From assembly GCA_963845085.1 (NCBI GenBank), contig CAWJQI010000005.1, positions 160,001 through 224,000 of the forward strand: 64,000 nt of DNA, given 5' to 3'. Both the position numbers and the translations under genes were made by a program. The notes under the pieces are model-generated. The model saw only the letters and a list, made by a program, of their open reading frames with translations. It was not told the DNA's origin and searched no databases. The DNA is from Candidatus Fermentibacterota bacterium (GTDB taxonomy: Bacteria; Fermentibacterota; Fermentibacteria; Fermentibacterales; JCC-6). This document shows, in pieces, positions 1-64,000 of the stretch (positions are counted from its first letter, which is position 1; every line of letters starts with the position of its first letter).

Positions 1-752
1 TTTATGGCAACACCCTTGCCGAGCTGGCAGATCCGTCTGTACGGAAGCCATCCCGGTGTGTCGGCGGAACCGGTGATGTCTGCGGCAATGCCAATGTGGG
101 GTTCGATGGACATGGCGGCTACGGTGGAGCCCCTGAGGCCCACTTCCTCCTGGGAGGTACCGACGCAGTATACGTCGATGTTCTGATTGTCGTAGCGCTT
201 GAAGGCCTCGGCTATGATGTAGACCCCAACCCTGTCATCGAAGGCCTTGGCGAGGAAGCAGTCCCCCATCTCCCTGAAGGGTGTGTCCATGCTGACCCAG
301 TCACCCCTCTCCACCAACTCCTTGACCTTGTCGCCGGGAAGGCCGAAGTCGAGGAAGAGCTTCTCGAGCTCCATGTGCTGTTTTGGAGCTTCGGCGGAGG
401 ATGCGGGATGATGGCAGACCACTGCAGGGAGAATTCCAGCCTTGCGGGTGTGGACCCTTACGCTGTGACCGAAGATGCTGGTCGGCTGCCAGCCTCCCAC
501 CGGGGCAATGCTCGCATAACCGTTGTCGTCGATGTTGTAGATGAGGAAGCCTATTTCGTCGATATGGCCGGCAAGCATGACCCTGAGGTTGTCCTCGCCG
601 CCGTCGCCGTGCTTCACGGCAATGAAATTCTTCATTGGGTCGGTGTAGGTCTCGTCGGCTATTTCACCAAGCTCGGCGATGAGAAGTTCGAGTACAGCGT
701 CTTCCCTGCCGCTGATGCCGTCCGTCTCACACAGTTTTTTAAGTAGATCCAT
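1..752 (-). CDS. M42 family metallo-aminopeptidase (partial, runs off the window start)
   Basis: Not in the ORF track. My translation from ATG 752: MDLLKKLCETDGISGRED...VMLAGHIDEIG...KAFDDRVG...QEEVGLRGS...IAADIT, which carries the M42 metal-ligand motifs. Confidence 0.9.
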   Translation of the reverse strand, partial: MDLLKKLCETDGISGREDAVLELLIAELGEIADETYTDPMKNFIAVKHGDGGEDNLRVMLAGHIDEIGFLIYNIDDNGYASIAPVGGWQPTSIFGHSVRVHTRKAGILPAVVCHHPASSAEAPKQHMELEKLFLDFGLPGDKVKELVERGDWVSMDTPFREMGDCFLAKAFDDRVGVYIIAEAFKRYDNQNIDVYCVGTSQEEVGLRGSTVAAMSIEPHIGIAADITGSADTPGWLPYRRICQLGKGVAI

Positions 753-753
753 G

Positions 754-1644
754 TCAGTGTCCCCCTTCAGAGGCGCCCGTCCAGGAAAAACCTGCGGCGT
801 CATCAAAAACCCCGGGTTTATCGCCGGCGAAAGAGATTGATGCCAGAACGGTCTCGGCGGCAGTCTCGGGTTCGAGGCCGAACTCGAGTATCAGGTTCAG
901 ATAGTAGATCTCTATCAAGCCGCTTGCAGCCCAGTCAACGGACCTGTCGTACCCCGAGATGAACACGTCGCCCGAAAGCCTTTCCACAAGGTCGGGAAGC
1001 CTTCCGCCCATGATCTCGCATGCGGAGAAGTGAACCAGCCTGGCGTTCCCGGAAACCGTTCGGATGCAGTCCAGAAGGGTGGTCAGGGGAATGGTGCCCT
1101 CCCGGCAGCTCACACCGTCAACCGTGGCGTGGGATGCGATGAGAAGGTAAAGGTCGCCCTGGAGCATGGAGGCCTCTGTGCACAGGCTCTGAAGGTCTTC
1201 CGCGCTGTGGAACCACCTGTGCCTGACCTGAACCCCGGGAACCCTCCTGAACCACTCCGTGAGCATCCACCCGAACGAGTACTGCGGTTCGTCGATGAAT
1301 TCCTCCCACTCCGCTTCGAGAATCACAAGCCATTTCCCGCCGGCGTCAGAGCCGATGAGATATCCCTCCCACGGAGACCAGGAAGTTCCCCCTTCGGGGC
1401 GCCACATTCCGCTTATGCGGCCGTCGGCCAGTTCGAACCAGCCCTCGCCCCGGGCATCCGCCTCGGTGTAGGTGAAGACCAGCCTGCCCGACGGCTCGAC
1501 AGTGCCCTCGATTGAGCTGATCCCGCCGTAGGAGTAGTAACCCGTAACCTCGGTTCCGTTCTGGGTCAGCACCATTCTGCCGTAGGTGGTATCCCAGGAG
1601 CCGGAGTAATCCGTCGTCGAAACGAGCAGCAAAAGCAGGATCAT
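754..1644 (-). CDS. Secreted two-domain protein: small beta-barrel domain plus caspase/CHAT-like (DUF6642-like) domain
   Basis: Hydrophobic N-terminus. Beta-rich YSGSWDTTYGRMVLTQ...GEGWF...ISGMW domain, then LYLLIASHA...VHFSAC...ISGY...VDW. ATGA overlap with the alaS stop. Confidence 0.6.
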   Translation of the reverse strand: MILLLLLVSTTDYSGSWDTTYGRMVLTQNGTEVTGYYSYGGISSIEGTVEPSGRLVFTYTEADARGEGWFELADGRISGMWRPEGGTSWSPWEGYLIGSDAGGKWLVILEAEWEEFIDEPQYSFGWMLTEWFRRVPGVQVRHRWFHSAEDLQSLCTEASMLQGDLYLLIASHATVDGVSCREGTIPLTTLLDCIRTVSGNARLVHFSACEIMGGRLPDLVERLSGDVFISGYDRSVDWAASGLIEIYYLNLILEFGLEPETAAETVLASISFAGDKPGVFDDAAGFSWTGASEGGH

Positions 1645-3437
1645 TGTTTTTCCTCCAGGACAGCCCTTATCCTTCGCACACCCCGGGATGAGCTCTTCTC
1701 GGAAAGTATTCTGAAGCCAACCAGTTCAGATGTGTTCGTGACATGAGGTCCGCCGCAGATCTCCCGGGAGAAGCCTTGAATGCTGTAAACCTTGACTTTG
1801 TCTCCGTAACGATCCTTGAAGAAACCAAGTGCCCCGTGAGCAAGCGCTTCCTCCGGGGAGGACTCGCTGACCGTGACATCCAGCCCGGCCCTGATCGCAC
1901 GGTTCACATAATCCTCGACAGCCTCGATCTCTGCCGGTGTCATGGGGTCGGGGTGGCTGAAATCGAACCTGAGCCTCTGGTCGGTGATGTTCGAGCCCTT
2001 CTGTGCAACGTGATCGCCCAGAACCTTGCGCAGCGCAGCATGAAGGAGATGCGTAGCGGTATGAAGCTTTGTAACGAGGTCGCTGTGATCGGCAAGCCCG
2101 CCCTTGAACTTCTGTTCGGCGCCCTTCCTCGAAAGCTCCCTGTGCTTCCCGAAAGCCTCGGTGAAGCCCTCCATGTCGACAGCCAGCCCTTCCTCGACCG
2201 CAAGATCGGCGGTGAATTCGACAGGGAACCCGTATGTGTCGTACAACCGGAAGGCAACCCGGCCGGGGATGGTTTTTGACGGGTTCCTGAGCAGGTTCGG
2301 AAGAAGCTTCTGAAACTCCTTAACACCTGTCAGAAGGGTTTTCCCGAACAACTCCTCCTCGCGGTCGAGTTCGTCCCTGATCTTTGCGGCATTCCTTTCG
2401 AGCTCGGGGCAGCTTCCGCTTTCCAGGTTGACGACCCTTTCCGCGAGCTTCCAGGTAAATCCCTCGGGAATTCCCAGTTTCATCCCGTGCCGTGCCGAAA
2501 GGCGGATAAGGCGGCGAAGCACGTAACCCTGGTCAAGGTTGGACGGGGTCACACCGAGATCATCGCCGAGTATGTGGGTGGCGCTCCGGATGTGATCGGC
2601 GATTATCCTCATGCTGCGGAGCTGATCGGAGTCGGGCTCGCCTGTCATGCCGGCGAGTTCGCGGATCCCGTCGAAAAGGTTCCGGAACTCGGCAATGCCG
2701 TACACGCTGTCATGCCCCTGAAGCATCGCCACTGTCCGTTCAACTCCCATGCCCGTGTCAACGCTTCGCAGTTCCATCGGTTCGTAGGTGCCTTCGGGGG
2801 TCTTGCGGTACTGCATGAAGACATCGTTCCAGACCTCGAAATACTTGCCGCAGGAACACCCCGGCCTGCACGAGGGACCGCATGCAGCCCTTCCGGTGTC
2901 GAAAAACATCTCGGTGTCGGGACCACAGGGTCCGGTCCTGCCGGTGGGCCCCCACCAGTTGTCCTCCATGCCCAGAAAGTGAATCCTCTCCTCGGGAACG
3001 CCGGCCTCGATCCAGAGAGCGGCGGCCTCATGGTCCGGCGGAACGAGTTCGTTCCCGCCGAAAACCGTCACGGAGATCCTGTCCGGGTCGAACCCAAGCC
3101 ATTGCCTGCCGGTCAGGAATTCGTGGCTCCAGGTGATGGCCTCCCGCTTGAAGTAATCCCCGAGCGACCAGTTCCCGAGCATGCGGAAAAAGGTAAGGTG
3201 GGAGCTGTCGCCAACCGAATCAATGTCTCCGGTCCTGATGCACTTCTGGACGTTCACGAGGCGACGCCCGACCGGGTGCTTCTCCCCCAGAAGGAACGGA
3301 ACCAGCGGCTGCATGCCGGCGGGTGTGAATAGAATGGTGGAATCGTTTTCGGGTATGAGGGAGGCACCGGGTATGACCGAATGCCCCTTACCCCTGAAGA
3401 ACTCGATGTAGAGTTCAACCAGGCGGCTCGTGGTCAT
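1641..3437 (-). CDS. alaS: Alanine--tRNA ligase (short form lacking C-Ala)
   Basis: AGMQPL, QKCIRTGD, GPCGPDTE, DTGMGVER, LYDTYGFP; editing motifs HTATHLLH and CGGPH. Confidence 0.97.
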   Translation of the reverse strand: MTTSRLVELYIEFFRGKGHSVIPGASLIPENDSTILFTPAGMQPLVPFLLGEKHPVGRRLVNVQKCIRTGDIDSVGDSSHLTFFRMLGNWSLGDYFKREAITWSHEFLTGRQWLGFDPDRISVTVFGGNELVPPDHEAAALWIEAGVPEERIHFLGMEDNWWGPTGRTGPCGPDTEMFFDTGRAACGPSCRPGCSCGKYFEVWNDVFMQYRKTPEGTYEPMELRSVDTGMGVERTVAMLQGHDSVYGIAEFRNLFDGIRELAGMTGEPDSDQLRSMRIIADHIRSATHILGDDLGVTPSNLDQGYVLRRLIRLSARHGMKLGIPEGFTWKLAERVVNLESGSCPELERNAAKIRDELDREEELFGKTLLTGVKEFQKLLPNLLRNPSKTIPGRVAFRLYDTYGFPVEFTADLAVEEGLAVDMEGFTEAFGKHRELSRKGAEQKFKGGLADHSDLVTKLHTATHLLHAALRKVLGDHVAQKGSNITDQRLRFDFSHPDPMTPAEIEAVEDYVNRAIRAGLDVTVSESSPEEALAHGALGFFKDRYGDKVKVYSIQGFSREICGGPHVTNTSELVGFRILSEKSSSRGVRRIRAVLEEKQ

Positions 3438-3440
3438 GTT

Positions 3441-4565
3441 CTAGAACTCCTTCTGGAAGATCCTGTACCGCTTGTAGATGTCGGCCTTGATTTCCTTTTC
3501 GAGGATGGCCCGCATTGGGATGTTGTTCTCGAGCACCCAGGAAAGCTCTCCCCTGGCCATTCCGAGCCGGTGGCTTTCCCTGACGATGCTGTCAACGATG
3601 AGGGCTTCAAGCCCCCTTCCCCGGAACTCCTTCTTCACGCCCATGAGCAGAACGCGAACCCTGTCGATCTTTACCCTGAAGGGCGGGACCTTGAGTGCAA
3701 GAATAGTCGGCAGAAGCCTTCCGCCGCCCTTCTTTATGCCCACGTTGGCATCGGGGAGCGCCACGCCGAAGGCAACAGGAACGCCGTCGAATTCAACGAC
3801 CGGGGCCATGGATGCCACCAGCATGAGCTTCATCTCCTGGGCGAGAGAGTCGAACTCCCTCTGCGTGGTCGGCACGAAGCCCCAGTTCTCGCACCAGCAC
3901 TCCCGGTAGATGTCCATGACGACACGAAGGTCTTCCTTGAAACGGCGCATGTTCAGCGGGCGCAGGGTAACGTTCTCGCGGCGCCTCACGAGGTCGGCCA
4001 CCCTGGACAGGCGGTCGAAGTTGTGAACGTCCTTCTCGGCCCAGTAGGCCAGAAGGTCCATCTCCTTGTGAAAGCCGGCGCCGAGGATCAATTCTTCGTA
4101 CCAGGGCGGATTGTGCGGCATCATGACCATGGGGGGGGTGTTGAACCCTTCGACGAGGCAACCGCAGGTCTCATTGGTGCTGAAATTGAAGGGGCCCTGG
4201 ATCCTCTCCATCCCACGCTCCCTGACCCAGTCAGATGCTGCGTTGAGCAGGGCCGATGCGGCTTCCTGGCTGCGGCTGACCTCAAAAAAGCCGAAGTGGC
4301 CGGTCTTCTCGCCGTGAAAGTCGACGAAGGCGTGGTTTACTGTGGCGCACACCCTTCCAACGGCGGTTCCGGAATCATCGCGGGCAAGCAGGAACTCGAC
4401 GTCGGCGTGTTCGTGGAAGGGATGGTGTTTTCTGTCCAGGCTGTTCCGCGCATCCATGAAAAGGCTGGGAACCCAGCAGGGATCCTTCCCGTTGACGTCG
4501 AACGGAATCCTTATGTACTCCCTTTTCTGTCCGGGGCTTTCAACCCTCTCGATGGTAAGCGGCAT
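3441..4565 (-). CDS. Tandem-GNAT N-acyltransferase, YghO/bacterial ceramide synthase (bCerS)-like
   Basis: DPCWVP, HPFHEH, GHFGFFE, GPFNFSTNE, MMPHNPPWY, NWGFVP, LPDAN, MGVKKEFRGRG, ELSWVLENN. Lies directly downstream of spt. Confidence 0.75.
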   Translation of the reverse strand: MPLTIERVESPGQKREYIRIPFDVNGKDPCWVPSLFMDARNSLDRKHHPFHEHADVEFLLARDDSGTAVGRVCATVNHAFVDFHGEKTGHFGFFEVSRSQEAASALLNAASDWVRERGMERIQGPFNFSTNETCGCLVEGFNTPPMVMMPHNPPWYEELILGAGFHKEMDLLAYWAEKDVHNFDRLSRVADLVRRRENVTLRPLNMRRFKEDLRVVMDIYRECWCENWGFVPTTQREFDSLAQEMKLMLVASMAPVVEFDGVPVAFGVALPDANVGIKKGGGRLLPTILALKVPPFRVKIDRVRVLLMGVKKEFRGRGLEALIVDSIVRESHRLGMARGELSWVLENNIPMRAILEKEIKADIYKRYRIFQKEF

Positions 4566-4574
4566 CTCACCCCT

Positions 4575-5753
4575 TCAGATAAGCCCCATCCGGCTTCCCA
4601 CGGTTTTAAAAACCTCAAGTGCCCTGTCGATCATCTCCGGGGTGTGGCTGGCCATGTAGCTGGTGCGGAGCATGGCCTGGCCATGGTCGACGGCTGGGCT
4701 CACCACGGCATTGGTGAACACACCGTGCTCGAAGAGCTCTTTCCAGAACCTGAAGCACACCAGGTCTTCGCCGACTATTATGGGCACTATGGGTGCCTCG
4801 CTGTTGCCCACGTTGAAGCCCATTCCCCGAAGCCCGCATCGGCATCTTTCCGCGGCGTCATGCGATTTCTGCACGAGGCCGGGGTCATCCTGGAGTATCT
4901 CGAGTACCGCAAGGACCGTGGCGACCGCCGGGGGTGGAAGGCTCGCGCTGAAGATGTTCGTTCTTGCAACATGGCGTATGTAGTCAATGACCGTTTCGGG
5001 ACCCGCCCCGAAGCCGCCGATACAGGCAAACGACTTGCTGAAGGTGCCCACCAGGATGTCGACCCTGTCCTCGCAACCGAGGTGTTCTGCAGTCCCGCGC
5101 CCGTGCATGCCCATCGCCCCGACGCCGTGGGCGTCGTCGACCATCAGCCTGACGCCGAACTCCTCAGCCAGGTCGCACAGACCGGGTATGTCTGCAAGGT
5201 CGCCCTCCATGCTGAAGACGCCGTCGGTGATGATCATTCCGGGGTGCTCGCGATGGGTCTCGAGCAGGTGTCTCAGGCTTGCGAGGTCGTTGTGCCGGTA
5301 TTTGACTACCTTGGCATAGCCCATCCTGGTGCCGTCGATTATCGATGCGTGGTTCTTCCTGTCAATGAAAAGAACCGATCCACGATCGCCGATCGTCCCG
5401 ATCACACCGAGATTGGCCTGAAAACCCGTGCTGAAGGTAACACAGGCTTCCTTGCCGAGGAACCTGGCCAGCTTCTCCTCGAGTTCGAGATGGATGTCGA
5501 GCGTTCCGTTCAGAAAACGGCTTCCGGTGCAGCCCGTGCCGTACTTTCGGATCGCTTCGCAGGCCCTGTCCATTACATGGGGGTGGTCGGTCAGGCCCAG
5601 GTAGTTGTTCGAGCCCAGCATGATCACCTTGCGGCCCTGCATCTCCATCTCCGCGCCCACGTGGCCGGAAAGGGGAACGAAATAAGGGTATAGACCCAGT
5701 GCCTTCACTTTCGCGGGTCTGTCGAACTCACCGCATTTCTGAAAGATGTCCAT
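4575..5753 (-). CDS. spt: Serine palmitoyltransferase-like alpha-oxoamine synthase (PLP class II)
   Basis: MDIFQKC...GLYPYF N-terminus, GSNNYLGL, GTGCTGSRFLNGT, NHASIIDG, DGVFSMEGD, DDAHG, GTFSKS (PLP lysine). Start moved to ATG 5753. Confidence 0.8.
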   Translation of the reverse strand: MDIFQKCGEFDRPAKVKALGLYPYFVPLSGHVGAEMEMQGRKVIMLGSNNYLGLTDHPHVMDRACEAIRKYGTGCTGSRFLNGTLDIHLELEEKLARFLGKEACVTFSTGFQANLGVIGTIGDRGSVLFIDRKNHASIIDGTRMGYAKVVKYRHNDLASLRHLLETHREHPGMIITDGVFSMEGDLADIPGLCDLAEEFGVRLMVDDAHGVGAMGMHGRGTAEHLGCEDRVDILVGTFSKSFACIGGFGAGPETVIDYIRHVARTNIFSASLPPPAVATVLAVLEILQDDPGLVQKSHDAAERCRCGLRGMGFNVGNSEAPIVPIIVGEDLVCFRFWKELFEHGVFTNAVVSPAVDHGQAMLRTSYMASHTPEMIDRALEVFKTVGSRMGLI

Positions 5754-5806
5754 CACTTGCGAATCCTGTTCTGCTGGAGTGACTGTCTTTCGGAATAACT
5801 TGCGGG

Positions 5807-5854
5807 AATCTAACACTGCGCGGGGTGAATGGGAACAACCCCATTCGTTATCAT
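5807..5854. promoter_or_regulatory. Divergent promoter region between spt and the reductase, containing an inverted repeat
   Basis: Minus-strand TGt-TAGATT (5812-5807), plus-strand TATCAT (5849-5854), and GAATGGG-N6-CCCATTC (5827-5846) between them. Confidence 0.5.
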
Positions 5855-5875
5855 TGAACGAACGGGGGAGGATCA

Positions 5876-6799
5876 ATGGGCACGGTATTTCTCACAGGCG
5901 CCACTGGTTTCGTGGGCGGTGCACTCTGCAGGCTACTCATACGACGGGGATTCCGGGTCAGGGCCGCCGTGCGTGCCTCTTCGAACGCGAAGGCCGTTCC
6001 CGAAGGCTCGAACATTGTGAGGGTGGACTTCCTCGATCCGGACAGCCTTGCGCCGCACCTCGAAGGGGTCGATGTGATCCAGCATGTCGCCGGCGCCGTG
6101 AAGGCCCGAAGCCAGGAGGAGTTCGATCTTGCGAACGCTGCCGTGACGGCAGCCCTGGTGAAGGCCGCCAATATGGCGTGCAAAGACGCTCGGTTCGTGC
6201 TGACGTCGAGCCAGGCGGCCGCGGGACCATGCGGCACGGGTCCTGTCACGGCCTATGGCAGAAGCAAGCTTCTGGCCGAGCGAGCCGTCACCGGGTTTCA
6301 CAACCACGTTATCATCAGGCCGCCGGCGGTGTTCGGCCCCGGCGACGAGGCTACGAAAGGCATTTTCAAGTGGGCCGGGCGCGGCTTCTTCGCAAGCCCG
6401 AATGCGAAGGGGGCGTTCTGCGCGATCTTCGTCGACGATCTTGCCGAACTGCAGGTCAGGGTCATGGACCACCCCGAAGCCATGGGAATGATACTCCAGC
6501 CGTCCTATCCTGAACGGATCTCGTGGAAGGCATTCCATGCCGCACTGCAGGAAGCGGCGGGCAGGAAGATCATTCATCTGAAAGTGCCCGGAGCATTCAT
6601 CCACATGGCCGGTGCGTTCGCGGAAGTCGCCGCAGGGATCACCGGCGCCTGCCCGATGGTAACCCGGGACAAAGCGCGGGAACTCACGGCAGGGCAGTGG
6701 GTGATCAGGCAGGATGAGGTTCGGGAGCTTGTCGGCTGGGAGCCCGAGGTTCCCCTGGTCGAAGCCCTGAGGCTTTCAATGCACCGCGGTTCCCTTTAG
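5876..6799 (+). CDS. NAD-dependent epimerase/dehydratase (extended SDR), ceramide reductase CerR-like
   Basis: TGATGFVG Rossmann motif, YGRSK (YxxxK), IRPPAVFGPGD. GGAGG RBS. Divergent from spt. Confidence 0.7.
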   Translation: MGTVFLTGATGFVGGALCRLLIRRGFRVRAAVRASSNAKAVPEGSNIVRVDFLDPDSLAPHLEGVDVIQHVAGAVKARSQEEFDLANAAVTAALVKAANMACKDARFVLTSSQAAAGPCGTGPVTAYGRSKLLAERAVTGFHNHVIIRPPAVFGPGDEATKGIFKWAGRGFFASPNAKGAFCAIFVDDLAELQVRVMDHPEAMGMILQPSYPERISWKAFHAALQEAAGRKIIHLKVPGAFIHMAGAFAEVAAGITGACPMVTRDKARELTAGQWVIRQDEVRELVGWEPEVPLVEALRLSMHRGSL

Positions 6800-8014
6800 C
6801 AGAATCCAGCCGGCGAGTACCACAAGATTCATCGCGGTTACCAGAACACCGGACCTCGCGTATTCCCGAAAGCTTATGCTGACTCCGTGAAGCCTTGCCT
6901 GCTCTATCACGATCAGATTGGCCATGCTGCCGATGGTGAAAAGGTTGCCGGCATACGTGGTGGCAAGCGACAGAACGTACCAGAGCACCGGCGATCCCGT
7001 GGGCATGTGGGGGCTCAGAAGAACAGTGGCGGGCACATTGCTCACCACGTTGCTCAGTGCAACTGCCGCCAGGGAGAGTGCGAAGGGGTTCGAGAGGGAA
7101 ACGCCCCGCCCTTCGAGAAATGCCAGGAAGGCCTGCGGAAGCCCGGTTGCGTTGAAACCGGCCACAACGATGAACAAACCGCAGAAAAGCGTGATCAGGT
7201 GCCAGTCAACCAGCCCCAGTATCGACCTTGTATGCATGCGTCTGCTGAGTAGAAGCACGGCAGCAACCGTGATGACCGACCATTCCCTGGGCATCGGCGA
7301 GAAAAGGAGGATGACGACAGCTACTGCGGCAGCCAGTCCCTTGGCGGTCTGCCAGCGGTTGAACTCGGGCCACTTCCTGTCGGGTGGTTCGGCCGGAGCG
7401 CTGAGGAAGAACCTCCCCCTGTAGACCAGCCTGAGTATCCCGTAGGTCAGGATGAGGCATACGAGCGAGGGCGGACCGCACCAGAACAGGAAGTCACGGA
7501 ACGACAAGCCGGCGGTCTGGCCGATCAGCATGCTCTGGGGATTTCCGATTATGGTGGCGGCCGATCCCAGGTTGGTGCCCATGGCAAGGCCCAGAAGGAA
7601 CGGGACAGGGTTCATTCCCCGGCGGCGGAGCGCAACTGCGAGGACGGGTGTGAAGGCAAGGCAGATGATGTCGTTCGCAAGAACCGATGCAAGAAGCCCG
7701 CTTGAGATCATCAGGACGAAAAGAAACTTTCCGGGGTTCCCGGCCAGTGATGCGATCCGCACGGCGAGCCAGGTGTAGAAGCCGCCGAGCCGGAGCTGGG
7801 CCGACACGATCATAAGGCCGTAGAGGAGCAGGAGGGTTCCGAGGCTTATCGAGCCAAGCGCCTGCCCCGGGGTCAGAACGCCGAAGACCACCATGCCGAT
7901 CGCTCCGAGCAGGGCGATCCCGGTCCTGTCGATCGCGAGCCTCGGGATACCGCCCAGGGCGACGCCGGCATATGTGACGGCGAAAAGTAAAGCAGAGATC
8001 GTTGTCGAATCCAT
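6776..8014 (-). CDS. ArsB/NhaD (IT superfamily) anion permease
   Basis: DRTGIALLGA, NDIICL, NLGSAATIIGNPQ, VSNVPA, AGNLFTIGSMANLIV; many TM segments. TATAAT at 8040-8035 and GGAGG RBS. Confidence 0.85.
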   Translation of the reverse strand: MDSTTISALLFAVTYAGVALGGIPRLAIDRTGIALLGAIGMVVFGVLTPGQALGSISLGTLLLLYGLMIVSAQLRLGGFYTWLAVRIASLAGNPGKFLFVLMISSGLLASVLANDIICLAFTPVLAVALRRRGMNPVPFLLGLAMGTNLGSAATIIGNPQSMLIGQTAGLSFRDFLFWCGPPSLVCLILTYGILRLVYRGRFFLSAPAEPPDRKWPEFNRWQTAKGLAAAVAVVILLFSPMPREWSVITVAAVLLLSRRMHTRSILGLVDWHLITLFCGLFIVVAGFNATGLPQAFLAFLEGRGVSLSNPFALSLAAVALSNVVSNVPATVLLSPHMPTGSPVLWYVLSLATTYAGNLFTIGSMANLIVIEQARLHGVSISFREYARSGVLVTAMNLVVLAGWILLKGTAVH

Positions 8015-8126
8015 TTTCCTCCCCGCAGGAGGGAATTATACTCGGGCATGGAAACCGCGGGCCGGGCTGTCGGTCAACCCGGATTCCCGTCAAACCGCAA
8101 TTCAGGCAAAGGACTTTTGAGACACC

Positions 8127-8744
8127 ATGATCGCGGCATTCCGGTCAGCCTTCAGTTCAATCCGATCCCTTCTGCTCACAGCGCTTCTCTTCACCGTGGC
8201 GCCGGCCTCCGCAGAGGCCCCCTGGACCCTCCGGACAAGGGCCGTCATGTCGGGCAGTTCAGACAATTCCACGCCATCGGGATTCGTCATTTACAGCGGA
8301 ATTGCGCTGGATGCTGCCCTCAGCCGCAGTTTTGGCCGGGTCTGGGCTGTCGAGGCAGGCCTGCGGACCGAATCCCGTGAAGTTGACATGGAAACGGCTT
8401 CGGGGCCGGCCGACCGCCTGGGTTCGCTCGAATTGCTTCCCTTCACCGTGACACTTCAGTACCGCCCGGGGTCGGACGGGACACTGCATCCCTACGCCGG
8501 GGTCGGCGCCAATGTCACCGTCACCTGGGAAAAAAGCGGTGTGCTCGACAGCACCGATGTCGCGCCCCATTTCGGACCCGCCCTTCAGCTCGGGCTGGAT
8601 CTCGACCTGAGCGAGACTCTCCTATTCAACCTCGACGTGCGCTGGCATACCCTGACCCTCGACATCATGAACGACGGGGTGCGTCTTGCCGAATTGAGGG
8701 TCGACCCGCTTGAACTGGGAGCGGGTGTGGGGCTTCGCTTTTAG
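8127..8744 (+). CDS. OmpW-family outer membrane beta-barrel
   Basis: Signal peptide, LPFTVTLQY, HPYAGVG, GPALQLGLD, DP..LGAGVGLRF with terminal Phe. Confidence 0.8.
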   Translation: MIAAFRSAFSSIRSLLLTALLFTVAPASAEAPWTLRTRAVMSGSSDNSTPSGFVIYSGIALDAALSRSFGRVWAVEAGLRTESREVDMETASGPADRLGSLELLPFTVTLQYRPGSDGTLHPYAGVGANVTVTWEKSGVLDSTDVAPHFGPALQLGLDLDLSETLLFNLDVRWHTLTLDIMNDGVRLAELRVDPLELGAGVGLRF

Positions 8745-8747
8745 AAG

Positions 8748-8766
8748 ACAAGCCCTGCGGGCTTGT
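8748..8766 (+). terminator. Stem-loop after ompW
   Basis: ACAAGCCC-tgc-GGGCTTGT immediately after the stop; weak U-tract. Confidence 0.4.
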
Positions 8767-8840
8767 GAAATGCTCCTGCACCGGTATCATTCCTGCATGA
8801 CGGAGTGTGTCCGCCCGATAACAAAAGGAGGTGAACCGGG

Positions 8841-9209
8841 ATGAACCTCGCTCTCAGCGCAGCCGCGTTCGTTCTATACTGCGTGGTGGCGGTTCTTCTG
8901 GTACGCAGGTACCGCGGGACGGGGAACGCCGGCTTCCTCTGGCTCGGCCTGCCCCTGGTCCTTTCTCCGGTCGCCGCGCTTCCGCTGGCGCTCTGGCTCC
9001 AACTGGGAGTAGACCGCCTTGAACTCGGGCAACAGGTGAACAGCTTTCCCTTCACACTCGTCGAGGAGGGGCGCATCAGCCTGGGCGATCTGCTCACGCT
9101 CGTCAATCTGATCGAGCACGTGATCTGGGGAGCGGTCTCTCTCGTTGCCGTCGTCGCCCTGAACGTGAGCAGGAAAACCAGGAAGTCCTCACGCCGGGAT
9201 GATCTCTGA
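8841..9209 (+). CDS. Hypothetical membrane protein (about 3 TM)
   Basis: AAGGAGGT RBS, hydrophobic segments, basic C-terminal tail. Confidence 0.7.
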   Translation: MNLALSAAAFVLYCVVAVLLVRRYRGTGNAGFLWLGLPLVLSPVAALPLALWLQLGVDRLELGQQVNSFPFTLVEEGRISLGDLLTLVNLIEHVIWGAVSLVAVVALNVSRKTRKSSRRDDL

Positions 9210-9248
9210 TCACCGGACAGCGATGGCCGTCTTCATTGTTTTACATGC

Positions 9249-9277
9249 TTGACCCCTTCCTGCCCGAGCGTTATCCT
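9249..9277 (+). promoter_or_regulatory. Sigma70-type promoter for aqpZ
   Basis: TTGACC-N17-TATCCT. Confidence 0.55.
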
Positions 9278-9358
9278 ACAATTCGACATGCGGTTCTTCG
9301 GGTTCTTCGACGCACGGTCAAACATCCCCTGGTTTCGTAACTGACGGAGGTGCAGACA

Positions 9359-10048
9359 ATGAGAAAGTGCGCTGCGGAGTTCTTCGGAACCTTCTGGCTT
9401 GTGCTCGGCGGGTGCGGCAGTGCTGTCATTGCAGCCGCGTATCCCGAGCTGGGCATCGGATTGCTGGGCGTTTCGCTCGCTTTCGGCCTGACCGTACTCA
9501 CAATGGCTTTCGCCATCGGGCACATTTCGGGCTGCCACCTCAATCCTGCCGTTTCGGTCGGTCTATGGGCCGGGGGGCGCTTCCCGACGCGTGATCTGGT
9601 CCCTTACATCGTTGCACAGGTCCTGGGCGGGGTCGTCGCCGGCTGGGTGCTCTTCATAATCGCAAGCGGAGCTGCGGGTTTCGATGCAACTCAGGGATTC
9701 GCCTCCAACGGGTACGGAGCCCACTCGCCGGGAGGGTACAGCCTGCTCGCGGCCCTGATCACCGAGGTCATCATGACCATGATGTTCCTCATCGTGATCC
9801 TGGGCTCGACCGATGAGCGTGCTCCGAAGGGCCTCGCACCGGTGGCGATCGGGTTGTGCCTGACCCTCATACACCTGATCAGCATCCCGGTCACGAACAC
9901 ATCGGTGAACCCCGCCCGAAGCACAGGAGTGGCCATCTTCCAGGGCAGCTGGGCTTTGGAACAGCTCTGGCTGTTCTGGCTGGCACCCGTCATCGGCGCT
10001 GTGCTCGGAGCTTTCGTCTACCGTTTCCTGGGAAAAAAAGGGGACTGA
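9359..10048 (+). CDS. aqpZ: Aquaporin Z
   Basis: [54 protein letters not shown] before ATG 9359. Confidence 0.96.
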
Positions 10049-10103
10049 CGCCCGCGCAGGCACCCGTCACGGCACCGCAGCAGCTCACGCACGGAGGTTG
10101 TGA

Positions 10104-11102
10104 TTGGACAGGATAGAGCTTCGCGGAAGCCACCTTGACATGGGATACAGGCAGGGCGGCCTCCTCAAGGCAGCGGGCTTTGCCCTTCCACCCCCCGACG
10201 GCCGAATGCTCGGGTTCGCAAAACAGAGCGAAGCGCTCATGCGTCGGCATGCTCCGGAACTCCTTGAGGAGCTTCACGGCCTGGCTGAGGGGGCCGGGCT
10301 CGACTTCGACGCCCTCCTGACCCTCTCGATCACCGCGCCGTACGATCCCGACGATCTTCCGCACACCGCATGCACCGTTCTTGCCGTCCTGCCGGAAAGG
10401 TCCGCCGACGGACGCACAATCGCCGGGCGCAACTTCGATTTTTTCCACGATGTATCAGCCGAGTCTGCAACGACATACATCACATACCCCGACACGGGAT
10501 ACGCAAGCCTTGGAAACTGCGACATCTGGACGGGCCGGGAGGACGGGATCAACGAAGCCGGGCTCTTCGTGGGACAGGCGGCATTCTTCAGAGCCGGTCT
10601 GAAACCCGGCATCACGTTCTGGTTCGTTGTCAGGATGCTCCTTGAACGCTGCGCCACTGTCGCAGAGGGGTTGAAGCTGCTTTCGGGGCTGCCCCACTCC
10701 GCCAGCTGGACATACCTGCTGGCCGACAGCCGGGGCGATGCAGCAGTGGTTGAACCAACGCCAGACGGCGTTGCGGTAAGACGCGCAGAGAACGGGCTGC
10801 TCCTTCTGACCAACCATGCGGTGTGCCCGGAGTGGGCAGGAACGGAGAACTGGGTTCCACCGGATTCACATCCCAGGTACGAACGGCTGCGTTCACTTCT
10901 CGGTTCCGGCAGCCTGGTCGACACCGTCAAGGTGAAGGCGGCCCTCGGCGACCATGAGGGACTTGTCTGCTCGCATGGGGCTCATCTCCCGGGCCGAAGG
11001 TTCGGAACACTCTGGTCAGTGGTGGGGATTCCCGGGGAGCGCAGCCTTGATATCGCACCGGGCAATCCGTGTGAAACGAAGTACGAGTCAGTGCCTTTCT
11101 GA
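10104..11102 (+). CDS. C45-family autoproteolytic acyltransferase/hydrolase (Ntn hydrolase)
   Basis: EELHGLAEG, A-CT (nucleophile Cys), GRNFD, DGINEAGL, LTNH, S..RY. Confidence 0.88.
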   Translation: MDRIELRGSHLDMGYRQGGLLKAAGFALPPPDGRMLGFAKQSEALMRRHAPELLEELHGLAEGAGLDFDALLTLSITAPYDPDDLPHTACTVLAVLPERSADGRTIAGRNFDFFHDVSAESATTYITYPDTGYASLGNCDIWTGREDGINEAGLFVGQAAFFRAGLKPGITFWFVVRMLLERCATVAEGLKLLSGLPHSASWTYLLADSRGDAAVVEPTPDGVAVRRAENGLLLLTNHAVCPEWAGTENWVPPDSHPRYERLRSLLGSGSLVDTVKVKAALGDHEGLVCSHGAHLPGRRFGTLWSVVGIPGERSLDIAPGNPCETKYESVPF

Positions 11103-11325
11103 TCTGCGTTCCAACCCTGGTTTCACTTCCCGGGGGCACAGGGAATGCCGGGGGCATTTTCAGGGAGGGGCTGTTCGAATCCGGAACGATGATTGATCGA
11201 AGCCCCGGGCTCCTTTCCCTGGTTGATTGTATATTGCTTCATCGTCGGAGGCGCCCGCAGAGGCGGCTTCCGGCAGGAATGCCCGGAACGGTTGCGAACG
11301 TTAAACCGAGAGAGTGGTAAGGATC

Positions 11326-11427
11326 ATGGCAAAGGGACAGGACAAGCAGAAGGAAGTCAAGAAGAAGCCGGAGAAGACGCTGAAGGAGAAGCGCAAGGAG
11401 AAGAAGGAGAAAAAAGCCAAGGTCTGA
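11326..11427 (+). CDS. 33-aa lysine-rich small protein (below the ORF-track cutoff)
   Basis: AAGGA RBS, then MAKGQDKQKEVKKKPEKTLKEKRKEKKEKKAKV*. Fills an otherwise empty intergenic gap; TATATT at 11230. Confidence 0.75.
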   Translation: MAKGQDKQKEVKKKPEKTLKEKRKEKKEKKAKV

Positions 11428-11443
11428 CCATTCAGGGGGAACT

Positions 11444-12178
11444 TCAGCCCAGGGATTCCAGGTATTCCAGCACTCTGGCAATGATGTTGTTCCTCTCGCA
11501 ATCCCTGAACATTTCGTGGTCGGTTTCCCCGAGTATTTCCACCCGCTTTCCTGCGGCGGGTGTCGATATTCCATTTGCGATCATGTCTGCACTCTTCCAG
11601 TTCACCCTCCTGTCACGTCTGCCCTGAAGGATCAGGGCCGGAGCGGTGACGCCGGACAGACGCCCTTTCGTCTCGCCGACCAGCTCCATGAAGGTTGCGA
11701 TGGAGCTCATCGGGGCGCGCCTGTAGTTCCGATCCGATGAAAGCATCGAACGGTCCGTGTAGAACGGGGTCATGTCCCAGCTTCTGAAAAGCCTTTTCAC
11801 AAGGGGTTGCAGAAATCCCAGCGGCCGCCCCGGCCCGAACGGGCTCGCCAGATGGAGCGCGGCGCCGGCGAGAACAAGCCCACCGACCTGTCCGGGATGA
11901 TCGGCGGCAAGGAGGAGCGCCAGAAGCCCGCCCATGCTGTGACCTATCACAACGGTGCTCCCCTGCTCGAATGCGATGGCTTCAAGCGCCCTGCGGGCAT
12001 CCGAGAGCCAGCCTTCCCACTCAACCCCTTCGAGCTTCTGCCAGGAATCAAGACCGTGGCCGCGCAGAGTGGGAACCACCGGCTCGAAATCCTTTTCTAA
12101 AAGCCGTGGAATGAGAAACTCGAAAGCAGACGGCCCTGATGTGAAGCCATGGATCAGAAGGACCCTGCGGCGGCTCAT
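11444..12178 (-). CDS. Alpha/beta hydrolase (carboxylesterase/monoacylglycerol lipase-like)
   Basis: LIHGFTSG, LRGHG, GHSMGG, QGRRD, DHE. ATGA overlap with the upstream stop. Confidence 0.88.
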   Translation of the reverse strand: MSRRRVLLIHGFTSGPSAFEFLIPRLLEKDFEPVVPTLRGHGLDSWQKLEGVEWEGWLSDARRALEAIAFEQGSTVVIGHSMGGLLALLLAADHPGQVGGLVLAGAALHLASPFGPGRPLGFLQPLVKRLFRSWDMTPFYTDRSMLSSDRNYRRAPMSSIATFMELVGETKGRLSGVTAPALILQGRRDRRVNWKSADMIANGISTPAAGKRVEILGETDHEMFRDCERNNIIARVLEYLESLG

Positions 12179-12681
12179 GAGCCCCCGACGAGTGCAAGGA
12201 GCTCCGCCAGCCCGGCCCTTCCTGCCTCGACGACCTCCATTGGTTTCCTGCCGTGCTCCATGACCTCGACAAGGGCCTCGGATGGTGACAGACCCCTTGC
12301 CTGCGAGAGCCATGAGGCGAGCACGATACCGGTTCGCCCGAGCCCGGCGTAACAGTGGACCACGACTGGCATGTTCATGCCGTCGGAGCTTTTCAGAAAG
12401 GGCATTATCCTATCCCTCATGTCCGCGCCCGTGATCATGTGGAAATCCTCAACAGGGTTCCAGAGCACGTTCTCCGGGCCGAAAAAGCGGATGTAGCTCT
12501 CCAGGAGGGGCGATTCGTAACCTTCGAGCTGCGCCTGCGAGAGAAGGCAGACAACCCTTTTAATGCCCTTCTCCCTCATAAAAGCAAGCCATTTCCCGAC
12601 CTGGGCATCGGTGTAGCCTGGCTTGCACGCGCCGTGCACTGTAGGCTCTTCCGGACGGGCCGGTGCGAAATTGTGGATCAA
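12175..12681 (-). CDS. Dual-specificity/protein-tyrosine phosphatase
   Basis: VVHCYAGLGRTG (CX5R) and PVEDF acid loop. TTG start overlaps the znuB stop. Confidence 0.88.
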   Translation of the reverse strand: MIHNFAPARPEEPTVHGACKPGYTDAQVGKWLAFMREKGIKRVVCLLSQAQLEGYESPLLESYIRFFGPENVLWNPVEDFHMITGADMRDRIMPFLKSSDGMNMPVVVHCYAGLGRTGIVLASWLSQARGLSPSEALVEVMEHGRKPMEVVEAGRAGLAELLALVGGS

Positions 12682-13541
12682 TGTCTTGCTCCCAGCAGTT
12701 TTTTCCCGGCCAGCACCAGGAAGTAGCACAATCCCGCGGAAATAATGACCGCGGCACCCGAGGTCAGGTTCCAACGCCAGGCGGCAGAAAGCCCCGCGGT
12801 GGTGAACAGCATGCCAAGAAACACGGCGCCTGCCATCATCATTGAAAGCCTGCGGTGGAACATCCCCGAGATGGCCGCCGGTATCGTGAGAAGCGCTATC
12901 ACCATGATCAGGCCTACAACCCTCATCATCATCACGACCGAGACCGCAACAAGACAGAGCAGGAGAAGGTGCAGCGCTCCTACCGGGAGCCCCCTAACCT
13001 CAGCAAAGGTCTCGTCGAAGCTGACCGCCTGCAGGGGTCGGTACAGCAGAACGACCACCAGCAGGACCACGGCGTCCAGCGCCATCATCGCGGTGAGTTC
13101 CCATGAGGTCACGGCGAGGATGCTCCCGAACAGGTAGCTCATGAGGTTCGCCTTGTAACCGGGCGTTACATCGATGAAGATCACGCCCAGTGCCATGCCG
13201 ATGGCCCAGATGACGCCAATCACGGTGTCCGCCCGCTGCCTCCCCCTCCTCGTGACGACCCCCATCACAAGCGCTGCGGCAAGGCTTGCGAGGAGGGCTC
13301 CAGCAAAGGGCCAGAAGCCGGGGCCGGAAGCCACAGGTGCCGTTCCGGCAAGGACGGCGTACTGCAGCCAGTATCCGAGCCCCACTCCCCCGTATGCCGC
13401 GTGCGCTATGCCCCCGCTGATGAACACTATCCTTCGAACAACAACGAAACTGCCGATAACGCCGCAGGCAATGCTCACGAGTACCCCCGCGGCAAGCGCA
13501 TTCCTCATGAAGCCCATCTCGAAGGCGTCGAGCAGGTTCAT
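12678..13541 (-). CDS. znuB: Zn/Mn ABC transporter permease
   Basis: GGIAHAAYGG, YLFGSIL, SFDETFAEVRG, VGLIMVIALLTIPAA. Confidence 0.9.
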   Translation of the reverse strand: MNLLDAFEMGFMRNALAAGVLVSIACGVIGSFVVVRRIVFISGGIAHAAYGGVGLGYWLQYAVLAGTAPVASGPGFWPFAGALLASLAAALVMGVVTRRGRQRADTVIGVIWAIGMALGVIFIDVTPGYKANLMSYLFGSILAVTSWELTAMMALDAVVLLVVVLLYRPLQAVSFDETFAEVRGLPVGALHLLLLCLVAVSVVMMMRVVGLIMVIALLTIPAAISGMFHRRLSMMMAGAVFLGMLFTTAGLSAAWRWNLTSGAAVIISAGLCYFLVLAGKKLLGARH

Positions 13542-14320
13542 TCCCCGCTCCAGTGAACGGGAAGCACCCTGTGGGGCACATCGCCGTGTGTGATGAGGTC
13601 GACGGGGCACTGGTAGGTTCTGCTTATGGCTTCGGCCGAGAGCTTTTCCCTGCCGTGGCAGTGGATGGTTCTGTTCAGGCAGGCGATGGTTTTCACCTCG
13701 GAGAAGACGGCTGTCAGGTCATGGCTTGTCATCACGATCGTGACAGTCTCGTTGAGCTTTCTCAAGAGCTCGTAAACGGAGCCCGAGGCCCGCGGGTCCA
13801 TGCTTGCCGTGGGTTCATCCAGAAGCAGTATGGAAGGCTGCACCGCAAGGGCCCTCGCAAACAGGACACGCTGCCTCTGCCCCATGGACAGCTCTCCCAG
13901 GGGTCTGCCCGCGAGCTCGAGCATGCCGGTCTTTGCAAGCGAGTCATCCACGATGTCCCGGTCTGTCGCCGACAGCCGTCGGACGAGCTTCCCGCCCTGC
14001 ATCCTGCCCATCGATGCCACCTCGCGCACGGTCACCGGAAACCATGGGTCGTGCCCGCCGCTCTGGGGCACGTAACCGATAAAGCGTCTACCCCTGCAAG
14101 GCGGCTCACCCATTACAAGCGCTGAACCCGTCCAGACACTGACCAGTCCGAGAAGAACATTCAGAAGTGTGGTTTTCCCCCCACCGTTGGGCCCGATGAT
14201 GCCGAGGAAATCCCCCTGGGCCACGGAGAGGTCTATGTTCTCAAGCACCCGTTCCGAGCCGTACCCGGCGGAAACACCTGCCAGACTGATCACATCGGAG
14301 GGTTCATTCAACCGCTTCAC
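13538..14320 (-). CDS. znuC: Zn/Mn ABC transporter ATP-binding protein
   Basis: GPNGGGKTT, IGYVPQ, LSMGQRQR, LLLDEP, SHD. Confidence 0.92.
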   Translation of the reverse strand: MKRLNEPSDVISLAGVSAGYGSERVLENIDLSVAQGDFLGIIGPNGGGKTTLLNVLLGLVSVWTGSALVMGEPPCRGRRFIGYVPQSGGHDPWFPVTVREVASMGRMQGGKLVRRLSATDRDIVDDSLAKTGMLELAGRPLGELSMGQRQRVLFARALAVQPSILLLDEPTASMDPRASGSVYELLRKLNETVTIVMTSHDLTAVFSEVKTIACLNRTIHCHGREKLSAEAISRTYQCPVDLITHGDVPHRVLPVHWSGE

Positions 14321-15185
14321 CAGCCAGTGCTTCGGGAATGGCGCGCATGCCCGCAGACCAGTCCTCGGTCATGGGGCTGAGAAGGACTACGACGCCCCCG
14401 ATCTCCCGTGCGAATGCTTCTGCGGCGTATGTGGAGTACTCGGGCTGTGCGAAGACCACGCGTATCCCCTCGCGCCGCGCGAATTCGACAACCCCGGCCA
14501 GCTCGGAGGGGCTCGGTTCCTGCCCCCCCTGCTCAACGGCGATCATCTCGAGGCCGAACTCATCAGCGAAGTATCCCCATGCAGGGTGGAAGACAAGGAA
14601 TTTTCTCACGCCGTTCTGCTCGAAGGCGGAACGGATACCGGCTGCGAGTTCGTCCGTCTCTGCAATGAACGATTCGAGGTTCGCAGCGTAGGTTTCCGCG
14701 TGCGCCGGGTCGATCTCGGACAGAGCTGCAGAGATGTTTGCGGCCTGCACCTTGACCAGTGAGGGGGAGAGCCAGATGTGCGGGTCCTCCGCCCCGTGAT
14801 GGGAGTCCCCCTCCCCGTCAGAACCGTTATCCCTTGTAACCCTCGTGATGCCGCGGGCGGTGTCGACGATTCGCATCCCCGGATTCGACTCGGCAATGCG
14901 GCCCATCCAGACATCCTCGAATGGAACCCCTATCGTGAAGTAGAGGGATGCTTCCTGAAGGGCCGCCATCTGTGCCGGCCTCGGTTCATAGGTGTGCGGG
15001 TCGCTGCCCGGTTCCACCATAACGCTTACTGCAGCAAGCCCTCCCGCAATCCTCTCGACGAAATACCTCTGGGGGGCGATGCTGACAAAAACAACAAGCC
15101 CGCCCGCCTCAGGAGAAGGTGTTCCACCGCATCCCCCGGCAAGCAGGGGAAGCATCAGGAGACCACACAGCACTCCTGATCTCAT
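14304..15185 (-). CDS. znuA: Zn ABC transporter substrate-binding lipoprotein
   Basis: Lipobox LAGGC, DPHTYEP, DPHIWLSP, HPAWGYFA. Confidence 0.92.
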   Translation of the reverse strand: MRSGVLCGLLMLPLLAGGCGGTPSPEAGGLVVFVSIAPQRYFVERIAGGLAAVSVMVEPGSDPHTYEPRPAQMAALQEASLYFTIGVPFEDVWMGRIAESNPGMRIVDTARGITRVTRDNGSDGEGDSHHGAEDPHIWLSPSLVKVQAANISAALSEIDPAHAETYAANLESFIAETDELAAGIRSAFEQNGVRKFLVFHPAWGYFADEFGLEMIAVEQGGQEPSPSELAGVVEFARREGIRVVFAQPEYSTYAAEAFAREIGGVVVLLSPMTEDWSAGMRAIPEALAGEAVE

Positions 15186-15628
15186 TCCCCGTCACCTTCG
15201 GATTTCTGGCAGTCAGGGCAAAGGCCGGTCATCTCAAGAATATGGCCGGTAACCGTATAGCCCGTCCTTGCCCTTACATGGCCAAAAAGGGGCACAAGCC
15301 CGCAGCACGGGAATTCGGTGACCCGGCCGCATTGCGTACAGACCACGAAGTGCGTGTCGCCGTCGCTGGCACTGTACGACTGGCAGTTCCCGCCAGAATG
15401 GACCTTCCGGATGATGCCGAGCTTCTCGAAGAGGTCCATCGTACGGTAGACAGTCACCAGGCCCAGGGCAGGATGGGTCTCCCTCCCCAGACGGCAGATC
15501 TCTTCAGGGGTCAGCCCTTCCCTGTGCTCGGAGAGCACCTGGAGAACAGCCTTCCTCGGAAGGGTAAGCCTTACCCCGTAGGACTTCAGGGTTTCGATCC
15601 AGGGTTTGATGTTGGAAATGATTTTCAT
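15182..15628 (-). CDS. zur: Fur-family regulator, probably Zur
   Basis: RLT..RKAVL, TVYRTM, HFVVCTQCG, GLCPDC. Heads the znu operon. Confidence 0.85.
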   Translation of the reverse strand: MKIISNIKPWIETLKSYGVRLTLPRKAVLQVLSEHREGLTPEEICRLGRETHPALGLVTVYRTMDLFEKLGIIRKVHSGGNCQSYSASDGDTHFVVCTQCGRVTEFPCCGLVPLFGHVRARTGYTVTGHILEMTGLCPDCQKSEGDGE

Positions 15629-15663
15629 CTGATATGGATAGCACCGGACCTTCGGCAAGTCAA
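15610..15663 (-). promoter_or_regulatory. Leaderless promoter with a Zur/Fur-type box over the zur start codon
   Basis: Minus strand: TTGACT-N17 (ending TGc)-TATCCA-N6-ATG, with no SD. Imperfect palindrome ATGAAAAT-C-ATTTCCAA at 15628-15612. Confidence 0.65.
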
Positions 15664-15669
15664 TGGAAA

Positions 15670-15716
15670 GGGGGGCGCCATTCCTCCATGCGAATGATGA
15701 AGGAGTGGTGCCCCCC
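15670..15716 (-). terminator. Long GC hairpin downstream of the C25 gene
   Basis: GGGGGGCACCACTCCTTC...GGAGGAATGGCGCCCCCC followed by TTT on the minus strand. Confidence 0.55.
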
Positions 15717-15731
15717 GGGTATGCCCTGTTC

Positions 15732-18137
15732 CTACCTCACGACCATGAAGCTCGAGGTCACGGTCGCACCGACGCCCGTGAAACGGGCCACGTAGAGGCC
15801 GGCGGGAACCGGTCTGCCGCCGGAATCCCTGAGGTCCCAGAGAAGGTTGTGGCTTCCCGCAGCCACATCGGTGTTAACGAGTGACACCACGCTGCGGCCC
15901 GCAAGGTCGAACACTTCAATTGTCACATGACCGGGCTCGGCAAGGCTGTAGCCAAGGGAGACAGCATCCCGGGCCGGGTTTGGCGTTGCCTGGCGGACCT
16001 CTGTGAAGAGCGCCGGCGAGGCGGTGTTCTCGAGCGCGGTGCCGGTCACGGCCACACTGCCCTGGTAGGTGTTGTGGTTCCTCGCCCAGACGGTGATCGT
16101 GATCGTTCCTGTCGAGGCGGGGTTCACGTAGACCTCCGCAACGCCCGATGCGTTCGTGTAACCCACCGCGTAGATGTCACCGGTCTTCCAGTCGCCCTTC
16201 TGCAGGCAGACCCTGGCGTTCGCAACGGGGGAACCCCCCTGCGAAACCGTGACGGTCACGGTCCCGGCCTGGTCGATGCTTGCGGGATGGACAACGGTGA
16301 GTTCGGTCGGAACGGCCGTCCAGATGGGAAGCTCGGGGTCGCCGAACAGGTTGTACTCCTTCAGACACCAGTCCATGTAGGTGCTGTCGGGCGGGCAGTA
16401 GAAATCCATGCTCGTGCCGTGGGCGATGCCGAAGTTGTAGATGTCGTTCACCCAGTGGTCCTGGTAGAACCTGATGCAGAGCATCTCGCTGGGGCCTGTG
16501 CACGGTCCGGCAAAGTTGCCGAATCCGTAACGGCTGTTGAAGCAGCCGAAACCGCCGCCGTTCGGGGATGCGAGCCATGCATCGCCGCAGCAGTCAGAGC
16601 TGTAGTCGAGAGCCCCGATAAGGCAGGAGATGGACTGCCAGAGAGCGGGAAGGCCGCCCGTCTGGATGTTGGTCTGGGCCATGATGTGGGCAACGGTATA
16701 GTTGCTGCCCTGGGAGGTGTACATGTAGGTCTCGGAGCCGTGGCTCGCGTGGTAGACGTGATTCGGCCTGGCGTTGATCATCGCTATCGTGTTGGCGGCG
16801 CTGTTGGTGCCGTTGGACTCGTACAGTTTCTCCTCCTCCCACTCGCTTGAGGGGACGAAGGTGGAAATGGACTCGGCGCTGGCGCTGCCGGGGATGTAGG
16901 GGCTGTACCACAGGATGCCCGTGGTGTAACCAATCCTGAGTTCCCTGGGAGCGGTTTCGAAGTAGTCGGTGCTCCCGATGCCCTCGTAAAGGAACACCTT
17001 GTCAACGAACAATGCTGCCTCGGAGGCTGTGCTGACGCTCGCCCTGCCCACCCAGAGATCGGGGTGGTAATCGACCTGGTCGTATCCGGAGGGCTGGGGG
17101 GACTGGTAGGGGTAGGGAACCTCGCCCCATATCCCGTTGCCGTTGGCATTCCAAAGGTCGGCCCCCGGCGTGGTGTCGTTGATGTCGACGAAGTAGAGGT
17201 CGGAGGGGCCGATCTCGGTGAAGCCGGCGTCGCCCACAAGCTTCACCTGGCGGCATCCGACCATGTCGTTGTCGCCGAAGATAAGCACGTAGTCGGTACC
17301 CTGGTCCCTGCAGTCGGTGAGGAATGCCCTCATCTCCTGCTGAAGGTTCGCAAGGGAGTACTGCGACTCGACCCACGAGGTCGTGTACACACCGGTGGGA
17401 ATTCCCTTTGCAGTCTTCCAGTCGGCGAGTTCCTGCGCCTCGCTCTCGAAATCGGGGTGCGTGATGATCACGTACTGGCCGTACATGAGGTCGCGGGGCT
17501 CGACAAGCGTTGCTCCGGAGGGGCTCACCATCTCGGGGTTCACCACGAGCTTCGAGGCGATCTCCATGGCCAGGTTCTCGCTGGCGGCTGTTCTGACGCT
17601 GACGAGGTTCACCGACGGGTCTTCCCGGTACACGACCCTGAGAGTGAGCTCATCAAGCACCGCAAGGGTGCGGTCCGCTGGGTTCCAGCGCACGGGGTGA
17701 ACCGTTACGTAGGCAATCGGGATGCCCCAGAAAACGCTGGAGCTTGTCAGAACGGCCTCACCGGTTGGGAACGCCGTATCGCGGTTGTAAAAACGAGGGT
17801 CGGGAGCGGCCTGGTTGTAGTCCATCGGAAGGGAGATGGGAACAGGGGCATTGGCCGGCTGGATGTCGAATGCTCCCGGTATTGTCGTGTAATCGGCCCT
17901 GACAACCTCAATGGCGGTGGCCAAACACCCCGTGGGCATCGCAACCTTGACCGGCATGAGGGGAAGGCAGGGGGCTCCCTCGGTGAACACCGACGGCAGT
18001 CCCGGAATCGTAACGGCGTCGTATGTACCCTCGCGGGTGATCCTGACGCTCGCCTGGTCGAAGGGGATGGTAACCGTGAACTCACCCGCCGCGGCAATCG
18101 CGGCAATGAGAAGGAGAAACACAGGAACGGATCTCAT
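15732..18137 (-). CDS. Gingipain-like C25 cysteine peptidase with propeptide and C-terminal FlgD-Ig/T9SS-like sorting domain
   Basis: Signal peptide, GAPCLP propeptide, YVIIT, WKTAKG, SDLYF, VGRAS, HASHG (His), SISC (Cys), NLFGDPEL; CTD PNP..VFDLAGR..WD..GLY. Confidence 0.9.
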   Translation of the reverse strand: MRSVPVFLLLIAAIAAAGEFTVTIPFDQASVRITREGTYDAVTIPGLPSVFTEGAPCLPLMPVKVAMPTGCLATAIEVVRADYTTIPGAFDIQPANAPVPISLPMDYNQAAPDPRFYNRDTAFPTGEAVLTSSSVFWGIPIAYVTVHPVRWNPADRTLAVLDELTLRVVYREDPSVNLVSVRTAASENLAMEIASKLVVNPEMVSPSGATLVEPRDLMYGQYVIITHPDFESEAQELADWKTAKGIPTGVYTTSWVESQYSLANLQQEMRAFLTDCRDQGTDYVLIFGDNDMVGCRQVKLVGDAGFTEIGPSDLYFVDINDTTPGADLWNANGNGIWGEVPYPYQSPQPSGYDQVDYHPDLWVGRASVSTASEAALFVDKVFLYEGIGSTDYFETAPRELRIGYTTGILWYSPYIPGSASAESISTFVPSSEWEEEKLYESNGTNSAANTIAMINARPNHVYHASHGSETYMYTSQGSNYTVAHIMAQTNIQTGGLPALWQSISCLIGALDYSSDCCGDAWLASPNGGGFGCFNSRYGFGNFAGPCTGPSEMLCIRFYQDHWVNDIYNFGIAHGTSMDFYCPPDSTYMDWCLKEYNLFGDPELPIWTAVPTELTVVHPASIDQAGTVTVTVSQGGSPVANARVCLQKGDWKTGDIYAVGYTNASGVAEVYVNPASTGTITITVWARNHNTYQGSVAVTGTALENTASPALFTEVRQATPNPARDAVSLGYSLAEPGHVTIEVFDLAGRSVVSLVNTDVAAGSHNLLWDLRDSGGRPVPAGLYVARFTGVGATVTSSFMVVR

Positions 18138-18218
18138 TCGCGCCTTCTTTCAGTTTTTTTCAAATGCCATGCCTGCCTTCATGGGTCCGGAAAGGAAGGT
18201 CGGGCTCCCCTGCTCACA

Positions 18219-18701
18219 TCAACGTTTATATCCGAATCGCTTCATCAGTTCCAGCCTTGCGTCCACATCCTCAAGACATTCCACTGCCGTGGGCGGCTCG
18301 CCGTCCACAACACCCAGGATGCCGCCCCCCTGGTCCGTTCTGGCAACAATCACCTCGACGGGGTTCGAAGTTGCGCAGAATATCCCGCACACCTCGGGCA
18401 CCGCCCTGACCGCCGGAAGGACCTGTATGGGGAAGGCCTTCGCAAGAACGATCATGAAACAGTGACCCGCTGAAATGCGCATCAGGTTGTCCTCGGCGAC
18501 CTTTTTCAACTCGAGGTCGTTCCCGTCGCTTCTTACGAGACAGGGGCCGGAGGCCTCGCTGAAGGCCAGTCCGAAGGGGGTGCCGGGAAGCGTTCCGGTG
18601 ATCGCCTCGTAAAGGTCCTCAACGGTCTTGATGAAATGCGACTGACCGAGGATGATGTTGCATCCCTCGGGAAACTCGAGCCTCACGCTTTCAAGATGCA
18701 T
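18219..18701 (-). CDS. Adenosine-specific kinase family (DUF355) protein
   Basis: NIILGQSHFIKTVEDL, FSEASGPCLVR, CATSNP, GILGVVDG, C-terminal FGYKR. Confidence 0.88.
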   Translation of the reverse strand: MHLESVRLEFPEGCNIILGQSHFIKTVEDLYEAITGTLPGTPFGLAFSEASGPCLVRSDGNDLELKKVAEDNLMRISAGHCFMIVLAKAFPIQVLPAVRAVPEVCGIFCATSNPVEVIVARTDQGGGILGVVDGEPPTAVECLEDVDARLELMKRFGYKR

Positions 18702-18722
18702 GTCCGGCCTCCCGCTTCCGTA

Positions 18723-20108
18723 CTACCTGTATATCCCCTTGAACACGTCCTTCACCTCGGGAACGCCTCCCTGGAGTATCATGTAACCGTCCGGCGGCTC
18801 GCTCGCCGTCATGTCGCCGGCGATCGGGGTCTGCATGATCCTCTGAACCTCATCGTGGCTGTCTGCTGCCGCAAGCGCCCAGCAGAGCTTCACATATGCG
18901 GCCTCGGGGAGCATGTTGGCAAGCGGCACCACCCCTCTCTCCATGAGCAGCCTGCCGGTGTCGTAGACGTACATCTGGGTGAAGCCCCAGAGCGTCTGGA
19001 CCGTCATGAACACGTGAACGCCGGCCTCGGTTGCCTTGCGCAGCGGCTCGTAGAGCGGCTTGTTCACGTGGCCGAGGCCTGTTCCGGCGATGATGATTCC
19101 CTTGTAGCCGTTGTCAACAAGGCTTTCGATGATGTCGGGCTTCATGTTGGGGTAGTAGTAGACTATCGAGACACGGTCGTCGAAGACGGGGAGGATCGAC
19201 GGCTTGCGCTCAGGATCGCGCCGGCGGTAATCGTCCTTCAGATATGTGAAGCTTTCCCGGTCCACCATGGCCAGGGGGCGGTCACCAATCGTCCTGAAGG
19301 TGCTTCTGTAGCTGGAATGCATCTTGCGGACCCTGGTCCCCCTGTGCAGAAGCCCGTACCTGTCGCTCGTGGGGCCGAACATGCACACCATGACCTCCGC
19401 AGCGTCGCAATACGCAGCGGTGCGGGTTGCATGGATCAGGTTCAGGGCGGCGTCGCTGGAGGGTCTGTCGCTCGACCGCTGGCTTCCGACGAGAACAACG
19501 GGCACCGGAAGGTTCTGGCACATGTAGGACAGAATTGCCGCGGTGTGATGGAGCGTATCGGTGCCGTGGCCTATCACGATCCCCGCCACGCCCTTCTCGA
19601 TCTCCCGGGCTATGCCCTCGGCGAGCGCCTTGTACTGCACGGGGCCCATGTCTTCGCTGAAGATGCCGAAAAGCTTCTCGGTCTCAAGGTTGCATACGTC
19701 GGCGAGCTCGGGCACCGCGCCGTAAAGTTCGCCGGGGCTGAAAGCAGGGATCACCGCGCCCGTCTTGTAATCGAGACGGCTCGCAATGGTGCCCCCCGTT
19801 CCGAACAGCATGACCCTGGGGTGCCTGGGATCGGTGGGGAACTGCTGCTCGGGAATATGGTAGTTGGCCTTTCTTGAGCCCTTGATGATCACACCGTCGA
19901 TCTTCATGGCGGAAATGCCGATGTTGTAGCCGGTGGCCAGCTTCAGAACGAGGTGATTCTCGTCAGCGGTCTCGCTCCTCGGGAGCACCACGCCCTCGAA
20001 AGTGTTCTGTCCCGCCGTTATGGTCACATCATCCCAGACCTGGATGCCCAGTCTCTCCATGACCTCCCGGGTGGGATTCCTGTAGCCCTTGAAGGAGTCG
20101 TCGTTCAT
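18723..20108 (-). CDS. gatD: Glu-tRNA(Gln) amidotransferase subunit D (archaeal-type)
   Basis: GatD N-domain (VLKLATGYNIGI), then TGGTIASRLDYKTGAV, HGTDT, GSQRSSDRPSSD, HRGTRVRKMHSSYR, GTGLGHV, MLPE.AYVKL. Start at ATG 20108. Confidence 0.88.
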   Translation of the reverse strand: MNDDSFKGYRNPTREVMERLGIQVWDDVTITAGQNTFEGVVLPRSETADENHLVLKLATGYNIGISAMKIDGVIIKGSRKANYHIPEQQFPTDPRHPRVMLFGTGGTIASRLDYKTGAVIPAFSPGELYGAVPELADVCNLETEKLFGIFSEDMGPVQYKALAEGIAREIEKGVAGIVIGHGTDTLHHTAAILSYMCQNLPVPVVLVGSQRSSDRPSSDAALNLIHATRTAAYCDAAEVMVCMFGPTSDRYGLLHRGTRVRKMHSSYRSTFRTIGDRPLAMVDRESFTYLKDDYRRRDPERKPSILPVFDDRVSIVYYYPNMKPDIIESLVDNGYKGIIIAGTGLGHVNKPLYEPLRKATEAGVHVFMTVQTLWGFTQMYVYDTGRLLMERGVVPLANMLPEAAYVKLCWALAAADSHDEVQRIMQTPIAGDMTASEPPDGYMILQGGVPEVKDVFKGIYR

Positions 20109-20118
20109 ATCGGTCCCC

Positions 20119-21549
20119 TTAGAATCTCCGCCTTCTTCTTGCGGATTCGATACCCATTTCCATCCTGTAATTGGCAACTGTGCGGCGCTTGACCGGTATT
20201 CCCATGCCGGAGAGCACCGCTGACAACCTTTCGTCGGACAGGGGGTCGGAAGGATCCTCGTGGCTGACGAGCCTGCGGATCTCCTCTCTGACCCTGGCGG
20301 CGGAAGCATCGGTTTCGCCGCTTCCCGCGGCCCTGCTGAAATAGAACTTCATCTCATGAATCCCCTGGGGCGACTGCACATACTTTCCGTTCACGGCGCG
20401 GCTGATCGTCGATGCGTTGTAGCCAAGGGCATCGGCCGCCTGCTGCAGCGTCAGCGGACGGAGGAAGTCGAGGCCGTTCTCGAGAAACTCACCCTGTGCC
20501 TCGACGAGGAAGCGCCCGATTCGCAGCACCGTGTCCTGGCGCTGGGAGATGGCCCTTAAAAACCAGCCGGCCCTTCTGAACTTTGACTTGACGTAGTCAC
20601 GCTCGACGGGAGAGGTTGACGGGGATTCGAGGACCCTTCTGTTCCGTTCGCTTATGTGAAGCCTTGGAAAGCGGCTGTCGTTCAGGAAGACAACGAAGCC
20701 TTCGTCTGTCTTTTCGATGATGAGGTCGGGGATGACCACCGAATTTGTGTCGGTGCCGAATTCCGCCCCCGGCCACGGGTTCAGCGAGAGGATCACCGAG
20801 GAGGCCTCCTCGACCCTGGCCGGTGAGACACCCAGCGCCCTTGCCATGGCTGGAATCCTGCGGGATGCAAGGTCGTCGAAGTGCTCATCCAGTATCCTGA
20901 ACTCGAGCGAGTCGTCGGTGTAACCCTGTGCCTTCAGCTGGACCTTGAGCGCATCCTGGGCGGTCGGCTGCCCCACCCCCAGCGGCTCAAGGCTTCTGAC
21001 CACGTCGAGAGCCCGCGGCAGCATCGCCGGGTCGCCCTCCCAGCCCTGCATGAGTTCCTGCATGCCGCAGCAGAGAAGCCCGTGCCTGTCCAAAGAGTAG
21101 ATGATGTATGCGGCTGCGGCTTCTACACCCGGCCCTGGACCGAGTTGCTGCACCTGCCGGATGAGATGCTCGGAGAGCGTAATGCTGCTTTCCGGCTCGG
21201 GTCTCCAGGGGTCGTCATCCTGCATTGAGCCCCCGGACGGGTATTCGCCGGAATCCTCCTCCAGCTGCTTCAGGATGTCCATGGTGTCATCCTCGGTCTC
21301 GTCCTGACGCGAAGGCTCATCTTCCGCGTCCTGTTCCGGCTGCTCCGGCTCGGGTTCGTCCTGTCCCTGCTGAAGCGCATCGACTTCCTCCAAAAGGGGG
21401 TTGTCCGACAGCTCCTGACGGATCAGGGCTTCCAGTTCGAGGGAGGAAAGCTGGAGCATCTCCAGCTGCTGGCGGAGGGTCTGGGTCATTACCAGCCTCT
21501 GCGACTGGACAAGTTCAAGCTGGGGTCTCATCTCCTGTCTTGCGGTCAC
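20119..21549 (-). CDS. rpoN: RNA polymerase sigma-54 factor
   Basis: Gln/Leu-rich region I, NPLLE, STISRAVNGKY, PLSD, RpoN box RRTVANYR. Confidence 0.95.
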   Translation of the reverse strand: MTARQEMRPQLELVQSQRLVMTQTLRQQLEMLQLSSLELEALIRQELSDNPLLEEVDALQQGQDEPEPEQPEQDAEDEPSRQDETEDDTMDILKQLEEDSGEYPSGGSMQDDDPWRPEPESSITLSEHLIRQVQQLGPGPGVEAAAAYIIYSLDRHGLLCCGMQELMQGWEGDPAMLPRALDVVRSLEPLGVGQPTAQDALKVQLKAQGYTDDSLEFRILDEHFDDLASRRIPAMARALGVSPARVEEASSVILSLNPWPGAEFGTDTNSVVIPDLIIEKTDEGFVVFLNDSRFPRLHISERNRRVLESPSTSPVERDYVKSKFRRAGWFLRAISQRQDTVLRIGRFLVEAQGEFLENGLDFLRPLTLQQAADALGYNASTISRAVNGKYVQSPQGIHEMKFYFSRAAGSGETDASAARVREEIRRLVSHEDPSDPLSDERLSAVLSGMGIPVKRRTVANYRMEMGIESARRRRRF

Positions 21550-22274
21550 AGCTTGAACTTCTCCCCGAGATAGATCTTCCTTGCTTCCGGATCATCGGCG
21601 AGTTCAGCGGCCGACCCGGAGATGAGAATACGCCCGTCGTACATAATATAGGCCCTGTCGGTTATCGCAAGAGTTTCCCTGACATTGTGGTCCGTGATCA
21701 GAACTCCGAGTCCCTTCCGGGCAAGACCGGCAACGATCTCCTGTATCTCGTTGACGGCGATCGGGTCAATACCGGCGAAGGGCTCGTCCAGAAGCATGTA
21801 CCCGGGCCGGGTGACAAGAGCGCGAGCGATCTCGACCCTTCTCCTCTCCCCGCCTGAGAGGGTGAACGCCTTCTGCGATGCAAGATGAGTCACGCCAAGA
21901 TCATGCATGAGTTTCTCGCACCTGTCGTTCCTCTCGGTTCTGGTGAGGCCCATCGTCTCAAGAATGCAGAGCAGGTTGTCTTTTACCGTCATCTTTCGGA
22001 AAACGCTGGATTCCTGCGAAAGGTAGCCTATCCCGAGCCTTGCACGGCGGTACATGGGCAGACGGGTTATATCCTTCCCGTCGAGCCAGACGCTTCCGGA
22101 ATCCGGCCTGATGAAGCCGACGATCTGGTAGAAGGAGGTGGTCTTGCCGGCCCCGTTCGGGCCAAGGAGCCCCACTATTTCGCCGGGGTGAACCTCGACG
22201 CTTACGCCGTCGACGACCCTCCGCTTCCTGTAGGTCTTCACAAGATCCCTCGCCGCGAGTATCCTGTCAGTCAC
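21546..22274 (-). CDS. lptB: LPS export ABC ATPase
   Basis: GPNGAGKTTSF, LPMYRRARLGIGYL, LSGGERRR, DEPFAGIDP, ITDHNVRETL, YLGEKF. Confidence 0.97.
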   Translation of the reverse strand: MTDRILAARDLVKTYRKRRVVDGVSVEVHPGEIVGLLGPNGAGKTTSFYQIVGFIRPDSGSVWLDGKDITRLPMYRRARLGIGYLSQESSVFRKMTVKDNLLCILETMGLTRTERNDRCEKLMHDLGVTHLASQKAFTLSGGERRRVEIARALVTRPGYMLLDEPFAGIDPIAVNEIQEIVAGLARKGLGVLITDHNVRETLAITDRAYIMYDGRILISGSAAELADDPEARKIYLGEKFKL

Positions 22275-23310
22275 GAAACTCTCCGCTCCAGCTGTAGGTG
22301 CCCCTCACCGTTCCCCAGGCCGTAACCCTGTCCATCTCCCCGCCCACGAACCTAAGCACGAGATTCTCCGCAGTGATCGTGTTGGCCTCGGACCTTTCCA
22401 GCCCTGACGAGACGGCGTTCATCGTGGCGGTTCCCGACAGGTGGAGAGAGTCGAGCTCGGTTTCGTCCCCCGGGATGAAGCCGAAGAAAGCACGCTGCGA
22501 GGAAAACTCCACGTTGGTGGTGTCGTCCCTCGTGAGGTGCCCGCGGGCGTTGCCCTCGATCCGCAGGGACTCGAGATCCCCGTCCCTCAAAAGAACCTCC
22601 ATCCAGTCGCCGTTCAGGATCCCCTCGGGCGCTTCCACCCTTGGAGCCCCTATCAGTTCGAGCTTTTCTTCCTCCCCATGGAAGAGCATGTATTCAGCAA
22701 CAGCCGTGAATTCACGGGATGGCATCCTGAGGATTCCGTCTCCCTGAGCCTCGGCCCTGTCCTCGTCGAGGAAGAACTCGAGCCGCTGGGCCGTGATGGT
22801 TAGGGAATCTCCTCCCTCAACCCTTCTGAGTTCGGGCTCGCTCGTCACGAAAAGGCTTCCCCGGTCGCCGTCGTACAGCGCATACTCGCCGGTAACCTCC
22901 CCGAGCCACTCGCCGGTCATGATCACGGCGCCCAGGGCTGTGGCCTTGTTCATGAACCGGTACCAGGTTATCCGGTCGGCTCTCAGAGTGCTTTCGCCAT
23001 CCAGCAGGACGGCGTTCCCAATGAGCTGCAGCAGCCCCGACGGTCTTGAGTAGGAGAGAAAGGCTCCGGTCGCCGTAATGGAGTCGTGCAGAACGTGAAC
23101 ATTGTCATGGAACTCGGCTGTCTGGGCTGTCTCGAAGATGGTTGCCCTGTCGGACGTGACCGTGACCTCGCCGTCCGTTACGGAGACGCTGTCCGTGAGT
23201 TCGAGCACCACCGTGCCGTCCTCCAGCTCGGTCGACCAGGCGTGCAGCGCCGTCACGGTGAACACGCCGGCGTGCGCGGTGAAGGATGCGAGCAGCAGGG
23301 CCCTAATCAA
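22267..23310 (-). CDS. lptA: LptA/OstA-like beta-jellyroll protein (long form)
   Basis: Signal peptide and repeated OstA-type strands (LRADRI, ATALGAV, AEAQGDG). Lies between lptC and lptB. Confidence 0.7.
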   Translation of the reverse strand: MIRALLLASFTAHAGVFTVTALHAWSTELEDGTVVLELTDSVSVTDGEVTVTSDRATIFETAQTAEFHDNVHVLHDSITATGAFLSYSRPSGLLQLIGNAVLLDGESTLRADRITWYRFMNKATALGAVIMTGEWLGEVTGEYALYDGDRGSLFVTSEPELRRVEGGDSLTITAQRLEFFLDEDRAEAQGDGILRMPSREFTAVAEYMLFHGEEEKLELIGAPRVEAPEGILNGDWMEVLLRDGDLESLRIEGNARGHLTRDDTTNVEFSSQRAFFGFIPGDETELDSLHLSGTATMNAVSSGLERSEANTITAENLVLRFVGGEMDRVTAWGTVRGTYSWSGEFRD

Positions 23311-23872
23311 GGTCGGACACCTCGCCGCTGTAAACGGCCTGGAATGATTCGCTTACCATCACGTCGCCCACGGTGCCAAGGCCCGTGTTCAGGGTGACTC
23401 CCCTGCCCCTGAGCACCGTCACGCCGTCATCCTCGGGCACGGTGAACACTGTGAGGCAGTCGGTGTAGAAAACGCCGAGCGAATCATCCCATAGAAGCAG
23501 GGGGGTCTCCAGCCTGCGCCCCTCGACGTTCTCGGCCACGACCGATCCCCACAGAACGGTCTCGCCGGAGACGAGGCTGGCTCTTCCCGAATCTGAACGC
23601 ACCGTGCTCTCCGGTCGGTTTTCGAGGAAGAACGTGATGTGTACTCCGGAAAGGGTAACGAGGCTGTCGTCTTCGAGATAGATCGCCGTATCGCCCTGAA
23701 GGCTCCAGGATCTGTCCGGCCCCTCGGCCTGGGTGAGCCTGAAACCCGATACGGTCTGGACCCTTCGGGATTCCGACGAGTATTCTCCGGGCTGTTCACC
23801 GCACGACAGGCCTGAAAGCAGGGCTGCGACCCCAGCGATCGTGAAACCAAATCCACTGGCCGGGTTCCTCAA
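23303..23872 (-). CDS. lptC: LPS export periplasmic protein LptC (lipoprotein-like signal)
   Basis: LSGLSC lipobox-like, W.L.G..A, V.SDSG, LWGSVV, LETPLLLWD, G.G. Gene position fits. Confidence 0.75.
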   Translation of the reverse strand: MRNPASGFGFTIAGVAALLSGLSCGEQPGEYSSESRRVQTVSGFRLTQAEGPDRSWSLQGDTAIYLEDDSLVTLSGVHITFFLENRPESTVRSDSGRASLVSGETVLWGSVVAENVEGRRLETPLLLWDDSLGVFYTDCLTVFTVPEDDGVTVLRGRGVTLNTGLGTVGDVMVSESFQAVYSGEVSDLD

Positions 23873-24692
23873 CTATCCACTCCCCGATTCTTCTGTTGAA
23901 CTCCGCCGTAAGCATGTTGACACCCTCCTCGCCCTCCATTCCACGGGTATCGACCGGGGGATCGATCACGAGGAGATATCCCATGCCAACCCTTCTTATA
24001 TGAAGCGTGACGGCGGGAATGCCAAACCTGAGGCAGATCGAGGCCGGACCGACCGGCGTGAGCGCAGGGACATCCAGGAAGGGGATGAACCGCCCCTCGA
24101 CCGCCTTGGTCTCCTGGTCGATAAGAATGCCGACCGCCGTGTTGTTCCTAAGAGTCCTCACGAGCCTCAAGGCCCCCTCGCCACGGTCGATGGTCTCGAC
24201 TCCCGAACGGCGCCTCAGCGAATCCAGTTCTTCAGAGATCAGGGGGTTCCAGAGCTTGCGTCCAACAATGCCCACCCTGTGCCCGAGAAGGGTGATGGCC
24301 CTGGGGATGAGCTCCCATGCGGAGTAATGGGCGGTGACGACCACCGCACCCCTGCCCTGCGCCATGATCGCGGCCAGATGCTCTTCCCCGGAAACCCGTA
24401 CGATGCGCCGGAAAGAAGTGTCGTCCATTGCGGACAGCCTCAGAAAATCGAGCATCCCGGCCGTCATGTGCCTGTAAACTAGCGCCGGGGCAACATGCAG
24501 CCCCAGAGGGGCCGCCACTTGCGATATGTTCCTTGACATGAACCGGTTGGAGCGCCCCGGCAACACCGATGCCGCCGCTCCGATGAGGCATGAGAGCGCC
24601 CATCCGACCCGTCTGGGGAGCACTGCACCCAGCTTCATGATGCACCGGCAGAGAAGCGGTTCCAGATGCCTGTGACGAAACGTGCGGAGCAA
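23796..24692 (-). CDS. LpxL/HtrB-family lipid acyltransferase
   Basis: TAHYSAWE, LIDQ, FIPF, PGQWIWFHDRW. Confidence 0.88.
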   Translation of the reverse strand: MLRTFRHRHLEPLLCRCIMKLGAVLPRRVGWALSCLIGAAASVLPGRSNRFMSRNISQVAAPLGLHVAPALVYRHMTAGMLDFLRLSAMDDTSFRRIVRVSGEEHLAAIMAQGRGAVVVTAHYSAWELIPRAITLLGHRVGIVGRKLWNPLISEELDSLRRRSGVETIDRGEGALRLVRTLRNNTAVGILIDQETKAVEGRFIPFLDVPALTPVGPASICLRFGIPAVTLHIRRVGMGYLLVIDPPVDTRGMEGEEGVNMLTAEFNRRIGEWIVEEPGQWIWFHDRWGRSPAFRPVVR

Positions 24693-24695
24693 ATC

Positions 24696-25652
24696 CTACC
24701 TGAAACCTTCGCGAAGTGCGTCGTGCAGGTAGAGGATCCCCACGGGCCTTCTATCCGCATCGACCGCCACCACTGACGTGATGCCCCGCATCTCCATCGT
24801 TGAAACCGCCGATGACGCAGGCTCGTCGGGACGCACGACCGATGGCTCCCTGACGAGGACGTCGGAGAGGGTGAGATTCAGAATGTCAGCCCTGTTTCGC
24901 ATGAGCCGGCCGAGGTCGCCGTAGACGAAGATTCCGGACAGGCGCCCCGTGTCGTCCGTTGTGATGCACACGCCCCTGTGCCTGGTCATGATCTCCACCG
25001 CCTCGGAAAGTGGCATGTCTTCGCGCGCCAGCGGCAGGGTCTTCGAGACCATGATGTCGCTGACCCTGAGAAGAAGCTTTCTTCCCAGCATGCCCCCGGG
25101 GTGCACGTTCGCAAAATCCTCGGGGGAGAAGCCGCTCAACCTGAGGAGTGCCATGGCAAGTGCGTCGCCGATGGCCATCATGGCGGTGGTGCTGGCGGTG
25201 GGCGCCAGATTGTACGGGCATGCCTCTTCAAGATCAGGAAGCAGCAGAACGGCTGCGGAAGCCCGTGCGAGTATGGAATCCTCCCGGGATGTAATCGAGA
25301 CGATTGGAACGCTGAGCCGGACGAGCGCCGGGAGCATTGCAGCAATCTCGGGCGTTCCTCCGCTCTTCGAGAGAACCAGCGCGCTGTCGCCCGTTGCAAG
25401 GATTCCTATGTCGCCGTGGATTCCCTCGGCCGGGTGCAGGAAGTATGCCGGAGATCCAGTGCTTGTGAGCGTTGCAGCGATCTTGCGGGCCACCAGGCCG
25501 GATTTGCCCATGCCGCAGACTACGATCTTGCCGGCAGTCTGTCTCAAAACATCGACCGCGGGGTCGAAGCGGTCGGCGTTCAGGCTGATGCTTGCCCTGA
25601 GCCAGTCCGCCTCGATCCCGATCACCCTGCCGGCTTCGTCAGAGCACTTCAT
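24696..25652 (-). CDS. kdsD: Arabinose-5-phosphate isomerase (KpsF/GutQ, SIS plus CBS)
   Basis: GMGKSG, HPAEGIHGDIG, EACPYNLAPTAST, HPGGMLG, CBS pair. Confidence 0.95.
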   Translation of the reverse strand: MKCSDEAGRVIGIEADWLRASISLNADRFDPAVDVLRQTAGKIVVCGMGKSGLVARKIAATLTSTGSPAYFLHPAEGIHGDIGILATGDSALVLSKSGGTPEIAAMLPALVRLSVPIVSITSREDSILARASAAVLLLPDLEEACPYNLAPTASTTAMMAIGDALAMALLRLSGFSPEDFANVHPGGMLGRKLLLRVSDIMVSKTLPLAREDMPLSEAVEIMTRHRGVCITTDDTGRLSGIFVYGDLGRLMRNRADILNLTLSDVLVREPSVVRPDEPASSAVSTMEMRGITSVVAVDADRRPVGILYLHDALREGFR

Positions 25653-26118
25653 GCCTTGCCTCCAGGATCATTTCGGCCACTTCCCTCACCGCTCCCGCAC
25701 CGCCCGGAGCCGAGGCAACGAGTGAACACCGCGCGATAACTTCGGGAGCCGCGTTGGAAGGGCATGCTGCAACCCCTGCCAGCTCGAGCGCGGGCAGATC
25801 GTTCGCATCGTCACCCATGAACAGGGTGTTCGACAGTGGAACCCCGAGGAATCCGCAAAGGTCCCTGAGGGCTTCGTCCTTGCGTCTGCAGCCGAGTGCA
25901 AGGTGTTTGATGCCGAGGTCGGCTGCCCTTCGCCTGGTGGCGGGGAAATCGCGAAGGGACAAAAGGGCAACCTCGAATCCTGCCCTGAGGAGTTTCATGA
26001 TGCCTTCGCCGTCCCGCGCGGAATAGAACTGACCCACACCGTCGGGACCGTAGAAAAGCCTGCCGTCAGTCAGCGTTCCATCCACATCAAGGCATACAAG
26101 ACGGATCCCTGAGAGCAT
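25639..26118 (-). CDS. kdsC: KDO-8-phosphate phosphatase (HAD)
   Basis: DVDGTLTDG, RDG.G, MGDDANDL, GG.GAVRE. Confidence 0.92.
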   Translation of the reverse strand: MLSGIRLVCLDVDGTLTDGRLFYGPDGVGQFYSARDGEGIMKLLRAGFEVALLSLRDFPATRRRAADLGIKHLALGCRRKDEALRDLCGFLGVPLSNTLFMGDDANDLPALELAGVAACPSNAAPEVIARCSLVASAPGGAGAVREVAEMILEARHEVL

Positions 26119-26291
26119 CGAATTCTTCCTTCCGGGTGAAAACATCTCAATATCAAACATATGAAAAGAATCCCGGGGCTGCCCGACGGTGCTTCATCGG
26201 CATGTGCCAAAAGTGCGCACCGGATCATGATGACGGGAAGGGGAACAATGACGTGGTCCAATCCACAGATCCCGCCGGTTCCCGGTGGCTG

Positions 26292-27419
26292 CTACACCTG
26301 TGTCAGGCTTTTCCAGTAAACCCTTGACCGCCTGTGAAGCCTTTTTTCATAGAACTTCCATTGAGCCTGGATCCTCGTGTTGGTCTCGAGCTCACGGTTG
26401 CTCTCGGCGTGCGTCATACCCCGTGCGAGTGCTGACAGCCCCATCTCGTAGCTCATCAGCAGGTCGATCCCCTTGCCCTGGTACTCGTGGCGGATGCCGG
26501 CAAGGTAGAAGTCGAGGACCCTGCTTTTCCTCATGGCGCGGAGGACGTGGATAAAACCAAAGGGGAACAGCCTGCCGCGGGCCTTGCGGAATGCCTGTGT
26601 GAGGCTGGGCATCGCGATTATGAACCCTACGACCCTGTCGCCCTCGGCGGCTATCTTCACGAACTCGGGGTCGACATGTCCGAGATAGCTTTTTATGTAG
26701 AAGTCTATCTCCTCCTGGGAAAGCAGGGTGGTTCCATAAAGGTCCCTGTAGGACTCGTTCAGCACATCGAACACCTGGGGTGCCCACTTCCTGGCGAGTT
26801 CCTTCCTGCTGCTCTCGGAAAACACCCTGACGGTTGTCCTTCGGCGGATCAGGTCGGCCATCCTCTGAACCTTTTCGGGTATCTCCCGGGGTACCGTGAT
26901 GCGGTATTCGACGTAGTCGACATCCTTCACGTAACCCCTCTTTTCGATGAACTCTCCGTACCAGGGTGGTGACCAGCTGCCGACGATGGTCGGCTCCTCG
27001 TCGTAGCCCTCCACCAGAAAACCTGTGGCGTCATTGTCGGAAAAGCCCATCGGACCGACTGCACGGGTCATCCCGGCCGCGGCAAGCCAGCGTTCCGCCC
27101 CGTCGAGCAGAAGCTCGGCCGCATCGGGGGCATCAGCCTCGAACCAGCCGAACCTGCCTGTACTGGAGCTGTTCTTGATGTTGTACTCCCTCGATATGAC
27201 GGCGGCGACCCTTCCGCACAGGGCACCGTCACGGTATGCAACGAAGAAGCGGGAGTCGCAGTGATTGAAGGCGGGATTCTTCGCCGGATCGAAGAACACC
27301 TTCTCCTGCATCAACAGCTGGGGCACCCATCGGGACTCGCTGCCATGGATCCGGAACGGCACCGAAATGAACTTGTTCATCCCCCGGCCGGGTTCCACCT
27401 CGACAACTCTAACGCCCAT
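26292..27419 (-). CDS. Second tandem-GNAT YghO/bCerS-like acyltransferase
   Basis: WVPQL, KNPAF, GRFGWFE, GPMGFSDND, PPWY, AMPSL, GIRHEYQGKG, ELETN. Start overlaps the kdsA stop. Confidence 0.75.
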   Translation of the reverse strand: MGVRVVEVEPGRGMNKFISVPFRIHGSESRWVPQLLMQEKVFFDPAKNPAFNHCDSRFFVAYRDGALCGRVAAVISREYNIKNSSSTGRFGWFEADAPDAAELLLDGAERWLAAAGMTRAVGPMGFSDNDATGFLVEGYDEEPTIVGSWSPPWYGEFIEKRGYVKDVDYVEYRITVPREIPEKVQRMADLIRRRTTVRVFSESSRKELARKWAPQVFDVLNESYRDLYGTTLLSQEEIDFYIKSYLGHVDPEFVKIAAEGDRVVGFIIAMPSLTQAFRKARGRLFPFGFIHVLRAMRKSRVLDFYLAGIRHEYQGKGIDLLMSYEMGLSALARGMTHAESNRELETNTRIQAQWKFYEKRLHRRSRVYWKSLTQV

Positions 27420-28203
27420 TCTCGGCCTCCGTTCCCCGCCAGTACCGCAACGCCTCGCCCACAAGAACCTCGGCCCCCCTGAAATCGAGCATCACGCTTC
27501 CATCGCTTCCAGCTGTCTTCGGGTCGGGATGGACCTCGAGGAAAATCCCGTTCACACCCCATGCTGCGGCAGCCCTTGCCATGTTCAGTGCGAAGCTCCG
27601 GTCACCCCCGCTCTCAGCTCCGAGTGCGCCGGGTTTCTGAAGCGAATGGGTCACGTCCATGATCACTCCGTCACAAAGGCCGGCCATCACTGAAAGGGAT
27701 CTCATGTCCACTACAAGGTCGCCGTAGCCGAAGAAAGAGCCACGCTCGGTGAGCCAGACCATGGGGCACCCCTCACCCTTCAGCTTGGCCACTGCGCCCG
27801 CCATGTTCTCAGGCGCCATGAACTGACCCTTCTTGACATTGACAGGGCGTCCGGTCGAACCGGCGGCCTCGAGAAGGCTTGTCTGTCGGCAGAGAAAGGC
27901 CGGGATCTGGATGTAATCCGCGACCTCCGCCACGGGAGCCGCCTGCGAGGGGATGTGTATGTCCGTCAGCACGGGAAGGCCGGTCTCCGCCCTGACCCTT
28001 CCGAGTATCGAAAGCCCCTCGACGAGCCCCGGTCCGGTCCAGCTGCCGCGAGAGGTCCTGTTGTCCTTCAGGAAAGACCCCTTGAAAACGAATCGGGCAT
28101 TGTGGGAAGAGGCGAGCGAACTGATGAAGCGACCTGTTTCAAGGGCCATGTCAAGGCTTTCGAGACCGCACGGGCCCATGATGAAAAGCGGTCTGTCACT
28201 CAC
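27409..28203 (-). CDS. kdsA: KDO-8-phosphate synthase
   Basis: GPCGLES, KDNRTS, LTDIH, QIPAFLCRQT, NVKKGQF, TERG, DVTHS, EVHPDP. Confidence 0.95.
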   Translation of the reverse strand: MSDRPLFIMGPCGLESLDMALETGRFISSLASSHNARFVFKGSFLKDNRTSRGSWTGPGLVEGLSILGRVRAETGLPVLTDIHIPSQAAPVAEVADYIQIPAFLCRQTSLLEAAGSTGRPVNVKKGQFMAPENMAGAVAKLKGEGCPMVWLTERGSFFGYGDLVVDMRSLSVMAGLCDGVIMDVTHSLQKPGALGAESGGDRSFALNMARAAAAWGVNGIFLEVHPDPKTAGSDGSVMLDFRGAEVLVGEALRYWRGTEAENGR

Positions 28204-28910
28204 GAAAAAGCCCTCCTTGCCCGTTCAAGGTCCTCCGGGGTGTCGACCCCGAGGGCGTTCCAATCCCCGGTTCCAACGCTGATGGGAATGCCCCTTTCAA
28301 GCCAGGCAAGCTGCTCCAGCCTCTCCCTCCGGGAAAGTTCCGTTTCACCGGCCTGCATGCAAGCCTCAAGGCTCTCGGGGGTGAAGCAGTAAACCCCGGC
28401 GTGCCGAAGGTATACGCCGTCCCCCCATGGGATGGGGCTTCGGCTGAAGTAGAGAGCCCTGCCTCCGGTTCCGACAGCAACTTTCACGGCCGACGGATCG
28501 GTCTCTTCCCCGGGTTTCATGGGCGAGGCAAGGGTTGCCACGCCTTCACCGGCCACGGAGACAAGTTTGTTCACCCATTCCATCGATGCACAGGGTTCAT
28601 CGCCCTGCAGGTTGACTATCCGTCCGGCGGGAGAACCCAGGGCCTTCCAGGCCTGATAGACCCGGTGGGTGCCCGAAAAAGCCTCGCCGGTCAGGATTGC
28701 ACGGTATCCGCAGGCTTCCACGGTTCGTACGATTTCGGGGCTGTCCGTTGCCACCACCGCCAGAACCGCCCCGGTTGGGCCCAAACTCTCAAGAACACGA
28801 ATGATGAGGGGCTTGCCGCAGACATCCGCAAGGGGTTTCCCGGGAAGCCGGGACGAACCCATGCGCGCCGGGATGACGACCGTCAGTCCAGCCAGTGTTC
28901 CGAGGCCCAT
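28200..28910 (-). CDS. kdsB: CMP-KDO synthetase
   Basis: IPARMGSSRLPGKPL, SGT.R, NLQGDEP, ALYFSRSPIP, LEQL, VDTPEDL. Confidence 0.95.
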   Translation of the reverse strand: MGLGTLAGLTVVIPARMGSSRLPGKPLADVCGKPLIIRVLESLGPTGAVLAVVATDSPEIVRTVEACGYRAILTGEAFSGTHRVYQAWKALGSPAGRIVNLQGDEPCASMEWVNKLVSVAGEGVATLASPMKPGEETDPSAVKVAVGTGGRALYFSRSPIPWGDGVYLRHAGVYCFTPESLEACMQAGETELSRRERLEQLAWLERGIPISVGTGDWNALGVDTPEDLERARRAFS

Positions 28911-29965
28911 AGAGTGGCGTAGACTGTTGTTTCCGAAAGACCGTCGCCCCAGGTCTCATATCCCGCTGAAACATCGAGCGAGGCACGTCCGCTGCCGAAT
29001 GCGAAACCGAAGCCCGTCGTGTACCTTGTGGCGCCGTCCCTCCAGAGACCGTCCGTCCTTGAAATGCCGGCCCTCAGCCTCAGGTTGCCCGGAGCTGTGT
29101 ACTCGACACCACCCGAGATGATGTTCCCGGGTTCGACGGATGTTTGAAGAAGGCTCAGCCGTTTCCGGCTGTAGTAATCCGCTGCGAACAGAAGCCTTCT
29201 GTGGGGTCTCACGGAAATTCCCCCCGTGAAATCACCCGGCACGGTGTACTGCAGCGATGTGTCCGCGCTGAGGTTGCCCATCCCGTCACGTTCGATGCCC
29301 AGTGTTCCCCTGCGGTCGGTGGTGATCGACATTCCGAGGTCGACAATCCCCGCATTCCAGAATGCGCCGAAAAGAAGGCCGGATGCCGGCGAAAAAACCG
29401 CGTCATCCCTGTATTGGGAGGACAGCGGAATGAACGGCCCTGAGAGCGAGTCAGGAGTGGTGATGAATTCACCGAGAACCGTGCCGAATGTGCTTCTGCT
29501 GCCGAGAGAGAATGCGAGGTTCCGTCCCGCCCTTGCGGTGACGCCGAACCATCCCTCGGTCAGGCCCCCGCTCCAGGCGGCGGTTCCGCTCCCTCCGTCA
29601 AACGTGAAGGAGCCGGTCGCGGACAGCCTGCTTTTTGAGGAGAGGCAGCCGGAAAGGGAGACGCCCCATGGAATTGGAAATACCACGGACACATGCGGAA
29701 AACCGAGCTTCCCGGTCCAGTTGTCATCATCTCCGCTTACTCCCGCAAGCCCCCAGGCAAGCCCCGTGGCCTCGGCCCAGGCGGAAGCTGCAGGGTTGTA
29801 GACCGACACCGTGTTGGAATCGGCGACACCGGCGGCTGCTCCGCCCATCGCGAACGCCCTCGCTCCGGCCGACCTTGTTTCAACACCGATCCCCCCGTCA
29901 GGGGGCAGGAAAGGCGGATCGAACCCTGCCGCCAGGATCAGGGATGAGGCGAGTAAAATGTGCAT
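28883..29965 (-). CDS. FadL/PorV-like outer membrane beta-barrel
   Basis: Signal peptide, GARAFAMGGA...YNPAA plug motif, amphipathic strands, C-terminal SEHWLD. GGAGG RBS before ATG 29965. Confidence 0.65.
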   Translation of the reverse strand: MHILLASSLILAAGFDPPFLPPDGGIGVETRSAGARAFAMGGAAAGVADSNTVSVYNPAASAWAEATGLAWGLAGVSGDDDNWTGKLGFPHVSVVFPIPWGVSLSGCLSSKSRLSATGSFTFDGGSGTAAWSGGLTEGWFGVTARAGRNLAFSLGSRSTFGTVLGEFITTPDSLSGPFIPLSSQYRDDAVFSPASGLLFGAFWNAGIVDLGMSITTDRRGTLGIERDGMGNLSADTSLQYTVPGDFTGGISVRPHRRLLFAADYYSRKRLSLLQTSVEPGNIISGGVEYTAPGNLRLRAGISRTDGLWRDGATRYTTGFGFAFGSGRASLDVSAGYETWGDGLSETTVYATLWASEHWLD

Positions 29966-30008
29966 GACCCTCCGATGGCTGAACCGATGGATTAGCTGTG
30001 AATATAGC

Positions 30009-31400
30009 TCAGAGTTCCAGAAAGTCCCCAACGCCGGGCAACAGCACCCGGGCGTCGGATTTTTCCCGGATCCTCGCCGCAAGGCTCTCAGTCTGGTTCT
30101 TCTCGCCGTGCACCAGAACGATCGTCTTTGCGTTCCGAGCGGTCTGTCCCACGAATTCCATGAGCTGCCCGGCATCGGCGTGTGCGCTCATCCCGAGTAT
30201 GTCCTCGACCCGTGCCCTGAGTTTGTACGGCTCGCCGAAGATGTTAACCGTCTCGTGGCGTTCCGCTATCTTCCTGCCGAGGGTCTCAGCCGCCATGAAG
30301 CCCACGATCAGCACGGTGTTCCTGTGATCGCCGATGGTGTTCTTAAGGTGATGCCTGATCCGCCCGTTCTCACACATGCCCGAGGCGGATATGATTATCA
30401 TGCTCTCCTTCATGCTGTTGAGAGCTTTCGACTCCTCGACGCCCTGGATGAACCTGAGCTTCTCGAACGTGAACGGGCTCTGCCCGGACTGAAGAAGGCT
30501 CAGTGCGTCCTCGTCGAAACACTCCGGATGAAGCTTGTATACACCCGTCGCATCGAAGGAAAGCGGTGAATCCACGAAGACCCTTATGTCCGGAAGCCGT
30601 CCCGCCTCATCCAGCTGGCGAAGGAAGTAGAGAACTTCCTGCGTGCGCCCGACGCTGAACGCGGGGACTATCACCTTGCCGCCCGCCGCTGCCGTTTCCC
30701 TGATCACCCTCTCGAGCTTTTCAAGGCTCTCGCCCGCAGGCTCGTGGTCCCTGCCTCCGTACGTGCTCTCCATTATCACCACGTCGGGCCTTGAAGACAG
30801 GTCGGGATCCTTCAGGATGGGTTGGCTCCTGCGCCCGATGTCGCCGCTGTAGAGAAGGACTTTCGTCGTCCCCCCTTCGGAAAGCGTCAGCTCGACCTGT
30901 GCCGACCCGAGGATGTGCCCGGCCTCGAGCAACCTCATGCTCACCCCCGGAAAAAGCTGGAAGGTCATTCCGTACGGCACGGAAACGAACCGTTCGAGCG
31001 TGGTCATCACCTCTTCAAGGCCGTAGAGCGGAGTGACTGGGGCGAGCCCCCTGACCCGGCGTTTCTTGTTCAGGTAGTCAGCATCGGCCTGCTGGATGTG
31101 TGCGGAATCGGGAAGCATTATCGAGGCAAGGTCGCGAGTGGCGGCCGTCGAAAACACCGGCCCCTTGAATCCGCCGCCGACAAGGCCCGGCAGCTTGCCC
31201 GAGTGGTCGATGTGCGCGTGGGACAGCACCACTGCGTCGACCGAGGCCGGCGGTACCGGATAGGTACGGTTGAGCCGCTCGCTTTCCTCGCGCCTGCCCT
31301 GGCTGAGCCCGCAGTCGAGCATTATCCTTTTTCCCTGGACTTCCACCAGATGGCACGAGCCTGTAACGCAGCCTGCGCCACCCAAATGTGTAACTTTCAC
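30009..31400 (-). CDS. Metallo-beta-lactamase/beta-CASP RNA-processing nuclease
   Basis: VTGSCH, SHAHIDHSG, AGHILGS, SGDIG, MESTYG, PAFSVGRTQE, SAHAD, VHGE. Confidence 0.93.
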   Translation of the reverse strand: MKVTHLGGAGCVTGSCHLVEVQGKRIMLDCGLSQGRREESERLNRTYPVPPASVDAVVLSHAHIDHSGKLPGLVGGGFKGPVFSTAATRDLASIMLPDSAHIQQADADYLNKKRRVRGLAPVTPLYGLEEVMTTLERFVSVPYGMTFQLFPGVSMRLLEAGHILGSAQVELTLSEGGTTKVLLYSGDIGRRSQPILKDPDLSSRPDVVIMESTYGGRDHEPAGESLEKLERVIRETAAAGGKVIVPAFSVGRTQEVLYFLRQLDEAGRLPDIRVFVDSPLSFDATGVYKLHPECFDEDALSLLQSGQSPFTFEKLRFIQGVEESKALNSMKESMIIISASGMCENGRIRHHLKNTIGDHRNTVLIVGFMAAETLGRKIAERHETVNIFGEPYKLRARVEDILGMSAHADAGQLMEFVGQTARNAKTIVLVHGEKNQTESLAARIREKSDARVLLPGVGDFLEL

Positions 31401-31580
31401 CCGTCACTCCTCTGCTGGTGTGTCAACGGCAAGTATGATGGCGGAGGGTGTGCCCGGGCAATACCGGCTTCCCCCGTGAGCAACGGTTATGGACATGGGG
31501 AGCCATTCCTTATAGGATAAGAGTGTGTGTGACAGCGTCATGTGTTTCTTCCTCTTTAACTGCATAGGAGGCTTGCAAAA

Positions 31581-33308
31581 GTGAAGTTAGTGATTCTCTT
31601 TCTGGCACTGGCGGTTTCCGTCGCAGCGGGAGACACGGTGGTTTCCAGGGTGAGTGCGGCCCTCGAAACCGATGCCATATCCCCCGACGAGGCGGTTTTC
31701 CTCCTCTACAACAGCGTCTACGATATGACGAAGGTTCCGGCGCAGTTCTCCGAGGGTGCCGTTGCCGAGCCATGCGGCACGCCGGCCTTCGATTTGATCC
31801 GAACCCTCTACGACCGCTGCTCGGCTCCCGTTCGCGAGCAGCTTGACGTGCTTCTTGCCAGACCCTACCCCGGTGATCCCTACTACACCACGATCTCACC
31901 GCAGGATTACTTCAGGATCCACTGGACCACCGCCGGCGTCAACGCCACGAACGAAAGCTATGTGAACGTTCTGGCCGACGCGTTCGATACCTCCTGGGGA
32001 ACCCTCATCAACACTCTCGGCTTCTGGGCGCCGCCTTCCGACCTCGGTCTTGGCGGCTGCGACCGCTACGATGTCTACATCATGAGCCTCGACGCCGGAA
32101 CACTCGGCTACTGCAGCACCGGCGGGGAGGTCCCCAATCCCATAACACCCAACAACGACTGGTCCAGCCACATCGCCATGAGCAACAATGAGGGTTACGG
32201 TCAGAACCAGATGATCGAAACCTCTGCGCACGAGTTCATGCACGCGATCCAGAACGCCTACGACGCGGCCGAACCCACATGGTTCAAGGAGAACTGCACG
32301 GTCTGGACCCAGAACATCGTCTTTGAAACGAACCTCTACACAGACTACCTCAAGAGCGGCGAAAACTGCCTCCGCCGTCCCTGGTACGATATCCGCAGCG
32401 GTGCCATGTACCACTACGGCGCATCCCCCTGGCCCATGTACATGCAGTTCCGCACGGGCGGCTCGGTCGAGGTCATCCAGCGCATCTGGGAGCTGACGGC
32501 GGACGTTTACGGCGCCAACCTCATGGAGTCCATTGTTGCAGCTGCCGAGGAATACGGGATGAGCTTCAACCAGTGGCTCGCGGAGTACACCTGCTGGCGC
32601 TGGTTCACCGGGACAAGCAGAGCCGACGACGAGCACTACCCCTACGAGGAGAGCTCTCTCTGGGGCCCCGGCGCATACGTGTTCAGCTTCCACAACGTAA
32701 CCAGCCTTCCCGCCTCGCTCGACAACGGCGTCTACCCGCCCAAGACATACGGCAACCACTGGATCCAGATCAACGTGGAACCCTACCAGGGCTGGATCAA
32801 GATCGAGTTCGACGGCCGTGACTACTTCGACTGGATCCTCGGCGTCATCAGAACGAGGGACGACGGCACGGACGACTTCTACTGGACCATCGTCGACAAC
32901 GACACGGCCACCCGCGAGTGGGGCATCGAGACCGCCGGCTGGGACAAGGTAATCGTCTTCCCCCAGCCCATTACCGAAACCACGCTCGATCTGCTCTACG
33001 AGATGGACATCTCATACCAGACAGGCATCGAGGAAGGTTCACAGTCACAATCATTCCTCCTCGAAGCCGACAGTAACCCGTTCACCGGCTCCGGTTTCCT
33101 CCGGGTGACAATGCCCGAGGCCGGAATCACCACCATCAACGTCTACAACGCTGCCGGGAGAATGGTGCAGACCATCTCATCGGGAGAACTTCCCGCAGGG
33201 CAGAGCCAGGTCGACTGGAATGCATCCGGGCTTGAGAACGGAACCTACTTCGTCAGGCTCACCGGCCCGGGCGGCGGCGTCACGGCCAGGGTCACAGTAC
33301 TTAACTGA
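31581..33308 (+). CDS. Secreted zincin metalloprotease (MXAN_6640-like) with T9SS-like C-terminal domain, copy 1
   Basis: Signal peptide, EPCGTP, FRIHWT, YDVYI, AHEFMHAIQ, WFKE; CTD NPF..VYNAAGR..W..GTYFVR. AGGAGG RBS. Confidence 0.85.
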   Translation: MKLVILFLALAVSVAAGDTVVSRVSAALETDAISPDEAVFLLYNSVYDMTKVPAQFSEGAVAEPCGTPAFDLIRTLYDRCSAPVREQLDVLLARPYPGDPYYTTISPQDYFRIHWTTAGVNATNESYVNVLADAFDTSWGTLINTLGFWAPPSDLGLGGCDRYDVYIMSLDAGTLGYCSTGGEVPNPITPNNDWSSHIAMSNNEGYGQNQMIETSAHEFMHAIQNAYDAAEPTWFKENCTVWTQNIVFETNLYTDYLKSGENCLRRPWYDIRSGAMYHYGASPWPMYMQFRTGGSVEVIQRIWELTADVYGANLMESIVAAAEEYGMSFNQWLAEYTCWRWFTGTSRADDEHYPYEESSLWGPGAYVFSFHNVTSLPASLDNGVYPPKTYGNHWIQINVEPYQGWIKIEFDGRDYFDWILGVIRTRDDGTDDFYWTIVDNDTATREWGIETAGWDKVIVFPQPITETTLDLLYEMDISYQTGIEEGSQSQSFLLEADSNPFTGSGFLRVTMPEAGITTINVYNAAGRMVQTISSGELPAGQSQVDWNASGLENGTYFVRLTGPGGGVTARVTVLN

Positions 33309-33316
33309 TCCCAAAC

Positions 33317-33336
33317 GGGGGGGCTTCGGCCCCCCC
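33317..33336 (+). terminator. Hairpin with cUUCGg tetraloop between the two protease paralogs
   Basis: GGGGGGGC-TTCG-GCCCCCCC followed by TT. Confidence 0.65.
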
Positions 33337-33356
33337 TTCACGAAGGGAGCCATGAT

Positions 33357-35075
33357 TTGAGATTAGCCCTTCTGATTCTTCCGGTGATGTTCGCCCTGTC
33401 GCTTGCGGACACCACGCTGGACCGAATCATGAACGCCGCTTCAGCGGGTGAGATCACTCCCGATGAGGCAGCCCTCTACCTGGTCATGAGCGTCCGCGAG
33501 CGGGAGCTTTTGCCCGTTGAATTCACCGACGGCGCAGCCAGCGAGCCCTGCGGCACCCCCGCACTGCTCGAGGCGCTGCGCATCATCGAACAGGGCTCTA
33601 TCCCCGTCCCGGGCGAGCCGGCCTTCCTGCTCGCAAGGCCCGGTCTCAGCGGCCCCGAGATAACCTTCGTCTCCCCCTCTGATCACTTCCGCATCCACTA
33701 CACAACCGAGGGTGGCGATGCCGTCACTGAGACCTACGCCATGTCCGTTGCCCTCGCGGCCGATCACTCCTGGCAGGTCGAGTGCGACGAGATGGACTAC
33801 TTCACACCCCCGCCCGATGCGGGGATGGGCGGCTGCAACCGCTACGACATATACATCATGCAGATCGATGCGCTCGGCTACACTTCTTCAGGCGGGGAGT
33901 TCAAGCCGCCCGATTCGACCCACAACGCATCGGCAAGCCACATCGTCATTCACAAGAACCTTGGCGAGAACCTCATCAAGGTGACCGTGGCCCACGAATT
34001 CCAGCACGCGATCCAGATGACCTACGACTACACCGAACCCACCTGGTTCATGGAGAACTGCGCCGTATTCATGGAGGAAATGGTCTACCCCGAGGTCAAT
34101 GACTACATGGGATACCTTGGCGGCGGCGACAACCCCATCCGCAAACCCTGGTACGATATCCGTTCCGGCGGCGGCTCCAACCTCTACTGGTACGGCGGCG
34201 TCACCTGGGCCTTCTACATCTGGCAGCGCACCGAGGTCGAGTCGGTAAGGCTCGTATGGGAATACTGCGCGGACGAGCGCGGCGCGAACATGCTTGAATC
34301 CCTTGAGGCAGCCTTCAACGACAACGCCATGACCTTCGAACAGGGCTTCATGGAGTACGGCTACTGGCGCTGGTTCGTCGCGAACAACTACTACGAGGGC
34401 GACATGTACTTCCCGGAAGCCGGAGAATGGGGCGGAAACCCCTACGTATTCGCCTTCCACAACTTCAGCACGCTTCCCGCATCGGGCGACAACGGGGTAT
34501 ACCCTCCCGAATCCTTCGGCATCCACTGGATCAAGGTCGACCTTGCCGACTACCAGGACGGATGGGTAAACTTCAGCTTCGACGGTCGGGACAGCTTCGA
34601 GTGGAATCTCGGAGTGATTCTGTGGGACACCGACGGCGCATCACAGTGCACCTGGTACAACACGGCCTACCCGGCCGGTACGGCCTCGGTCGCCGTCGAA
34701 ACAGCCGGCTGGGACTACGCGATCTTTTACCCGGCCATGTTCTCCGTGACCACGCTCGACATGACCTACACCTTTGACATAACCTTCGCCACGGGCATCG
34801 AGGGTGGAGCCGTAACTCCCGAACGCGCTCTCTCCGTACAGGGCAACCCCCTCGCTCCGGGCGGAACAGTGTCGTTCAGCCTCTCCGAGGCAGGCAACAC
34901 GAGGCTCGCCCTCTACGACCTCTCGGGCAGAACGGTTGAAACCCTCGTGCAGGGGCCGATGGAAGCGGGAGTCCACTCCGTTGCCGTGAGCGGTGACCTT
35001 GCCACCGGCACCTACTTCCTCATGCTGAACCATCCCGGCGGTGTTGAATCGATGAAGATCCTCGTCGCCAGGTAG
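33357..35075 (+). CDS. Secreted zincin metalloprotease (MXAN_6640-like) with T9SS-like C-terminal domain, copy 2
   Basis: Colinear with copy 1: EPCGTP, FRIHYT, YDIYI, AHEFQHAIQ, WFME, PWYDIRSG, FDGRD; CTD LYDLSGR..GTYFL. Confidence 0.85.
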   Translation: MRLALLILPVMFALSLADTTLDRIMNAASAGEITPDEAALYLVMSVRERELLPVEFTDGAASEPCGTPALLEALRIIEQGSIPVPGEPAFLLARPGLSGPEITFVSPSDHFRIHYTTEGGDAVTETYAMSVALAADHSWQVECDEMDYFTPPPDAGMGGCNRYDIYIMQIDALGYTSSGGEFKPPDSTHNASASHIVIHKNLGENLIKVTVAHEFQHAIQMTYDYTEPTWFMENCAVFMEEMVYPEVNDYMGYLGGGDNPIRKPWYDIRSGGGSNLYWYGGVTWAFYIWQRTEVESVRLVWEYCADERGANMLESLEAAFNDNAMTFEQGFMEYGYWRWFVANNYYEGDMYFPEAGEWGGNPYVFAFHNFSTLPASGDNGVYPPESFGIHWIKVDLADYQDGWVNFSFDGRDSFEWNLGVILWDTDGASQCTWYNTAYPAGTASVAVETAGWDYAIFYPAMFSVTTLDMTYTFDITFATGIEGGAVTPERALSVQGNPLAPGGTVSFSLSEAGNTRLALYDLSGRTVETLVQGPMEAGVHSVAVSGDLATGTYFLMLNHPGGVESMKILVAR

Positions 35076-35091
35076 AACGCCTCTTTCTTCC

Positions 35092-35126
35092 GGGAATGCG
35101 CCCCCAGCGGGCGCATTCCCTATATT
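35092..35126 (+). terminator. 12-bp hairpin abutting a TATATT -10 element
   Basis: GGGAATGCGCCC-ccagc-GGGCGCATTCCC, then TATATT, 6 nt, and ATG 35133. Confidence 0.6.
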
Positions 35127-35132
35127 CACGCC

Positions 35133-35867
35133 ATGAAAACCGGGTTGTTCACCCTTTTTCTCGTTCTGACCGTCGGATGCGGGGGCTCTCCGGGTGTTCC
35201 CGAAGCCCCTCTGTTCACTCCTTCGGCCAAACCGATGGTCATCCTTGAGATCAGGGATGCAGCCGCCCCTCCGCCCCTCGAGGGCTTTGCATGGTGTTTC
35301 TTTACGCGCAGCGAGCTTCAGGACGCGCCTTCACTCGAATCCCTTCTCACTTCCGCTGATTCCGAAGGCAGGCTTCTGATGCTTGTCGAACAGGAACCCG
35401 GGACTGAGCTCGAAGGCATGCGTCAGCACATGTTCGTACTGCTTGACCAGTTCCTCGTACCGGTAAGCATCTCACCGGAAGGCCTCGCAGCGGAGCTTGA
35501 GGGTTTCACCCTGACCCCCGACGCCCAGGGGCATGGCGTGATCCTTGACCTGTTTTCCAAGTACAGGCCTGACCTATTGTTCATCTCGATCGGCTGCAAT
35601 GATTTGGACGCACTGGCAGGCATTGTGGGTTTCTGGAGGGAAGGCTCCTTCACGAAGGACTTCAGGCTCTTTGTCTATTCTCCACCCTCCTTGGGCTCGA
35701 GGGGCTGGTGCGCCATGAGCTGGAGGGATGTCCCGGTCGGATGCATCCCGGGCCTGTCATTCGGTGGGTTCACAAAAACACTCGGGATTTTCGCCGGCCT
35801 TCCCTGGGACCCCTCGGTCTTCACTGGAGTTCCGGCTGTTCACGTCCTTCAGGAGCAGACGCAATGA
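35133..35867 (+). CDS. Hypothetical lipoprotein
   Basis: MK-hydrophobic-LTVGC lipobox. No SD, so probably leaderless. Confidence 0.7.
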   Translation: MKTGLFTLFLVLTVGCGGSPGVPEAPLFTPSAKPMVILEIRDAAAPPPLEGFAWCFFTRSELQDAPSLESLLTSADSEGRLLMLVEQEPGTELEGMRQHMFVLLDQFLVPVSISPEGLAAELEGFTLTPDAQGHGVILDLFSKYRPDLLFISIGCNDLDALAGIVGFWREGSFTKDFRLFVYSPPSLGSRGWCAMSWRDVPVGCIPGLSFGGFTKTLGIFAGLPWDPSVFTGVPAVHVLQEQTQ

Positions 35868-38008
35868 GAACAAGGGAACATGTCGGGAGAATTGTGGAGT
35901 GGGGTGCTTCACTCAGAGCCACTCCGATGCAGCTGGGGGGGCTCTTCGCAGCCACGGTGATTCTGCGCAATCTTCTCGAGGCCGCAACGCTGGGAATCCT
36001 GTTCGAGGCCCCAGCCTTCTTCCTGCACTTCCCGGTGGCGTATGTGTTCCCGATGCTTGGCCTTTCCGCACTCATGCACATCTCGAGCGGCTATCCACTC
36101 TGGAAGCTCATGAAGATAATGGTCATGGCCTGGACGCTGACCCTCCTTCCCCCGGTGATAGACTTTCTGGCCGGCGTCACAGGCGACATCGGCTACTTCC
36201 CGCTTCGGAGCGACAATGCGGGATGGTTTCTGATCAACTTCTACAATCCGGCCGCCCTGCTGCCCGGAACGACCCCCGGAATAAGGATAGAGGCCTTCCT
36301 GGGATGTGTTCTCGCCGGGGTGTTCTCGTGGTGCGTCACCCCGGGAAGAAAGCGAGCCCTGCGGGGTGTGCTGACGACCCTGGTCTTCATGCCGATCTTC
36401 CTGGTGTTCTTCACATGGCCGTACCTGGTCCAGATAATCGCGGAACGTTTCTTCCCTGTTCAGGAGTCAGCCCAGAGGTTCATGCAGTGGCACTCCTTCA
36501 CCGAGCTTCCCCTCCATGGATCCGCACATTTCACCATTTTTACATTCGACATGCTGCCGGTAACCCTTCTGGCGGGATGGATGCTCGCAAAGCTTGCCCC
36601 ACTGCAATTTGCGTCATTGCGAAGGAACATGGCCGACCTGCTCCCGGGGATCCTGATCGCCGCTGTCGGAACCGTTGCAGCATTTTCAGGAGCGCCTTCC
36701 GGAGGCCTGACCTTTGCCGATGCGGTAAGCCTTGTCGGCGCACTGCTGGCAGTGACATGGCTGCTTGGATCGGTCCATCTTGAAGGCGCGTTCCGCACCA
36801 CGGCATTCGCAGTGTCGCTTCTGCTTGCATGGGCGTCGGGTTGGAATACTGTAGTGGCGATAGCACTGACAGCTGCGCTTCTAAATCTTCCGGGGGGGAA
36901 GCGGCTGTCACGGGCTGCCGCCGCTCCCGTGGTTCTGTTTGCAGCCCTCTCCCCTGCCGGCTTTCCCGCGCCTTCCCTGCCGCTGTTTCTGCTCGCCGCC
37001 GCCTCGTGCATCATGTGGCTGCTTCAGCGCAGCTGGAAGGCGACGGTGCCGATCGCTCTGGCAATGATGCTCCTCGGCCGTCTGCTGCCCCCCGAAGGCC
37101 TCGACAGCGGCAGGCTTCAGGGAATCGAACGGCAGGCCGACTCGTTCTTCCGAAGCGGCATGGTGGCCCACGGCAATGCGTCGGCGATGAGGGTGGCCGC
37201 GTCGGGTGGAGGCTTCAGAACGCTCGCCGAGGGGGCTCACCTGCTGGGCATGCAGAACAGGGCCGAATGGGCTTACGAGGTGGGCACCGCCCTGGGCGAC
37301 ACCTCGGTCGAGATGATGAAGGTCGGGGTCAACCTCGCTTCCACGATGGGGGACAGCCTTCTTCTCTGGACAAGGGCTCTCGCCTACATGGATGCCGCAG
37401 GCGAGCGGGGAGCCGATGCCGCTGAGCTGCTCCTCGGCTTCGCCGCCGCCAGGGGCGACACGGCATTCCTCGGGCGCGCCCACGCGGGCGGAGGCCTTTC
37501 CGAACACCTCCTTGTGCTCTACTCCAGAGCCCACATGACCCTTGGCGACACACTCCGGGCTGAATCATTCTCGCGGGCGGCGCTCTCCCATCCCTCGGCG
37601 GGGCAGGCCTCATGGGCGTACGCCATCGAACTTGCCGGAATGACAGGGGGAAACTCCGACTCGCTCTACCGCCGGAGCGTTGAGCGTTTCGGTTTTTCAC
37701 TCGATATCGCCCTTTCCAGGTTGAGGGTGGGGATCAGTGATGATGAAGGCGGGCAGGAGCTTGAGGCGCTGTTGAACCGTTGCCTGGTATTGAACCCTGA
37801 AAACCCCGCAGTCCTTGAAACGGCTGCAACATGGCATCTTGCGAAAGGCGAGCCACAGAAGGCCATGGAATTCGCCCTGAGGGCGCTCGCAACCCAGATG
37901 GTCCCTTCCCCGGGTGCCTTCACGCTTGCGATCCGGGCAGCTGAAGCCGCAGGCAGAAACGACATAGCCGCCTCATGCCGCAGGTACGCCGGAAGCCGTT
38001 ACAGGTGA
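35864..38008 (+). CDS. Polytopic membrane protein with C-terminal TPR-like helical region
   Basis: Many TM segments (LRNLLE, LPPVID, TPGIRIE), then Ala-rich helical repeats (LNPENPAVL...AMEFALRAL). ATGA-coupled. Confidence 0.7.
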   Translation: MRTREHVGRIVEWGASLRATPMQLGGLFAATVILRNLLEAATLGILFEAPAFFLHFPVAYVFPMLGLSALMHISSGYPLWKLMKIMVMAWTLTLLPPVIDFLAGVTGDIGYFPLRSDNAGWFLINFYNPAALLPGTTPGIRIEAFLGCVLAGVFSWCVTPGRKRALRGVLTTLVFMPIFLVFFTWPYLVQIIAERFFPVQESAQRFMQWHSFTELPLHGSAHFTIFTFDMLPVTLLAGWMLAKLAPLQFASLRRNMADLLPGILIAAVGTVAAFSGAPSGGLTFADAVSLVGALLAVTWLLGSVHLEGAFRTTAFAVSLLLAWASGWNTVVAIALTAALLNLPGGKRLSRAAAAPVVLFAALSPAGFPAPSLPLFLLAAASCIMWLLQRSWKATVPIALAMMLLGRLLPPEGLDSGRLQGIERQADSFFRSGMVAHGNASAMRVAASGGGFRTLAEGAHLLGMQNRAEWAYEVGTALGDTSVEMMKVGVNLASTMGDSLLLWTRALAYMDAAGERGADAAELLLGFAAARGDTAFLGRAHAGGGLSEHLLVLYSRAHMTLGDTLRAESFSRAALSHPSAGQASWAYAIELAGMTGGNSDSLYRRSVERFGFSLDIALSRLRVGISDDEGGQELEALLNRCLVLNPENPAVLETAATWHLAKGEPQKAMEFALRALATQMVPSPGAFTLAIRAAEAAGRNDIAASCRRYAGSRYR

Positions 38009-39480
38009 GGATCCGTTTCAGCGTCCTTTTGCTTCTGGCTTCCCTTTCGTTTGCCGCCCTTGCCTGGATAAGCGGACCGCCATCATTCGATGCCGTGGAT
38101 GGAGCGGAGTTCGCCGTAGCCGGCCGGCGGCTCGAGATAGCCCATTCACCGGGTTATCCTCTGTTCATCATCCTTCTCAGGGTGTTCTCCCTGCTCAGCG
38201 GCCCGCTCTACGGTCACATGCGGATCATCACCTGCCTCCTTGCGGGCGCCTGCCTTCCCGCAGCAGTCGCTGCGCTGAAAAGCCACGGTATCCCGCAGAC
38301 CGCTGCAATGGTCGCCTCCTGTATCCTCCTGCTCCTTCCACCAGTCCTCTCGCAGCTCAACGTGATCGAGATCCACGGAACGGCCATCCTGCTCGTACTT
38401 CTGGCCATATCCCAGAGAAACCGCAGGGCAGGACCCTTCCTGGCCTCACTGGCGGTCTTCGGAGGGCACCCGGTCTCGGTGCTCCTCTTTCCACTCGCCC
38501 TTTCCCGGCAATGGTTCTCCCGATGGGCAGCCCTCGCCGTCATCCCTGCGAGCCTTCTTCTCTACCTTCCACTCAGGGCCGGGGCATCGACCGTCATGCA
38601 CTACACGAAACCGGCGAGTCTCCCCCACGCGGCCGCGTACTACACGATGTACTCGGGAAGGCTTCAGGCACCTTCCACTGAAGGTGTCGCCAGGGTGGCG
38701 GCATCCGTCGGAATAGCAGGCGCCGGGGCGCTTCTGGTGCTCGCAGCCGCCGGCGGCAGACCGGCTCATGCCGCCGTGGCCTCGACTCTTCTCGGGCTGC
38801 TGTTCATTTCGACATACCGTGTGCCCGACCATGAAAGCTTCGCCTGGATAGCCCTGCTTCCCCTTTCACTGCCGGTCGCCGCAGGTGTGCAGCGTTTCCT
38901 TCGCGGAGGAGGGAGGGGCATACTCGCCCTTTCCTGCATCGCTCTCTCCTCTGGACTCCACGGGATCACCGGGGCCTGGCGGGCCTCCGACGACGCTGCT
39001 CCGAGATACACCCGCGACGTCCTCTCCTCACTGCCCGCCGGCGCAGTCCTCCACACGGAAGGCCACACAGCCTTCTACATCGCCTACATGCTCTTCAACG
39101 AGGGCTACAGGCCGGACATCATCCCATGCGACGAGGTTGGCAACTCGTTCTTCCTGAGGCTTTACGGTACACTTCCCGACAGCCTCGGCGGGCGCCCCGT
39201 CCTGTCCACCCGTGCCTGGGGAGATTCCACCCTTGCACTCTCCGGCCTGCTTTTCGCTCCGGAGCCTTTGCACCTGAACTGGAGCGATCTCGAGATCTAC
39301 GGATACGACGGGCGTTCGCCCGACGCAATGGCCGGGGATGTCGCCGCGGAAGCGTGGGCTCTCCGCATGGTGCAGTCCGCCGGTGCGGACAGGGCGACCG
39401 CCCTTGAAAAAGCGCTCGAGCATGCAGGAACCAGAGTCACCCGGGAGAGGGTATTGCAGCTCGCCCGCATGTATCCCTGA
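38005..39480 (+). CDS. DUF2723/TMEM260-like GT-C glycosyltransferase
   Basis: DGAEF...LEIAHSPGYPLF, YLPLRA, multi-TM, C-terminal LP.GAVL. GTGA overlap. Confidence 0.75.
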   Translation: MRIRFSVLLLLASLSFAALAWISGPPSFDAVDGAEFAVAGRRLEIAHSPGYPLFIILLRVFSLLSGPLYGHMRIITCLLAGACLPAAVAALKSHGIPQTAAMVASCILLLLPPVLSQLNVIEIHGTAILLVLLAISQRNRRAGPFLASLAVFGGHPVSVLLFPLALSRQWFSRWAALAVIPASLLLYLPLRAGASTVMHYTKPASLPHAAAYYTMYSGRLQAPSTEGVARVAASVGIAGAGALLVLAAAGGRPAHAAVASTLLGLLFISTYRVPDHESFAWIALLPLSLPVAAGVQRFLRGGGRGILALSCIALSSGLHGITGAWRASDDAAPRYTRDVLSSLPAGAVLHTEGHTAFYIAYMLFNEGYRPDIIPCDEVGNSFFLRLYGTLPDSLGGRPVLSTRAWGDSTLALSGLLFAPEPLHLNWSDLEIYGYDGRSPDAMAGDVAAEAWALRMVQSAGADRATALEKALEHAGTRVTRERVLQLARMYP

Positions 39481-39578
39481 TCCCGCCATTCCCCACCCGC
39501 TCCTCAAAACCTATATTTGGCCCGACACCGTTGCTGTATAAATGCGGATCAGTTGTCAGCGCGAGAAACGGAGAACCG

Positions 39579-41120
39579 ATGTCCATATTTTCATCGATCA
39601 AGGATTTCCTCGGCAGAGTTGCCGTGCTGGTCAAGGGCGGGGGGGACGAGGCCCTTGAAAAACAGAAGAAACAAGGCAAGCTTTCCGCGAGGGAACGGCT
39701 CGACGGAATCCTCGACAAGGGAAGCTTCTTCGAAACCGACCTGTTCGTTGAACACTCAGCCACCGATTTTGGAATGGACACCAAGAAACTCGCCGGCGAC
39801 GGCGTTGTTACAGGCTTCGGCAAGGTCGACGGCAGACCGGTTACCATCTTCGCCCAGGACTTCACGGTTGCCGGCGGCTCGCTGGGAAGGGCGCATGCCG
39901 GCAAGATCGTCAAGATCATGGATGCCTCGATGGATCGAAGGATCCCGCTCATCGGGATCAACGACTCCGGAGGCGCAAGAATCCAGGAAGGTGTTGATTC
40001 GCTTTGCGGTTACGGCGACATCTTCTACCGCAATACAAGGCTCAGCGGCGTTGTTCCCCAGCTTTCGCTGATACTCGGACCATGCGCCGGCGGGGCAGTT
40101 TACTCACCGGCCCTCACCGATTTCGTTTTCGTCGTCAACAAGGTGTCCAACATGTTCATCACGGGTCCGCAGGTCATCAAGGCTGTGCTGGGCGAGGAGA
40201 TCAGCCAGGAGGAGCTCGGGGGCGCGATGACCCAGGCTTCCATCACCGGCAATGCCCATTTCTACGCCGAGAGCGAGTACGAGGCATTCGATCAGATCCG
40301 TAAACTCATCTCCTTCATCCCGTCAAACTGTGAGGAAAAGGCCCCTGCAATGAAGCCTGTCGAACCCTCGAAACCCCTCAGAGAGGGTGTCATTCCCGAG
40401 GACAGGCGCAAGGCCTTCGATGTGACCGATGTTATCAGGGGAATTGTTGACGGGTCCGATTTCCTCGAGGTCCACAGGTACTACGCGGGAAACATCGTTG
40501 TGGGATTTGGAAGGCTGAACGGAAGGACCGTCGGCATCATCGCCAACCAGCCCAGGGTCCTGGCCGGGGTTCTGGATGTGAACGCCTCTGACAAGGCGGC
40601 CCGGTTCATCCGCTTCTGCGATTCCTTCGGCATACCCCTCCTCACCTTCGTCGACACGCCAGGGTACCTTCCCGGCATCGACCAGGAGCATTCCGGTGTG
40701 ATCAGACACGGAGCCAAGCTCCTCTACGCCTACAGCGAGGCCAGGGTTCCGAAGCTGACCGTGATCATGCGCAAGGCGTACGGAGGGGCCTACATTGCAA
40801 TGTGCAGCAGGCATCTCGGAGCGGATTGCGTCATTGCCTGGCCCACCGCCGAAATAGCCGTGATGGGTTCTGAAGGCGCAGCAAACATCATTTTCCGCAA
40901 GGAGATAATGGAGAGCCCCGATCCCGAGGCCACGAGGGCCGAGAAGGTGAAGGAATACGAGGCCAAGTTCGCAAACCCGTACGTTGCGGCATCCAGGGGT
41001 TATGTCGATGTGATCGCGCTTCCCTCTGAAACACGGAAGAGCCTCATCAGCGCGATGGAGTATGCGGGCGGCAGCGATCCCGGCAACTCATTCCGCCGTC
41101 ACGGCAACATTCCCCTGTAA
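39579..41120 (+). CDS. Acyl-CoA carboxylase/decarboxylase carboxyltransferase subunit (PccB/MmdA-like)
   Basis: GKLSARER, GDGVVTG, DSGGARIQEG, GPCAGGAVYSPA, RKAYGGAY, HGNIPL. Confidence 0.95.
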   Translation: MSIFSSIKDFLGRVAVLVKGGGDEALEKQKKQGKLSARERLDGILDKGSFFETDLFVEHSATDFGMDTKKLAGDGVVTGFGKVDGRPVTIFAQDFTVAGGSLGRAHAGKIVKIMDASMDRRIPLIGINDSGGARIQEGVDSLCGYGDIFYRNTRLSGVVPQLSLILGPCAGGAVYSPALTDFVFVVNKVSNMFITGPQVIKAVLGEEISQEELGGAMTQASITGNAHFYAESEYEAFDQIRKLISFIPSNCEEKAPAMKPVEPSKPLREGVIPEDRRKAFDVTDVIRGIVDGSDFLEVHRYYAGNIVVGFGRLNGRTVGIIANQPRVLAGVLDVNASDKAARFIRFCDSFGIPLLTFVDTPGYLPGIDQEHSGVIRHGAKLLYAYSEARVPKLTVIMRKAYGGAYIAMCSRHLGADCVIAWPTAEIAVMGSEGAANIIFRKEIMESPDPEATRAEKVKEYEAKFANPYVAASRGYVDVIALPSETRKSLISAMEYAGGSDPGNSFRRHGNIPL

Positions 41121-41132
41121 CGGAGGCGTCAC

Positions 41133-41438
41133 ATGGCCGGCAGGCTTGTAATCGACGACACCGCATACGAAACCGAGATCCCCGAAAACTCCCTGAAGAG
41201 GGGGCGTACATCGCCCGACCTTGAAACGGTCAAGGCCATCATTCCGGGCACCATCGTTGACGTCAGGGTAAAGGCCGGCGACAGGGTCAGGGCGGGAGAC
41301 ACCCTTCTGCTGCTTGATGCCATGAAGATGCACAACGAGGTCTGCTCACCCCTGAACGGTATCGTGAGGGAACTGGCCGTGACCCGGGGCGAAAGGGTCG
41401 AAAAGGGGCAGCTTCTTGTAAGGCTGATGAAGGACTGA
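41133..41438 (+). CDS. Biotin carboxyl carrier protein
   Basis: IPGTI..V.VK.GD, DAMKM biotinylation site, V.KGQLL. Confidence 0.9.
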   Translation: MAGRLVIDDTAYETEIPENSLKRGRTSPDLETVKAIIPGTIVDVRVKAGDRVRAGDTLLLLDAMKMHNEVCSPLNGIVRELAVTRGERVEKGQLLVRLMKD

Positions 41439-41444
41439 TACGCA

Positions 41445-41470
41445 GGGGGGGCGGCATGTGCCGCCCCCCT
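41445..41470. terminator. Hairpin between convergent genes
   Basis: GGGGGGCGGCA-tg-TGCCGCCCCCC inverted repeat. Confidence 0.65.
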
Positions 41471-41487
41471 CTCAGTCAACGGGCCGG

Positions 41488-42774
41488 TTACTCCTGGGCG
41501 CGGAGTTCCTCGGCCTTTTCCATTGCCTCGATCGCCTGCTGTCTGCGTCCAAGACGGCTGTAGGTCGATGCGAGGTAATCGTAGTACATCGCGTTGTCCG
41601 GATCGAACGAAATTGCCAGAAGCAAGGCTTCAAGGGAAGCCTCGTCGCGTTCGAGCCTGCTGTTGTTGACGAAAACCATGTAGTGCAGGTTGGCCATCTC
41701 ATCCTCGGAAAGGCCGGAGAGGGCCTGCGCCTGCCGAACAACTTCCAGGGACTCCTCATAGCGCTCGAGAAGCACATTTGCATGCGCGATGGTGGCGAGA
41801 ACGTCGTAGCTGTCGCCGATGAGGTCTCTGCTGGCCTGGAGCTGCGCAAGGGCTTCATCGCTGCGCTCCATCTCAAGCAGCGCGAAGCCGCGGGTCAACA
41901 TGAGCGCACCCCTCATCGAGGTTGATTCTTCGGGCGTGATCCATCCGTCGGCCTCGCCCTGAAGGATCGACTGCTCGGCGTTGTCGTACACCGCGAGCGC
42001 CTCGTCGTACTTGCCCTGAATCAGCAGTATCTCGGCCTTCGTTTCGAGAAGATCCGGGTTCATGGGATCGAGAAGGAGGCCGGCATCGAGAATAGTGCCG
42101 GCGCGCAGGGCGTGAGCTTCCTTCTCGGCCGGGTCTTCGGTGCTGAGGTAAAGGTTTTCAAGAATGCGCGCGGAGTTGTAGCTCGAAAGGACGGCGCCGG
42201 AAAGAACCCTGTAGTACTCGTTATCAAGGAACTCAAGCCTTGCAGGGTCGGTCTCAACGGCCTTCTGCGCCTCAAGATCGCTCAGGAGGGCGTTTCCGAG
42301 TGCGAACGACTCGTCGAAGCGGTCAAGGGCTTCCATGGTGTTGCCCTGATTCAGCGTGATGTCGCCGAGCATCTGAGGGAACTCGGGCCTGTCCGGTGCG
42401 ATGGAGGACCCGACGGAGAGTACCTCGACTGCTCCGGGGATGTCGCCGGCGCTGAAACGGCTGTTCGCGGTGTTGTAGAAGACCGACCAGAAATCGGCGA
42501 TGGCTGCCTGGCGTGTCGGGTCGAGCCTGTAGGCTTCACTGAACGCCTCGGCGGAATTTTCCCAGTCATGGATGAAGCTGTGGGCTCTTGCCTTCCAGTA
42601 CCAGATCTCGGCGTTTGCGGCTTCGGGGCCGGCGAGAACGCTGTCGGCCAACTCGATGGCACGTTCGTAATCACCGTTCTGAATGTGAACCTTGATACCT
42701 GTGATGGAAGGGGAAGAGCACCCGGTTATTAACAGTGAAGCAGCAATGGCTGTCACTATCAGACCCTTTACCAA
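41488..42774 (-). CDS. TPR-repeat lipoprotein
   Basis: LLITGC lipobox, repeated TPR helices (AYRLDP, LLLDPMN, ISFDPDN). GGAGG RBS, TTG start. Confidence 0.85.
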   Translation of the reverse strand: MVKGLIVTAIAASLLITGCSSPSITGIKVHIQNGDYERAIELADSVLAGPEAANAEIWYWKARAHSFIHDWENSAEAFSEAYRLDPTRQAAIADFWSVFYNTANSRFSAGDIPGAVEVLSVGSSIAPDRPEFPQMLGDITLNQGNTMEALDRFDESFALGNALLSDLEAQKAVETDPARLEFLDNEYYRVLSGAVLSSYNSARILENLYLSTEDPAEKEAHALRAGTILDAGLLLDPMNPDLLETKAEILLIQGKYDEALAVYDNAEQSILQGEADGWITPEESTSMRGALMLTRGFALLEMERSDEALAQLQASRDLIGDSYDVLATIAHANVLLERYEESLEVVRQAQALSGLSEDEMANLHYMVFVNNSRLERDEASLEALLLAISFDPDNAMYYDYLASTYSRLGRRQQAIEAMEKAEELRAQE

Positions 42775-42933
42775 TTCAATCCTCCGTTTCAGGAAAGTTC
42801 TGGATCGCTGTTGTGAACGGGTATTTTTGAAAAGACAACGTAATCTCGCCGATTCGGCTCATCAAGTCAACAGAGGGGGGCTTGACCGGAAGCACCTCCC
42901 GTTGCAGTATTCAACCTCCACGGAGGTTTATAT

Positions 42934-43383
42934 ATGGCTGTTTTTACCGGTACCGCCGCCTGGATCCTGTCCTCTCTCATCTATGCGTCCACCGGCACGG
43001 GGATGATCCCCATGCAGGACGCCAGTCCCGAGAGAAGGGCGACAGTGAGCGTGACGAACCAGTTCATCCTCTTCCAGGAAGGCGATCGTGAAGCCAATCT
43101 TGCACTTGTCTCGACCGGAAGGCCGCCGGCCTTTCTAACTCCGACCGGAGACTTCAGGGTGCTTTACCGTCTGCGCAACCCCATGTCGAGCACCTACCAT
43201 GTACGAATGCCGTACTGGCTCTGCATCGTGCCCAGCGGCGCCATCGGCCTTCATCAGGCCGGAAGCGGCGCTGAAGCCCGCCTGGGTGAACCGCTCTCTC
43301 ACGGATGCATCAGGCTGGGAAGATACACCGCCGAGTGGGCCTACACCTGGATGCCCATCGGGGCAGCGGTCAGCATTCACTGA
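42934..43383 (+). CDS. L,D-transpeptidase (YkuD) domain protein
   Basis: VSTG, TPTGDF, MPYW, IGLH, SHGCIRL. Confidence 0.9.
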   Translation: MAVFTGTAAWILSSLIYASTGTGMIPMQDASPERRATVSVTNQFILFQEGDREANLALVSTGRPPAFLTPTGDFRVLYRLRNPMSSTYHVRMPYWLCIVPSGAIGLHQAGSGAEARLGEPLSHGCIRLGRYTAEWAYTWMPIGAAVSIH

Positions 43384-44392
43384 GTTTTTCCGTCACCCCG
43401 CGCAGTTTCTGCGCGCAGGAATCAGCCATCACAAGCGTTGCCTCTTCGGTGCAGACCACCGAGACGTTGCTGAGCCCCATCACCACCGTGAGCCTTCCCG
43501 TAGAGTCGTACACCAGCACCTTGTCGGAGTCCACCAGCAGGGTCTCCCCCATGCATACACCCGCAGCCCGTGCGCCCGGCCAGTCGCCGATGTCGCTCCA
43601 ATCGAAGGATGCGGGGACCACAACAACATTGTCCGCCTTCTCCATAACGCCGACATCGATCGAGACCGCTGGAAGCCCGGCGAACGACACGCTGTCCGGG
43701 CGCGTGCTTCCATCGATGGCGTCAAGCCCCGTGTAAAGGGCCGGCATGTGCTTCCTTAAGGCTTCGATGATCCCGTCCACGCTCCAGGCGAACATCCCTG
43801 AGTTCCAAAGGTAACGGCCCGTCTCCAGATACCTTCCGGCTGTCGCGGCGTCGGGTTTTTCCCTGAAGGAGGCGACCCTGTAAACACCGGGCATCACTTC
43901 TGCACCCTTTTCCATGTAGCCGTACCCGGTTGCCGCATGAACCGGGCTGATGCCCATTGTTACGAGAAATCCGGCATCCGCGGCTCCGACGGCGAGCAGG
44001 GCAGTTTTTACGAATTCATCAAGCGGGTGGATCCGGTGATCGCTTGCCACGACGAGCATCGATCTCCGGCCATGCCCCCTCCGTGCAAGTATCGATGCCG
44101 CCCATCCAATGCAGGGGGCGGTGTTCCTTCCCTCCGGCTCAATGAGAAGATTGTCTTCCGGAAGCCACGGAAGCTGTTCCATGACCAGTCCGGCATGGTC
44201 CCTTCCGGTGGCCACCAGGATGTTCCCGCGGCCGCACACTGCGGAGAGCCTCTCGGCAGTGAGTTCGAGCATCGTGCCTCCGGGAAGAAGGTTCAGGAAC
44301 TGCTTGGGTTTCAGAGGGGTGGACAACGGCCAGAATCTGGTCCCCCTTCCTCCTGCCATGATCAGACCGAATGGTTTCGTCGTCCCGGTCAT
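43370..44392 (-). CDS. manC: Mannose-1-phosphate guanylyltransferase
   Basis: MAGGRGTRFWPLS, PKQFL, EPEGRNTAP, SDH, TGYGY, FREKP, WNSGMF, WSDIG. Confidence 0.93.
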   Translation of the reverse strand: MTGTTKPFGLIMAGGRGTRFWPLSTPLKPKQFLNLLPGGTMLELTAERLSAVCGRGNILVATGRDHAGLVMEQLPWLPEDNLLIEPEGRNTAPCIGWAASILARRGHGRRSMLVVASDHRIHPLDEFVKTALLAVGAADAGFLVTMGISPVHAATGYGYMEKGAEVMPGVYRVASFREKPDAATAGRYLETGRYLWNSGMFAWSVDGIIEALRKHMPALYTGLDAIDGSTRPDSVSFAGLPAVSIDVGVMEKADNVVVVPASFDWSDIGDWPGARAAGVCMGETLLVDSDKVLVYDSTGRLTVVMGLSNVSVVCTEEATLVMADSCAQKLRGVTEKLSEC

Positions 44393-45162
44393 CGCTTCAT
44401 CACCACCTTCCACGAACCCGGCGAGGCATGTACCCGGCCTCCGAGAGAATCAGCGAGGAGGCAGGAATCCTTGCCGGGCATGAACAGAATCTCCCAGGCG
44501 GAAAGTACAAGCGGTCCCCCGGCTTTCTCCAGAGTGTATTCGCCGCCGTCTATCAGTCCGTTCGGGGGAAGAACGGGCTTTCCGCTTCTGCCCCAGTCGA
44601 TTGCATCAAGGGCCTGCCGAACATGGAGGGCCCTTGGTCTGCCCGCAGGATCCGTCCTGTCCCAGTCCCAGAGCCGATATGTCACATCGCAGTTGAGCTG
44701 GACCTCGAGAACGCTCATCCCGGCACCGAGCGAATGCACCGTTCCGGCAGGCAGGTGCATTGTCATTCCAGGCGCGGCTTCGAAGGATGTGAGCACGTTC
44801 AGTGCGCTTCCGTCTGAAAGCGCTTTCATGAGCTTCCCACCATCCATCCCCGGGGTGATCCCGGCAAGGATGCGGCCATGCCCGGACAGCACGACCCATG
44901 TTTCATCCTTCCTCGGGTAACCTCCCCCGCAACCGGGGTGGACCTGTACGGACAGATCCTGAGAGGTGTGCAGGGTTTTAATGAGCAGGGGAAAACGGCT
45001 GTTCTGCCAGATCTCGGCAAGCTCGATCCTCTCGCCCCCGTTGATCGGTTCAAGGCTCGTGGAGCCTTCAGGGTCGTCGAACAGCCACCAGACCTCTCCG
45101 ATACCGCCCGGAAGAGAGCCCCAGACCCTCTCGACCATTCTGGGCATGCACCTGTAGATCAT
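44389..45162 (-). CDS. manA: Mannose-6-phosphate isomerase, type I
   Basis: VWG, GEVW, FPLLIK, LSVQVHP, K.E.W, PAGTVH, EVQ...DVTYRLWDW.R, R.LH. Confidence 0.9.
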   Translation of the reverse strand: MIYRCMPRMVERVWGSLPGGIGEVWWLFDDPEGSTSLEPINGGERIELAEIWQNSRFPLLIKTLHTSQDLSVQVHPGCGGGYPRKDETWVVLSGHGRILAGITPGMDGGKLMKALSDGSALNVLTSFEAAPGMTMHLPAGTVHSLGAGMSVLEVQLNCDVTYRLWDWDRTDPAGRPRALHVRQALDAIDWGRSGKPVLPPNGLIDGGEYTLEKAGGPLVLSAWEILFMPGKDSCLLADSLGGRVHASPGSWKVVMKR

Positions 45163-45851
45163 GACATCTCCCTTGCGGTCCTTGCGAATTCGGCTGCGAT
45201 GACCGGGCCGGTGGCATCCCTCTCCGGGTGCCACTGAACGGCTGTCACCAGGCCGTCATCGGACTCCATCGCCTCAATGATCCCGTCCGGGCTTCTCCCG
45301 GCTTCAATGAATCCTGCCGGAACACTTTCCACGGCCTGATGATGGGAACTCCAGACGCTTGCACGGGCCCCGAGCAGCCTGGAGAGACCGGAACCCTCCC
45401 TCAGGTGCACAGCGTGCAGCCCGGCGCCGTGATCGAGAGCTCCGGGGACGGAAGAGGGGATGTCCTGGATCAGTGCCCCTCCCTCGGAGATCGCCGCCAG
45501 CTGCATGCCAAGACATATGGCCAGCACAGGTATGCCCGCGGCCCTGGCCTCCCGGTACAGGCAGAGATCCCACATTGGGCGGTCGGTTTCGGGATTCCTG
45601 CTTCCCCGGTCGGCTCTGCCGTACATAACCGGAGCGGGGTCTCCGCCACCAGTCAGTACGAGTCCGTCGAGCTCCCTGATCCTCTCGGAGGGTGTGCAGG
45701 CGCCGCCCGGCAGGAGACCGAGCGGAACAACGCCAAGCCCCTCGAAGAGCTTCATGTAACACTGGTTGAGAGAAAACTTCCAGGGGCCGTAGATCTCCGC
45801 CCGATCATCGGGGTTCGCATCCCAGTAGAGAGTCAGGCCGATCCGGAGCAT
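45159..45851 (-). CDS. Class I glutamine amidotransferase, peptidase C26 (PuuD-like)
   Basis: DGLVLTGGGD, LAICLGMQ, SHHQAV, DGIIEAME, VQWHPE. Confidence 0.9.
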   Translation of the reverse strand: MLRIGLTLYWDANPDDRAEIYGPWKFSLNQCYMKLFEGLGVVPLGLLPGGACTPSERIRELDGLVLTGGGDPAPVMYGRADRGSRNPETDRPMWDLCLYREARAAGIPVLAICLGMQLAAISEGGALIQDIPSSVPGALDHGAGLHAVHLREGSGLSRLLGARASVWSSHHQAVESVPAGFIEAGRSPDGIIEAMESDDGLVTAVQWHPERDATGPVIAAEFARTAREMS

Positions 45852-46750
45852 CAGATCTCCGTCATTCTTTCCAGTGCACGGCGGGCGGGTTCCATCTGCT
45901 CCTCCGGGATCAGGATGCCCCGGTCGTCCGACTCGAGAGCATCGATGACCATCGCAAGCGTCGAGTTTCGCATGTCCGGGCATGTGATGCCGCCTGCAGC
46001 CATGAACTCCCGATCGGGGAAAAGCGATGTAAGCCGGTGAACCATTCCCTCCTCGGTGCCGATAATGAATCTGCGCAATGGCGAGCCGGCCACAAAACTG
46101 ATCATCCCCCCCGTTCCCAGAACCTGGTCTGCCTCGCGCCAGAAAACGGGAGGCGTTTCGGGATGAACGAGAACAGCAGCATCGGGCCACTGCGCCCGGG
46201 CACGCCTGAGGTCCCTTATGTCGGCGCCTGCGTGGGCGTGGCATCCGCCGGGCCAGGGAACCACGTTGCGACCGGAATGCAGTGCCGCAAACGCAGCAAG
46301 ATTCCTGTCCGGACCAAACAGCACATCCCCAGCGGGAGCCGCCTTGACCACCGCCACAGCGTTTGCGCTCGTGCAGCATGCCCAGCTCTCGGCCTTCACC
46401 GCAACGGAGGAGTTCACATAGGTGACCAGCGCCGCTCCGGGATAACCCGCCTTCCAGTCCCGCGCGTCGTCCGCGTTCATGCATGCCGCGAGGGAGCAGT
46501 CCGCACCCGGTGCGACAAGCCTGACCACACTGTGCGGTGAGAGTATTTTGGCGGTTTCCGCCATGAACCGGACACCGCAGAATATGATAAGTTCAGCCTT
46601 TGAATTTCTTGCGAAGCGAGACAGCTCGAGGCTGTCACCGACCTGGTCTGCAATGTCCTGAATCGCCGGGGGCTGGTAGCTGTGCGCGAGCACGACTGCG
46701 CCGGTCATTCTTTTCAACCCCTCGATCTTCCGGTTCTCGTGATTCATCAC
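45851..46750 (-). CDS. nadA: Quinolinate synthase
   Basis: AHSYQ, GDSLEL, CGVRFMAE, three Fe-S cysteines (DCSLA, GCHAH, TCPDM), YVNSS, HPE. Confidence 0.95.
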   Translation of the reverse strand: MMNHENRKIEGLKRMTGAVVLAHSYQPPAIQDIADQVGDSLELSRFARNSKAELIIFCGVRFMAETAKILSPHSVVRLVAPGADCSLAACMNADDARDWKAGYPGAALVTYVNSSVAVKAESWACCTSANAVAVVKAAPAGDVLFGPDRNLAAFAALHSGRNVVPWPGGCHAHAGADIRDLRRARAQWPDAAVLVHPETPPVFWREADQVLGTGGMISFVAGSPLRRFIIGTEEGMVHRLTSLFPDREFMAAGGITCPDMRNSTLAMVIDALESDDRGILIPEEQMEPARRALERMTEI

Positions 46751-47715
46751 CCCTCCGTCCGCATGATGACCCCTGCACCTGCGACTTTGGAACCCATGTA
46801 GAAAGCGGCGGTCTGCCCTGGAGCCACGGCCTTCTGCGGAGTTTCAAACTCAACCGAATACCCCTCCGCAACCGGTCTGACGACCGAGTGAACAGCCCTG
46901 TGCCTTGAGCGGACCTGAACCATTGCCTCAAACCGCCCGTCCGCCGGAAGGCAAAGATCGTTGACCCCGGCCACCATGCAGCGAGTCGAACGCAGGTGTT
47001 CTGCAGTGCCGACCACAACGCGGTTGACAGAGGGTTCAAGGCGCACCACGTACATCCTGGCGCCGTGCGCACCGATCCCCTTCCGCTGTCCGATCGTGAA
47101 ACCACCGAGCCCCTGGTGCCTGCCGACTGCCTCCCCCTCGACGGTGACAACATCGCCAGGCTCGCCGAGCCGCTTCAGGCTGGCGCACAGGTCCTGGCTT
47201 TCCCTTGAAAGGAAGGGAAGGCCGGCTTGGGAAACCATTGCCCTCACCTCTGTCTTGCACAGCCTTCCAAGCGGAAAGGAGCATCGGGACAGGATTCGAA
47301 TCGGCACCATCGAGAGGAAGTAGCTCTGATCCTTGAGCGGATCGGCGCCCCTGCTGAGGCAGGAATCTGCAATGTTCGCGTAGTGGCCCGTAACCAGATC
47401 CTCATCCCGACCGAGAATCGAGAAGGCGAGCGCAAGCTTCACCCGGGCGTTGCACAGGATGCACGGATTTGGTGTAAGCCCCTTCCCGTAGGCAACCTCC
47501 GAGCTTTGCAGGACCGTCTCCCTGAAGGCTTTGCGGGCATCCTCAACAAGGATGGGAACACCCAGCCGTTCCGCCGCCTCAACGGCTTCCCGGGGAGGGC
47601 CGTCGCCCCTCATGTCGATGAACAGGGCCCTTGCCGAACCGTGTGACCGCAGGCTCAGCAGCATGGCGGCCGTGGAATCCACACCCCCCGACAGACAGAC
47701 CAGCGCATCACGCAC
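46747..47715 (-). CDS. mnmA: tRNA 2-thiouridylase
   Basis: SGGVDS, TPNPCILCN, TGHYA, KDQSYFL, ESQDLC, TIGQRKG, APGQ. Confidence 0.93.
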   Translation of the reverse strand: MRDALVCLSGGVDSTAAMLLSLRSHGSARALFIDMRGDGPPREAVEAAERLGVPILVEDARKAFRETVLQSSEVAYGKGLTPNPCILCNARVKLALAFSILGRDEDLVTGHYANIADSCLSRGADPLKDQSYFLSMVPIRILSRCSFPLGRLCKTEVRAMVSQAGLPFLSRESQDLCASLKRLGEPGDVVTVEGEAVGRHQGLGGFTIGQRKGIGAHGARMYVVRLEPSVNRVVVGTAEHLRSTRCMVAGVNDLCLPADGRFEAMVQVRSRHRAVHSVVRPVAEGYSVEFETPQKAVAPGQTAAFYMGSKVAGAGVIMRTEG

Positions 47716-48925
47716 CGAATTTTTCCAGCCTTCCCGCCGATGCAAGCATCAGGGGCAGAAGGTCGAGCGAGTTGATTGTTCCCAGGGAGCCCGCAGCCGC
47801 CTGCCGCTCGGAAAAGCAGTCGCTCCAGCCGACTCGCTGGCTTCCGCCGTAAAGCAGCAGGGGAACAGGGTGCCAGCTGTGCTGCTTCATGGGGCAGGGG
47901 GTGCAGTGGTCGCCAGTGACCGCTATAACGTCGAACCCGGCTGCCATGAAGCCGGGAAGGGCCATGTCGAAATCCTCGACAGCAGCGATCTTCCTTTTCC
48001 AGTCGCCGTCCTCGCCCGCGCTGTCGGTGTACTTGTGATGCAGGAAAACGAAATCGTACCCATGGGCCATGGCTTCCGAAACGGCTCTGACCTGTCCGGA
48101 GAGGTCCGCGGGGCTCGATTCGAGAACCGTCATCCCAAGAAGTGAGGCCAGCCCCCTGTACATCGGGTAAATCGCCACGGCCGCAGGTCTGAGTTTGAAT
48201 GTGGCGCCGAAGGCGGGATAGCTTCGGTTGACAGCGATCCCCCTCAGAAGCAAGCCGTTCGCCCGGGGCTCGTCATTGAGAAGCTCCTGCGAGCGCCGGA
48301 TGAACTCGGAAACGACCCCGGCGCTGCGCAGGCATTCATCGGAAGGAGAAACCATGGGCAGGGGTTTCAGCCCGACCGAACCGGGGTCGGTGTCGGGCAG
48401 CCCGTCATGAAACCCTTCGCCCCTGAAGACAACACAGGCGCGATGCTCCTTGACCGGCCTGACAAGCACCTCGACCCCCGGTATCCGGATGGAGTCAAGG
48501 ATGCCGGCCAGACGGGCGCACTCCCCGGAGGATATCCTGCCCGCCCTGCGGTCGGTGATCACTCCGTCACGGTCGAGGGTGCAGAAGTTGATCCGTGCCG
48601 CAAGGTCGCCCTTCTGAAGCGGGAAGCCGATCCCCAGAACCTCCAGCACGCCCCGGCCTATCAGGTTGTCGACAGGGTCGAACCCGAACAGGGCCATGTG
48701 GGCCGGACCGCTTCCGGGAGTGATGCCCTGGGCGACCGGAATGTGCTGACCCAGTGCGCTCCGCTGTGCAAGCAAGTCGAGATTCGGCGTGGCCGCTGCC
48801 TCAAGCGGTGTTCTCCCGTCGAGCTCGGGCACGCTCACATCCCCGAGACCGTCAAGCACGGAAAGGAGCATCCTGCCCCCTCTTGGAACGGAGAGGCTGG
48901 CTGCCAGTTCCACCGACCTGCTCAT
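47708..48925 (-). CDS. apgM: 2,3-BPG-independent phosphoglycerate mutase (ApgM type)
   Basis: LDGLGD, TPLEAA.TPNLD, PGSGPAH, GRG.LE.LG, DRRAGRI, TDSAGEDG, TGDH.TP, HSWHPVP. Confidence 0.92.
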   Translation of the reverse strand: MSRSVELAASLSVPRGGRMLLSVLDGLGDVSVPELDGRTPLEAAATPNLDLLAQRSALGQHIPVAQGITPGSGPAHMALFGFDPVDNLIGRGVLEVLGIGFPLQKGDLAARINFCTLDRDGVITDRRAGRISSGECARLAGILDSIRIPGVEVLVRPVKEHRACVVFRGEGFHDGLPDTDPGSVGLKPLPMVSPSDECLRSAGVVSEFIRRSQELLNDEPRANGLLLRGIAVNRSYPAFGATFKLRPAAVAIYPMYRGLASLLGMTVLESSPADLSGQVRAVSEAMAHGYDFVFLHHKYTDSAGEDGDWKRKIAAVEDFDMALPGFMAAGFDVIAVTGDHCTPCPMKQHSWHPVPLLLYGGSQRVGWSDCFSERQAAAGSLGTINSLDLLPLMLASAGRLEKFGA

Positions 48926-49959
48926 GCCGTAACCTCCTTGAACGCCACACCGTTGCCCGGGACTATCTCCCCGGCCATGAAGGGCTTTTCACCCTGCTCC
49001 CGTAGAATTTCCATCACCGTGAGCGGTTCCGGCGTTACCATAAGGAATCCCGCCCCCATGTTGAAGGCAAGACGCATTTCGGTGGTGGCGATTCGTCCGA
49101 CACGGGCAATGAGCCCGAAGATCGGGGGTTCGGGCCAGTGTGCGTTGATCACCGCTCCAAGCCCTTCCGGAAGTATCCTCACCAGGTTGCCCGGGATACC
49201 CCCCCCGGTGATGTGTGCCATTCCGGACAGGAGCCTTCGGGACAGAAGGGGCAGAACGGGATCGAGGTAGCTCCTGTGAACCGCGAGCAGGGCTTCCCCA
49301 ACAGTGGCGCCCCGCAGCTCCCGGGGGGCGGATTCGAGCGAGAACCCCCCGACCTCGAGAAGAACCTTCCTTGCCAGGGAGAAGCCATTGGTGTGAAGAC
49401 CTGTCGACGGGAGACCGACTACGCCGTGTCCAGCCCTGACAGCGCTGCCGTCGACAATGTTCTCCCTCTCCACGATGCCCACGATCGTGCCGGCAACGTC
49501 GTAATCACCCGGGCTGTAGAAGCCGGGCATTTCCGCAGTCTCACCACCGAGGAGCGCACAGCCGTTCTTCCTGCAGGCCCTTGCCATGCCGGTGACTATC
49601 CCGGCTGCGACAGGTGCCGAGAGCGCTCCGCAGGCGATGTAGTCAAGAAAGAACAGGGGGGACGCCCCCTGCACAAGGATATCGTTGACACAGTGGTTGA
49701 CGAGATCGGCCCCGACCGTTGAGTAATCTCCCAGCATCGAGGCGACCCTGAGCTTCGTTCCAACCCCGTCGGTGCTGGCAACGAGAACGGGGCTTTTCAT
49801 GGCGGGGAAATCGGCCCTGAAAAGACCTCCGAAATGACCAAGATCGGAAAGGACCCTGTCATTGAAGGTTTTTTTGACTTCATCCTTCATCAGGGCCACT
49901 GCCCTGTTCCCCTCCTCGATGTCAACACCGCTCTTCCTGTAGTCGAGGGGAGCCATCAT
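48922..49959 (-). CDS. purM: Phosphoribosylformylglycinamidine cyclo-ligase
   Basis: YRKSGVDI, STDGVGTK, HCVND, PLFFLDY, GGETAEMP, GLHTNGFSL, HITGGG, FNMG.G. Confidence 0.96.
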   Translation of the reverse strand: MMAPLDYRKSGVDIEEGNRAVALMKDEVKKTFNDRVLSDLGHFGGLFRADFPAMKSPVLVASTDGVGTKLRVASMLGDYSTVGADLVNHCVNDILVQGASPLFFLDYIACGALSAPVAAGIVTGMARACRKNGCALLGGETAEMPGFYSPGDYDVAGTIVGIVERENIVDGSAVRAGHGVVGLPSTGLHTNGFSLARKVLLEVGGFSLESAPRELRGATVGEALLAVHRSYLDPVLPLLSRRLLSGMAHITGGGIPGNLVRILPEGLGAVINAHWPEPPIFGLIARVGRIATTEMRLAFNMGAGFLMVTPEPLTVMEILREQGEKPFMAGEIVPGNGVAFKEVTA

Positions 49960-50870
49960 TCGATCCTGTCCAGCTGGTTTGTCGAAAGATAGTAGGACAG
50001 CCTTCGGGATATGGCGTCTGAGTCGATCCCCCGCAATCCGTCCACCCCGAATCCCTCTATCGCGAAGCTTGCCGTGACCGAACCGTAGCAGAGGGCCCTG
50101 GTGATGTTCGTAAGGGTGAGTTCCCCATCCGAACCGGAGAGGCATCCAAGCATCCCGGCAGCGAAGCTGTCGCCCGCACCCGTCGGATCAATGACCTTTT
50201 CCACAGGCACTGCGGGCATTATGAAGGGGGCCTTCCCGCCAAGGACCATGGCGCCCTGTGCACCCATCTTCACGACGACGAAACGGGGTCCCGCCTCGAG
50301 GATGAAGCGCCCCGCCTCGAAGAGGTTGCGCGAACCCGATATCTGCCTCGCCTCGGAGGCGTTCACGAACACCATGTCCACACGGCTGATGGCTTCGAGC
50401 ACCAGTTCTTTCCTTCTGTCGATCCACAGGTTCATCGTGTCCAGTGCGACCCACCGGGGAGAGACCATCTGGTCCATCACACGGAGCTGCAGTTCGGGGT
50501 CGATGTTGGCGAGAAAGACGCAGGGGGTCTCCCGATAGGATTCGGGAAGCTTCGGCTCGAACCCCGCAAAGACGCCGAGTTCGGTTCTCAGCGTCTGGGC
50601 ATCGCCAAAGTCCGGACCGTACACCCCCTCCCAGCGGAAGGTGGGACCCTGGCCGGTCACAAGCCCCTCAAGATCAATATTCCTTGAAGCGAGGAAATCC
50701 ATTTCCCTCCTGGGGAAATCGGGACCGACCACCCCGACGACCCTCACCGAGTCGAGGGAACAGGCAGCGAGGCCGAAATAGACAGCAGATCCGCCGAGAG
50801 CATCCTCGACCTTCCCCGCAGGCGTGGTAAGGGTGTCAAGGGCTACGGAACCCACAACAAGAATCGACAT
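49956..50870 (-). CDS. PfkB-family sugar/nucleoside kinase
   Basis: VGSVALD, GGSA.Y, LANIDP, DTMNLW, DPTGAGDSFA. Confidence 0.92.
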   Translation of the reverse strand: MSILVVGSVALDTLTTPAGKVEDALGGSAVYFGLAACSLDSVRVVGVVGPDFPRREMDFLASRNIDLEGLVTGQGPTFRWEGVYGPDFGDAQTLRTELGVFAGFEPKLPESYRETPCVFLANIDPELQLRVMDQMVSPRWVALDTMNLWIDRRKELVLEAISRVDMVFVNASEARQISGSRNLFEAGRFILEAGPRFVVVKMGAQGAMVLGGKAPFIMPAVPVEKVIDPTGAGDSFAAGMLGCLSGSDGELTLTNITRALCYGSVTASFAIEGFGVDGLRGIDSDAISRRLSYYLSTNQLDRIE

Positions 50871-50879
50871 TGAGCACCT

Positions 50880-52544
50880 CTACATTCTTTCCGGGGCGGA
50901 CACGCCCAGCACCTCCAGAAGGCCCTTCAGTCCCTCCCTGCACGCCAGGCACAGAAGCATCCGGGCCCGTGTGAGGGGGACATTGCCCTCATCCATTACT
51001 TTGTGATGTGAATAAAACCCGTGGAATGCCGTGGCGAGTTCCGAAGCGGTTTCGGTTATCCGGTGGGGCGACAGTTCAGCGGCGGCCTCGGCCACTCTGA
51101 CCGGCAGGGCTTCGAGAAGCCGGAGCAACTCCCGCTCCCTTGGAGCGCAGAGCAGGGTCCCGGCCTCGGCGGCATCGGTATCACGGAACCTGTCACCTGT
51201 CATTCGAAGAATCCCTGCAATCCTTGCGAAAGCATACTGTATGTAGTAGACAGGGTTGTCTTCGGAATCCCTCCGGGCCGCCTCGATGTCGAAATCCATG
51301 TGGGCCTCGGCACGCCTGGTAAGGAAAAGGTAACGCGTCACGTCGGGACTGCCGACCTCGGTCACCAGGTCCCTCAGAGTCACGAACTCGCCGGACCGCG
51401 TTGACATCTTGACGGTCTCGCCACCCCTTGAAAGGGTGACGAACTGGTGGATGACGGTGCGGAGCCTTCGTTTGACCTCCGCCTCGCCCAGGAGTACCGA
51501 AACAGCCGCCTCGACATCCCGGCAGGTATCGATGTGATCGCTGCCGAACACGTCAACCAATAGGTCGAACCCCCGTGAGAACTTGTCAAGATGATATGCG
51601 ATGTCGGGCATCCGGTAGGTATAACCGCCCTCCGCCCTGCGCACGACCCTGTCCTCGGGACGTCCGAGTGATGTCAGTTTCAACCAGACCTTGCCCGATC
51701 CGTCAGGGTCGGTGAATGCGACACCCGCTTCTTCCAGCCTTGCCAGGGCCCTTTCCACGGCATCGGGAATCAGCTCGCTCTCGGCAAAGTACCGGTCAAA
51801 CCTGATGTCAAGGAGTGCAAGGTCGTCTCTGATGAGGTCGAAGGCATTCTTCACGGCGACAGCCCTGAAACGATCACGGTCTCCCGGCCAGCCAAGAGTC
51901 GGCTCGCACTGCAGCAGTTCCCTTGCCCAATCCTGAATGTAACCGCCCCGGTAGCCGCCTTCGGGAACCGGCATGTCGCCCCCCCGAAGCTGGTCATAGC
52001 GGGCGGCGAGGGACTCGGCAAGCCTGTCCATCTGTCTGCCGGCATCGTTGAAGTAGTACTCGCGTGAGACCGTCCACCCCACTGCTGTCAAAAGGCGGCT
52101 GATGGCCTCGCCGAGAACGGCCTGCCTGCAATGGCCCACAGTCAGCGGGCCGGTGGGGTTCGAACTGACGAACTCCACAAGGGCTGTTCCACGCGGTTCC
52201 CCCTCGCGGAGCATTCCGGAGAGGCCCTCGAGGGCAAGCCTTGACGCGACTGACGCAAGGTATCCGCTGTCAAGCCTGATATTGACAAACCCGGGGCCAT
52301 CCACGCTGACCGTTGAGATAAATGGAAGCCCTGAAATGCCTTCCCTCATCACCGAGGCGATTTTAGCAGGCGAAAGTCTGAGTGTTTTTGCCAGCCCCAT
52401 GGCCGAATTGCAGGCAAGGTCTCCGAACGCCTGTTCACCCGACTCGACGATCTGAAGCGGTGCGTCGGGACAGCCCAGTTCCCGCGACAGGGCGTCCTGC
52501 ATCCCCCGGGATATTCTACTCCTGGTTGAGAACGGGGAATTCAT
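50880..52544 (-). CDS. argS: Arginine--tRNA ligase
   Basis: EFVSSNPTGPLTVGH, EYYFNDAG, DIAYH, G.DH, KMSTR.G, NPVYYIQYA.AR, APERM. Confidence 0.96.
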   Translation of the reverse strand: MNSPFSTRSRISRGMQDALSRELGCPDAPLQIVESGEQAFGDLACNSAMGLAKTLRLSPAKIASVMREGISGLPFISTVSVDGPGFVNIRLDSGYLASVASRLALEGLSGMLREGEPRGTALVEFVSSNPTGPLTVGHCRQAVLGEAISRLLTAVGWTVSREYYFNDAGRQMDRLAESLAARYDQLRGGDMPVPEGGYRGGYIQDWARELLQCEPTLGWPGDRDRFRAVAVKNAFDLIRDDLALLDIRFDRYFAESELIPDAVERALARLEEAGVAFTDPDGSGKVWLKLTSLGRPEDRVVRRAEGGYTYRMPDIAYHLDKFSRGFDLLVDVFGSDHIDTCRDVEAAVSVLLGEAEVKRRLRTVIHQFVTLSRGGETVKMSTRSGEFVTLRDLVTEVGSPDVTRYLFLTRRAEAHMDFDIEAARRDSEDNPVYYIQYAFARIAGILRMTGDRFRDTDAAEAGTLLCAPRERELLRLLEALPVRVAEAAAELSPHRITETASELATAFHGFYSHHKVMDEGNVPLTRARMLLCLACREGLKGLLEVLGVSAPERM

Positions 52545-52917
52545 CTCCCGCCGCCGTCCCGGTGTCCTCATAGTCTTTGCCTGGTGCATCGCTCCACAGA
52601 GTTTCGAGGGAATAGTAAGCCCTCGTCTCGGGAAGAAAGACATGAACGACGAAATCGACGAAATCCAGAAGGATCCAGCTGCCCTCGTCGTAACCCTCGC
52701 AGTGATGAAGCTTTCTTCCCAGCCTTCTCGCTTCCCTCTCAACATGGTCCGCGATGGACCTGGCCTGGATCCTGGTATCGGCTGTGGCAAGGACGAACAC
52801 GTCCATTGTCAGGGGAAACTCGGACATGTCCATTGCCCTCACTCCATGGCCGTGGCGCTGATGTATGGCTTCCACCACGGTCTGGAGGATGTCAGGGCTT
52901 TCGGTTTGCTCCGTCAA
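52516..52917 (-). CDS. rsfS: Ribosome silencing factor
   Basis: FVLAT, Q.RSIAD, EG...WILLDF.DFVVHVF...R.YY.LE.LW. GGAGG plus TTG start at 52917. Confidence 0.92.
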   Translation of the reverse strand: MTEQTESPDILQTVVEAIHQRHGHGVRAMDMSEFPLTMDVFVLATADTRIQARSIADHVEREARRLGRKLHHCEGYDEGSWILLDFVDFVVHVFLPETRAYYSLETLWSDAPGKDYEDTGTAAGDEFPVLNQE

Positions 52918-52930
52918 TCGTTCCTCCGGT

Positions 52931-53446
52931 TCAGTTGGGGGTGACAGGCATGAACGTTCTGTTCGCAAGATCACGCCCGAGGTATATGGAAACATCGACC
53001 TCAGGTGCCCCGTCGCAGGGGAGGCACCAGACAATGCAGCTGTCGGGGATTCCCAGCCTTTCGGCAACGGCAACCGCTGCCGCGGGCCCGGGAACATGTG
53101 AAACGATGACCGTTTCGAGGTAGTCGAGCCTGTCGGCGTTGCCTGCACTCACGGGTGCCATGAAGCACACACCGCCGCTTCTGCCCTCGAGGTGCCGCTG
53201 CACCTCCCTGCCCTTCCCGTTTATGCTCGTTCCGTTGTAGACGATCACACGAACCGTGTCGGGCGAGGGGCCCTCGTAAAGCGGCCGGACCGGAACGACT
53301 GCTGTCGCAGGCGGCGGCGGGGGCTCGGGGCTGTACACTATGGCGAGGGTGACGGCACAGGCGGCGAGGATACCCAGAACAACCTGCCAGATGATACCCG
53401 TGCCTCCTCCTGCCCTGCCTCTGCGAGCGTTTCCCCTGCGGGTCAC
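52931..53446 (-). CDS. LytR C-terminal domain membrane-anchored protein
   Basis: Single TM, Pro-rich linker, VIVYNG...G.G, GNAD, DVSIYLGRD. Confidence 0.85.
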   Translation of the reverse strand: MTRRGNARRGRAGGGTGIIWQVVLGILAACAVTLAIVYSPEPPPPPATAVVPVRPLYEGPSPDTVRVIVYNGTSINGKGREVQRHLEGRSGGVCFMAPVSAGNADRLDYLETVIVSHVPGPAAAVAVAERLGIPDSCIVWCLPCDGAPEVDVSIYLGRDLANRTFMPVTPN

Positions 53447-53934
53447 TTCTCACCCCGAAGCAGTGGAGCAAGCGTTTCCCAGGTCTGTTCAAGCGACTGG
53501 GAAAGCACCCTCACGCCGCCAACCGAACTCATGAAGCTGGTGTCGCCGTTCCAGCGCGGCAGCACATGGATGTGAAGATGCCCTGGCACTCCGGCCCCGG
53601 CTGCACTGCCAAGATTCCATCCGCCGTTGATCCCATGGCAATTCATCACATCTCTAAGAGCGCCTTCGGCCCTGCGCACCAGATCCATCATCTGTGAGAT
53701 CTCGTGGGATGAGGCAGAGGTGAAATCCGGAACATGGCGATACGGAACGATCATCAGGTGCCCGTTTATGTACGGATAGCGGTTCAGCACCGCGAAGCAC
53801 GACTCGCTCCGGGCAAGGACAAGGTTTTCCCGGTCGTTCCCGGACGGGTCGGTCGCCATGGCGCAGAAGATGCACCCGGAAGAGGGGGCTGATGTCACAT
53901 AACCGTACCGCCAGGGCGCCCAGAGGCGTTTCAT
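53443..53934 (-). CDS. HIT-family hydrolase (Ap4A phosphorylase-like)
   Basis: LWAPWR, CIFC, LN.YPY..GH, AGAG...HLHIHVLPRW.GD. Confidence 0.92.
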   Translation of the reverse strand: MKRLWAPWRYGYVTSAPSSGCIFCAMATDPSGNDRENLVLARSESCFAVLNRYPYINGHLMIVPYRHVPDFTSASSHEISQMMDLVRRAEGALRDVMNCHGINGGWNLGSAAGAGVPGHLHIHVLPRWNGDTSFMSSVGGVRVLSQSLEQTWETLAPLLRGEK

Positions 53935-54878
53935 GCACCGCTCCTGACCGAGCCTTCGGGCATCATGCAGTCCACGAAGGCGTTTTCCACAACACAGAAG
54001 TCCATCAGCCTCGCAGTCGAGGTGACGACCGAACTCCCGGAAACCCTGCAGTGCCTTCCGATGAAGGCTCCCGGCTCGACAACGGCGCTGTCTTCGATCC
54101 AGACACCGTCGGGATCGGGAATCGTTACACCCGAGAGCAGGAGCGACTCAACAACCCGGCGCTTCATGGCCCTTGTACACTCGGCCAGATGAAGCGGGTC
54201 GTTCACCCCCCTCACGGACAGCCAGTCCGGGGAGGAGGCGGCCGCCACCCTGCGCCCGGAGGCCAGGGCCACTGTCACCGCGTCGGTGAGATAATACTCC
54301 CCCTGCGCGTTCCCGTTGCCGATCCCGGAGAGAAGCCCGGGGAGGGATGCGGCGTCGAACACCATGATCCCCGTGTTGACCTCGGTGCACGAGAGCTCAG
54401 CCGGAGTGGCGTCACGGTGCTCCACAATTCTTGTCACTGCGCCGTCACCGCTTCTGATGACCCTGCCGTAACCGGCGGGGTTTGGAGGAACCGCTGAAAG
54501 GATAGCCATTGCGGCGCCGGTTTCCCTTCTTGCGGCGAGAAGCGCAGAAATTGTGTCAACACCCAGCAGGGGCACGTCGCCCAGCAGCACGAGCACTTCC
54601 GAAGCACTGCCGAGGAATGGCATGGCGCACTGAAGCGCGTGCGCCGTACCCATCTGGGGCTCCTGCACAACCCACCGCAGTTCTGCGCCTTCAAGTACGG
54701 GCGTCACCAGCTCGCGTCCGTAACCGACAACAACAGTGACCCCGTCGCAACCGGCTTTCACGGCGGTCTCGGCCACCCTGAGGATCATGGGCCGGCCGAG
54801 CACCGGGTGGAGCACTTTCGGCAGGGCTGACTTCATCCTCGTTCCTTTTCCCGCGGCAAGGATTACTGCATGCAGCAT
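53931..54878 (-). CDS. glmU: GlmU-like nucleotidyltransferase, C-terminally truncated
   Basis: LAAGKGTRMKS, PKVLH, Q.GTAHA, GDVPL, GYGRV, EVNTG, EYYLTD, GVND. Only a few hexapeptide coils follow. Confidence 0.8.
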   Translation of the reverse strand: MLHAVILAAGKGTRMKSALPKVLHPVLGRPMILRVAETAVKAGCDGVTVVVGYGRELVTPVLEGAELRWVVQEPQMGTAHALQCAMPFLGSASEVLVLLGDVPLLGVDTISALLAARRETGAAMAILSAVPPNPAGYGRVIRSGDGAVTRIVEHRDATPAELSCTEVNTGIMVFDAASLPGLLSGIGNGNAQGEYYLTDAVTVALASGRRVAAASSPDWLSVRGVNDPLHLAECTRAMKRRVVESLLLSGVTIPDPDGVWIEDSAVVEPGAFIGRHCRVSGSSVVTSTARLMDFCVVENAFVDCMMPEGSVRSGA

Positions 54879-55235
54879 TCAGATCACCCCGGGAAACATG
54901 TTATTCTCGTCGGCCACTACCACAACGGGAGTTGGAGGGTTCTCGCGCTCGGTATCGACCAGGACGTACTGAAGAACGATGACCAGGTCCCCCGGAGCAC
55001 ACAGTCTTGCAGCGGCGCCATTGATGCAGATCGTTCCGCTTCCGGGGGATCCCTCGACAACGTAGGTCTCGAACCTCGCCCCGGTGTTGATGCACGCCAC
55101 CTGCACTCGTTCGCCGGGCATGATCCCGGAGAGATCGAGAAGGTCGCAGTCGATTGTTATCGAACCCACATAGTTGAGGTTTGCTTCGGTCACCTTCATC
55201 CTGTGAAGCTTCGCCCCAAGAAATGTTCTCAGCAT
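54879..55235 (-). CDS. panD: Aspartate 1-decarboxylase
   Basis: AKLHR, YVG-SITID cleavage site, RFETY, INGAAAR. Confidence 0.96.
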   Translation of the reverse strand: MLRTFLGAKLHRMKVTEANLNYVGSITIDCDLLDLSGIMPGERVQVACINTGARFETYVVEGSPGSGTICINGAAARLCAPGDLVIVLQYVLVDTERENPPTPVVVVADENNMFPGVI

Positions 55236-56104
55236 CAGGTCCTCCGTGAAAAATGTGGGGGTTCCAGGTGGATGTTGTCGATCAGCCTCGTTCCACCGGA
55301 ATAAACGGCTGTGATCAGCCTCATGGGGTTTTCAAGGCGGGTGCCAGGCAGAAGGGTTTCGGCGTCAACGGCCTCAAGGTACGAGACTTTCAGAAGGCTG
55401 GCTCCCGAGAGCTCGTTGAAGAAACTCGCCTTGATCTCCCCAATGTCAGATTCGCCCCGGGCGGCAGCCATCGCAGAAGCTCTCAGGCCTCTGTGGATGA
55501 GTGCGGCCTGGCTGCGCTCGTCTTTCGAGAGGTATGCGTTCCTGCTGCTCATCGCAAGGCCGTCAGCCTCCCTCACCGTCGGGCATGCCACTATTTCAAG
55601 GCCCATTCGCAGGTCGCGCGCCATCCTGCGGATGACGACAAGCTGCTGATAGTCCTTCTCGCCGAAAAAGGCGAGGTCAGGCTTCACCATGTTGAAAAGG
55701 ATGCAGCAGACCGTTGTGACCCCCCTGAAATGCCCGGGACGGCTGGCACCGCAAAGACCTGACGTCAGCCCCTCCACGTCGACGTGGGTTGCATAGCCCG
55801 GGGGATAGATCATCGATGCGTCGGGAGCGAAAACGGCATCGGCACCCTCGCTCTGCAAAAGGGAGCAGTCAGCGTCGAGCCTCCGGGGGTACTTCAGCAG
55901 GTCTTCGGAGGGTCCGAACTGGATGGGATTCACAAAGATGGATACGACCACCCGCCGGCATCTCGCCCGGGCTTCGCGAACCAGGCTGAGATGGCCCTCG
56001 TGCAGTGCACCCATCGTGGGAACAAAGCCGATACTGTCGCCCGTTGAGTGCCAATCGTCGGTCAGTCCCGCGATCCGGGCCTCATCGTGCAGAAGTTCCA
56101 TCAT
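55235..56104 (-). CDS. panC: Pantoate--beta-alanine ligase
   Basis: VPTMGALHEGH, FVNPIQF, SRPGHFRGV, FGEKDYQQ, GLAMSSRN, RLIDN. Confidence 0.97.
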   Translation of the reverse strand: MMELLHDEARIAGLTDDWHSTGDSIGFVPTMGALHEGHLSLVREARARCRRVVVSIFVNPIQFGPSEDLLKYPRRLDADCSLLQSEGADAVFAPDASMIYPPGYATHVDVEGLTSGLCGASRPGHFRGVTTVCCILFNMVKPDLAFFGEKDYQQLVVIRRMARDLRMGLEIVACPTVREADGLAMSSRNAYLSKDERSQAALIHRGLRASAMAAARGESDIGEIKASFFNELSGASLLKVSYLEAVDAETLLPGTRLENPMRLITAVYSGGTRLIDNIHLEPPHFSRRT

Positions 56105-56787
56105 AAGAACCTTTCGAACACCGGGGAGAAACTCGAAACTCCGCCCCGGTGGTTCCCTATTGATTCAACAAGCGCCGCAAGCGCCCTGGGTTCGTTCAAG
56201 GGCCTCTCCGCACTTACCACAAGCGTGGGAAGGTGGCTTTCACGAAGGAAAAAGCTGTTGTAGGAGTCAACGAGCTTCTCGACCCAGCCCCTGCTTACAT
56301 CCCTTTCGTAGGGTCTTCCGTTTCTGAACAGCCGCTCCATCAGACAGCCCGGAGATGCCTGAAGGTAGACGACGAGGTCAGGGCCGTCCGCTGCAGGTGC
56401 AAGAGCGCCCGACAGTTTCATGTATAGCTCCATCTCCCGATCGGACAGCGTAGCCCGGGCAAACACCCTGTCCCTCTCGAAACAGAAGTCGCTGACGGTC
56501 AGGCCGTGGAAAAGGTCGGTCCGGTTCAACTCTTCAAGGCGTTCGTACCTTTGAAGAAGGAAGGCTATCTGCGTTTGAAAGGCCCACTTCCCCATATCCC
56601 GGTGGAACAGGGGCAGGAACGGGTTGTCTTCCGGTTTCTCCAGAACAAGCCGCCCGTTCATTCTCTCGGCCAGAAGCGCGGCCAGGGACGACTTTCCCGC
56701 GCCCGGAGGCCCCTCCACCACCAGGATGGCCGGCACCCGGCGGTCAGACAAACCAAAAGCCTTCACATGGTGTAATATGCGATTCAT
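56101..56787 (-). CDS. Deoxynucleoside kinase
   Basis: VEGPPGAGKS, E...NPFL..F, AFQTQ.AFL, D.VFA, PDLVVYL, GRPYE. Confidence 0.9.
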   Translation of the reverse strand: MNRILHHVKAFGLSDRRVPAILVVEGPPGAGKSSLAALLAERMNGRLVLEKPEDNPFLPLFHRDMGKWAFQTQIAFLLQRYERLEELNRTDLFHGLTVSDFCFERDRVFARATLSDREMELYMKLSGALAPAADGPDLVVYLQASPGCLMERLFRNGRPYERDVSRGWVEKLVDSYNSFFLRESHLPTLVVSAERPLNEPRALAALVESIGNHRGGVSSFSPVFERFL

Positions 56788-57259
56788 CAGTGGTTTGTGC
56801 CAGCATTTCCGCGGCGCTAGCACTGCAGCCCGGTACCTGTCCGTCGAAAACCTCGGCGAGCGGCACCAGGACAAAGCGCCTCAGGTGCATCCTGGGATGG
56901 GGGAGAATGAGTTCACTGCTGCTCGAACCTCCCTCGAGGAACAGGATGTCGGCATCGAGATCGCGGGCGCGACCAAGTTTTCGCACGGGCGAACCGCAGA
57001 GCGCCTCGATCTCCCTTGTGACCGCCAGCAGCCCGATGTCCGATCCCAGCCAGCCGCCGACCGCAACGCAGTTGAGGAACGCCCCCCCCTCCACCGCTCC
57101 CCAGGGTGGGGTGCGGTAAACCGACGAGAGCTTCGCTCCCGCGATTCCGGAGGAATCCCTCAGGTAAGCGGCAGCACATCGCAGGCAGTGGGGCGTATTC
57201 TGTGTATTGCCCCCGAGACCGAGACCGAAGAACCTAGCCTTCAACTGTGTACTCGGCAC
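56744..57259 (-). CDS. folK: 2-amino-4-hydroxy-6-hydroxymethyldihydropteridine pyrophosphokinase
   Basis: GLGGN, SSVYRTPPWG, FLN, R.LD.DIL, LPHPRM..R.FVL.PL. Start could be TTG 57244. Confidence 0.92.
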   Translation of the reverse strand: MPSTQLKARFFGLGLGGNTQNTPHCLRCAAAYLRDSSGIAGAKLSSVYRTPPWGAVEGGAFLNCVAVGGWLGSDIGLLAVTREIEALCGSPVRKLGRARDLDADILFLEGGSSSSELILPHPRMHLRRFVLVPLAEVFDGQVPGCSASAAEMLAQTTDESHITPCEGFWFV

Positions 57260-57560
57260 TTTCCATGGAAAGGCATACAGGCGGGAAGGGCTTTTTTACG
57301 GTCACTCTCCATGCTCCGGGCCAGCGCTGCCCAAGCATTTTGACGACGCTCTCCGCGAGCTGCTCAAGATATTCGAAACGCGAGCCCGCCAATACAGCAA
57401 TGCACGAACAGACTTCGCTGTAATCGGCTGCCGGTACTGCCGTGGCCGTGCCCGCAAATGACAGGTCAAGGGTAACGGTCCTCGGGAAAAGCTTTTCCTC
57501 AGGAAGGGCGCCGAGAACCACCGGGAGGGATATGCCCCTCAAAAAAAGGGTTCCCTTCAC
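57234..57560 (-). CDS. folB: Dihydroneopterin aldolase
   Basis: G..PEE, DY, LE.LAE, V.V.KP. GTG 57560 overlaps the upstream stop; precedes folK. Confidence 0.82.
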   Translation of the reverse strand: MKGTLFLRGISLPVVLGALPEEKLFPRTVTLDLSFAGTATAVPAADYSEVCSCIAVLAGSRFEYLEQLAESVVKMLGQRWPGAWRVTVKKPFPPVCLSMESAEYTVEG

Positions 57561-58771
57561 TCTTCCTTCTTCCTGAGCCACTGAAGCAGCCTGTTCCGGT
57601 AGAGCTCCATCTCTTCAAGCCTTCCGACAGCCTGATGGATCCTGGCTTCGGGAACGGTGAGGGCAAAACGGATGAACCCCTCGCCCCACGATCCGAAGCC
57701 GCTTCCGGGTGTCACCATGATGCCGGCACGGTTGACCAGCTTGCCGGCGAAAGCCATGGAGTCCGCCCCACGGGGCAGCCTGACCCAGAGGTAGAATGTG
57801 CCGGGAGAATCGAATACTTCCCAGCCAAGCCTTTCCAGGCCGGCAAGAAGCACTTCTCTTCGACCCCGGTACAGGGACAGCAGATCGGAGATGTGTTCAG
57901 GCGGAAGCGCCATGGCGGTCGCTGCAGCAGCCTGAAGCGCGGTGAACACCCCTGAGTCGATGTTCTCCTTGGCGCCCATGAAAGTCTGGACGAGCCGCTT
58001 CGAACCTGCAAGAAACCCGACGCGCCACCCCGTCATGCTGAAGGTCTTTGAAAGGCTGTGGAATTCCAGCACGACGTCCTGTGCTCCCGGCACCTGAAGG
58101 AACGACAGGGGTGGTGACCCGTCGAAACGTATGTGACTGTACGAATTGTCGCTGACCAGAAGGATGTTGTGCTCGCGGGCAAAACAAACATACTCCTCCA
58201 TCTGCCCTCTTGAGGCCACTGCACCGGTGGGGTTGTTGGGGTAGTTGAGGAAGAGCACCTTGGCCTGTCTGAGCACCTCGCAGGGTATCCTGTCAAGTGC
58301 GGGCATGAAACCGTTCTCCCAGAGGAGCGGGACCTCGACAGGAATCGCGTCCGCCAGAATGGCCGACGCCCTGTAGACGGGATACCCCGGGTTGGGCACC
58401 AGAACGATGTCGCCACGGTTGCAGAAAACCATCGGCACATGGGCGATCCCTTCCTTCGAGCCGATCAGCGCCGCCACCTGAACATCGTCGGAAACACCGA
58501 AATCACGCCTCAGGAACTCCCCGGCGGCTTTGAGGAAGAAGTCGCTGCCCCTGTTCCGAGGGTACCTGTGGAAAGATGGATCGAGCAGAGCCGTGCGCCC
58601 CGCCTCGACGACCGGGGCCGGTGTGGGCGTGTCCGGGTCGCCGATGCCGAAGTCGATGATGTCAAGCCCCCGCTTCATGGCGGCGGCCCTTTTCCTGTCA
58701 AGCTCGGCAAACAGGTACGGAGGAAGCTTGCTGAGCCTTTCCGATGCGCTTATGAGAGCCCTTCTCTCCAA
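57557..58771 (-). CDS. dapL: PLP class I aminotransferase, LL-diaminopimelate aminotransferase-like
   Basis: LPPYLFAELD, GIGDPD, IGSKEGIAH, NYPNNPTG, SLSKTFSMTGWR. AAGGAG RBS plus TTG at 58771. Confidence 0.7.
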   Translation of the reverse strand: MERRALISASERLSKLPPYLFAELDRKRAAAMKRGLDIIDFGIGDPDTPTPAPVVEAGRTALLDPSFHRYPRNRGSDFFLKAAGEFLRRDFGVSDDVQVAALIGSKEGIAHVPMVFCNRGDIVLVPNPGYPVYRASAILADAIPVEVPLLWENGFMPALDRIPCEVLRQAKVLFLNYPNNPTGAVASRGQMEEYVCFAREHNILLVSDNSYSHIRFDGSPPLSFLQVPGAQDVVLEFHSLSKTFSMTGWRVGFLAGSKRLVQTFMGAKENIDSGVFTALQAAAATAMALPPEHISDLLSLYRGRREVLLAGLERLGWEVFDSPGTFYLWVRLPRGADSMAFAGKLVNRAGIMVTPGSGFGSWGEGFIRFALTVPEARIHQAVGRLEEMELYRNRLLQWLRKKEE

Positions 58772-58843
58772 GGCTTCTCCTTTCTTGAATTCGTCGGTAA
58801 TATACAAGGGTCGGATATCCCGCGAACTCCAGGGGGCCATGCT

Positions 58844-61147
58844 TTGATCCTACCGTTCGACCCGAAGACCCGCACCGTAACATGCGCCATCGGAACTCTT
58901 CTCGAGCTGTGTCTGCTGCCTGAAACACTTCGCGGCGGTGACGATCTCATCGACCAGAAGACCCGGATGAAACTCCACAACGAGGCTCAGAGGAGGAAGG
59001 CGGCCGAAACGGGCGGTGCCACCGAGGTAAAGACGCAGATGCGCTCGAGTGTGAACGGCATCCGCTTTGTCCTTTCAGGGAGGGCTGATGTGGCCTCCCC
59101 GGACGGGATATGGGAGGTCAAGACCTGCTCTGCCCTGCGGGAATCACCGATGAAGAGCCACAGGCTTCAGCTCTTCTTCTACATGAAAGCCCTGAAGGCC
59201 ACCGCGGGGACACTCCTTTACGTCGACGTTGAAACGGCCGAGGAACGGGTCCTCCCGCAGGACAGGAAGGTGCTGGCCCGTCTCTGGAAGGAATTCCTTC
59301 GTGATGCCTCCCTGCTCGTACGCGACGAGTGGATGCACCACGAATCACTCAGGGAGAGCCTCGACGGTTTCGCCTTCCCTTTCCCGCACTGGCGTCCGGG
59401 GCAGAAGGAACTGTCGGACTCAACAGGGCTGGCCGTGGAATCATCCCGGGAAACCATGATCCAGGCGCCCACCGGAACCGGCAAGACAGCAGCGATAATC
59501 TTCGGAGCCATTACTCCGGCGGTGAGTTCCTGGAACACGCTCTTCTTCCTTACAGCGAAGAACACGCAGAAGAAGCTGGCCCTTGAAACAGGCGTTCTCT
59601 TCAGAATGAACGGTCTCCCACTGAGGGTTTGCGCACTTTCATCCCGCCAGGCCACCTGCCCTCTGGACAGCGACCGCTGCTCTCCCGAGACATGTCCCCT
59701 CGCCGAGGTCTTCGAGGAGAGGGTGAAGGGCGCCGCCCTGCTGGAAGAGCTGCTCGCGATTGGTGCGATCGGCACCGAAATCCTTGTGGAGAAAAGCCTT
59801 GCGGCAGGCGTGTGCCCGTTTGAAACCGGCCTGTGCCTGGCCCAGCGCTGTGACCTTGTGATCTGCGACTACAACCATGTCTTCGACCCGTCGGCAAGCC
59901 TGAAAAGGTTCTTCGCCATTGAGGAAACCGCTTCAAGGATAGATCTGCTCGTCGACGAGGCAGGCAATCTTCCCGACCGGGTCATGAAGATATGGTCACC
60001 CGAGCTGAGGGCCTCATGGCTTGCAAAAACAGCGGCTTTTGCCGGAAAACAGAAAAACCGGAAGCTGTCGAGACTGGTCCGCCCCTGGAAAAGGCTTGTG
60101 GAGAACGCCGGGGCGTTCGTTCCGGAGAACTCCGCTGACGATGTGGTTCTTCCTTCCGAAACATCGCCCCCGCGAGTAGACACCCTGCGCTGGAGAAAAG
60201 CTCTCGGCACATCACCGGAGCTTCCCCTCGAAACGCTCGAACTCTCACGTGCCGTTGCCCGCTTCTCCCTGGTGGCGGAACGGCTTGACGAGAGGTTCCA
60301 CCTCCTTGCCCGGACTGAGCAGGGCGACACCGTTCTTCAGTGGTTCTGCACTGATCCGGGTGAACTCACGGCCGAAGTCCACAGGCGGTGCAGATCAGTG
60401 ACGGCCTTCAGCGCAACCCTCTCCCCCCCGCCTCACTTCCGCCGGCTGCTCGGTTTCGCCGACGACGCCGGCTGGACCGAGACGGAGTGGCCCTTTCCGC
60501 CTGAAAACCTGAGGGTGTGGATCGATTCGACCGTCGACACCCGCTGGCGGTCAAGAAAGAACGCCACAGTCCATATCGCGAAGAGGGTCGGAAGCGCCTG
60601 GAACAAGACACCGGGCACATGGCTGGTGTGGTTCCCGTCCTTCAGCTGGATGGAGGAGGTCGCTGCACTGCTTGGAGAACTCGAGCCCCTGGTGCAACCC
60701 AGGTCATCGACTCAGGGTGAACGCGAAGTCTTTCTGACAAAAGCCTGCGCGGGGAGACAGCTGGTCATGACGGTGGCCGGCGGTGTGTTCTCGGAAGGGG
60801 TGGACATGAGCTTCCCCGACCTGAGGGGCGGCTTCGTTGCAGGGCCGTCACTTCCGGCTGTGAACACAAGACAGGAGCTTGTCAGGGCAAGGCATGAAAA
60901 GGTGTACGGAGACGGTTTCCTTCATGCATACGTTGTTCCGGGCATGAACAGGGTTATCCAGGCGGCGGGCAGGCTTGTGAGAAACCCGGAACAGAGGGCT
61001 GAACTGATCCTTCTGGGTGGCAGGTTCATTCAAAGCCCATACGTGGAACTTCTTCCTGCACATTGGCTTCCGGCAAGAGTCATCACAAGGGACGGTATCA
61101 GAATGCTGAAGGGGGGAGGTCGAAACCTCCCCCCTGAAACCCGGTGA
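58844..61147 (+). CDS. PD-(D/E)XK nuclease fused to an Fe-S XPD/Rad3/DinG-family helicase
   Basis: GRAD...EVKT and QxxxY; APTGTGKT; Cys cluster CP..C...CP...CPF; DEAGN; FSATL; SEGVD; QAAGRLVR. The real start is probably TTG 58844. Confidence 0.9.
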   Translation: MILPFDPKTRTVTCAIGTLLELCLLPETLRGGDDLIDQKTRMKLHNEAQRRKAAETGGATEVKTQMRSSVNGIRFVLSGRADVASPDGIWEVKTCSALRESPMKSHRLQLFFYMKALKATAGTLLYVDVETAEERVLPQDRKVLARLWKEFLRDASLLVRDEWMHHESLRESLDGFAFPFPHWRPGQKELSDSTGLAVESSRETMIQAPTGTGKTAAIIFGAITPAVSSWNTLFFLTAKNTQKKLALETGVLFRMNGLPLRVCALSSRQATCPLDSDRCSPETCPLAEVFEERVKGAALLEELLAIGAIGTEILVEKSLAAGVCPFETGLCLAQRCDLVICDYNHVFDPSASLKRFFAIEETASRIDLLVDEAGNLPDRVMKIWSPELRASWLAKTAAFAGKQKNRKLSRLVRPWKRLVENAGAFVPENSADDVVLPSETSPPRVDTLRWRKALGTSPELPLETLELSRAVARFSLVAERLDERFHLLARTEQGDTVLQWFCTDPGELTAEVHRRCRSVTAFSATLSPPPHFRRLLGFADDAGWTETEWPFPPENLRVWIDSTVDTRWRSRKNATVHIAKRVGSAWNKTPGTWLVWFPSFSWMEEVAALLGELEPLVQPRSSTQGEREVFLTKACAGRQLVMTVAGGVFSEGVDMSFPDLRGGFVAGPSLPAVNTRQELVRARHEKVYGDGFLHAYVVPGMNRVIQAAGRLVRNPEQRAELILLGGRFIQSPYVELLPAHWLPARVITRDGIRMLKGGGRNLPPETR
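61110..61135. terminator. Hairpin between the convergent helicase and lipoprotein genes
   Basis: AGGGGGGAGGT-CGAA-ACCTCCCCCCT (TTCG loop on the minus strand). Confidence 0.65.
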
Positions 61148-61179
61148 GGAAAAACTACTGGGTGACGGGCTGCTCGCCC

Positions 61180-61407
61180 TCAACCATCCTCAGCGCCTTC
61201 GACGACTTCCTCGACGACCTCTTCACCCTCGACGATTGTCGAATCGGTGACGACTTCCTCGATGACCTCTTCGGTCACGACTTCCTCGACGACCTCGACG
61301 CTGTCGGTGGCAACGGTCTCATCGGTCTCTTCGGTGGCGGGCTCGTCGCAGCCGATGCTGGCGAAAGCCATGAAGACGGTAAGAACGGTTATTACGAGGT
61401 ACTTCAT
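61180..61407 (-). CDS. Small acidic lipoprotein with EEVV repeats
   Basis: AGGAGG RBS, MKY-hydrophobic-SIGC lipobox, mature part almost only E/V/T/D. TTGACA-N18-AATATT upstream (61547-61518). Confidence 0.8.
   Translation of the reverse strand: MKYLVITVLTVFMAFASIGCDEPATEETDETVATDSVEVVEEVVTEEVIEEVVTDSTIVEGEEVVEEVVEGAEDG
61200..61300 (-). repeat. Imperfect coding repeats (GACGACTTCCTCGACGACCTC-like, 3 copies)
   Basis: Three near-identical units encoding EV(V/I)EEVV in the lipoprotein. Confidence 0.7.
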
Positions 61408-61543
61408 TTCCAAATCCTCCTGTAGCAAACTCTGCAAAAGTTTTCCTGATGCTGAGATTTTCAGCTCAGAGATTCGGTCCTGATGTTTTTTGAGCTTTCA
61501 GGGCCTTATGGGAAGGTAATATTCACTCCCGGGAAACCTGATG

Positions 61544-62446
61544 TCAAGGTGTGAGTGCTCTTGCGTAATTACCGAAGTGCACCTTTGCATAACTGTATAA
61601 CACGTCATTTCCAAGGGCTCTGACCAGCTCTCTGCCCAGGGCGTCAGCGGGGGCTCCAGCCCCGGGTGTGAGCCTGACCGGAATATCCCGTGAAAGCCTG
61701 TCAAGTTCCCTCAGGTAGAGCCCCCTTGCGATAACCGAGGCGGCGGCCACGACGGGATCGTCCTCGGCACGGCATCGAAGCATCAGCTCATAGTCGCCCC
61801 TTGGAAGCCATTGCGAAAGCCTTTGCCCGGAACAGAACCTGTCCACCACGACCGTGCCGGCCCGGGTTCTCGCATACAGGTCGGTTATCACCTCACCGTG
61901 GGCCATTGCCTGAATATCGAGGCTGTTCATCCCCCTTCTCTTGAAATCGCTGAAAAGGCTGTTGTATTCCGGCGGCGGCACGATCCGGGAAGCCCAGGCA
62001 AGGTCGCCCATGCCAGTCAGGGTGTCGAGAAGCCTGAGGACACGCTCGTTGGTCAGGGTCTTTGAATCCGCCACTCCGAGTGAGACAAACAGCTTCGCCA
62101 TGCTGTCGTCACAGGCCACGCCGGCAGCCACGAGCGGTCCGAACCAGTCCCCCTTGCCGGCTTCATCCGTTCCTATCCGGAGGCCGGATGCGGGATGGGG
62201 AAGAGGCTTTCCGCCAAGGAGACAGGCAGCCGTGGCCAGCAGTCCGGAGTCGCCGCCGGCGGGAACGAAGGAAAAGCCTTTCTTCGCCGACCAGTAATAG
62301 TTCATCCCGCATGACACACCATCGAGGGAAAGGTTTACCTGAATGCCGTTTACCAGCTTCTTCTCAGACACCGTGGAAATGCCCTTTGCGGCAAGCAGCC
62401 GCCTGGCGAGTGCCGTGCATTCGGGCAACCCTGAACCGAGCGTCAT
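61544..62446 (-). CDS. rnhC: Ribonuclease HIII
   Basis: N-terminal extension, IGTDEAGKGDWFGPLV, GVADSK.L, VVD.F, VAAASVIAR, AKVHF. Confidence 0.9.
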   Translation of the reverse strand: MTLGSGLPECTALARRLLAAKGISTVSEKKLVNGIQVNLSLDGVSCGMNYYWSAKKGFSFVPAGGDSGLLATAACLLGGKPLPHPASGLRIGTDEAGKGDWFGPLVAAGVACDDSMAKLFVSLGVADSKTLTNERVLRLLDTLTGMGDLAWASRIVPPPEYNSLFSDFKRRGMNSLDIQAMAHGEVITDLYARTRAGTVVVDRFCSGQRLSQWLPRGDYELMLRCRAEDDPVVAAASVIARGLYLRELDRLSRDIPVRLTPGAGAPADALGRELVRALGNDVLYSYAKVHFGNYARALTP

Positions 62447-63243
62447 TCGAAGGGGTTTTCTATCTCCAGAATCGTTCCGGCGGTGTAGGATTCAAGCAGG
62501 CAGGAGATCTCACCGATCACCATCGATGCGGTCATGAGAACCGGCATGTGTCTGCTGTCATCCGTGACCCAGATGAATATCTCGCCCTGCTGCTTGAATA
62601 TCCCGTCGCCGCGCAGCTCGGGTTTCAAAAGGACGCACTGGAAGGTTCCGGCGGGAGTTCTGATCGTGTTGCGCTCCAGCACGTTCACCCAGAGCGGGTA
62701 GTTGTCGTTGTCCACGTGCACGTCAATGCTGAACCTGTCGCCCACGCTGAAGGAAAGGGTTCGTGCGTAATAGAAGGCTCCCAGCACATCGAGTGCATGG
62801 GGCGGGATCAGATCCTCCATCTTCTCAGGATCGGTCTCGCCCGGATAAAGGGCAATCCCCTCCTCCTGCTCAAAAAGGGTTTCCTCAGCCCTGCTGTACT
62901 CCCCCTCGCGGATGTCCTTGAAATATCGAAGGGTGTGAAGCTGGACGATGTCGAGGTGGGAACGGTTGACGTCTCTCACCGAGAAGAAATTGTCGAAGAC
63001 AGGGTTGCTGCGCGCCTCGGCAGTGATGTTGTAAGCCAGCAGGCCGTTCATATCCTCGGGGCCCGTGACTGCAAGCGATGCCGTACCGGCCCTCATGATT
63101 CCGTATTGAACGCTGAAGACAAACCTCTCGCCCGGCCCCCAGGAATCGTTCGGGACAAACCTTCTTGTGAACTCGCCCCAGTCCCAGACGGTTTCAGCCT
63201 GGAGCGAGGAAACAACAAGCATGGCGCACAGGATGAACTTCAT
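62443..63243 (-). CDS. DUF3108-domain secreted protein
   Basis: Signal peptide, GE...F...YG...AG, FF.VRD, D...AFYYAR, TPAGTF.C, W.TDD..H.PV. Confidence 0.8.
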   Translation of the reverse strand: MKFILCAMLVVSSLQAETVWDWGEFTRRFVPNDSWGPGERFVFSVQYGIMRAGTASLAVTGPEDMNGLLAYNITAEARSNPVFDNFFSVRDVNRSHLDIVQLHTLRYFKDIREGEYSRAEETLFEQEEGIALYPGETDPEKMEDLIPPHALDVLGAFYYARTLSFSVGDRFSIDVHVDNDNYPLWVNVLERNTIRTPAGTFQCVLLKPELRGDGIFKQQGEIFIWVTDDSRHMPVLMTASMVIGEISCLLESYTAGTILEIENPFE

Positions 63244-64000
63244 TTCTCCGCCTTTCGGATTACGCTACCGGGTGTGATACACACCCCGGCGAGGGCATGT
63301 TCCCATTTCCGCCCAACGGCGGCAAGCGAGAACTCCGTGCAAACATATTCCCTGGCGGCCCTTCCCAGGTACTCCGCAACTTCCGGCTGCTCTGCGAGGT
63401 GGTTCAGCTGGGCGGAAAGCTGAACATGATTGCCCGGCGAATGCAGAAGTCCGGTTACGCCGTCGCGCACAATGTCGCAAAGCCCGTTGGTCGCCGCCGC
63501 AAGCACGGGCAGCCCGGAACTCATCATCTCCAGACCGGCCCTGCTTACAACCTCGCTGCCGAGACTGGTGACAACGCCGATTGAAGCCCTTGCGAGCAGC
63601 GGTCGAACGTCTTCGAGACGGCCGGCAAAAACGATCCTGTCCCGCACCCCGTTCGCCTCAGCATACTCGCCCAGCTCCCCGGCATTCTGCTGGTCATCCC
63701 CGCCCGCTATCACTGCGCTCCAATCCGGCGGCATGCCGGCAATCGCCCTGATAAGTGTCCTGTGCCCCTTGACAGGGCTCAGCCGCCCGAGGGACACAAC
63801 GATCTTCTCCCGGCGCCCGGTGGAAGGTGTGAACCGGCTGGTATCGACGGGAAACGGAACGACCCCGACCGGCCCTGTCCTTCTGCCCTGGTACCCGCGC
63901 GCGACCATGAAAGGCGAGGGGAAGACAACAAGGGAGGTACGGCGGTCGACCAGATCCCAGAGGAACCCACGTGATGCTTTTCGCTGATCGTTCCTCACCC
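63240..64000 (-). CDS. Glycosyltransferase family 4 (partial, 5' end outside the window)
   Basis: PVDT.RF, LGRLSPVKG, FAG...DV, SE...R..LE.M..GLPV, DGVTG. Confidence 0.88.
   Translation of the reverse strand, partial: VRNDQRKASRGFLWDLVDRRTSLVVFPSPFMVARGYQGRRTGPVGVVPFPVDTSRFTPSTGRREKIVVSLGRLSPVKGHRTLIRAIAGMPPDWSAVIAGGDDQQNAGELGEYAEANGVRDRIVFAGRLEDVRPLLARASIGVVTSLGSEVVSRAGLEMMSSGLPVLAAATNGLCDIVRDGVTGLLHSPGNHVQLSAQLNHLAEQPEVAEYLGRAAREYVCTEFSLAAVGRKWEHALAGVCITPGSVIRKAEK

Follow-up and report, generated by a model that had tools for sequence, protein, structure and literature searches.

The window (the whole 64,000-nucleotide stretch of DNA analysed) comes from a genome related most closely, among named groups, to Ca. 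Fermentibacteraceae (Hyd24-12), and it contains a three-gene cluster of spt, a tandem-GNAT gene and an extended SDR gene (Table 1). All three reading frames lie at the positions noted earlier, and the coordinates bear out the original prediction of an spt gene 9 nt upstream of the tandem-GNAT gene, with the SDR gene divergent across 122 nt; the GNAT gene is separated from alaS by 3 nt. The GC content is 60.3% for the cluster and 60.8% for the window. For spt, the ORF lister gives an alternative TTG start, which would yield a 433-residue protein reaching back to 5876. We presume that the gap between the divergent starts is a common promoter region of spt and the SDR gene; a scan with the sigma-70 consensus gave no site in 5754..5875, and counts from a promoter and terminator scan were at chance level.

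Table 1. Features of the cluster, its neighbour and related genes elsewhere in the genome
Feature	Position	Strand	Details
alaS (short AlaRS, PRK01584 type)	1641..3437	-	NCBIfam NF002436, 885 bits, above cut-off
Tandem GNAT, bCerS-like, Caulobacter/YghO type	3441..4565	-	374 aa
spt (serine palmitoyltransferase-like alpha-oxoamine synthase)	4575..5753	-	392 aa; ATG at 5753
spt/SDR gap	5754..5875	.	122 nt between divergent starts; presumed shared promoter region
CerR-like extended SDR	5876..6799	+	307 aa; TGATGFVG, SSQAA, YGRSK, RPPAVFGPGD
Second bCerS-family GNAT, Bacteroides-type clade	26292..27419	-	375 aa; kdsB-kdsA-[GNAT]-kdsC-kdsD-lpxL-lptCAB block
MIPS	C5:809521-810612		inositol/Aur1 set
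PIP-synthase-like	C5:810661-811266		inositol/Aur1 set
Aur1-like	C4:238563-239453		inositol/Aur1 set

Assignment of the three cluster proteins

The best PDB match of the PLP enzyme is the SPT of S. multivorum (E 3.6e-115; the next family is at 1.7e-85), and its best NCBIfam model is the Spt model NF047600, at 473.5 bits against a cut-off of 640; it reaches no NCBIfam Spt cut-off. Each of the NCBIfam Spt models is specific to a lineage, and the NF047600 cut-off is likewise missed by four other cluster Spts. A phylogeny against BioF, Kbl and HemA had been proposed as a check. In the alpha-oxoamine synthase (AOS) tree, which was built without a HemA row, the protein falls in a clade (100/98) with the Spts of Caulobacter, E. 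coli and Parapedobacter, with Kbl and BioF apart; the clade was unresolved in a first tree that included a long-branch CFAT-like row and was resolved once this and five other rows were left out. An uncharacterised Parapedobacter AOS (L088) is also found in the clade. The closest Spts belong to the Bacteroidota phylum (52-57% to nine spt genes beside type-1 GNATs; clade 97/93). The motifs GLYPYF, GSRFLNGT and GTFSKS, on which the original prediction drew, are located at residues 20, 77 and 236. The protein retains N49, G77, S78, N114, H135, S181, D206, H209, T237, S239, K240 and A270; the first eleven agree with residues that PMC10196870 and PMC13692747 name for the SPT of S. multivorum. H135, D206, H209 and K240 make up the catalytic set of a fold-type I PLP alpha-oxoamine synthase, together with GTFSKS at 236, a motif named in PMC10196870. 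The pocket is of the serine and not the cysteate type, with S78 and N114 corresponding to Ser81 and Asn117, and A270 at the position of Lys281 of SulA; an alanine at this last position is what separates Spt from SulA (PMC9304779).

The cluster GNAT matches the Caulobacter bCerS orthologue at 35.2% over 383 aa (E 5e-68) and E. coli YghO at 34.5% (E 3e-74), is the best match in the genome to both, and passes the bCerS filter of PMC11334938 (E<=1e-30, coverage >=50%). The type-1 signature residues are present, the canonical CoA-binding loop FRGRGL is intact, and there is no transmembrane helix (top 19-residue hydropathy 1.54). A PDB sequence search returned nothing significant. The AlphaFold2 model (120-row alignment; mean pLDDT 93.7) has two-domain GNATs as its best PDB matches (TM 0.59-0.65) and supports the predicted tandem-GNAT fold; folding from the single sequence gave a pLDDT of 32 and was discarded.

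The SDR is the weakest link of the ceramide reading. It is the best match in the genome to both Caulobacter CerR (phmmer 6e-26; next 9e-7) and the E. coli cluster epimerase (3e-29; next 1e-6), with identities of 31% and 29%, and its own top match is the spt-cluster SDR in four out of four outside genomes. Best hits of the Caulobacter proteins, part of the reciprocal comparison proposed as a check, single out both the GNAT and the SDR within the genome; for CerR the comparison covers this one direction, and the relation between the SDR and the E. coli epimerase holds both ways. TGATGFVG at 7, SSQAA at 111 and YGRSK at 127 provide the NAD(P)H motif and the Ser/Tyr/Lys triad, and the SS[LQ][AS]A and YxxSK motifs are common to the window SDR and all 22 cluster SDRs aligned. 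With the Caulobacter and E. coli proteins as the only two queries, the SDR falls short of the threshold that PMC11334938 sets for CerR (BLAST E<=1e-30 at database size 1e8), at 2.4e-18 and 2.6e-30, respectively. The SDR tree is unresolved at its base and does not resolve a single CerR clade; CerR monophyly is not rejected (p-AU 0.33).

Proposed pathway, acyl donor and alternatives

Best-hit comparisons, trees, active-site residues and synteny support the core of the original prediction, that Spt, bCerS and CerR-like proteins of an FCB lineage would make dihydroceramide. We consider it probable that the three genes are the core of a bacterial ceramide pathway in Ca. Fermentibacterota, with dihydroceramide as the likely product. 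The PLP enzyme would condense L-serine and a long-chain acyl thioester, giving 3-ketosphinganine; N-acylation of this by the tandem GNAT would give 3-keto-dihydroceramide, and the NAD(P)H-dependent SDR would reduce the ketone to give dihydroceramide. Head-group and export genes are absent from the cluster, and any decoration of the lipid would be supplied by unlinked genes.

Acylation followed by reduction is also the order reported for Caulobacter (PMC11087976) and from B. fragilis knockouts (bioRxiv 10.1101/2023.05.23.541633), and it is disputed in the literature, as PMC11087976 records. We think it unlikely that reduction comes first, such that the SDR, or a classical SDR encoded elsewhere, makes sphinganine and the GNAT acylates it afterwards, as in eukaryotes. 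Another group has proposed that order for Caulobacter (PMC11087976), sphinganine is reported as the main intermediate in B. thetaiotaomicron (bioRxiv 10.1101/2023.05.23.541633), and the genome has classical SDRs besides FabG, with four classical-SDR matches as candidate KDSRs; however, keto-ceramide builds up in cerR knockouts of both Caulobacter and B. fragilis. Neither a signal peptide nor a membrane helix is present in the window SDR, which would suit early reduction, but the lack of a signal peptide fits both orders because Caulobacter CerR likewise starts directly with the Rossmann strand.

No ACP or acyl-ACP synthetase adjoins the cluster, as had been stated, but the step from there to acyl-CoA as the donor did not hold, and that idea is unproven: PMC9304779 argues that bacterial Spt-type enzymes are likely to draw on FAS-derived acyl-ACP, and both the FAS ACP and FadD-like ligases are present in the genome. 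In the genome (88% complete), the one ACP, at C5:802285, lies within a plsX-fabH-fabG-acp-fabF block, and no close relative of AcpR or of AasR (best 23-27% identity) was found; the dedicated ACP and acyl-ACP synthetase of the Rhodobacterial AcpR/AasR-dependent pathway are thus not seen here. With no dedicated AcpR/AasR, the donor for the long-chain base would be housekeeping acyl-ACP or acyl-CoA. The N-acyl donor would more likely be acyl-CoA.

The position of alaS, which adjoins the GNAT gene in 60 of 70 phylum genomes, could point to a different amino-lipid. The PLP enzyme would then prefer alanine or glycine and give 1-deoxy bases, perhaps linked to alaS, or the GNAT would use Ala-tRNA like the FemX/MprF-type double GNATs. 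According to PMC10196870, Ala and Gly are substrates of low efficiency for S. multivorum SPT, 1-deoxyceramides are known from the Black Sea (PMC11334938), and tRNA-dependent double GNATs are among the fold matches (FemX, TM 0.43-0.45; L-PGS, 0.43). However, the non-tRNA tandem GNATs fit the model better and the CoA-binding loop is intact, the serine pocket is that of canonical Spts, and alaS is both the only AlaRS match in the genome (a single tblastn match) and absent from all the compared loci of other phyla. We regard this reading as quite improbable. The gene is probably a conserved neighbour and not a pathway member, and its link to the cluster is, as judged from gene order, lineage-specific. 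The earlier suggestion that co-transcription with alaS marks a core, constitutive function is one of the weaker parts of the original prediction.

That the PLP enzyme is BioF, Kbl or a cysteate acyltransferase with incidental neighbours is highly improbable: it scores 360-390 bits on BioF and Kbl models while passing no Spt cut-off, but it also falls short of every BioF and Kbl cut-off, the letters of Kbl (SVRF, T[LF]GK), BioF (GSG, TFGK) and CFAT-type enzymes (GA, TFAK, Lys281-equivalent) are missing from it, its grouping with Kbl is rejected by the AU test (p-AU 0.008), and relatives of bCerS and CerR adjoin Spts in unrelated phyla. Two separate Kbl-type genes are located elsewhere in the genome, on C1.

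Conservation and comparison with known systems

Of 70 phylum genomes, 58 have the three-gene block intact, with gene order and orientation as in the window (spt is present in 67), so the arrangement is not due to chance and seems to be a core trait of Fermentibacterota passed on by vertical inheritance. The pathway of Caulobacter crescentus and E. coli consists of Spt (CCNA_01220), bCerS (CCNA_01212; YghO in E. coli) and CerR (CCNA_01222), plus AcpR and AasR. All three core families are shared, each window protein being the best match in its genome to the counterpart, and the GNATs have the same type-1 signature residues. In contrast, the window cluster has no AcpR, AasR, dedicated LptF/G or flippase, its SDR gene is divergently transcribed, and its GNAT is without the four-residue CoA-binding-loop insertion of four proteobacterial rows. 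The compact spt-bCerS-cerR blocks of Acidobacteriota and Parapedobacter (L008-L010) are similar in layout: a type-1 GNAT gene comes directly after spt, a CerR-like SDR is present and an AasR-like gene is absent. There, however, the SDR gene lies downstream in the same orientation, whereas in the window it is divergent and alaS comes after the GNAT.

The Bacteroidota pathway (S. multivorum SPT; B. fragilis CerS BF9343_4218 and CerR BF9343_4240; B. thetaiotaomicron inositol-ceramide BT_1522/1523/1525/1526) resembles that of the source genome in the proximity of the window Spt to Bacteroidota-phylum Spts, in a second GNAT that shares a clade with a Bacteroides GNAT, and in the presence of MIPS, PIP-synthase-like and Aur1-like genes. 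The Bacteroides genes are scattered (PMC11334938) whereas those of the window are clustered, and the source genome has both GNAT types, with its inositol and Aur1-like genes not in one cluster.

A second GNAT and inositol lipid genes

The second GNAT matches the cluster GNAT at 28.6%, forms part of a separate clade in the tree (SH-aLRT 100) and occurs in 46 of 70 phylum genomes. The Bacteroides finegoldii GNAT, which we infer to be the orthologue of BF9343_4218, is at 36.6% to the second GNAT versus 26.7% to the cluster GNAT. A tie to Kdo/LPS export was rejected as a general rule, the kds-lpt placement being found in only one same-genus genome (G062; 20 neighbourhoods), as was the replacement of lipid A by ceramide, with lpxC above cut-off and lpxA- and lpxD-like neighbours in the genome. 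No conserved lipid neighbourhood was found among seven loci listed individually; the neighbours vary by family and include radical SAM, aldehyde dehydrogenase, PMT-type transferase and cNMP-binding proteins.

The MIPS, PIP-synthase-like and Aur1-like genes, all three present, are unlinked as a set and unlinked to the cluster, and they give a hint of an inositol-phosphoceramide end product. We tentatively raise the possibility, which we find doubtful, of two ceramide synthases, one from each deep branch of the family (the Caulobacter type in the cluster and the Bacteroides type elsewhere), that differ in acceptor or acyl specificity, with the product finished as inositol-phospho-dihydroceramide via the phylum's near-universal MIPS and Aur1-like enzyme. 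If true, both synthase types would be directly comparable in one small genome, and an uncultured anaerobic phylum would gain a lipid marker.

Clusters of this kind have been described from about 40 phyla (PMC11334938), and with the pathway and its wide spread already published, the surprise is small. The window cluster is likely a new example of this known pathway, and the membrane lipid made by the phylum is likely of the Caulobacter kind. The minimal three-gene set, without AcpR/AasR, suits tests of acyl donor and step order. If the ceramide reading is true, the sphingolipid producers would gain a fermentative, uncultured phylum found in digesters and sediments, with the trait near-universal and not patchy, and this phylum would be a candidate source of ceramides in anoxic environments.

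The three-gene block and its PLP enzyme

The original prediction described an Spt-type enzyme, a tandem GNAT and a divergent reductase as a compact ceramide cluster, and the window sequence bears out the three open reading frames and their motifs, as well as the gaps of 9, 122 and 3 nt. The Pfam assignments of the proteins are the aminotransferase I/II fold, GNAT and the epimerase-type SDR. The Fermentibacterota belong to the FCB group, and the loci that encode GNATs 80-90% identical to that of the cluster include some of Ca. Fermentibacteraceae or Hyd24-12. Hyd24-12 bacteria are described as fermentative diderms with LPS, in an account whose consulted sections mention neither ceramide nor sphingolipids (PMC5030696).

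Features of the window (+ and -, strand)
Feature	Position	Strand	Remark
296-aa gene directly following alaS	754-1644	-	hydrophobic N-terminus
CitMHS/ArsB-NhaD-type transporter gene	6776-8014	-	24-nt overlap with SDR 3' end
kdsB-kdsA-[second GNAT]-kdsC-kdsD-lpxL-like-lptC-lptA-lptB-rpoN block	20119-28910	-	
Second bCerS-family GNAT	26292-27419	-	other branch of the family than the cluster GNAT

In the PDB the PLP enzyme matches S. multivorum SPT best, at E 3.6e-115, the family after it reaching 1.7e-85, and its top NCBIfam model is CFB Spt at 473.5, below the cut-off of 640; the BioF and Kbl models likewise remain under cut-off. It keeps the active-site residues of S. multivorum SPT named in the consulted part of PMC10196870, and the cysteate-type changes set out in excerpts of PMC13692747 and PMC9304779 are absent. 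A first tree of alpha-oxoamine synthases (AOS; 25 rows) left the base of the Spt group without resolution. In a second tree, from which a long-branch CFAT-like row and five others were removed and to which six rows were added, the enzyme falls, as anticipated for an Spt rather than a BioF or Kbl, in a 100/98 clade with the Spts of Caulobacter, E. coli and Parapedobacter; the clade also takes in one uncharacterised Parapedobacter AOS, and BioF (99/97) and Kbl (100/100) stand apart from it. Constraining the enzyme into the Kbl group was rejected (p-AU 0.008). The genome has two further full-length AOS genes, both Kbl-type, which lie in tandem behind an acetyl-CoA-synthetase-like gene at G000:C1:190584-195434 (a contig of the genome under study).

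Assignment of the GNAT and the reductase

The Caulobacter reference loci were located with primers given in the PMC11087976 supplement. One locus (L053) contains exact matches to the cerR primer pair and to the forward primer for spt. In another (L054) the spt pair and the forward primer for bcerS match, but not the cerR primers or the bcerS reverse primer; we therefore treat its bCerS as a close orthologue whose identity to CCNA_01212 is unproven. The second reference is the annotated E. coli cluster of spt, ACP, epimerase, fatty acyl-AMP ligase and yghO.

The cluster GNAT is the genome's top match to both the Caulobacter bCerS orthologue (35.2% identity, 383 aa) and YghO (34.5%), in line with the family proposed for it, and its predicted structure (pLDDT 93.7) is closest to tandem GNATs. 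In a quick tree of 41 rows, the bCerS-family GNATs form two branches (SH-aLRT 100, length 0.89); the cluster GNAT lies in that of Caulobacter bCerS and YghO and agrees with them at six diagnostic columns. Its loop FRGRGL, the CoA-binding motif A of GNATs, is retained, at a position where all four proteobacterial rows have a 4-residue insertion. The missing insertion may bear on the acyl donor but is only a hint, as the four rows are kin and the insertion is also missing from the GNAT of an Acidobacteriota cluster that includes an ACP.

Judged from sequence, the SDR as CerR is the least certain assignment within the cluster. The protein shares 31% identity with Caulobacter CerR and 29% with the E. 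coli epimerase; with either query it falls short of the CerR filter (E<=1e-30) given in the consulted portion of PMC11334938. The best-hit check agrees with the prediction, the SDR being the genome's clear top match to both references, and when it was searched in outside genomes the top match was the spt-cluster SDR in 4/4. SS[LQ][AS]A and YxxSK are common to all 22 aligned cluster SDRs and occur together in none of 16 other SDRs, the nearest having SSIAA with YAVAK; the SDR tree neither resolves nor rejects a CerR clade. Some genomes of genus g8 (L144-L146) carry a second extended SDR, ~30% identical to that of the cluster and in its own clade; the second GNAT was not found in these genomes.

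Distribution, neighbours and the second GNAT

Among 70 genomes of the phylum, which represent one order and are not independent samples, spt and the type-1 (Caulobacter/YghO-type) GNAT each occur in 67 and the SDR in 65, and in 58 the block is intact, spt and the GNAT pointing the same way and the SDR diverging from them. In ten of the remaining 12 the genes that were found lie on separate contigs, by coordinates mostly at contig edges; searches for spt, SDR and type-1 GNAT gave no match in G022 (61% complete) or G034 (90%). The pattern reads as vertical inheritance. Next after the GNAT lies alaS (60/70), for which no match was found in any of the compared loci of other phyla. Of 21 phylum loci examined, 17 keep the 296-aa gene at this position. 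It has no Pfam or NCBIfam match; its Atlas look-alikes fall among unnamed clusters rich in Planctomycetota (0.96-0.97), DUF6642/CHAT leads being weaker (0.81-0.82), and its product is possibly a secreted caspase-like protease. The transporter is near the SDR in 5/6 close relatives and 0/15 more distant loci.

A GNAT of Bacteroides finegoldii is 36.6% identical to the second GNAT and 26.7% to the cluster GNAT. The second GNAT is present in 46/70 phylum genomes and was found in none of the 22 searched from genera g7, g8 and g9. Possession of both types is not unique: in 4 of the 61 Bacteroidota-phylum genomes sampled, a close match (39-42%) is accompanied by a distant one (28-31%). A Na+/H+ exchanger gene sits between the second GNAT and kdsC in G062, a same-genus genome; in genera g2 and g3 (L057:2792-7402 and related loci) the neighbourhood of the second GNAT includes a radical SAM/SPASM protein, a PMT-type glycosyltransferase and an unknown protein. 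Bacteroides-type GNATs also adjoin a membrane protein, PAP2-like by eye (L155), and at L156 have an AOS nearby whose GVFGM stretch is CFAT-like, neighbours that hint at this branch in head-group or sulfonolipid pathways as well.

A MIPS gene adjoins a PIP-synthase-like gene. Elsewhere the genome encodes an Aur1-like PAP2_3 protein; the three resemble the B. thetaiotaomicron inositol-ceramide genes as reported in the excerpted PMC9246714, and have no physical linkage to the ceramide cluster. MIPS occurs in 68/70 phylum genomes and the Aur1-like protein in 56/70 (one match weak); in genus g8, 12 of the 19 genomes gave no match for the latter.

The proposed pathway and its novelty

Spt would act first, then bCerS, then CerR, an order taken from the consulted parts of work on Caulobacter (PMC11087976) and on B. 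fragilis knockouts (bioRxiv 10.1101/2023.05.23.541633); we consider it quite probable that these steps would yield dihydroceramide. Rhodobacterial Spts favour dedicated acyl-AcpR as donor, according to a section of PMC9386255, and for such enzymes PMC9304779, in the part consulted, argues for FAS-derived acyl-ACP. No dedicated AcpR was found in the genome, which has one ACP, inside the fab block, three FadD-like ligases and one acetyl-CoA-synthetase-like protein.

Potential sphingolipid producers have been widened to 40 phyla, according to excerpts of the Black Sea paper (PMC11334938). Neither its main text nor that of the preprint, in the portions consulted, names the phylum, the phylum lists being in a figure and supplements, where the Fermentibacterota may already be included; a full-text literature search turned up no paper that pairs 'Fermentibacter' with 'sphingolipid'. 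Parapedobacter koreensis, a Bacteroidota isolate with a compact spt-bCerS-cerR block (L010), also encodes other AOS: L089, which is CFAT-like, and the uncharacterised paralogues L084 and L088. With this isolate the compact cluster could be studied in culture. The Fermentibacterota block itself is a real and well-supported further case of a known pathway.
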